Virus record (IMG/VR): IMGVR_UViG_3300034523_000144
Span: 1-32,610 of that record
DNA length: 32,610 nt
Source of the DNA: a virus
Taxonomy: Duplodnaviria > Caudoviricetes
Direction: 5' to 3' (one strand)
Shown: positions 1 to 32,610 of the stretch, piece after piece
Position numbering within the stretch: the stretch's first letter is position 1
Layout of the letters: every line of letters begins with the position of its first letter
The notes under the pieces: generated by a model
Database searches by the model: none
Told to the model about the DNA's origin: nothing
The model's input: the letters and a program-made list of their open reading frames with translations, nothing else
Made by a program: the position numbers and the translations under genes

Positions 1-183
1 CATGGAAAACCGGGCGAAAAACGCCCTCGATGAACACTGCATCAGGTCGTTTTGAGCAAATAGCGCTGCGTGCCGTGCAAATTACGACTTGCGGCCGCCG
101 CGCAGCAAGTTGATCGGAGCATCCCTAACTCCTTTCCGCTACCGCGCCAATAAGCGCGGCATGTTTCTTTGCGAGAATAAAAA

Positions 184-288
184 ATGAATGTACTGATTCT
201 TCTGATGGCGACTGTCGAGTTTCTTATCAAACTGACCGAGCTGTTGCAGCTTTGGGGCATCGGGTGTCCTGGGTTCGCACCGTGGTGA
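184..288 (+). CDS. Candidate small hydrophobic peptide, 34 aa (MNVLILLMATVEFLIKLTELLQLWGIGCPGFAPW)
   Basis: Manual translation: ATG 184, TGA 286-288; weak GAGA SD; stop abuts the methyltransferase stop. Confidence 0.3.
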   Translation: MNVLILLMATVEFLIKLTELLQLWGIGCPGFAPW

Positions 289-1083
289 TCAGAACAACCC
301 GCCCAACGCTTTCGGCTCCCAATTCATGATCACCAGCTCGCCACTGACTTCGGCCTTCCCCTGCCGCTGGTTAGTCGTGGTGTAGCGAATGTCCAAAATC
401 TCGAAGTGGAAGCCCTCGAATACACGGCGGATGTCCGGATGATCGTTGATACTAACCATCACCTTGCCTTTGCAGCGGCGCATGAAGCTGGCCATCCGTT
501 CGTAGTTCTCGAATGGAAAGTCCACGCCATAGCCGGCGGTCTGCCAGTAGGGCGGATCCATGTAGTGGAAGGTGTGGGCGCGGTCGTAGCGTTCAGCGCA
601 TTCAAGCCAGGGGAGGTTTTCGACGTAGGTCCCGGACAGGCGCTGCCATGCAGCCGAGAGGTTTTCCTCAATGCGCAGCAGGTTGATGGCCGGGGCAGTG
701 GTCGCCGTGCCGAACGTCTGACCGGAGACCTTGCCGGCGAAGGCGTGGTGCTGCAGGTAAAAGAAACGGGCGGCGCGCTGGATGTCGGTGAGGGTTTCGG
801 GGCGGGTCATTTTCTGCCATTCGAACACCTGCCGCGAGCTGAGCGCCCATTTGAATTGGCGCACGAATTCTTCAAGGTGGTTCTGCACAACGCGGTAAAG
901 CGTGACCAGGTCGCCGTTGATGTCGTTCAGGACTTCGACCGGCGATGGCTGGGGCTTCATGAAGTAGAGCGCGGCACCGCCGGCAAAGACTTCAACGTAG
1001 CATTCGTGTGGCGGAAAAAGCGGAATGAGGCGGTCGGCCAGGCGGCGTTTGCCGCCCATCCAAGGGATGATGGGTGTAGACAT
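289..1083 (-). CDS. Orphan DNA adenine methyltransferase (D12/Dam family)
   Basis: N-terminal PWMGGKRRL, SAM-binding motif VEVFAGGAA, LNDIN and catalytic YMDPPY; ATG at 1083. Confidence 0.93.
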   Translation of the reverse strand: MSTPIIPWMGGKRRLADRLIPLFPPHECYVEVFAGGAALYFMKPQPSPVEVLNDINGDLVTLYRVVQNHLEEFVRQFKWALSSRQVFEWQKMTRPETLTDIQRAARFFYLQHHAFAGKVSGQTFGTATTAPAINLLRIEENLSAAWQRLSGTYVENLPWLECAERYDRAHTFHYMDPPYWQTAGYGVDFPFENYERMASFMRRCKGKVMVSINDHPDIRRVFEGFHFEILDIRYTTTNQRQGKAEVSGELVIMNWEPKALGGLF

Positions 1084-1100
1084 AAAAAGCAAGACCTTTA

Positions 1101-1116
1101 CTGTATGGATAAACAG
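1101..1116. promoter_or_regulatory. LexA (SOS) box CTGTATGGATAAACAG
   Basis: Matches CTGT-N8-ACAG with an AT-rich core, preceded by TA; intergenic. Confidence 0.85.
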
Positions 1117-1132
1117 GTGCTAGGCTCGCCGC

Positions 1133-1234
1133 GCTTTGTGCACGGAGCAAGAGCCTTGGCTGGACTTGCAGGGATCATCTGCAGGGACGGCGGTCGATCC
1201 GGATGTTGACGCATCCGGAACGGCCGCTCTTTTT
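1133..1234 (+). ncRNA. Candidate ~100-nt small RNA antisense to the methyltransferase leader
   Basis: Extended -10 TGcTAGGCT at 1118-1126; hairpin 1190-1227 followed by TCTTTTT on the + strand. Confidence 0.4.
1190..1234 (+). terminator. Intrinsic terminator-like hairpin (+ strand U-tract)
   Basis: GCGGTCGATCCGGATG-TTGACG-CATCCGGAACGGCCGC followed by TCTTTTT. Confidence 0.6.
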
Positions 1235-1776
1235 CACTTCGGTGTCGAGACTTCTTTGGCGTATGCCTGACAGGCCGCGAGGGCAATCAGCCCCCGGTCG
1301 CCGTCATCGGTGACGCCGATAATTCGTTGAGCATGCGCTGGGTCAAGTTCGGCTCTTGTGGAGCCATGAACCACGCCGCCGGTGGCGGTGGTGGCTGACA
1401 ACGATCCTTTGCCGGCGCCGGTGGTGGCGTCGAGTAGGACTGACAGGCGCAGATCAGCAGTGGCAAGGCGGTCGCGCAGGCGACCTTGATCACGTTGGGC
1501 ATCACTCAAGGCTCGGTAATGGGTTTGTTCGCTGGTAGCCAGGCGCTGCTCGAGCGCAAAGCGTTTGTCCTGTTCGGCACGCTGCTGCGCAACCGTGGCC
1601 AGGGCCAACTGGTTAAAGGTTTCGCTGTGGAGTCGGGCCTGCTCTGCGAGCTGTTTGCCGTAGCGCCAATCCTGGACTTGCCAAGTAATGGCCGCAGAAC
1701 CACCGACCAAGACGACCAGCACCAAGCCCTTGGCCACCAACCGATATGGTGCCGGGATCAGTTCGCCGAGACGCAT
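1234..1776 (-). CDS. Rz-like i-spanin
   Basis: N-terminal TM segment (LVLVVLVGGSAAITWQVQDWRYG), coiled coil, LAACQAY C-terminus; follows the endolysin; ATG 1776. Confidence 0.88.
   Translation of the reverse strand: MRLGELIPAPYRLVAKGLVLVVLVGGSAAITWQVQDWRYGKQLAEQARLHSETFNQLALATVAQQRAEQDKRFALEQRLATSEQTHYRALSDAQRDQGRLRDRLATADLRLSVLLDATTGAGKGSLSATTATGGVVHGSTRAELDPAHAQRIIGVTDDGDRGLIALAACQAYAKEVSTPK
1287..1505 (-). CDS. Rz1-like o-spanin lipoprotein nested within Rz
   Basis: Signal peptide with lipobox-like LICAC, Pro-rich mature part (PPPAP, PPPPPAAW), different frame fully inside Rz. Confidence 0.85.
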   Translation of the reverse strand: MMPNVIKVACATALPLLICACQSYSTPPPAPAKDRCQPPPPPAAWFMAPQEPNLTQRMLNELSASPMTATGG

Positions 1777-2321
1777 AACACCGCCCTCGCCCGCCCCCAC
1801 AACTCCAGCCGATCCTGCAGGCCATTGAGGCCGCCGTTGATCCTTCGGGTGATCGTGTTGAATTCGTTTTGATCGGCCAGCGCGTTCAACCCATTCACTG
1901 ACCAGAACCATGCGGCCGACTCAGCGGCCCACTGCGGCAGCTCCAGCAGCTCAGGCGTACGCAGCAATCGCTCGTCGCCGAACAGTGCCAAGCTGCAGCG
2001 CAGGTAGTTGTCGTGGCCGGTCACCTGAATCAGCCCGCGACCGCGATAGCGCTGGCCATCACCATCCGCTGCCGGCGTGTTGCCCAGTTTCGCAGCCAGG
2101 CTGCCGGTGTCGTATTTGCTCAGGTACTGGTCGCCGCCCAGTTCTCGAACGTATTGCAGCTGACCCGACTCGTGTCCGACTTGCGCTAGGAACGCGGCTT
2201 GGCGTTTCGGCGTATTGATCTGTCGATGGGCCATAGCTGCATTGAGGGCGGATACAAAAACGCCCGCTTGGCGGCGGGCGTTGGGCATGATGCTTTGCAG
2301 TTGCTGTTCTGTCAGTGACAT
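1758..2321 (-). CDS. Endolysin, glycoside hydrolase family 19
   Basis: AAFLAQVGHESG, YRGRGLIQVTG, AAWFW and TRRINGGLNG motifs. Confidence 0.95.
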   Translation of the reverse strand: MSLTEQQLQSIMPNARRQAGVFVSALNAAMAHRQINTPKRQAAFLAQVGHESGQLQYVRELGGDQYLSKYDTGSLAAKLGNTPAADGDGQRYRGRGLIQVTGHDNYLRCSLALFGDERLLRTPELLELPQWAAESAAWFWSVNGLNALADQNEFNTITRRINGGLNGLQDRLELWGRARAVLCVSAN

Positions 2322-2354
2322 CGGTGTCTCCTTAAGTTTTTGGAAGTGGTGCTA

Positions 2355-3404
2355 CTACTGCAGCTGAACGACCTTCAGATCCTTCGCCGCTTTTTTCTTC
2401 CTGCCTTTGGCTTTTGCCTTGCCCTTCTTGCCGCCGTTGCACTCAACCGTGGTGCTCCAGCCGGACTGGGTAAACACCTGCTCAACTGAATCAACCAGGT
2501 ATTCGCCATCGAGCCCGACCTTGAAGCCCTGGGCGTTGATCGAGCGCTCGGCGAACAGATCGGTACGCCCAGCCATTTCCAGCCGGACGCCGGCAGTGGA
2601 GCGGTTAAACGCCGAGAGACGTGCCTGGGCTGCCGCTTCGGCGGCTGACTTGTTCGGGTAGATATGGCGGTCGGTGTGTACTGGCGGCAAACCGTCGGGT
2701 GATTCGTCGTTATCCAGGGTGACCACGGCGAGCTTTCCGGTTTTCTTGTCCTGGTGCTTGGTCGATACCGCCTTATGCGTGTTGCGATCACCGAGCCGGA
2801 ACTGGAAGCGGCTGACGTCCCGCCGCTGAATCGTCACCACGCCAAATGCCTTGCCCGAGGCGCTCTGCCCCGCTTGCCGTGGCATCACCAGCAGCTTGCC
2901 GTCGGCGACCTTGGCCGTGCAGTCGTACTGCTTGGCCAGGCGCGTGATGAAATTGAAATCCGATTCGCTGAGTTGATCAGCGCGGGGCACCTTGGTCTGC
3001 ACCGGGCAGACCGCCTGCCAGCCATTGCGTGCGGCAACATCGGTGACGATCCGTGACAGTGGCACGTTCTCCCAACTGCCGCTGCGAGTGGTCTTGCCGC
3101 TGCCGCGCATGTCGCTGGCCTTACCGGTGATCACCAATGTATCTGGTGGACCGGACAGCTCGATCTCGTCGACGACATAGCGGCCGATACGGGTGAGCGA
3201 CGTTTCGACGTAACCCAGGAAGATCTCGATGCTGGCCCCGCGTGGAGGCAACACCACAGCGTCGTCGCGGTCGTCGATGCGCAATTCGAACTCGTCGGAT
3301 TCCATGCCGGGCTTGTCGGTGGTCTTGAGCTGCAGCAGCCGATCATTGATCAGCTGGGTGATGTCGGCGCCGTCGGCCACGACGCGAAAGATTGGGGTCA
3401 TCAT
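2355..3404 (-). CDS. Baseplate hub / late control protein (P2 gpD family)
   Basis: MTPIFRVVADG start, DQLSESDFNFITRLA motif; position after gpX. Confidence 0.9.
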   Translation of the reverse strand: MMTPIFRVVADGADITQLINDRLLQLKTTDKPGMESDEFELRIDDRDDAVVLPPRGASIEIFLGYVETSLTRIGRYVVDEIELSGPPDTLVITGKASDMRGSGKTTRSGSWENVPLSRIVTDVAARNGWQAVCPVQTKVPRADQLSESDFNFITRLAKQYDCTAKVADGKLLVMPRQAGQSASGKAFGVVTIQRRDVSRFQFRLGDRNTHKAVSTKHQDKKTGKLAVVTLDNDESPDGLPPVHTDRHIYPNKSAAEAAAQARLSAFNRSTAGVRLEMAGRTDLFAERSINAQGFKVGLDGEYLVDSVEQVFTQSGWSTTVECNGGKKGKAKAKGRKKKAAKDLKVVQLQ

Positions 3405-3470
3405 TCCATCCAAAAGAAAGCCCGCACTGGGCGAGCCGATTGAGTCATTGGGCGGTATATCGGAGAGGCA

Positions 3471-3677
3471 TCAGCCCCACAGCATCACCTCGCTGTCATC
3501 GGGCGCCGGCAGATCCGGCAGCTCGATCACGATGCCGGCGCGATACGGTTGCGGCTCGTCGGCCAGGCCCTGATTGGCGTCCAGCACCGCCTCGACCGTT
3601 CCGCTCAAATGCCCGTAGGCGTGGTAGCACAGGGTGTCCAGCAGATCCCCGTCAGACGTTCTGCAGGTCATCGCCAT
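3471..3677 (-). CDS. Tail protein X (P2 gpX, LysM-like)
   Basis: RTSDGDLLDTLCYHAYG...VLDANQGLA motif. Confidence 0.9.
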   Translation of the reverse strand: MAMTCRTSDGDLLDTLCYHAYGHLSGTVEAVLDANQGLADEPQPYRAGIVIELPDLPAPDDSEVMLWG

Positions 3678-4497
3678 AGCGTACAAACTCCAAGGTAAAC
3701 GATTGCTTACGAGGGATACCGCCCTGCAGCAGCGCGCTCTGTTCTTCTTCGACGTTCTTCAAGCACCAGGTGCCGAGCACATCACCATAGCCGGTGGTCA
3801 GGGTCAGAGGCAGGAGCTGGGCACCGAGACTACGCAGGGTATCCAACTGCTTGATCCCACCCTTGAAGCCTGGAAAAATCGCACCCTTGAGGGTGATTTT
3901 TTCCTCACCAATGCCCACCGCCTGCTGCGCCGGCCGCCGAGTCAGGCGTTCCTGCGAGGCCCAGCGATATTCCGTCGAGCGTCGCAGTTCGTCGAAGGCG
4001 GCGGTGTCCAGATTGAAGTAATACGGGACCGCCTTGGGATCCAGTGGCTGTACGATCAGCAGGTGCGGAAACGGCTTCACCGCTTCCGGCATCGGTGTCG
4101 CGTCACCCGCCAGTGAGCCGGTCGGCAGAATGTTCCCCAAGGACGGGCTGAGCTTGCCGGCGATCTTGTTGATCGCGGTGGACGCCCGCGCTGCCTGTTC
4201 CTTGAGTTCGCCCACCCGCTCATCAATCTGCGACACGGCGCGGGTGGCCTTGCTGTAGGTGGCCACCACCTGACCGACCTTGGCCTGCGCGGCGTTGACG
4301 CTGCGCATGACACGCTGCAGCTTTGCACCGACCGCCGGCCCCACGATTGGAATACCTTCCAGCTCCGAGGCCGCGCCGCTGATCTCGCTGATCGCACCGT
4401 TGACCGGTCCCATCATACCGTCGAGGCTACGCCGACCGGTCTCCCCCGCTGCTGCGAGACTTTTCAGGCCCGACTGTAGCTGCTCCATATAGGCCAT
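3652..4497 (-). CDS. Tail protein (P2 gpU family, N-terminally extended)
   Basis: C-terminal RWASQERL...QAVGIGEEKITLKG...FTLEFVRYG; follows tape measure. Confidence 0.88.
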   Translation of the reverse strand: MAYMEQLQSGLKSLAAAGETGRRSLDGMMGPVNGAISEISGAASELEGIPIVGPAVGAKLQRVMRSVNAAQAKVGQVVATYSKATRAVSQIDERVGELKEQAARASTAINKIAGKLSPSLGNILPTGSLAGDATPMPEAVKPFPHLLIVQPLDPKAVPYYFNLDTAAFDELRRSTEYRWASQERLTRRPAQQAVGIGEEKITLKGAIFPGFKGGIKQLDTLRSLGAQLLPLTLTTGYGDVLGTWCLKNVEEEQSALLQGGIPRKQSFTLEFVRYGDDLQNV

Positions 4498-4506
4498 CTT
4501 CGCTCC

Positions 4507-7005
4507 TTAGACATGAGGCTCGTCATATAACTTGCGGTTCTGCAACTGCTGAGTCGCCTGCTGCATCTGCTGCTCGATAAAGGGCCGCAGCTCGCGGGCC
4601 ATCTGCGCCGGATCCTTCGCATCCCCTTGTACGGTGATGTGCAGTGGGGCGGAGATCTCCACCCGTTGCTCGAACTTGGATGGTTCAGACTTAGCCGCTG
4701 CCGGCGGCGGAGCCAACAACGCTGGCACGCTCGGCGGTGCAGGTGTGCTCAAAGAACGCGCCACATCCCCCATCACGGCCGCATCGGCGGCGCGCTCTGG
4801 CAAAAGTGTCTGTAGTACTGAGGGCGTGGCAACGCTCGGACCAGTTGGGCTTGCGGCGGTAGGTGCAAAGGATCGGGCGATGTTGCCTATTACCGGCGGC
4901 AAGTTCTGCCCGGCGTTGGTCATCATCAACGGCCCTGCATCCGGGACTTTCTTTAGCGACTCGTCCGCTCCAAACCACGATTTGCCTAGCGATCCGCCCA
5001 GAGCATCGCCGCCCATGTAACCCAGGTAACCACCGATCACGCCACCGACCAGGTTACCGATGATGGGGATCGCCGTCCCGATAGCAGCACCGGCCGCGGC
5101 ACCGGCCAGTGTGCCGGCCAAACCACCTGCAGCTTGTCCATAACCCTCGGCTTTTTCATCCTGAGTTTCGGCATTTTCATAGGTGTCGTAAGCCTTAAAG
5201 CCAGCCTGGGCAACCGCGAAGATTGCCGGGCCTTTCATGCCATCGACGATCGCGGCACCGCGGCCACCGCCGCCTCTGCCACCACCCCTAGCGCCTTTGC
5301 TTTTCTTGCGATCGCCGTCTGCATCAATACTGCCGCCATCGAGTCCTGTGCCCCCGGCAGGCAAGTTGGTGACAATGACTTTTTGCGGGATGTTTGGATT
5401 GCCCATCAACGTGCCGCGCCCGATATTCATCAGGCCTTTGCCAACCTTGAACGCACTAACCGCCCCCTTCAATGCAATCAAACCGGCGACGGCAGTGCCT
5501 ATACCGAGCGTGACTCGCGGAAACTCGTCGGCGAACTCCGACAGTTTGCGGCTGACATTGTTGATGCCGTCAGCCACCGTATCGGTAACCGGGCGTATTG
5601 CATCCCCAATACTGCGCATTGCGTCGTCCATGCTCTGGGCCATCTCGGACCATTTCTGCGCGGACGTCTGCCGGCGCTCGGCGAGGTTCTTGTCGAGGAT
5701 CCCGGTGGCATCGGCCGAGTCCTTTTTCAGCTGGTTGTACAGATCCTTGTTCTGCATGTACGCGGTCAGCGCTGCCTTGACCTGCATGTCGGCGAACAGA
5801 TCGCCGGTACGCAACGCCTCCTCCAGAGACTTCATCATGGCTTTGGCTTTCTCGGGATCGGCCTCTTTGCTGATAGCCGCCGTCGCCTTAGCCATCTCAG
5901 CCGCCCGCTTCGGATCGGTCGCTTCGATGTACTTCTGGGCCAGGGCAAAACTGGATTCCAGCGTGGATTTGCCATTCTGCAAGCCGGTTTGCATCGAGCC
6001 CTTGTAGTCGATACCAGCCTTCTTGTAAGCATCGACCGTCTCGCCGGAACCGATTTTTTCCATCCAGTTCTTGAGGTTGTTGGCCGCTTCGTCGGAACCG
6101 CCGGCGGTCTTCATCTGCACCTGCAGCATCGCGCCCAGTTGCGTAACCGAGTCCATGCCGGTGATACCGAGCTTGCCCATGCCGGCCAGCAGCTCGGGAA
6201 ACCACTTGGCCATGTCGACCGCTTCAAAGCTACCTGCCTGGCCCTGGTAGGCAATGGCTTCCAGGGCTTTCTCCATCACTTTGGGGTCAGTGATTTTCGC
6301 GTTTTGCCCCAAGGCGTTGATCATCTTCGCTGTTTCAGTGCCTTCAGATCCTTGGCCCACCGCAAATTTGGCTGCGGTCGGTGCATAGGACAGCGCCTTG
6401 TCTAACTCCATACCGGCGCCGACGAGAGCGTTGACCACCTCGGCAACCTGATTACGCGCCATACCCGTATCGCGTGAGGTGTCGATCACAGTCTTGGACA
6501 GCTGTGCCTCTTCCGGCGAGTTGGCAATGTTGGCCTTGATCGCAATGTCCCGGATGATCGCGCCGTAGTCCGCGCTGACCTTGGTCGGGATCGCTGCTGC
6601 CGCCGTAAATGCGCCGGCTTGGCCGATGGTGCTTTTCAGTCCCTGCCGGCCCTCTTCCATTTGCCGATGGCCCAGCGCTTTGAGTTCGGCCCCCGCCGCC
6701 ACGCGTCCCATCGTCGCGTAGGCCTTGCTCAAGCGACCGACCTCAACGCCTTGTTGTTTCAGCAGCGCGAGGTTCTTTTCGTACTTGTTCAACAGCTTAT
6801 CCGCGCCCTCTGCGCCGGCCATGTGTGCCTTGCGCCATTCATCGCGCAGACGCATGGTGTCACCGATGGTGTTCTGCAGGACGCGGGCTTTACTGCCGAC
6901 CGCGTCCAGATGCTTGATCTTGCTTTCGACGTCCTTGAACGCTTTGCCCACCGTCGAATCGACGGCGCCGCCAATGACAAAGCCGAGCGCGAGGTTCTTC
7001 GCCAT
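4507..7005 (-). CDS. Tail tape measure protein
   Basis: 832 aa, Ala/Gly-rich, mostly helical; located after the tail chaperone. Confidence 0.92.
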   Translation of the reverse strand: MAKNLALGFVIGGAVDSTVGKAFKDVESKIKHLDAVGSKARVLQNTIGDTMRLRDEWRKAHMAGAEGADKLLNKYEKNLALLKQQGVEVGRLSKAYATMGRVAAGAELKALGHRQMEEGRQGLKSTIGQAGAFTAAAAIPTKVSADYGAIIRDIAIKANIANSPEEAQLSKTVIDTSRDTGMARNQVAEVVNALVGAGMELDKALSYAPTAAKFAVGQGSEGTETAKMINALGQNAKITDPKVMEKALEAIAYQGQAGSFEAVDMAKWFPELLAGMGKLGITGMDSVTQLGAMLQVQMKTAGGSDEAANNLKNWMEKIGSGETVDAYKKAGIDYKGSMQTGLQNGKSTLESSFALAQKYIEATDPKRAAEMAKATAAISKEADPEKAKAMMKSLEEALRTGDLFADMQVKAALTAYMQNKDLYNQLKKDSADATGILDKNLAERRQTSAQKWSEMAQSMDDAMRSIGDAIRPVTDTVADGINNVSRKLSEFADEFPRVTLGIGTAVAGLIALKGAVSAFKVGKGLMNIGRGTLMGNPNIPQKVIVTNLPAGGTGLDGGSIDADGDRKKSKGARGGGRGGGGRGAAIVDGMKGPAIFAVAQAGFKAYDTYENAETQDEKAEGYGQAAGGLAGTLAGAAAGAAIGTAIPIIGNLVGGVIGGYLGYMGGDALGGSLGKSWFGADESLKKVPDAGPLMMTNAGQNLPPVIGNIARSFAPTAASPTGPSVATPSVLQTLLPERAADAAVMGDVARSLSTPAPPSVPALLAPPPAAAKSEPSKFEQRVEISAPLHITVQGDAKDPAQMARELRPFIEQQMQQATQQLQNRKLYDEPHV

Positions 7006-7041
7006 GTGCGTGCCTTATGCGTCGGAGAGTGCCGTGGTGAC

Positions 7042-7186
7042 TCAATCGGAGAGCCACCACACCATTTCGTTGAAGGGCATGGCCACGATCTCGGCGGCGG
7101 AGAACCCGGTCTCCTTAGCCAAGCGTTTGGCCAGCGTCTTCAGCGTGATTCCGTCACACCTAGTCGTCCGTGACCAAGCGAAAATA
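7042..7186 (-). CDS. E'-like frameshift extension of the tail assembly chaperone (ends LAKRLAKETGFSAAEIVAMPFNEMVWWLSD)
   Basis: Open frame offset +1 from gpE; stop at 7042-7044; resembles the P2 gpE' C-terminus. Confidence 0.7.
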
Positions 7187-7474
7187 GCCGGCCTGCAAAC
7201 GCATGTAGTCGACCATTTTCAGGGCCACCAAATCCGATTCAGAGGTCTGGGTCAGCGAAGCAAACAGCGACAACTCACGCTGCTCGGCATCGCCGTTGGA
7301 GGCTGCCTGCGCGGCGCGCACGTCACGCACGCACGGTGCGCGCATCGACACTACGTCGACGAGGACACCGCTCAGCTCGGTGGGGTATTTAAGGCCAATG
7401 CGAAAACCATCTTCGGTCAGCTCCAGCCACTTCGGCAGCGCTTTAGCGGGTGTTTCTTGAATTGCTTGAGTCAT
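7160..7474 (-). CDS. Tail assembly chaperone (gpE / Mu gp41-like)
   Basis: SMRAPCVRD...DYMRLQAGYFRL; between tube and tape measure. Confidence 0.88.
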   Translation of the reverse strand: MTQAIQETPAKALPKWLELTEDGFRIGLKYPTELSGVLVDVVSMRAPCVRDVRAAQAASNGDAEQRELSLFASLTQTSESDLVALKMVDYMRLQAGYFRLVTDD

Positions 7475-7485
7475 TGCGTATGTCC

Positions 7486-7989
7486 TTAAAGGCCGAGGGC
7501 CGAGCGCTCTTCTGCCAGTTGATCAACACCGTCGACCACGAGCACCATGCCGACCATGTCGATCTCGTAGACCAGCCGACCGCCGACTTCGAGCTTGTAG
7601 TAGGTCAGCGCCATGTTGTGTTTGCTTTCGGCCTTTTCGCCGGCCTTCCAGTCCCCCATGTCGACCTCTTTGAGGCCGCCGCGCATTGTCACGATGACCG
7701 GAGTGACTTTGCCCTTGAGGCCTTTGAACGTGGCTCGGAACACCGCCGTACAAGCGGTGCGGTCGGACAAACCGAACCATTTCAATGCCTCGCGGCGCAC
7801 ACCGTTGGTGGTAAACCCGGCTTCAAGTTTCTCGACACCGGTCGGGATCTCGATCTCGCCCGCCATGCCGCCGCCCCGATAGGTTTCAGTTTTCAGCACG
7901 ACCTTGGGCAGGGTCAGGCTCGGCATGTCGCCGGCAAAACTAACGCCGTCGATAAAGCCGGCGCAGTTGGACAGAACTTCAGGAATCAT
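7486..7989 (-). CDS. Major tail tube protein (P2 FII family)
   Basis: LTLPK...YRGGGM, VDMGDWKAG and YYKLEVGG motifs. Confidence 0.95.
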   Translation of the reverse strand: MIPEVLSNCAGFIDGVSFAGDMPSLTLPKVVLKTETYRGGGMAGEIEIPTGVEKLEAGFTTNGVRREALKWFGLSDRTACTAVFRATFKGLKGKVTPVIVTMRGGLKEVDMGDWKAGEKAESKHNMALTYYKLEVGGRLVYEIDMVGMVLVVDGVDQLAEERSALGL

Positions 7990-8001
7990 CAGGTGGCCTC
8001 C

Positions 8002-9168
8002 TTAGGCGGCTTCAAGCACTTCGGTCATCCACTCGTTGGTGACTTCGAAGAGAAAATTCGGGTTCTCGGCCGGCGGCACGTCGGTGAAGCGGATCCGCCA
8101 GTACACCTTGCCCTGCTCGATCTGGCTGGCCGTGTTCAGTTCCTGGTCGGCGTACACCTCGAAGTTGATCACCGCGCCCTGATTTTTAAGGTCGCGCATG
8201 AACGCTTCCAGACCATCGGTGACGTCCTTGACGTAGGTCTTGGTGATCGAGCGGTCGACCGCCCACTTGTGCCCGGCCTGCACCGCGTCCATCAGGATGA
8301 ATAGCGTGCGTACGCGGGTGACGAATGCCCACTTCGGATCGCTCGACAGCGTACGGTTGCCCCAGAGTCGGAAGCCGTCATCGCGAATGATCGTGGTGAT
8401 GTTCGCGTTGTTGAGCAGGTTGGCCCGACAGGTTTCGTCGCCGTCCAGGTACTCCACAGCGCGGGTCGTCCCGGTGATGCCGGTGAATTCTTTGTTTGAA
8501 GGCGAGGCCCAGAAGCCGTAAGTCGCGTCCGTCCAGGCGAACAAGCCCGCAGTCCAGGCCGAACCCGGGGCATTCACCGTCTTGCTTTCGCCGGTGTCCC
8601 AGAACTGCACGCCGGGGTCGACCATGAACAGGTTGCGACTGCCGAAGTTTTCGGCGTAGGCCATAGCCGCCTCATCGGTGGTGCATGGCCCGTCGATGAT
8701 CCCGATGGCCCGCAGCTTCTGCGCCAGGCTATCCATGGCCGTGGCCACCGCTTGGGTGGCGGAATGGCCGGGCGCGATCAGCAATCGCGGCTGGGCATTG
8801 AACAAGCTTTTGCCATCAAGCAACGCCTGCAGACCGGTACGCTGACCGGAAACCAGCACACCGCCGATGATCGCGGACGTCTGCAGCGCCGGATCGTCCA
8901 TCTTGGGAACGCCGATAGCGACGATCACCGCCTTGGCCTTACTGTAAATCGCCTGGCAGGCCTTGGTGATCGCCGCGCCGGCACCGAAGGCGGCAATGGC
9001 TTCGCGCTCAGTGGTGATCAACTTCAGCTCACCGGCCTTCGCGGTACCGCCACCGACCAGGCCCGGCGTAAAGGTGTCGCACAAGCCGATAATCGACGAG
9101 GACGGCAAAGAGATGGTGCGTGCGCCTGTATCGACCAAAGTGGTCGTGACGCCGTGAAAGAAACTCAT
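8002..9168 (-). CDS. Tail sheath protein (P2 FI family)
   Basis: MSFFHGVT start at 9168 with GGAG SD; RTGLQAL, FWASPSN, GFRLWGNRT motifs. Confidence 0.95.
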   Translation of the reverse strand: MSFFHGVTTTLVDTGARTISLPSSSIIGLCDTFTPGLVGGGTAKAGELKLITTEREAIAAFGAGAAITKACQAIYSKAKAVIVAIGVPKMDDPALQTSAIIGGVLVSGQRTGLQALLDGKSLFNAQPRLLIAPGHSATQAVATAMDSLAQKLRAIGIIDGPCTTDEAAMAYAENFGSRNLFMVDPGVQFWDTGESKTVNAPGSAWTAGLFAWTDATYGFWASPSNKEFTGITGTTRAVEYLDGDETCRANLLNNANITTIIRDDGFRLWGNRTLSSDPKWAFVTRVRTLFILMDAVQAGHKWAVDRSITKTYVKDVTDGLEAFMRDLKNQGAVINFEVYADQELNTASQIEQGKVYWRIRFTDVPPAENPNFLFEVTNEWMTEVLEAA

Positions 9169-9240
9169 AACGATCGTTCTCCAGAAACGACAAAGCCCCG
9201 CGTCGGCGGGGCTTTGATGGTGTGTTGTGGGGGTACAGTG

Positions 9241-9271
9241 GAAAAGAAAACGCCCCGACAGTGCGGGGCGT
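9241..9271 (-). terminator. Intrinsic terminator after the tail-fibre chaperone
   Basis: ACGCCCCG-CACTGT-CGGGGCGT followed by TTTCTTTTC on the minus strand. Confidence 0.65.
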
Positions 9272-9829
9272 CTATTGCAGCTCAGCTGACTCAGGAGGTG
9301 CTGTGTTCGGCCAGCCTTCCAGCAGCATTTCATCGGTGAATTCACCGGTTTCGATTGCTCGCAGCAACACCAGCTCACGATCAAAACAGGCCTGAACATG
9401 CGCACGCACCGCCTTGGCAATGGCGGCGATCTGCTCGGCGCCGATCTCGACAAAACCGGTTGCCGTTTTGAAGTTGCAGCGATAGTCGGGATCGTAGATC
9501 GCTGCCAATCCGGTACTGGCAATCAGTGCTTGGCTGTCGCGAGTCGTCTCAATGGCCAAGCCGTTCACCGTGACACCGGTCGCCTCGCGAGTGAAACGCT
9601 CTGCAGCAACGAGCTCGGCCTGTTGCTCTGGCGATATCACCGGTGATCCTGACGGTGAGAAAAGCCAGTCTCCGTCGACCTCCACAGCCCCCCAGCCAAC
9701 CGAGGGTGCCGGCTCAACCCCATCCAGACACACCCAGACAAAGGACGGGTGATACATCGTCGAGATATCTCCGTCCACCTCCGCGAATTCGAATACCTTC
9801 CCGCCGTAGATCCGTCCATAAAGACTCAT
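9272..9829 (-). CDS. Tail fibre assembly chaperone-like protein (DUF4376-like)
   Basis: Follows the fibre with ATGA overlap; AERFTREATG...TTRDSQALI...VRAHVQACFDRE. Confidence 0.8.
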   Translation of the reverse strand: MSLYGRIYGGKVFEFAEVDGDISTMYHPSFVWVCLDGVEPAPSVGWGAVEVDGDWLFSPSGSPVISPEQQAELVAAERFTREATGVTVNGLAIETTRDSQALIASTGLAAIYDPDYRCNFKTATGFVEIGAEQIAAIAKAVRAHVQACFDRELVLLRAIETGEFTDEMLLEGWPNTAPPESAELQ

Positions 9830-11643
9830 GTCCATTCCTCAATATCAATCCAGCCATCGGCGCCATGCCCTCCACGCAGGTGCGATGGGAACGAAGGGAG
9901 GGCGACAGCGCCACCGCCACCTGAGCCAGGGTTAACAGCGTCTGCACCCTGCTGACTCTGGGAGATCGAATTTCCGCCAGCGCCCATTTCGCTTGCGCCG
10001 CCCTCGCCAGAAATAACAAAGTCCACCTTAAATCCAAAGACTCCACCACCACCGACGCCGATACCGTTCTTGACGTTCGCGCCGACTGCTTGCTGAGAAT
10101 TAGGCGTCCGACCGAGGTATAGCGGCGGAACAACGTTAGCGGACAAGCCACCACCAATCCCACCTGGACCAGACACATGAGGCCCGAACGAGGTTGCCCC
10201 GCCGTTGTTACCCGGCCCTACCAGAACGCCGGAGCCCCCTTTTCCAATCGTCGCCAGTACGCCATCAAAACCGCTGGTAATCCACGTATCAAATGGCGCA
10301 CCCGCACCGCCACCGCAGCCGGCGGAAATCTGACCAGCCGCAGTTGAGGCTGCCCCGCCGCCAGCACCGCCGGCCCCTTGGCCCTTGATCCGGATCTTGT
10401 TCGTTCCGGACGTCGACCAGTAAATTTGAGTAGCTCGGAGTCTGCGCGTGCCGATCATCCGGCCGGTGGCCAGACGCACCTCATTCGCCAAGGCGCCGAC
10501 ATCAATAACGCCCTGATTGACTGGCGAGCTCCACGCTTTGATGCACCACATCACCGCCACGTTGCGCGGGCGAGCTACACCGCCGCCTGACGGGTAAGGG
10601 CTATAACTCACATTGGCTGATGTGAAAGTGATCCCTACGCCGGGATAGTCCGCCTCTTTGTAAACATCCGCCTGAGCCTCGACCGAAGAACCACGCACAA
10701 TGTCGACCGATGCGCCGCCCGTATAGTTACTGTCAAATACTGTGAGCGTGCCGAGCTGGGAGCTGCCAATCGCGCGCCCCGCATCGACGCCCCGGCCATG
10801 ATCCCAGCCGCGCAGGAACTCAGCGCGCAGATCCGGCAAGCGGAAATTGCCCGTCCCCTCGTTACCCTTGTTGAAGGATGCTCCAAGGTAAGCCGACAGA
10901 TCTGGATAAGCCGCACTGCTTTGCACGCTTCCATCAAGCTCCAGAAAACCTGCAGGCATCTTGTTCAGTGGAAACGATACGACAGTGCCAACCGGCATTG
11001 CGGTCGCTTTGGCGAGCAACGCATTCACCTCATCAATGGTGTAGCTGTCTTTGATGCCCATATCTGCCAGCGTGGCCGGGTTATCTCCCGATTCAACGAT
11101 GCCGCGCTCGTTGATCCGCACCCGCGTGTATTGACCGGCGATCTTGTTTGCGGGCAACAAACCGTTGAGCAGATCATCAACATAACCGCGAGTGGCCAAC
11201 ACCACCGACGGATCGATTTTCAACTGAATGTTCGAGGTGCCGCTGGTGATGATGTGCATCCGCACCACCTGATTGCGGCCAGAGCCTTGGGCAAGTAACG
11301 GCTTGTAGCTCGGCGCCGCATTCGCCACCGCGCAGAAAACACCGTCCTTGTCTTCCAGCGCAAGCTCGCGAATCCACCAACCGCCTACATCCGGTGGCAA
11401 CACCAACTCGGCAATCAGGACATTGGAATCAGTGGGAGACACACGCAACTGATTGAGCTGCGCCCGGTAAACCTGGTTCACCAGTTTGGTTTGCGAGGCG
11501 CTGGGGACGGGGTCGGTGCCGTTTGCATCACCGATCAGCATGTAGCGCGGTTCCCAAGGGATGCCCAACGCGTCGCAGTTGGTTTTCTTGGCGGCGCCCT
11601 GCGTGGTGAGCATGCCGCCAAAAATAGAGTTTTTATCAACCAT
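9826..11643 (-). CDS. Tail fibre protein (P2 gpH-like N-terminus, collar domain, Gly-rich tip)
   Basis: GGWWIRE and LKIDPSVVLATR N-terminal motifs; FRLPDLRAEFLRGWDHGRGVD and RPRNVA collar motifs; Gly-rich C-terminus. Confidence 0.92.
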   Translation of the reverse strand: MVDKNSIFGGMLTTQGAAKKTNCDALGIPWEPRYMLIGDANGTDPVPSASQTKLVNQVYRAQLNQLRVSPTDSNVLIAELVLPPDVGGWWIRELALEDKDGVFCAVANAAPSYKPLLAQGSGRNQVVRMHIITSGTSNIQLKIDPSVVLATRGYVDDLLNGLLPANKIAGQYTRVRINERGIVESGDNPATLADMGIKDSYTIDEVNALLAKATAMPVGTVVSFPLNKMPAGFLELDGSVQSSAAYPDLSAYLGASFNKGNEGTGNFRLPDLRAEFLRGWDHGRGVDAGRAIGSSQLGTLTVFDSNYTGGASVDIVRGSSVEAQADVYKEADYPGVGITFTSANVSYSPYPSGGGVARPRNVAVMWCIKAWSSPVNQGVIDVGALANEVRLATGRMIGTRRLRATQIYWSTSGTNKIRIKGQGAGGAGGGAASTAAGQISAGCGGGAGAPFDTWITSGFDGVLATIGKGGSGVLVGPGNNGGATSFGPHVSGPGGIGGGLSANVVPPLYLGRTPNSQQAVGANVKNGIGVGGGGVFGFKVDFVISGEGGASEMGAGGNSISQSQQGADAVNPGSGGGGAVALPSFPSHLRGGHGADGWIDIEEWT

Positions 11644-12247
11644 GGGGATATACGTCCAATTCGTCGAGGGTGTATTCGCTGACGCTATGGTTCCCCTGAA
11701 CCATTACGTCCATGTCCGGGTTGCTCCATGGGTAAACGTCGATTTCATCACCGTCGTAAACGGCAAAACCGACATAGGCGTCCAAGTGAGTTTCAAGTGT
11801 GATGTCGAGTCCGGTCAGTTTTCGGCTGACGGGTTTGGCGTCGTCGATCAGGCGTTCGAGTTCGAGGTACATCTCTTCGGTGATACCGGTGTCCAGCACG
11901 CCGACCTTCAACGCGAAGGTGCCCGGCACGCCTTCCGGAATGGTCTGCCACCATTCCGATATCTCGATCAGATAGCCAAGCGGTTCGACTACTCGGCGCA
12001 ATGCGCCGATGGTGCCCTTGTGCTTGTGAATGAAGAACGAGGCCTTGATCGCAGCACGCTTGACCGCTTCCGGCCACGCAGGATCCCAGCGGTCGACTGA
12101 CCAGGCCCAAGCCAGATGCGGCAACAAATGAACCGGACAGGTGTCGGGGTTGTACAGCGTGCGCAGCGGAATCAGCGTGGTCTCGGCGAAGGTCGCCTCA
12201 ATAGCCCGTTCCAGGGGAGTGCTGTTAAGCGGTAAAAGGCTGCGCAT
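11636..12247 (-). CDS. Tail protein I (P2 gpI)
   Basis: LLPLNSTPLERA, LLPHLAWAWSVDRWD, HKHKGT motifs. Confidence 0.95.
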   Translation of the reverse strand: MRSLLPLNSTPLERAIEATFAETTLIPLRTLYNPDTCPVHLLPHLAWAWSVDRWDPAWPEAVKRAAIKASFFIHKHKGTIGALRRVVEPLGYLIEISEWWQTIPEGVPGTFALKVGVLDTGITEEMYLELERLIDDAKPVSRKLTGLDITLETHLDAYVGFAVYDGDEIDVYPWSNPDMDVMVQGNHSVSEYTLDELDVYPHG

Positions 12248-12248
12248 A

Positions 12249-13133
12249 TCAGCCTCCCAACACGACGGTGTAACCGGTGCAGTACGCTGCCTGCGCCTTG
12301 GTGGGTTTCAAATCCTCCCAGTCCTTGATTTCAACGCGGGCCACACCGGCGACGTGCAACTGCGCATCGACACCGGAACGCGCCACCTCGACACCCAGGC
12401 GACGGCGTGGATTGATCCAGGCCTCTAGACGCTTGATCGCCTCGGCGAGCGCAGCATCGTTTTCCGGACCCGCGCCTTTCATGTGCAACACGGCATCAAT
12501 GCGGTACCGCAGGATCTCGGCGCCGCGCACGGTGACCCGATCACCGACCGGGCGCACATCGTCGTCATTCACAGCCTTGGCGACCAAGGCCAGCAGCTCC
12601 GGCCCGACTGCGCCGTCCCCTTCCAGGCCCAGCACTGTCACATCGACACAGGCCGGCGCCGGGCTTTCAGCCATGGCATCGGCGACCAGTGCCGAGGCGT
12701 TGCGGGCATGCAGGATGTAGCTGTTGCGTGGCCCCGCTGTGGTCAATCCTTCGTAGGCCATCTGCACCCGTTCACGCAGGGCATCGTAGGATTCCAGCAC
12801 CGCCTCAATCGGCGGCACCGCCTGCGGATCCGCCGCCTGAATCACCAGGCGCTTGAGATTGACGTTGGCGGCCAGTTGCTCCAGATCGGCGCCAATGGCA
12901 TACGCCAGCAGTTGCGCCTTTGCCGCGTCGTTAACCCGCGCCCGGTTGCCGAGTTTGATGTAACTGCCGACTTCCAGCAGCTTGGTCACAGGATCGCTCT
13001 CCAGCGCCGCTGTCCAGTTGTCGCCCATGTAACCGCGAAACACGTTCAACGCCTCGCCATACACTTCTTCGAAATCCAGAGGCTCCAGCACGTCCGGTGC
13101 GGGCAGCTCAGTCAGATCCACCAGCGTACTCAT
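12249..13133 (-). CDS. Baseplate protein J (P2 gpJ)
   Basis: DLTELPAPDVLE, ESDPVTKLLE, TTAGP, VRPVGDRVTV motifs. Confidence 0.95.
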   Translation of the reverse strand: MSTLVDLTELPAPDVLEPLDFEEVYGEALNVFRGYMGDNWTAALESDPVTKLLEVGSYIKLGNRARVNDAAKAQLLAYAIGADLEQLAANVNLKRLVIQAADPQAVPPIEAVLESYDALRERVQMAYEGLTTAGPRNSYILHARNASALVADAMAESPAPACVDVTVLGLEGDGAVGPELLALVAKAVNDDDVRPVGDRVTVRGAEILRYRIDAVLHMKGAGPENDAALAEAIKRLEAWINPRRRLGVEVARSGVDAQLHVAGVARVEIKDWEDLKPTKAQAAYCTGYTVVLGG

Positions 13134-13456
13134 ACCCACACCTCCAACGTGCCGCGCTCACCGAGATACTCGCCGCTGATTCTGAAGTTGATTTTCCCGC
13201 CCAATACCGAGATGGCGACGACGCGCTCAAGCTTCAGTCGCGGCTCCCACTGGCGTAGCGCTCGGGCCGCTTCCGCTTGAGCGGCGCTCTTCCAGCCTTC
13301 GTTAATGGGCAGGTCGACCATGCGCCGCAGCTTGCTGCCGTACTCCGGACGCTCGCGGCGGCTCAGCAACGGCGTGCCGAGGATGTCCGCCACCGACTGA
13401 CGTAAATGCTCGATGCCGGAGATGGGTTGCCCGGTGTGGCGATCCATTCCGATCAT
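13130..13456 (-). CDS. Baseplate wedge protein W / gp25 family
   Basis: GMDRHTG...HLRQSVADILGTP...RPEYGS...WEPRL. Confidence 0.95.
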   Translation of the reverse strand: MIGMDRHTGQPISGIEHLRQSVADILGTPLLSRRERPEYGSKLRRMVDLPINEGWKSAAQAEAARALRQWEPRLKLERVVAISVLGGKINFRISGEYLGERGTLEVWV

Positions 13457-13461
13457 CGGGT

Positions 13462-13692
13462 TTACTCCTTGAGTTGCTCGAACTCGGCGTGGGCTTTAAG
13501 GCACTTCAGCGCTACATCGTCGGTGCAATCTACCGACACCTGAGCTTTCGCTACGGCCAAGGTGCGGCCGTTAGGCAGGATGACCGTGCGCGAGGTGTAA
13601 AGGGTGTCGCGAAAGGTCACGGTCGAGTTCATCTGCACGGCGCTGATCGGCACGGACTCAGGCGCAGGCAAATCATCTTGATGTTTGGCCAT
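13462..13692 (-). CDS. Hypothetical phage protein
   Basis: ATG 13692 with GGAG SD; fills the gap between the V and W genes. Confidence 0.7.
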   Translation of the reverse strand: MAKHQDDLPAPESVPISAVQMNSTVTFRDTLYTSRTVILPNGRTLAVAKAQVSVDCTDDVALKCLKAHAEFEQLKE

Positions 13693-13745
13693 GGTTTCTC
13701 CAGGCATGAAAAAGCCCGCTCGCGGCGGGCTGGATGAGTGATGAG

Positions 13746-14333
13746 TTAGTGCTTGTGGTGATTATCACTTTGGCCGGCGGCCAGAATGTCGGCATCGCTA
13801 GTGATGCTCTCTGTCGCATGTAGCGGACCGTCAATATTGACCGGCCCTTTGATGTTCACGGTCCCCTCAAGAACGATCGTTCCCGACTTCACGCTGACAG
13901 CGTTGTCGGTGACTTCGGCCTGCGTCGATCCGACTTTGATGGTGACCGTACCGCTCGGCAAGGTGATGGTGTAACTGTTGGCCTGCCAGTCGTAGACCAG
14001 TGAGCCTCCATCATCGAAACGCCAGACCTCGACGTGGTCGCGGTTGTCCGGTGGCGGTCCGCCGTTGCCGTACAGGCCGGGAATGAACGTGCCCTGTGCC
14101 ACTTCACCACTGGCACTGATCAAGGTGCCTTGCTCATTCAGGCTGGGCGCTCGCCAGTGCCGCGCCTTGCCAGCTGCAACGCTGTGCCAGCGTACCCAGC
14201 CGCTGACCCACTCACCGTCCGAGACTCGGCACACTGGTGGTGACGCGGCCAGATCCACCGCCACCACGTAGCAGTTCTTGACCAGACCGGCGAGCATCCG
14301 ATCGTGCTGGGCCGCGACGTAACCGGAACTCAT
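13746..14333 (-). CDS. Baseplate spike protein V (P2 gpV)
   Basis: WRAPSLNEQG, FDDGGSLVYD, C-terminal HxH metal-binding tip (NHHKH). Confidence 0.93.
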   Translation of the reverse strand: MSSGYVAAQHDRMLAGLVKNCYVVAVDLAASPPVCRVSDGEWVSGWVRWHSVAAGKARHWRAPSLNEQGTLISASGEVAQGTFIPGLYGNGGPPPDNRDHVEVWRFDDGGSLVYDWQANSYTITLPSGTVTIKVGSTQAEVTDNAVSVKSGTIVLEGTVNIKGPVNIDGPLHATESITSDADILAAGQSDNHHKH

Positions 14334-14851
14334 GGAACATCCTCCGGACGGAACGGGCCGTCGCCTGGCTCAATGTTCAGCAGCAGGGTGCCCGGCGGCT
14401 GATCCGGCCAAGGCCATTCGGCTTCACCGAGGTAGATCTGCTGCGTCCATTCCACGACCCAGACGGTGTAGCCGTCCAGTTCGGGTTTGGTCCAGTCCTG
14501 CATGGCCTGCACGAACTCGGCCGGTTCGACCTCAACGTCCCAGCACTGCATGCGCAGCAACGCGGCAAGGTGCCCCGCCAGGAATACCGCCTGTTGGTGA
14601 TGATCCGACTGAGTCGGATCGGTGATCACACGTGCCTCGAACTTGCAGGCCAAGCCGGTTTCACCGGTTCCCGGATCGAGACCCGGCTCCATCTCGGCCA
14701 ATTCGATCAGCACCGCAGGCAGCGGCAAGCGATCCAAATCATCCGGCCACATGGACACCGTCTGCAGGCCCGGGAAGTGCTCTTGAATGCGCCGCTCGAT
14801 GGCGCGATACAGCTGTTCAAGACTGAACGGCTCATCGACTTGATCCGTCAC
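14330..14851 (-). CDS. Tail completion/terminator-like protein
   Basis: LPAVLIELAEMEPG...WVVEWTQQIYLG; position before gpV as in R-pyocin loci. Confidence 0.7.
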   Translation of the reverse strand: MTDQVDEPFSLEQLYRAIERRIQEHFPGLQTVSMWPDDLDRLPLPAVLIELAEMEPGLDPGTGETGLACKFEARVITDPTQSDHHQQAVFLAGHLAALLRMQCWDVEVEPAEFVQAMQDWTKPELDGYTVWVVEWTQQIYLGEAEWPWPDQPPGTLLLNIEPGDGPFRPEDVP

Positions 14852-14852
14852 G

Positions 14853-15509
14853 TCATTTCCCCTTCAAGTGCTTCTGCACTTCGAAATTGAGTTCCTGCTG
14901 CAGGACATGCACCAGGTGTTCGTCAGCCTTGCTTACCCAGCTCTCAAAGTGCGGGCGGGCCTGCTCCAACGACACCTTGGCCTTGGCCAGCGGGAAGCGG
15001 TTGTCGTGCTCGGCGATCCAGCCCGAACTCGCGCCAACCGCACCGCTGACATCGCTGTCGGGATAATCGCTTGCCCTGAAGTGCTTGCTGCCGGTACGAA
15101 TCCAGACGTCTGCGCTGTTGCCGTAGACCTTTTTGAAGAACGCGCCCTGAAAGCGCCGGCCTGCCACCGAGACACCGGAGCGACTCTGCCGAGGCCGGCC
15201 GGTGCGGCTGGCCTCCATGGCGTTGAGGCCGAACCACAATTTGCCGCTGTTCGCTCCGCCGCTGACCGGATAAGCCCGCAGACGCTGCCGCACAGCAGCG
15301 ACCGCAATGCGTTCCTGTCGGCCGACGGCGCGGGCAATTTGTGTGGCAAGCCAGCGCAGGGTTTTGTTGATGGCTCGGCGCTGGGCGTTGGCCGCTGCTT
15401 TTGGCACTACGGCGGCAAAGTCCTGAAAGGCTTTCAGGTCTGCCGCCGATGTCTGCAACGAGATCATCCCGCCGCCGGCCGAGGGTTTGAAGTGACTGCC
15501 AACGCTCAT
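14853..15509 (-). CDS. Minor tail/neck protein (lambda gpZ-like)
   Basis: Basic protein with RRAINKTL motif, between head and tail modules. Confidence 0.7.
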   Translation of the reverse strand: MSVGSHFKPSAGGGMISLQTSAADLKAFQDFAAVVPKAAANAQRRAINKTLRWLATQIARAVGRQERIAVAAVRQRLRAYPVSGGANSGKLWFGLNAMEASRTGRPRQSRSGVSVAGRRFQGAFFKKVYGNSADVWIRTGSKHFRASDYPDSDVSGAVGASSGWIAEHDNRFPLAKAKVSLEQARPHFESWVSKADEHLVHVLQQELNFEVQKHLKGK

Positions 15510-15823
15510 GCTTTAGGCCTCAATAGCAACGCCACCCAGCCGGACCCATCTGGTTCAAGTTTGACCAAGTCGTACTGGCCTCCCCCGTCTTGCTTTGCAA
15601 GATCAACGACCACCAGCTGTCCCGGCTCTACACCTGCAGCATCGACGACGCGAATCTCAAATTGCGGCTCGCGCAATGCTGTGTTGATTCGCCCCATGCG
15701 CGGCTGCAACCAAGGCGCGGAAAAGAAACCGGCGATCTCTCGACCGCCGACCGTTGCCATATCGCCCAAGCCATCCAGAACCAGGGCATCCATGTCGTCG
15801 CTCAATTCGCGAAAGCCCATCAC
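15506..15823 (-). CDS. Head-tail joining protein (lambda FII-like)
   Basis: ~105 aa, C-terminal EPDGSGWVALLL; gene order after capsid. Confidence 0.7.
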   Translation of the reverse strand: MMGFRELSDDMDALVLDGLGDMATVGGREIAGFFSAPWLQPRMGRINTALREPQFEIRVVDAAGVEPGQLVVVDLAKQDGGGQYDLVKLEPDGSGWVALLLRPKA

Positions 15824-16038
15824 TCACCCCCGCTGTCTTCGTCCTCATTGGCAACGTCCGACTGTTGGCGCAGCAGTTCTTGTGCTCGCGGATGCTTGAG
15901 CGGGGCGATACGCCCCTCAGCGAGTAACGCTTCCTCGATTTCTTTATTCGGCGGACTGTATGGCTCGCCCTTTACGACAACGACGCGGCCATCCTGCACG
16001 CAACCATCAATCACCAGAAATTCGGCTTTCTTGGCCAT
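15820..16038 (-). CDS. Small head protein at the lambda FI position
   Basis: ATG 16038 directly after the capsid stop; EALLAEGRIAP. Confidence 0.6.
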   Translation of the reverse strand: MAKKAEFLVIDGCVQDGRVVVVKGEPYSPPNKEIEEALLAEGRIAPLKHPRAQELLRQQSDVANEDEDSGGE

Positions 16039-16039
16039 G

Positions 16040-17068
16040 TCACACCACCTTGGCGTAGATGAAGGCGTCCGGTTCGAGCAGGCCAGCCAATGCTGCACTC
16101 TGGAGCTTCAGCCAACGAGCGCTTGGCTCTTGAGTCACCCAGCTTTTCGGGAAGCGCGCCGCTTCAACCAAGCCGCTTTCCACGGCTTCCAGATCCTGGA
16201 TCGCTCCATACAACATGGCGTTGCGCGTCGAAGTCGAACCGAGAATCAGGCCGCCGGCCGGAATCATCGGCTGTTCTTCTTCGTCGTAATCCAGGTACCA
16301 CTCGTCATAGCCATAAAGGTCGACGCCAGGATCATTCAGATAGCCGAGGTACGTCACACCGTCGGGCAACTCCTCGGGTTTGATCAGCCCCATATCCACA
16401 CGGCGAGTATTGAGCTGTTTCATCACCGTCGCGTTCGACTGGAAGGCATCCAGTGCCTCACCGCTCATGGCGACGGTGTTGGCTGTACGTCCAGAGTCCT
16501 TGGCAATTTTGCGTTTCCAGCCACGCAGATTGGCAATAGGGTCACCGTCAGAGCTATTCCATTGTCCGCTGCCCAGGCTGATCTTGTGATCACTGGCCAT
16601 CAGGAAGTCGATGGTGTCGTCCACGCCTTCGCCGATCACCCGCACCTTGCCGGTGGTGAGAGCTTGAGCACACATCCACTCCTCACGGCGTACGATCTCA
16701 TCATCCAAGTCACGCAGATCCTTGCCGAGCAACTGCCCTGCCCGCTCCAATGGAGTACGCGAAGAAAACGGGTTGTCGCCGGCCGAGCGTTTGAGTACCA
16801 ACTCGGCAGTGGTTTCGCGTTTGGGTTGGATGTAAGGCGGGGTGTAGTTGCTGGTGGTGTAGCCCTCACGCAAAGACACACTGCCAGGCAGACGCGGGTG
16901 GACGAAGGGCGCCATTTTTCGCTTGCCCTTGATAATGTCGATGTCGACCGTTTTGGTAGGGAACGTCACTGGGCTGCCACCGTTGAAAAACGTGTTCAAC
17001 AAAAAACGGCGCGCGGTCGGCATCTGCTCGACCGCTTCGAGCATGGTGCGAGTATCAAAAATATCCAT
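16040..17068 (-). CDS. Major capsid protein (lambda gpE family)
   Basis: 342 aa; FLLNTFF, MAPFVHP, RREEWMCAQALTTGK motifs. Confidence 0.95.
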   Translation of the reverse strand: MDIFDTRTMLEAVEQMPTARRFLLNTFFNGGSPVTFPTKTVDIDIIKGKRKMAPFVHPRLPGSVSLREGYTTSNYTPPYIQPKRETTAELVLKRSAGDNPFSSRTPLERAGQLLGKDLRDLDDEIVRREEWMCAQALTTGKVRVIGEGVDDTIDFLMASDHKISLGSGQWNSSDGDPIANLRGWKRKIAKDSGRTANTVAMSGEALDAFQSNATVMKQLNTRRVDMGLIKPEELPDGVTYLGYLNDPGVDLYGYDEWYLDYDEEEQPMIPAGGLILGSTSTRNAMLYGAIQDLEAVESGLVEAARFPKSWVTQEPSARWLKLQSAALAGLLEPDAFIYAKVV

Positions 17069-17081
17069 TTATAACTCCGAA

Positions 17082-17432
17082 TTAACGAACGAAAAGGCTC
17101 AGGGCACGTAGCGCGGCTTTCGTCTGCGCCAGGGTGAAGCCCTCGCCGAGAGTGAGTTGGCTTGCAAGCACTTCGCCGGTCAGGCGGATAGGTGCGATCT
17201 GCGCGCCTTTGGTCGAATCGGTGGCCTGATCGAGGATTGCCACTGGCGCCTCGGAGCCATCAGTTGCCGCTGCTTTGGCCAGGACAAACTCACCACTGGT
17301 TTTCACCTGGCCAAGGACGGCGCCACGGTTGAGTTTCTGTCCGGAGGCAATCACGGCGGTGTCGATGATCACCGGAAAGGCGCCCGCCGACAGTTGGTCG
17401 GGGGCGTAGGTTTGGCGTTCAGGATTACTCAT
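17082..17432 (-). CDS. Head decoration protein (lambda gpD family)
   Basis: IASGQKLNRGAVLG...DGSEAPVAIL; precedes the capsid gene. Confidence 0.88.
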   Translation of the reverse strand: MSNPERQTYAPDQLSAGAFPVIIDTAVIASGQKLNRGAVLGQVKTSGEFVLAKAAATDGSEAPVAILDQATDSTKGAQIAPIRLTGEVLASQLTLGEGFTLAQTKAALRALSLFVR

Positions 17433-17444
17433 GAGGATCTCCAA

Positions 17445-17846
17445 TCAGCGGCGCGAGGCGCCTTCAACAATGGCGTTCACAACTGCTTTACGTTCACCCT
17501 GAGCTGCATCGCCCGTCGGAGTGGATGTAGACGCGCCGGTGGCGTCAGCTTTGATCGCACTCAGTGAAATACCGCGATCCTGCGCCGCCTTAAACAGCTG
17601 CAGAGCGGTGGCCTCGACCGAGGTGCCGGCATCGATGGCGGCGGCGATCTCTGTCTCGAAACCCTTGCTGGCCATGGCGTTGATACCGGTGATGCGCTGC
17701 CGCTCGGCGGTAGCTCCCTCCTCACGGCCTTGGGCACGAACACTCTCCAGATCCGGTTGGCTGGCTTGAGCGATCTCGATGGTTTGCGGATCCGTGCCGG
17801 CGGCCAGCGCCTCACGCAACTCCGCCGTGCTGCTGACGGTGGTCAT
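17445..17846 (-). CDS. Nested scaffold protein (lambda Nu3-like), in-frame internal start
   Basis: GAGGA SD 8 nt before internal ATG 17846 (MTTVSST), 133 aa, AERQRITGI motif. Confidence 0.7.
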   Translation of the reverse strand: MTTVSSTAELREALAAGTDPQTIEIAQASQPDLESVRAQGREEGATAERQRITGINAMASKGFETEIAAAIDAGTSVEATALQLFKAAQDRGISLSAIKADATGASTSTPTGDAAQGERKAVVNAIVEGASRR

Positions 17847-18677
17847 GTTGTATTTCCTCGGTTGTGTTGCGGCCGGTTTGGCCAGTTCAGTAATCAATGT
17901 TTCAAGGGAGCCAAGGCGGTGGGCCAAGCCGGAGTTAACGGCGGCGACGCCAACGCGCAAACCGCCGAAGTCGCCCATCTCGGGAACGCGCTCCGGATCC
18001 ACGCCCAGGTTGCGAGCCACCTTGGCCACGAACACATCGCCCATGGCGTCGACCGTCTCGCCGACTTTGGCCCGACCTTCTTCGGTGGCCAGATCAACTC
18101 GCTTGTTGGGCGCGTTGCGACTGACGATCTGGTAGCGCTTGCGACCGTTGGCTTCTTCACCGCCGACGACAGCCTCGACGACTACACCGATGCTGCCGGC
18201 GAGTGCGGTTTCGTCGATAACGATCTCGCTGGCCGCTGAAGCAATCCAATAGGCCGCGCTGGCACCAGTGCCGCCGATGTAGGCGACAATGCGTTTACGA
18301 TCACGGGCCGAATGGATCTGGTCGGCCAGCTCGTTGATGCCAGCCGCTACGCCGCCAGGGCTGTCGATGTTCAGGATGATTGCACTGACCTTGGGATCAT
18401 CCAGCGCCATTTGCAGGTCGGTGGCTAACACCTGAGTGCTCGTCGCGCCGCTGATCTCAGTGAAGAGATTGGCGTAACGAAACACTGGGCCAACCACCGG
18501 AATGACGGCCACGCCATTGCGCACACTGACGGTGCGGCTGTTATCCAGCCGCATGCCGGTACGGGTTTCCAGCGCTGCCGGATCGCCCATCCGATCTGCA
18601 ATGGTCAGCAGGTTGTCCAGGGCGCCAGGCAGCATCAGCCAAGGCTGCGATGCAGCCAGCTCAAATGCGCGGGGCAT
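17445..18677 (-). CDS. Prohead protease, S49 family (lambda gpC-like)
   Basis: ILNIDSPGG, ASAAYWIASAA, GSIGV motifs. Confidence 0.93.
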   Translation of the reverse strand: MPRAFELAASQPWLMLPGALDNLLTIADRMGDPAALETRTGMRLDNSRTVSVRNGVAVIPVVGPVFRYANLFTEISGATSTQVLATDLQMALDDPKVSAIILNIDSPGGVAAGINELADQIHSARDRKRIVAYIGGTGASAAYWIASAASEIVIDETALAGSIGVVVEAVVGGEEANGRKRYQIVSRNAPNKRVDLATEEGRAKVGETVDAMGDVFVAKVARNLGVDPERVPEMGDFGGLRVGVAAVNSGLAHRLGSLETLITELAKPAATQPRKYNMTTVSSTAELREALAAGTDPQTIEIAQASQPDLESVRAQGREEGATAERQRITGINAMASKGFETEIAAAIDAGTSVEATALQLFKAAQDRGISLSAIKADATGASTSTPTGDAAQGERKAVVNAIVEGASRR

Positions 18678-18679
18678 GG

Positions 18680-20290
18680 TTATTCCTCGTTGGGGTTAAT
18701 AGGCGGTGGAGTTTCCTGTTCGCGTCCTTTGGGCAGGACATACAGGCCATCCTTGCGGCGTTGCTCGACCTCGCGGACACGCTGTCGGTACACCTGCTGC
18801 CACGGTTCACCGGTCATTGCGGCTGTTTCCAGCGTTTCATTGCTGACGCCGATTTCAATGCGCTTGCCGGCGGCGTTGGCCTCCTTCAGTTCATCAATAG
18901 CGCCACGGGCCGGACCGATCCAGATCGCTTGGCAGTACGCTTTGCGTTTAGCCGGATCGGCGTAGCCCGGTAATTTGATCAGCCCCCTCGCCACCGCTTC
19001 ATCTATCAGCAGCTCTCGACTGGGCTGACAGAAGTCACAGATCAGCCACCAACGACGCAGGCTGTAGAACCGCCACGCCTGCAACATGGCGGCGCGGGCA
19101 GCGCTATAGCTGCTGCTGTAATGCAGCAAAAGCTCTTCCATTGGCTGTTCGAGCGCGGCGCCGATTTCCTTAACTACGGCGGTAAAGAACGGATCGAATT
19201 GCGCGTTGGGTCGCGCTGGGTTGGCGATCACTGGCTCTTCACCTTGGCCCAAATCGACAATGGCGCCCTCGCCCAAGGCCAACTCACCATCGCCGGTGGT
19301 GTCGCCTCCAACGCCGTCACCTTCGTTGGCAAGTGCCGTCAGCGGCAGATTGCCAACCTGAAAGTCATTGGTCTTTTTGATGAACACGGTGAACATCGCC
19401 GAGATCACCGCCGCCATCAGTTCGGCACTGCTGTAGCGCTCCAACTTCTGCAGCGGCTCCAGCACCGGAGCCAAATAGGGCGCGCCACGCTTTTGCCCTG
19501 GCCGCTCCTTGTCCGCCATGACGTGCATCACACGGCGCCGGCCAGTGGCCTCTCCGAAGGCCGGCAACCGTTCCCACTTAAGCGCTTGACCGGTGGTGTA
19601 TTCGTTCTGGTAGCCGCTGCAAACGTGATAGGCCAACGGCGCGCCGAGCCGGTCAAACTCGACTCCGTCCACCAGGTTGACGCCATCCAGTTGCCCAGCC
19701 GGGTTGCACACCCGATCTGACTCGATCAATTGCAGCCGGGTACTGAACACACAGCCAGGACGCTCATCGTCGGGACTGGCCACCAATACATCACCACCTA
19801 CCATCGACGAGATCAACACCAGCGCCTGCAACTGGTAGTGATTGAGCGACGCCTCAGCGTCACATTCCCTCGGGTCATCGGCATACAACGACCACAAACG
19901 ATCAAGCTGAGCGTTAATTGCATCGGCCTGCAGTTCGTCGAGGCCAAGCGCGTCATGGTCGATCTGTGCGCGGCAAACAAGTCCGGTGCCAACGACATTG
20001 GTACGCAAGCGAGTTATGGCTGCACGGGCGATCAGGTGATTGCGCATGGCATCCCGCGAACGAGCCACCAGCATTCGCCGCTCATTCTGATCGAGATCCC
20101 GACGCGGGCTACCAAGACCGGGTATCCAGCTAGCCATGCTACGCAGCACACGGGAGGCACCGCGCCACCGCGTATCAACACCGCCACCGCCGCCTTGAGC
20201 GACGATAGGTCGGGCTTCGTTTGCCGACTTGGCGAGCTTGATCGCCTCACGCATCAGCAACTCGGCCGGGTCTTTTCGAAAAAATCCCAT
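18680..20290 (-). CDS. Portal protein (lambda family)
   Basis: LVARSRDAMRN, NVVGTGL, RPGQKRGAP, SSYSAARA motifs. Confidence 0.95.
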   Translation of the reverse strand: MGFFRKDPAELLMREAIKLAKSANEARPIVAQGGGGGVDTRWRGASRVLRSMASWIPGLGSPRRDLDQNERRMLVARSRDAMRNHLIARAAITRLRTNVVGTGLVCRAQIDHDALGLDELQADAINAQLDRLWSLYADDPRECDAEASLNHYQLQALVLISSMVGGDVLVASPDDERPGCVFSTRLQLIESDRVCNPAGQLDGVNLVDGVEFDRLGAPLAYHVCSGYQNEYTTGQALKWERLPAFGEATGRRRVMHVMADKERPGQKRGAPYLAPVLEPLQKLERYSSAELMAAVISAMFTVFIKKTNDFQVGNLPLTALANEGDGVGGDTTGDGELALGEGAIVDLGQGEEPVIANPARPNAQFDPFFTAVVKEIGAALEQPMEELLLHYSSSYSAARAAMLQAWRFYSLRRWWLICDFCQPSRELLIDEAVARGLIKLPGYADPAKRKAYCQAIWIGPARGAIDELKEANAAGKRIEIGVSNETLETAAMTGEPWQQVYRQRVREVEQRRKDGLYVLPKGREQETPPPINPNEE

Positions 20291-20292
20291 AG

Positions 20293-20508
20293 TCAGATCT
20301 TCATGTAGGAGATGCGGTTACGGCCGCGTCCCTGTTGTTGGGCCTGTTCCAGCGCGACCGCCTTCGCGTATTGCTGCTCTAGCAGGCGAAGGCTGTTCAG
20401 CTCGGCGCGATACAGTTCGCGATCCGCACGACGCAAGCGCTGGCCTTTCTTCAGGACGTCAGAGATCGCCGCCCGGACTTCCGCGAGGCGCTGTTGTGCG
20501 TCTGTCAT
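20293..20508 (-). CDS. Head completion protein (lambda gpW-like)
   Basis: 71 aa between terminase and portal; AAISDVLKKGQ...YRAELNSL. Confidence 0.8.
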   Translation of the reverse strand: MTDAQQRLAEVRAAISDVLKKGQRLRRADRELYRAELNSLRLLEQQYAKAVALEQAQQQGRGRNRISYMKI

Positions 20509-20518
20509 GTTTGTTTTC

Positions 20519-22531
20519 CTAGTAGCCCGCGCGACTGCGGGTGCCCCGCCCACGAGCAACGGCTCGGCGCGGTACCGGTGCGACCGGTTGTTCGGTGGTG
20601 AACAGAGTTGGCTGTAGCAGTTGCTGCTCCAACTGGTCCCATTCGTGATCGCGCAGCAGATGGGTTTTCAGGCTGCGCGCCGCATGCAAGGCGTACACCT
20701 CGCAATCGAGCGCTTCGTTGCGCCGTCCGGCTTTTTTCTGCCAAACCATCTTGCTGGGATTGCGCGGGTGCGGCGCCAGCACTTCGTTGGTGAGCTGCTC
20801 GTAGTAGTCCGAGCGGATCTCGCTATACCAGTGCATTCGGCCAGGCCCTGCGCCTTTCAGCCGAAGTCGGCCGTCGATCAGGGTCTTGGCTTTGTGCGTG
20901 CCAACGATGTGGACCCTCAGCCCGTATTTGGCAGCCTTGGTATTGTCTTGTGAGGTGTCCACCGACTGCGGCGGCTTGGTAAAAATCTCCTTGTCACGGC
21001 TGTCAACGGAAGCACCTTTGATCGCCATAACGTTGTAGCGTTGACGATCACGCACATACGCATAAACCGCATCGCTGGTATTACCGTCAGAGCTGTCGAT
21101 GCTGACCGCCGACACCGCCAGTTGGGCGCCGCTTGCGATGGGAATCGGTCTGGAGATGACCCTGTCCAGCTCTTGCCAGACAGCATCATGCGGATCGATG
21201 GGGTTGCCGTGCAGTTCGCCCCAATACAGACGCCATGACTCTTCACCCCGTCCCCATCCAGTGATCACTAGCGCCAAGCGGTCGCCTTGCACGTCAACTC
21301 CGACGGTGACCAAGAGCACACCTTGGGGCGCGGTGAGTTCCGCGTATGGTTCGGCGCGCTTCTCCAATTCGTCAGTCTTCGGAGCATCGCTCTGGTATTC
21401 GTAGCTTTCGCCTTTGGAGCTGTTGACGAAAGCGATCATAGGGCCGATGTTGCCCTGCGCCGCCGCATGCTCAGCCTGGAGTTTCTTTTCCATCAGCACC
21501 TCAAAGCGAGATCCCCAAAACGTTGCATAGAGCTCGTTGAGGATGTAGCCCGCGATACCGCGAAACTCTGCTGTAGCTGACCAACGCCCATGCTTGAGGT
21601 TGGCGTTTTTCTGGTTATCGTCCCAGATCCCGCCGCAGTGCGGGCAAGAGTAGAAAGTCTTTTCCGGACGCTTCTTGCCGTACACCTCATGCTGGTACTC
21701 AGGATCCTCATCGCAGTGCAGGTTGTCGAAGCTCAGCGCGTGCTCTTGCCCGCACTCGTGACAGGGCACCAAGCCAACACGCTTGTCTGACAGCTCCAAC
21801 TCCGCATCGATGGCAGATAGACCTTTGATGGTCGGTGTGCCGCCGATGATGATTTTCGAACGACGAAAGGTTTTGAGTCGTTCCTTCGCCAGCTTGATGC
21901 TATCGCCCTGCCCGCGCAGGTTGAGGTTGCAGTCGTCCGGTTCCTCAATGGCCACCCGTGGCACTGGTGTGGACTTCACGCTGGCCGGGCTGTTGGAGCC
22001 AACCATTTTCAGGAAACCACCAGGAAAGCGCTTGAAGTCCTGCCTTTGTTGAAGCTTGCGGCTGCGCAGGTCGACTTTCTTGCGCAGCCGTGGCGTGGCT
22101 TCGATCATCGGTTCGAGCTTTTCGCCGACGTACTGTTTGGCCGCCTCGGCTTTGGGAAACAACACCAGGATCGGTGACGGGTCAATGTCGATCCATTTGC
22201 CCAAGGCATTTCCCAGCACGCCAGAAGTCCAAGCGACCTGCGCCGATTTGCGCCCGACGATCTCGCTAACTGCGGGATCGTCCAGTGCCTCCAATGGCCC
22301 ACCGGGCCAGATCAGATGAGGCGTCACGTCAAAGCGATATTTACCGGGGCGTGCCGCTTCTTCCGGTGCGAGCCAGCGGTACTTGTCCGCCCACTCGATA
22401 ATGCTCATGCGAGGCGGCGGTGCCCACTTGCGGCAGGCGCCGCGCAGCGCTTTAGTCGCAGTTTTCCTCAAGGCCCTCCGAATCGTCCGGTTCGTCAGAA
22501 TATCCATCTGACGGGGCATCATCCTTGTCAT
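20519..22531 (-). CDS. Terminase large subunit (lambda gpA family); true start probably a little downstream of 22531
   Basis: KSAQVAWT Walker A variant, GGTPTIKG, CHECG/CPHCG Zn motifs, GVDVQGDR nuclease motif, RNEALDC. Confidence 0.95.
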   Translation of the reverse strand: MTRMMPRQMDILTNRTIRRALRKTATKALRGACRKWAPPPRMSIIEWADKYRWLAPEEAARPGKYRFDVTPHLIWPGGPLEALDDPAVSEIVGRKSAQVAWTSGVLGNALGKWIDIDPSPILVLFPKAEAAKQYVGEKLEPMIEATPRLRKKVDLRSRKLQQRQDFKRFPGGFLKMVGSNSPASVKSTPVPRVAIEEPDDCNLNLRGQGDSIKLAKERLKTFRRSKIIIGGTPTIKGLSAIDAELELSDKRVGLVPCHECGQEHALSFDNLHCDEDPEYQHEVYGKKRPEKTFYSCPHCGGIWDDNQKNANLKHGRWSATAEFRGIAGYILNELYATFWGSRFEVLMEKKLQAEHAAAQGNIGPMIAFVNSSKGESYEYQSDAPKTDELEKRAEPYAELTAPQGVLLVTVGVDVQGDRLALVITGWGRGEESWRLYWGELHGNPIDPHDAVWQELDRVISRPIPIASGAQLAVSAVSIDSSDGNTSDAVYAYVRDRQRYNVMAIKGASVDSRDKEIFTKPPQSVDTSQDNTKAAKYGLRVHIVGTHKAKTLIDGRLRLKGAGPGRMHWYSEIRSDYYEQLTNEVLAPHPRNPSKMVWQKKAGRRNEALDCEVYALHAARSLKTHLLRDHEWDQLEQQLLQPTLFTTEQPVAPVPRRAVARGRGTRSRAGY

Positions 22532-22976
22532 AGTCAGAAAGCCTCCTCAGGATGGCTTCAATGGGGTCGCGAATGAGCTGCTCGTCTACCTCCACGTCGT
22601 AGCGCGCCGATAATTCGGCGGCTAACGCATCCGGAAAGGAGTTGAGTAGCTCCACTTTGGCAGCAGTGATCATGGCTTCGAAACGCTCGACCAGATCAGC
22701 CGCAATCACAACTTCGCCCAGATCCTTGGCCATGGCGAGTTCTTCGCGATCGGCACGGATCCGGTCGAGCCGGTCGCGAGAAGATTCTTTTTTGCCGTTG
22801 AGCGAGGCCTGGTGCATTAACCACTGGATCACGGCTTCGGTGTCGTATTGGTTTTCGTTGCCCCGACCGAGGCCGAACTCGGTCACAGGCATGCCGTCGT
22901 TCTGCCATCGAGTCAGGGTGCGTTCATCACGGCCGACGATCTCGCTCAAGTCAGCCTTGCTAACTGCCCTGCCCAT
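22452..22976 (-). CDS. Terminase small subunit (Nu1 / DUF1441-like)
   Basis: N-terminal wHTH VSKADLSEIVGRDERTLTRWQNDGMP; precedes the large subunit. Confidence 0.9.
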   Translation of the reverse strand: MGRAVSKADLSEIVGRDERTLTRWQNDGMPVTEFGLGRGNENQYDTEAVIQWLMHQASLNGKKESSRDRLDRIRADREELAMAKDLGEVVIAADLVERFEAMITAAKVELLNSFPDALAAELSARYDVEVDEQLIRDPIEAILRRLSDYDKDDAPSDGYSDEPDDSEGLEENCD

Positions 22977-23035
22977 ATCTAACCCTTTGAAAAGACGGAC
23001 ATCCCTGCCAAATTCTCAGCTGCAGAGATCCCGCG

Positions 23036-23077
23036 AGTTCCGTAACCCGTGTAGGGGGCGGCCCTCAGGGAGGACCC
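23036..23077 (-). other. Lambda-like cos site: cosQ GGGTCCT (23071-23077) and cosN with predicted 12-nt cohesive end GGTTACGGAACT (23036-23047)
   Basis: Minus strand GGGTCCT-N20-ACG^GGTTACGGAACT-CGCGGG parallels lambda GGGTCCT-N20-ACG^GGGCGGCGACCT-CGCGGG (recalled from memory); just upstream of terS. Confidence 0.8.
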
Positions 23078-23108
23078 GGAAAAATGGCGCCCCCACCCGG
23101 CCGCCGAC

Positions 23109-23447
23109 CTAGCTTCGGTCGGTCGATACCGACTCCGAAACGCCCAACCGCTTGGCTGCCCAGCGTTCATACAACCCGATGGCTACATCAGCACCGGCCA
23201 TTGCCGTCAGGCAACCCAAAGCGCCCGCCGTCCAGATTGTCATACCGGCTGCGATCATCAGCATCATCGCCGACACTCCGCAGACAATGCAGGCACCGGA
23301 CCGAAGCGCGAGGCGACGCAATAACGCCCAGCCCCGCGCCCCATCCTTGTCCGCCCGCCACATCTCTCCCGATACGCCGCCGACCAGAGCCAGGACGATC
23401 ACTAACCAAATCGGCATCTCTGCCAGCGCTTGTTGCTCGTTTGTCAT
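23109..23447 (-). CDS. Holin (Pseudomonas phage/pyocin type)
   Basis: Three hydrophobic segments; GGVSGEMWRADK motif; first gene of the late operon. Confidence 0.9.
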   Translation of the reverse strand: MTNEQQALAEMPIWLVIVLALVGGVSGEMWRADKDGARGWALLRRLALRSGACIVCGVSAMMLMIAAGMTIWTAGALGCLTAMAGADVAIGLYERWAAKRLGVSESVSTDRS

Positions 23448-23464
23448 CGCCAACCCCTAAACGC

Positions 23465-23490
23465 AAAAACCCGGCGCAATGGCCGGGTTT
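23465..23490 (-). terminator. Terminator-like hairpin in the holin leader
   Basis: AAACCCGGC-CATTGC-GCCGGGTTTTT on the minus strand. Confidence 0.65.
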
Positions 23491-23586
23491 GGTGGTGTAG
23501 TGCCTGCCGCTCTCTGCGGTCGCACCTATCGAAGATGACTACTTTTTACAGGTCGATTCCGGTGGCAGCAACCCCGGTTTAATGCC

Positions 23587-23640
23587 ACCCAGTGAATAAG
23601 TGGGTAATGAGGGGTGAACGTCTAGCGAATGTGGGCGAAT
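23587..23640 (-). promoter_or_regulatory. Five helically phased ATTC-like repeats (P-box-like) upstream of the late operon
   Basis: Minus strand ATTCGCCCAC/ATTCGCTAGAC/GTTCACCCCTC/ATTACCCACTT/ATTCACTGGG, spacing 10,11,11,11. Confidence 0.5.
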
Positions 23641-23672
23641 AACTCACCACGGCATTCTGTTGTTTTGGCGGC

Positions 23673-23947
23673 GTCCCATCAGTCCCACCATTTAGAATCG
23701 AGGTGGGACGCCTGAGAGCGCCTAAATTCGGGGTCTCACCCCACCGTCCTACTTTCTTCTCTACTTTCTCGTGTAAAGGGAGAACTTAAAGAACACGCTT
23801 GCGCGTGAAACGCGCGTAATGCTGCCTGCTACGCATATGCGGACGGGTGACGGTGCAAGGTGGGACGGTGGGACAGCCCTGAAAAGACAAGGCCCGCACC
23901 TGTCCCACTACGTCAAAACATAGTGGGACAAGGCGGGCCGGTAGGAC
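23673..23947. repeat. GTGGGAC/GTAGGAC repeat array in both orientations (candidate replication origin)
   Basis: Copies at 23673 (6/7), 23682, 23703, 23746, 23860, 23868, 23902, 23923, 23941; palindrome 23891-23939. Confidence 0.75.
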
Positions 23948-23973
23948 AACAACTGCCGGAGCCATGCCTGGGG

Positions 23974-24333
23974 TCAAGCAGCCACCCCCATAAACATGCC
24001 CCAGATAACCAGATGCGCGTCATGCAGACGCTGGTAGTAGGTGTCGCGACCACAACCGCAATGGGCGTAACGCAAGCGCATATCCACATCGAGCGTGCAG
24101 TAATGCTCCCGCACAACTGTCACCAGCTCAGGCGCGAGATGCTTATTCACGATCAGCTCGATGTCGAGAGAACTCTCCAGCGGTGCACGAAAGGCACGCC
24201 GCCCACGGATCAATTGCCCATTACTTTCCATCATCATGGCAACCATGTTCCCCCCAGCGAGCCCCCCTTTCGAATGTTCGGAATGCAGCTCCTGAGCCCA
24301 CAGCTTTAGCAACGAATCAATCTCCTTAATCAT
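23974..24333 (-). CDS. PA0613-like protein, putative late regulator (Q-like position)
   Basis: MIKEIDSLLKLWAQE, ELIVNKHL, VVREHY, C-terminal HTH-like CGRDTYYQRLHDAH. Confidence 0.7.
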   Translation of the reverse strand: MIKEIDSLLKLWAQELHSEHSKGGLAGGNMVAMMMESNGQLIRGRRAFRAPLESSLDIELIVNKHLAPELVTVVREHYCTLDVDMRLRYAHCGCGRDTYYQRLHDAHLVIWGMFMGVAA

Positions 24334-26545
24334 CGAAGCAAGGCTCCTCGAAGGCAGGTTGTTCCAAAGCTGGCGCCCTGCCCCAATCCGCAGGCTTCTT
24401 GTAGCCCCACAGTCTTTGCCGGCTCTTTGTCATAGCCCCGAGCCGATAACGTCGCCAGCCCAACCGATGCAGAATCGCCCCGACCCGCATCTGCTCGGGC
24501 TTGCCCCAATGCCCTGGGTCAAGCTTGAGCGCCTGCGTCAATACCTCACTGCCTGTCGTGGTTTCACCGATCTGCGACTCTTCCAACCAGGTCAAGATTG
24601 GCGTTTCCCATTCGTCCACTACGAAGCGCTCGTCCTGCTCTTCGGCGAATAGTGCCGCCTCATCCAGCGTTACCCACCATAGGTCGCCCGCGTCGTAGCA
24701 GAACACCGCCTCGGCCCACAATTGGTCTCGGATCGAGCGCAACAACTCCAGATCGACCTTGGTACACGCCACCGGCCAGTAACGCCGGTTACCGGTCGCG
24801 TCCTTGAGGTATTCGTCCTGATTCGTCGTCCCCACGAACACGCACTGACGTGGCACGTCCATGGTGCGACGACCGTAGCTCTCGCGGTAGGTATCAGTGG
24901 ACGCTGAGAAAAACTGCTTGGCCTTCGTGCTCTCTGCCTTGTTGAAGCTGTCGAGCTCTCCCAGCTCGACGATCCACTTGCCCCGGATCGCCTGAAAGCC
25001 GTCCTTGTCGCCCAGGGCGAATGGTGTATCCATGAACCACTCACCGCCGAGAATGCTCATCGCCGTCGACTTACCGGCGCCCTGCGCGCCCTCAAGAATC
25101 ATCACCGAGTCAGCCTTGCAGCCTGGTTTCATCACCCGCGCCACGGCCGACAACATCCAGCGCTTACCGACCTTGCTCGCGTAATCAGTAGCCTTCACGC
25201 CCATAACGTCCGTGAGCCAGCTCTCCAGGCGCGGCACGCGATCCCATTCGAGTTTGCGCAGGTACTGCCGCACCGGATGAAACGCATGGTCATGCGCAAC
25301 CACGCTCACGGCCTCGATCACATGCGACGCCTTGACCCGCAAGTTGTACTGCTGCGCGAGCCACTTCATCACCCTCACATCATCGATGTCCGCCCAATCG
25401 CCCGTGCCGCCGCCATACGGCGCCGCACGCAACTTCACGATCTTCGAACTGAACGCGCTGTAACTGATCACCCCGGCCCAGCGTTCATCGTTGGCCAGTA
25501 TCAACTCGACGTTTTGCATGTGCGCAATCAGCGCACCGCTTTCACTCCGAGCCAGCATGTCCTTCCAGCCACCAGCGGCCGGCGGCTTGACCACGGCAAG
25601 CACCTGACGGTGCACGGCCTCCAAACCTTCGGCGACATGCAGGTCGTTGAAGTCGGTCCACTTGATCTCCCGATCACCGGAGAAGATTGGCGCGACTACC
25701 TGGCCACCGACGATCAGCGCAGCGTTGCTAGCCTTCTCTTCACCAGGGTTCCAGGCGTCGCCGTTCGGTTTCGTGGTCTTCCAGTCATCGTCCCGGCAAA
25801 TGATCAGCGGGCAGCCGGCGAAGCGCTCACGCATCGCCTTGCACACCACCAGCAGGTTGCCGGCGTCAAACGCGATAGCCACGGTCAGCGATGTAGCCAT
25901 ATGCAGGCTTGCGCCCGTGGCATAGCCCTCACACACCAGCACTGGCTCACCCGGATCCGGATGCGGACCGATCAGGTGAAAGGAGCCTTCCTTCGACATC
26001 CCATAGGGCCAATACGTCTTGTCCCTACCGGTGTCATCTTGTTTGGTTGGATACACCACCTGCAAGCCGACAATCTCGTCACGCACGTTGCACATCGGCA
26101 CCAGAAAGGCACCGGTGCGCGGTGCATACCGCACACCGATACCGACGATCTGCTTGCGATCCAGATAGTCACTACGGCCCTTCTCCGGCATGCGCATGAA
26201 CATCCCCGCCGCCCGCTTGGCCGCACGACGTGCCGCACTGGCCGAGATCTCCGCAGCCCGGCGCTTCGCCTCTTCCTGTCGAGCGCGCATTACCTCACGC
26301 TCTTCCGGCGACATCCGCCCGGCCTTGACCTTGATCTTCTGCGACTCACCCGAACGCCAGTCACCGAACGCGCCGAAAATCAGCGTCTCACCCTTCTCGG
26401 TGTGATGCTCATGGGCGATGTACCAGCCGTTCTTTTCCTTGCCCTTATCCTGCGCCGTCTTGCATCGGGTCAGCTTCCCAAACACGAGCGGCTGCGCCGG
26501 TTCAAGACCGTAATCAGCGAATTGCCCTAACACCTCATCAAGCAT
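24326..26545 (-). CDS. Primase-helicase replication protein (TOPRIM + VapE)
   Basis: TOPRIM VCEGYATG, AFDAGNL, DDD, TDFNDL; Walker A GAQGAGKST; DATGNRRYWPV. Confidence 0.92.
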   Translation of the reverse strand: MLDEVLGQFADYGLEPAQPLVFGKLTRCKTAQDKGKEKNGWYIAHEHHTEKGETLIFGAFGDWRSGESQKIKVKAGRMSPEEREVMRARQEEAKRRAAEISASAARRAAKRAAGMFMRMPEKGRSDYLDRKQIVGIGVRYAPRTGAFLVPMCNVRDEIVGLQVVYPTKQDDTGRDKTYWPYGMSKEGSFHLIGPHPDPGEPVLVCEGYATGASLHMATSLTVAIAFDAGNLLVVCKAMRERFAGCPLIICRDDDWKTTKPNGDAWNPGEEKASNAALIVGGQVVAPIFSGDREIKWTDFNDLHVAEGLEAVHRQVLAVVKPPAAGGWKDMLARSESGALIAHMQNVELILANDERWAGVISYSAFSSKIVKLRAAPYGGGTGDWADIDDVRVMKWLAQQYNLRVKASHVIEAVSVVAHDHAFHPVRQYLRKLEWDRVPRLESWLTDVMGVKATDYASKVGKRWMLSAVARVMKPGCKADSVMILEGAQGAGKSTAMSILGGEWFMDTPFALGDKDGFQAIRGKWIVELGELDSFNKAESTKAKQFFSASTDTYRESYGRRTMDVPRQCVFVGTTNQDEYLKDATGNRRYWPVACTKVDLELLRSIRDQLWAEAVFCYDAGDLWWVTLDEAALFAEEQDERFVVDEWETPILTWLEESQIGETTTGSEVLTQALKLDPGHWGKPEQMRVGAILHRLGWRRYRLGAMTKSRQRLWGYKKPADWGRAPALEQPAFEEPCFDD

Positions 26546-26762
26546 GGCGAGTCCCCTTCAGCTCCGCGAGAGAAAGACACCCCACGCATTGCGTGCAGCC
26601 GGGCTGCGCCAAGCGACGGGCCTCCGGGATCGGGTCATCGCACGTTTCGCAGAACATAAACGAATGCGCCACCAAGGCAGGTTTGGTGGCGTTGCGTGCA
26701 GCGAGCGCTTGATCGATGCGCTCTTGCACCAGGTCATTAGCGAAGTCAGCAATGTCAGCCAC
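26538..26762 (-). CDS. TraR/DksA C4-type zinc finger protein (PtrB-like)
   Basis: GTG start; ADIADFAND acidic tip, CETCDDPIPEARRLAQPGCTQCVGC. Confidence 0.9.
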   Translation of the reverse strand: MADIADFANDLVQERIDQALAARNATKPALVAHSFMFCETCDDPIPEARRLAQPGCTQCVGCLSLAELKGTRHA

Positions 26763-27273
26763 GATCAACACCCCGCGTCGTCTGGTTGACATACGTGGCG
26801 CGGTTGAACAACCCCAACAACCCCTGAATCCCACGAAACACCTGCAGGCGAATCGCAGCCAGTTCCTCATCAGTGACGACACCGTCACCAATGCTCTTGG
26901 CCCAGGTGTCCGCCAGATCCGCCACCTTGCGGAAGTATTCCGCGATACCGGTGGTCAACGTCTCAGGCATGTCATTGGTGTACGCCTCGGCCAGCTCCTG
27001 CCAGATCGTGTCACCGACTAACGCATGCACTGCATCCAGAATGCGGCGATCCTTGGTCAGCTCCAGAATCTCGCCGAACTCTTGAATATTCACCGTGTGG
27101 CTGGGGTGGGTTGGGGAAAGCTTGTGCTGCAGCGTGGTCGCATTCCGGCCGGTAGTAGCGGCGATGGCGGCGGCACCACCGGGATAGTCCCGTGCGGCAT
27201 GGTAAAGCGCAAGATCGAGCGGCAGGACTTCCCGCTGCGCCCGGTCTAAAGAGCTCAGAATGATACGGCTCAT
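26755..27273 (-). CDS. Phage regulatory protein, CII family
   Basis: ALYHAARDYPGGAAAIA...TLQHKLSPT; DGVVTDEE C-terminus; downstream of cro. Confidence 0.8.
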   Translation of the reverse strand: MSRIILSSLDRAQREVLPLDLALYHAARDYPGGAAAIAATTGRNATTLQHKLSPTHPSHTVNIQEFGEILELTKDRRILDAVHALVGDTIWQELAEAYTNDMPETLTTGIAEYFRKVADLADTWAKSIGDGVVTDEELAAIRLQVFRGIQGLLGLFNRATYVNQTTRGVDRG

Positions 27274-27299
27274 GGCATTAATCCTTGTAAGTTGCCAGT

Positions 27300-27600
27300 G
27301 CCGCACGACAGAGAGTGGTGATACATTTGTCGTGTGGCTTGATAGGCCCAAACGCCGGCGAGGTTCCTAAGACCAACACCGGCACCGTGCCGAGGCGAAC
27401 AATCCGTTGTTCACCCCTGGCGCAACAGCTGCCAACTCTGTGGTGGAAATGGCAGCAACACCAAAGCTTCCGAGCCTTGGAAAACGCGAAAGGTGTGGGC
27501 GGTTTTGCATTTGGTTTGCCCGCCAACTCCAATCGCGGCCCGACAGCGCTGTGGTGGTGCGTGTCGGGAGGAACTGGGCGACCCTTGGGTCGCCTTTTTT
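27300..27600. ncRNA. Structured cro-cII spacer: tandem hairpins, three with GTGGTG/CACCAC loops; candidate + strand RNA ending at a terminator
   Basis: Stems 27300-27338, 27428-27456, 27539-27568 plus smaller hairpins; extended -10 TGaTACATT 27319-27327. Confidence 0.5.
27577..27600 (+). terminator. Intrinsic terminator on the + strand, abutting the cro stop
   Basis: GGCGACCC-TT-GGGTCGCC-TTTTTT. Confidence 0.75.
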
Positions 27601-27825
27601 CTAAGCTACTTTCTTGAAATCCATCTCCGGCGGAAAAACATCATCAAGCGAGCATTTGATTCCGAGCTGATTCAACGCAGCCGTAATTGCGCGAGACTCT
27701 GCAAGTCCGGCTACGCGGCGCCCAGATTCATAATTACTAATCCGCGTCTGCGTCCAGCCCAGAATCAAAACCAAATCACGCTGTTTGATACCAGCCTTCT
27801 CTCGATGGTCAGCAATCCTATTCAT
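27601..27825 (-). CDS. cro: Cro-like HTH regulator
   Basis: 74 aa HTH (IKQRDLVLILGWTQTRISNYESGRR), AGGAG SD, divergent from the repressor. Confidence 0.88.
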   Translation of the reverse strand: MNRIADHREKAGIKQRDLVLILGWTQTRISNYESGRRVAGLAESRAITAALNQLGIKCSLDDVFPPEMDFKKVA

Positions 27826-27849
27826 AAAGATCTCCTGTAACTGGAGCGC

Positions 27850-27878
27850 AGAATAAACACGATTCGTGATTTTTACAA
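27850..27878 (-). promoter_or_regulatory. pR-like promoter TTGTAA-N17-TATTCT overlapped by operator AAACACGATTCGTGAT
   Basis: Minus strand -35 at 27878-27873, -10 at 27855-27850; operator 27855-27870, second weaker copy 27876-27891. Confidence 0.7.
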
Positions 27879-27925
27879 CACGCAAAGTGCGATAAATTTA
27901 TTTCAATGCGTGGTAAAAAAGACAA

Positions 27926-28651
27926 ATGAACACACTAGGCTCACGCATCAAATCACTCCGAAAAGCCAAAGGTATGAGCCAGAAAGATCTGGCACTTGCC
28001 TGTGGCTGGGAATCACAGTCTCGTATTGGTAACTATGAGAAGGATCAACGCCAGCCCAACCTTCAGGATCTAGGGAGAATTGCTGCCGCCCTAAAAACGT
28101 CGCTGACAGAACTGGTCAAAGATGTCGACGGACCATTACCCCATTTATCTGGTGATGCACACGGAAACATTTTCGACATCAGATTTCCCCCTCGGCTTAA
28201 GACCAGCCAGAGCGAAGGATTAACATCAGCAGGACGAGCGAAAACAGGGAGTGTTCCGGTGGTTGGGACCGCACAGCTAGGCAACGAAGGATATTTTGAG
28301 GCGCTTGATTTTCCTCCTGACCACGGCGATGGTTACTTGAGCATCCACAGCGATGACCCTGATGCCTACGGATTAAAGGTTACCGGCGACAGCATGCTTC
28401 CCAGGATAAAAAATGGTGAGTACGTGCTTATAGAGCCCAATAAAAGCTACTTCAGCGGCGATGAGGTTGTGGTCAGAACCGCAGAAGGCCGAACGATGAT
28501 CAAGGAATTCATTTACCTGAGAGATGGGATGTACCGATTGGACAGCGTAAACGCCGAACACCCTCCAATCCATATCGCCGCGAGCGACGTGATTGAGATT
28601 CACCTCGTCGGCGGCATCCTCAAGTCATCACGTTTTTTGCACGCAACGTGA
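27926..28651 (+). CDS. cI: CI-like repressor, HTH + S24 peptidase (PrtR-like)
   Basis: N-terminal HTH, VPVVG, VTGDSM catalytic Ser, MIKEF catalytic Lys. Confidence 0.93.
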   Translation: MNTLGSRIKSLRKAKGMSQKDLALACGWESQSRIGNYEKDQRQPNLQDLGRIAAALKTSLTELVKDVDGPLPHLSGDAHGNIFDIRFPPRLKTSQSEGLTSAGRAKTGSVPVVGTAQLGNEGYFEALDFPPDHGDGYLSIHSDDPDAYGLKVTGDSMLPRIKNGEYVLIEPNKSYFSGDEVVVRTAEGRTMIKEFIYLRDGMYRLDSVNAEHPPIHIAASDVIEIHLVGGILKSSRFLHAT

Positions 28652-28657
28652 CAAAAT

Positions 28658-28700
28658 AAACACATAACGTGTTGACTTAAAAAACACACTGCGTGATATT
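28658..28700 (+). promoter_or_regulatory. pL-like promoter TTGACT-N17-GATATT with two operators (AAACACATAACGTGTT, AAACACACTGCGTGAT)
   Basis: -35 28672-28677, -10 28695-28700; operators 28658-28673 and 28682-28697 match the cro-side operator. Confidence 0.75.
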
Positions 28701-28735
28701 TGCCTCACTCTTACACCACAGAGCGAGGCAAAATC

Positions 28736-28912
28736 ATGCAAACCTGCGCAACCCTCCACGTCCATCCGGCATGCGTCAGCAACAAAAAGATGATTGAGCA
28801 GCTGCAGGCAGCTACTGGCTGCTTGGTCATCATCCACAACAGAAAACCCAAGCTGATAGCCAAATCCCAGCCACTCCCTTTCGATCCGAATGATGGAGGG
28901 CACGCGGCATGA
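28736..28912 (+). CDS. Hypothetical early protein, 58 aa
   Basis: GAGG SD, ATG 28736, ATGA overlap with the next gene. Confidence 0.7.
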   Translation: MQTCATLHVHPACVSNKKMIEQLQAATGCLVIIHNRKPKLIAKSQPLPFDPNDGGHAA

Positions 28913-29499
28913 ACAAGTACAAGATCGACAACCGCACCCTGCAGTTGCTTAACGCCCAGGTCAACCTGACCGAGACTTTCAACCACCTCCTTCGAACAGC
29001 ACCTATGCGTGAATGCCTGGCATTCCGCCTCAAGACTGAACGCGGCGCAGTGGAAAGCACTTTTGTCGTAGAGCTGGGCAGCGAACGCCACACGCTGACC
29101 TTGCCAAACGATAAAAAGATGCACCTCAAACTGGCCGACTTTATTGAAGAGGTTGCCAACGGTCCGTTCGACGCGAGCAACTCCAGCGACCTTGTGTATC
29201 TCGCGCATGCCGATCGTCAATACGGCCGTTTTGAGGTTCAGGACAAGCAACGCGTGTTCGAACTGGTGCACACCGGTGGCGTGCTGAGCCTAGACATGGG
29301 TTTTGAGCTTCCTCTCCATGTGGCGCTGCATCGCACCCATTCGCGCCGCGGCGTCACCGCCATCTTGAGCATCGGCAACAAGAGCCCGCATACGCGCTGC
29401 TTCACCCTGTACGACTCCGATGCCGAGATCTACGCAAAGGTCATTGAGTCCATCAACCACCTTGCTGCAGCGGCTACTACCGCTGCGCATGCGGCATGA
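28909..29499 (+). CDS. Hypothetical early protein, 196 aa
   Basis: GGAGG SD, translationally coupled, fills operon. Confidence 0.8.
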   Translation: MNKYKIDNRTLQLLNAQVNLTETFNHLLRTAPMRECLAFRLKTERGAVESTFVVELGSERHTLTLPNDKKMHLKLADFIEEVANGPFDASNSSDLVYLAHADRQYGRFEVQDKQRVFELVHTGGVLSLDMGFELPLHVALHRTHSRRGVTAILSIGNKSPHTRCFTLYDSDAEIYAKVIESINHLAAAATTAAHAA

Positions 29500-29509
29500 G
29501 GGAGACGCT

Positions 29510-29791
29510 ATGGAACGCACACTCGCTCAAGCCGCAGCGCAACTCGGCCTGACCCGTCCAAAGCTGATTTCCCTCATGCGGGAAAAAGACCTGCTCAAGG
29601 GCAACCTGCCTGCTTACCCCATACGCGACAAAGAGTATCTGCGCGTCAAGGACGGCCAATGGTTTCACGAAACGTTTGGCATGCAGTACAGCCAATCGAC
29701 GAGAGTGAAAGAACCAGGCATCCGCTGGCTTGCTGAGCAATTCGGATTCGACCTACCCGCCATCCCGGCAGATCGCCGTGACGTGGCCTAG
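29510..29791 (+). CDS. Phage antirepressor KilAC-domain protein
   Basis: AQAAAQLGLTRPKLISLMREK...NLP...STRVKEPGIRWLAE; GGGAG SD. Confidence 0.8.
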   Translation: MERTLAQAAAQLGLTRPKLISLMREKDLLKGNLPAYPIRDKEYLRVKDGQWFHETFGMQYSQSTRVKEPGIRWLAEQFGFDLPAIPADRRDVA

Positions 29792-29957
29792 GGATTACGC
29801 CCGACAGATCATCGCCATGCGGACACGAGAGGAGCGCAACGCCGCACTCCTTGAGGTGCCCGAGCATCTGCGGGAACTGACCAAACGGCACTGCCTGAAC
29901 GCTTGGAACCATCCGGCAAAAAAACAACGCAAGGAGGCCACACAGAGCCATGAGTAA
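29778..29957 (+). CDS. Hypothetical protein, 59 aa
   Basis: GTG start overlapping the upstream gene; WPRDYARQI...ALLEVPEHLR. Confidence 0.65.
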   Translation: MTWPRDYARQIIAMRTREERNAALLEVPEHLRELTKRHCLNAWNHPAKKQRKEATQSHE

Positions 29958-30267
29958 CGCAGCCCAAGCTCCACTAAGGCTACGTCCAGCCCCTGAATCC
30001 ACCACCATCGAGCTGCTTTATCGCACCTTCGGTGACGTGCTGATTCCGCTGGAGACGGTGCGCGAGAAGTATTTCCGCAACCTCAACGAGCAAAAGTTCG
30101 TGTCGGAAATCAACAGCGGCCGGATCCAGCTTCCGATCACCACGCTGGATTCAAGCCGGAAAGCGCCCAAATACGCACACATTCGGCATGTTGCATCGCT
30201 CATCGACATTCGTGCCTACCAAGCCGACGAAGACATGCAATCGCAGCAGGACGAGACCACCGAGTAA
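29950..30267 (+). CDS. Pyocin activator PrtN family protein
   Basis: TIELLYRTFGDVLIPLETVREKYFRNL...SRKAPKYAHIRHVASLID; GGAGG SD. Confidence 0.85.
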   Translation: MSNAAQAPLRLRPAPESTTIELLYRTFGDVLIPLETVREKYFRNLNEQKFVSEINSGRIQLPITTLDSSRKAPKYAHIRHVASLIDIRAYQADEDMQSQQDETTE

Positions 30268-30323
30268 ATCACCAACCCAAGGACTGCCACCACCAGTCCG
30301 CAATTGAACCAGGAGCAAACCAA

Positions 30324-30755
30324 ATGACCGCAATTCAAATCTGCGCACTGATAGCAATCGTCCTAATGACCGCCGGCATTTACTGGCTCGCCTACCGGAA
30401 CGGATTCAACAACGGCCTAACTGAGGGCCATACAGAAGGCTACAGCGAAGGCATAGCCGTTCAGAGCGCTGACAAATCTGAAGAGATCCGTAATCTCACG
30501 CTATCGCTCAAGCAGGTCCAAAACAAATACGAGCAACTCTACGACTTATACAAACGCGCCGTAGAAGCTTCGCAACTTGGAGAATCTGCACGGATCACAC
30601 TGCTGGAGATTGCTGAACAATTGCGGATCGCAGCCGATACTTTCGCCGCCTTCCGCACGGGTAAAAAACTCGAACGCGAAACCAGAGCCTTGCGCGACCA
30701 AGCGCTGGCCATGGCAAAACTTCTGCAGGTTGCAAATGAGGGAGAGGCCGCATGA
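30324..30755 (+). CDS. Hypothetical membrane-anchored coiled-coil protein
   Basis: N-terminal TM helix, GxxxG-spaced repeats (GFNNGLTEGHTEGYSEG); AGGAG SD. Confidence 0.75.
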   Translation: MTAIQICALIAIVLMTAGIYWLAYRNGFNNGLTEGHTEGYSEGIAVQSADKSEEIRNLTLSLKQVQNKYEQLYDLYKRAVEASQLGESARITLLEIAEQLRIAADTFAAFRTGKKLERETRALRDQALAMAKLLQVANEGEAA

Positions 30756-31393
30756 ACGGCACACTCTCCTACTTCGGACCAACTCATTATCGGATCTCAG
30801 AGCAAGGCGGCGAGCAATCTCGCGTACGAGCACGATTATCGACCGCTTTGCTCTGCGACAGCGCACGCGTCGATACTCAAGAAATAAAGAGTCTCTGCTG
30901 CGCAGCAGCAGGCATTAGTGCTTTTCCTCAAGCCGCTACCGAGGCACTTCCCCCCCAAGAAAAGCTGCGCCGGGCGGCGACACTCAATGCAACGCTGAAC
31001 GCTCAGAAACGCTCGCCCGCGCAGCTTGTCGAGGGGTATACGCAGTGTGACGAAGCGGCAGAGCCATCGCTGCCGACCTATCACCTCGACAAGATTCCAG
31101 AAGACAAGATGGCCGAACTGGTCGGCACCACCCGCCGGGCATTACAAGGCAAGCGCGCCAGAGGCGTTATCCCCAAAGGGGTCTGGAACAGCATTGATAG
31201 CCGCATCTATTACAGCCTAAGGAGATACGAAGCATGGCTCGAGAGCCAATGGGATTGCCCACCGGAGTTGAATTTGCTGGACAGTCCGTCCGCATTCGCT
31301 TCACCTGGAACGGGCAACGCCGTTGCGAAACCCTCCCCTATCCCCAAACGCCGAAGGGGATTAAGGCTGCCGCCGACCTACGCGCTAACGTAA
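30752..31393 (+). CDS. Hypothetical protein with C-terminal excisionase-like HTH
   Basis: DKIPEDKMAELVGTTRRALQGKRARGVIPKGVW...[13 protein letters not shown]; overlaps the integrase start. Confidence 0.6.
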   Translation: MNGTLSYFGPTHYRISEQGGEQSRVRARLSTALLCDSARVDTQEIKSLCCAAAGISAFPQAATEALPPQEKLRRAATLNATLNAQKRSPAQLVEGYTQCDEAAEPSLPTYHLDKIPEDKMAELVGTTRRALQGKRARGVIPKGVWNSIDSRIYYSLRRYEAWLESQWDCPPELNLLDSPSAFASPGTGNAVAKPSPIPKRRRGLRLPPTYALT

Positions 31394-32442
31394 CCAGCCT
31401 GATCAAGCACGGCGTGCTGGATGATCAGCGATACGCCGAACTATTCCCCGACTCCACCTATGCCAACTACACGGCGACTCCCCGTTTCGGGGAGTACGCC
31501 CAGGAGTGGCTCAACAGTCGCGAGGTCGTGGCCGGGACACGCAAGAACTACCTCGGCTCGCTCAATCTGTACTGGATGCCGTATCTGGCAATGCTGCCCA
31601 TCGACAGCATCACATCGGTGATGCTGCGCAAGGTGGTGGCCAATACCGAATGGCCTACGCCGGGTGTGAAGCGCGCGGCAATCCAGCGCCTGACCACGGT
31701 GTTCGGTACCGCGGTTAAAGATGGCCTGATCAACCGTAATCCGGTGGAGTCCATCGAACTGCCGGTGAAGGCCAAGAAACCCATTGACCCCTTCACCGTG
31801 GGCGAGGCCAATCAGATTATCAATCACCTATATAAGACGCTGACCCACTCGATGCGGATCTACGCGGCGTACTTCGAGTTCGCCTTCTACACCGGCATGC
31901 GCCCCAGCGAGATCGCGGCGCTGCGCTGGGAAGAGGTCGACAAGGAAAAGCGGCTGGTCAACGTGTGTCGAATCGTCGCGGACTACAAGATCGAGGAGCG
32001 TACCAAAACCCGCAATGGGCGCCAGGTCATGCTCAACAGTCGCGCACTGCATGCCATCGAGCAAGCCGAGCTGGTGGCGCAACAACGTGCCTCGCAGAGC
32101 CGGCGCAAACGCACCGAATCAGCCTACGTATTCCCACCAACCAAGAACTTCGAGTTCATTCAACAATCGAGCGTGACCGACAAACACTTCCAGGCAGCAC
32201 TGACCGAATTGGGGATTCGCGCCCGCCGGCAATACAACTGCCGACACACATACGCTACCATGTGCCTCATGGCGGGTATGAACCCTGCGTTTATTGCCAC
32301 TCAGCTCGGTCATAGCGTTCAGATGTTGCTATCGACTTACGCCCGATGGATCAATTCCAGCACTGACTGGGGTGAACTCGGTAAGCTCGAAAACAGCTTG
32401 ATTGGTACAAAATTGGTACAGACAGAAACAGTACCCCTCTGA
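31234..32442 (+). CDS. int: Tyrosine integrase with N-terminal arm-binding domain
   Basis: [17 protein letters not shown] arm domain; [27 protein letters not shown] catalytic motifs. Confidence 0.96.
32401..32420 (+). repeat. Tandem ATTGGTACA direct repeat (candidate integrase arm-type sites)
   Basis: ATTGGTACA at 32401-32409 and 32412-32420, ~50 bp from the presumed att core. Confidence 0.55.
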
Positions 32443-32464
32443 AACCCTTATGGAATCAGCCCCT

Positions 32465-32610
32465 GTGACACTGGAACAGAACTACACCGCGATTCTCGGC
32501 CAACTGGGCGAGGACGTGTCCCGCGAGGGCCTGCTCGACACGCCAAAGCGTGCCGCCAAAGCCATGCAGTACCTCTGCCGCGGTTATGAACAGACGCTCG
32601 AAGAGGTCAC
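32465..32610 (+). CDS. folE: GTP cyclohydrolase I, 5' part (runs off the window)
   Basis: Manual translation (M)[47 protein letters not shown]; REGLxxTPxR is the FolE N-terminal signature; in-frame ATG also at 32450. Confidence 0.92.

Follow-up and report, generated by a model that had tools for sequence, protein, structure and literature searches.

The immunity region and the early-left operon

The DNA analysed here (the window) is the 32,610-base record of a virus, a temperate phage whose nearest relatives are prophages of fluorescens-group Pseudomonas. In its switch region a cII gene on the minus strand is followed by a 327-bp spacer, cro (minus strand), cI (plus strand), the promoter PL, and the left operon. 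The left operon contains, in this order, a 58-aa gene, a 196-aa gene, an Ant/KilAC-like gene, a small gene, a PrtN-like gene, orf30324, and the genes for excisionase and integrase; overlapping stop and start codons occur within it. The features are listed in Table 1. The family profile of cII, which begins at 27273-27271, matches the PDB entry 6vli ('Regulatory protein CII') with an E of 0.003. Four AACAC-N5-GTG boxes, located at 27856 and 27877 (PR) and at 28659 and 28683 (PL), are probably CI operators. A further copy is found at 6873 on the minus strand. The first gene of the left operon (28736-28912) is 54-60% identical across Pseudomonas clades and belongs to no known family, and an Atlas look-up of this gene returned no function. 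In 31234-32610 the integrase gene is succeeded by the first part of an ORF that seems to resemble host folE, so the attachment site is probably where the record stops.

Table 1. Coordinates of genes and predicted elements of the switch region and its surroundings in the window.
Feature	Position	Strand	Remarks
Second TGGCA-N15-TGCCA box	23563..23587		Between the Q-like gene and the lysis genes
cII, 186-type (CP76) activator	26755..27273	-	Pfam PF06892, E 4e-21, above cut-off; PHROG 101
Inverted repeat TGGCA-N15-TGCCA, predicted CII site	27273..27297		Half-sites at about -59/-39
Predicted pE-like promoter	27298..27327	+	-35 GTGCCG, 18-nt spacer, extended -10 TGaTACATT
Predicted small RNA, hairpin train	27334..27601	+	About 268 nt; 27/68 pairs with double changes
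Guide loop 1	27437..27446	+	CTCTGTGGTG (27436-27445), predicted to pair with the PL leader
Guide loop 2, predicted anti-start-codon loop, specificity allele	27508..27519	+	CATTTGGTTTGC
Guide loop 3	27549..27557	+	CTGTGGTGG, against the hairpin before orf30324
Intrinsic terminator abutting the cro stop codon	27576..27600	+	Stem 27576-27595, T6 27595-27600
cro-like HTH gene	27601..27825	-	Pfam HTH_31/HTH_3; ATG start from sequence
cI-like repressor gene (HTH + S24)	27926..28651	+	Profile matches
PL promoter	28672..28700	+	-10 ends at 28700; flanked by AACAC-N5-GTG operator-like boxes
Target module 1	28707..28747	+	Leader hairpin CACCACAGAG, Shine-Dalgarno, first codons of the 58-aa gene 28736
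KilAC/Ant-like gene of the targeted operon	29510..29791	+	Pfam ANT, E 4e-5, just under cut-off; PHROG 63 anti-repressor, E 4e-6
Target module 2	30281..30326	+	CCACCAC hairpin (30281-30299), Shine-Dalgarno, start codon of orf30324; upstream of xis/int

A folded cro-cII spacer

A preliminary description of this DNA held that the spacer consists almost entirely of tandem hairpins, and the spacer does fold far better than shuffled sequences and has covarying stems. The folding z of 27300-27605 is -3.85 on the plus strand and -5.44 on the minus strand, with 0 of 100 shuffles as good on either strand. For the comparison with relatives, 160 cII-anchored loci yielded 145 distinct spacers, the window's included, that had enough upstream DNA. 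Double changes were counted on 54 sequences of less than 95% identity, in a structure taken from the same alignment, which favours the structure; they occur at 27 of the 68 stem pairs, a count that none of 500 shuffles reached and that compares with 6-9 for slid controls. It had also been claimed that a single loop sits on unrelated stems, and CTGTGGTGG indeed occurs exactly twice in the 32.6 kb, at 27438 and 27549, on different stems. The loops are the better conserved part: across the 145 spacers the two CTGTGGTGG loops are 97% conserved (loops overall 97-99%), whereas the values for the measured segments of stem and flank are 82-94%; the cro end is 57% conserved. The GTGGTG at 27315-27320, previously read as another hairpin loop, precedes the predicted start and shares the TG of the extended -10; P. 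aeruginosa-type promoters lack it. It is accordingly a promoter feature and not a loop of the plus-strand RNA. Also upstream of the predicted RNA start is a catttgtc match to the start of cI.

A small minus-strand peptide beginning at a loop ATG was considered and rejected, as its length scatters over the 145 loci (32 aa in 61 of them) with no conserved ORF. A blastn search of GenBank phages with the spacer returned a 48-nt piece in phage Haddon, two short matches at chance level, and nothing else. Ralstonia phage Dina, which has a distant cII, contains no TGGCA-N15-TGCCA box, and no GTGGTGG loop was seen in its cro-cII spacer. The guide-loop hairpins are amplified to four copies in the spacers of loci L170 and L353, so the RNA appears to be modular in length. 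Longer spacers with a second hairpin train are present in L199 (4600-5000) and L269 (near 4560-4900).

The plus-strand terminator proposed at 27577-27600 was recovered as a stem with a T6 tract (Table 1), and GCC followed by T5 is present in 144 of the 145 spacers. G-T pairs on the plus strand are frequent within the terminator (27576/27595 in 135/145 and 27581/27590 in 73/145). The stems common to both strands hold 104 G-U and 100 A-C oppositions, and because these counts are equal the structure does not choose a strand. The minus strand has the better folding z, and A-C oppositions on the plus strand are frequent at 27308/27330 (93/145) and 27543/27564 (78/145). We infer from these patterns that both strands are under selection: the cro-cII message is the RNA's full complement. 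The minus strand is identical to the target sites described below, and a protein that reads it is disfavoured as the reason because one protein would not need several different sequences, each matched to its own site. A conserved hairpin at 27300-27338 wraps the -10 of the plus-strand promoter and lies just before the cII ribosome-binding site; the A-C opposition at 27308/27330 suggests that it folds on the cro-cII message.

RNA-library contigs give a weak hint of expression. Eight of the 24 listed runs were compared; the libraries are unstranded, the runs had been chosen by matching this stretch, and uncovered parts were not counted as silence. The contigs are confined to 27347-27570 in 5 of the 8 runs. 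In each of four metatranscriptomes (4/4) the sole contigs on a 3-kb stretch lie within this interval, two of them starting at 27347, and a fifth run agrees. Contigs of 153-224 nt fall inside the predicted 268-nt unit, which may be processed; mature RNAs of the C4 and P4 CI kind are about 80 nt. In run X8 contigs with depths of 37 and 78 end at 27601, and one with a depth of 9.5 continues into cro. The contigs of run X1 also cover cII, those of run X15 are unbroken across the region, and X1 and X8 hold flanking pieces.

These traces bear on the idea that the hairpin train serves chiefly as leader to an establishment message that runs from pE to cI, as in 186, with pairing in trans being secondary. 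The plus-strand promoter does point to cI from the cII start, one X8 contig does enter cro, and in the P. aeruginosa-type loci (L165-L200) the last hairpin, which carries a GGTGGTGGCG guide loop, has no clear U tract, so that termination there may be weak. We nonetheless hold a leader function to be quite improbable, since a strong terminator is kept in 144 of the 145 loci of the clade and a leader does not explain the covariation with distant start codons described below.

Predicted guide loops, their proposed targets and covariation

The predicted plus-strand RNA exposes three loops that match the left operon. Loop 1 is a 10-nt complement of 28714-28723, a match that reaches up to 18 nt in relatives, and its core is unpaired with a probability of 0.8-1.0. 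Loop 2 is the exact 12-nt complement of 30315-30326, i.e. positions -9 to +3 of orf30324, which lies 2.8 kb away, and among the window's 73 ORF starts (ORFs of at least 90 aa) this start is its best match. The duplex of loop 3 with 30279-30302 has an energy of -21.1 kcal/mol, and the TGTGGTG of loop 3 is present in 143 of the 145 spacers. The order of the loops in the RNA, loop 2 before loop 3, runs antiparallel to target module 2, where the hairpin comes before the start codon; docking at two points would need this order. The target hairpins named in the preliminary description (28707-28735 and 30281-30299) were both right, but the strongest contact, that of loop 2 with the orf30324 start, had been missed. 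Its proposal that the RNA is an antisense regulator of the left operon in the manner of c4 or CI is well supported by these one-to-one matches and by the way in which they covary.

The PrtN-like gene served as the anchor for the target, so that the RNA played no part in locating it; this succeeded at 100 of the 145 loci, and 45 could not be anchored. Most relatives have CATGTGGTGTGC in loop 2, and the window carries the minority allele CATTTGGTTTGC. Among the 100 anchored loci, 76 combine CATGTGGTGTGC with the perfect target GCACACCACATG (TG/TG) and nine, with the window's allele, combine CATTTGGTTTGC with the perfect target GCAAACCAAATG (TT/TT). One TT locus has a single mismatch, 14 loci are imperfect and of the TG type, some of them probably mis-anchored, and crossed pairs were found in 0/100. 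Duplex energies are -21.3 and -28.2 kcal/mol for the cognate pairs versus -13.9 and -15.8 kcal/mol for the crossed pairs. Additionally, gene 28736 starts with ATGCAAACC in 8 of 10 TT loci compared to 1 of 124 TG loci; the two other TT loci do not match this gene.

The TT allele changes four times on the cII tree and twice on the prtN tree, and it probably arose once; the 85 perfect pairs are therefore not independent events. Taking the first long ORF after cro as the repressor gene (found in 140 of the 145 loci), the TT allele occurs with four repressor clusters, each of which also holds TG loci, which indicates that exchange of the intervening DNA has left loop and target coupled. The loop itself is nearly constant across 11 repressor clusters, and it could therefore give cross-immunity between phages with different repressors.

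Further cases come from other clades. A separate switch is found in the P. aeruginosa phages Haddon and vB_Pae_U5, which pair TGCATGGTGGT with ACCACCATGCA. Three different loops are present in the Halomonas phage H4907, and each matches a partner of its own of 13-14 nt; in another Halomonas locus (L210) the loop and three targets have all changed to CACACC. The loop has changed together with gene 1 in L202 and L212, and in L367 a guide loop covers the Shine-Dalgarno sequence. A pattern scan found 48 of 120 loci to be cII-linked, 33 of them with enough flanking DNA; a match of at least 11 nt is present in 30 of these 33 testable loci, some of which repeat earlier loci, versus 1 of 33 unlinked ones.

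The position of the matches also bears on the sign of the regulation. Under one alternative the present RNA would activate the left operon by opening hairpins in which ribosome-binding sites are concealed, and the RNA IsrK of Gifsy-1 provides a precedent (PMC4825925). If transcription begins early enough, the Shine-Dalgarno sequence of the PL leader can become enclosed in a fold of that leader. Loop 2, however, covers the start codon or the Shine-Dalgarno sequence itself in every clade examined, and activation is accordingly given very little weight here.

The preliminary description had offered a second reading, in which the loops read CCACCAC on the cro transcript and act as nut-like sites for a protein. 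In a fuller form of this reading, such nut- or put-like sites on the sense transcripts from both PR and PL would be bound by a protein or by RNA polymerase in antitermination. Copies of the same sense do follow both PL and cro, which is where the nut sites of lambda are placed, and the minus-strand structure is conserved. This reading is not favoured, and we regard it as highly unlikely, because different loops match different sites one-to-one over 11-18 nt (the three pairs in Halomonas, for example), the matched sites include start codons and one Shine-Dalgarno sequence, and the conserved promoter and terminator face the opposite way. Nut and put sites have a single shared element, whereas the RNA has several distinct loops, each matched to its own site. 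A scan of 14 ORFs, several of them of unknown function, gave no match to an N-like protein.

The promoter, the proposed mechanism and known systems

The plus-strand extended -10 proposed at 27319-27327 is present there as TGaTACATT, and TGnTACATT is found in all 126 spacers that bear the TGGCA-N15-TGCCA box. The box occurs in 126 of the 145 spacers, always 24 nt before the -10, and is kept in P. aeruginosa and Halomonas phages. Among 114 distinct boxes of the promoter type, 60 different 15-mers separate the half-sites and a TAnnnT hexamer follows the box by 22-25 nt in 100. Counted from the predicted start at 27334, the half-sites are centred at -59 (27275) and -39 (27295). The box moves with the promoter, being displaced from the cII start in L199 and duplicated in L269. 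A promoter scan did not call the plus-strand promoter, whose -35 is weak and whose spacer measures 18 nt.

The only other exact copy of the box in the window (Table 1) overlaps the -35 of a predicted late promoter before the lysis genes (TTGCTG-17-TAAAAA, minus strand). No third exact copy is present in the window, and none precedes int. The second box is found in 133 of 140 relatives, also in Halomonas phages, with few cases of any other spacing (258 versus at most 24); the case for it rests on this conservation, since two matches with at most one mismatch are expected by chance. Tailocin-like sites were also considered as locations of the box and rejected: the late-type pattern was found in three of five genomes, each time within a prophage locus already included here. 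CII is the probable protein bound at the predicted boxes because cI and cro are too variable and because the H4907 locus (L163) keeps both boxes with no PrtN match there.

These features determine how the promoter is to be read. The 186 CII protein binds an inverted repeat whose half-sites are 20 bp, or two turns, apart at -38/-58 of pE (PMC6593788). The window phage resembles this arrangement in having a CII of the CP76 family and an inverted repeat at about -38/-58 of a promoter that lies at the cII start and faces cI. The plus-strand promoter therefore looks like a CII-activated homologue of pE rather than a plain constitutive immunity promoter. If the same antisense RNA were made constitutively in the lysogen it would be a second layer of immunity, and the box would be a repression site or belong to another protein (Q-like or PrtN-like). 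The extended -10 is invariant, the loop hardly differs between repressor clusters, and the late promoter, at which a Q-like protein acts, has a copy of the box as well. Constitutive expression accounts for the RNA contigs that leave cII and cro uncovered as well as CII activation does. The geometry and position of the box match those of 186 CII and pE, and the H4907 locus keeps both boxes without PrtN; we therefore consider constitutive expression unlikely, though it is the most plausible of the alternatives discussed here.

Taken together, the spacer encodes a real conserved RNA element, and its most likely role is that of an antisense regulator which CII activates and which acts in trans on the early-left operon. 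In its specific form, an RNA of about 268 nt made from a pE-type promoter that would block translation of this operon, the explanation is the best available and is judged fairly probable on the sequence comparisons. After infection PR would produce CII, which would bind TGGCA-N15-TGCCA and activate the plus-strand promoter. The terminated RNA is proposed to dock at two points on each target, with a GUGGUGG loop on the CCACCAC hairpin and another loop over the start codon, and would block the initiation of translation at both modules. As the stop and start codons of the left operon overlap, a block at the first gene of each overlapping run would also lower expression of the Ant-like, PrtN-like, and xis genes, and lysogeny would be favoured. 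The second box covers the predicted late -35, and CII bound there may delay the lysis genes. Once the prophage is induced, the cro-cII message, to which the RNA is complementary over its whole length, would titrate it. A certain amount of read-through may provide cI, above all in the P. aeruginosa-type loci. A wider and more tentative proposal, which we would not yet call probable, is that the lysogeny-establishment promoter has been rewired in a widespread group of temperate phages of Pseudomonas and Halomonas. In these phages CII would drive, instead of a repressor message, a modular multi-guide RNA that silences the antirepressor/excision operon in trans, with the cro-cII message as its sponge and with exchangeable loop alleles that form an RNA immunity group across repressor groups.

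An antisense RNA of this kind would mean that, among Pseudomonas prophages of a very common group, the lysis-lysogeny switch of the lambda/186 type has an additional RNA layer. The principles that would be joined, activation of pE by CII and antisense immunity of the c4 type, are known; we did not find their combination described. The window's allele is a natural specificity variant, and the natural allele pairs, together with the isolated phages Haddon, vB_Pae_U5, LPPA36, and H4907, make the RNA directly testable.

No description of the RNA was found in the literature searched, which took in few subscription papers, or in Rfam, the one motif catalogue consulted, so a prior listing is possible. 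The words 'small RNA' and 'antisense' are absent from the text of the H4907 paper (PMC10580944). Rfam gave no match at the gathering score in the window. The C4, c4-2, and c4-a1b1 models gave none up to E 10 on the spacer and none up to E 0.5 on five divergent loci, so the RNA is not a member of Rfam C4. The RNA nevertheless resembles P1 c4 and P4 CI (Rfam C4; N15 CA RNA) in having loops complementary to two-part targets at translation starts, in an operon with an antirepressor-like hit just under the Pfam cut-off. P1/P7 c4 and P4 CI are antisense elements exposed in loops that pair at two points near the ribosome-binding sites of an operon that holds the antirepressor (PMC12197685, PMC8198154, PMC4825925, PMC3632133), and c4 underlies the heteroimmunity of P1 and P7 (PMC12197685, PMC8198154, PMC4825925). 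c4 is a 77-nt RNA within the c4-icd-ant operon and P4 CI is processed from a transcript with seqA and seqC on either side. In contrast, the RNA of the window, which has no Rfam match, is predicted to be about 268 nt long with its own promoter and terminator, and it lies opposite the cro-cII leader rather than in the transcript of its targets, from which cro and cI separate it.

Antisense RNAs also take part in the lysis-lysogeny switches of lambda (PaQ and OOP) and P22 (sar); the PaQ RNA (aQ) is CII-activated, and sar represses an antirepressor. Both aQ and OOP act in cis on the gene that they overlap, the 3' end of cII in the case of OOP (PMC7067206). The window RNA, on the other hand, matches distant sites through short loops, and it differs further from OOP in that it starts upstream of the 5' end of cII and points away from this gene. 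In 186 the product of pE is the cI mRNA, whereas here a terminator stands at the cro stop codon and the predicted product carries guide loops. The window phage also differs from 186 in having the second box before its lysis genes.
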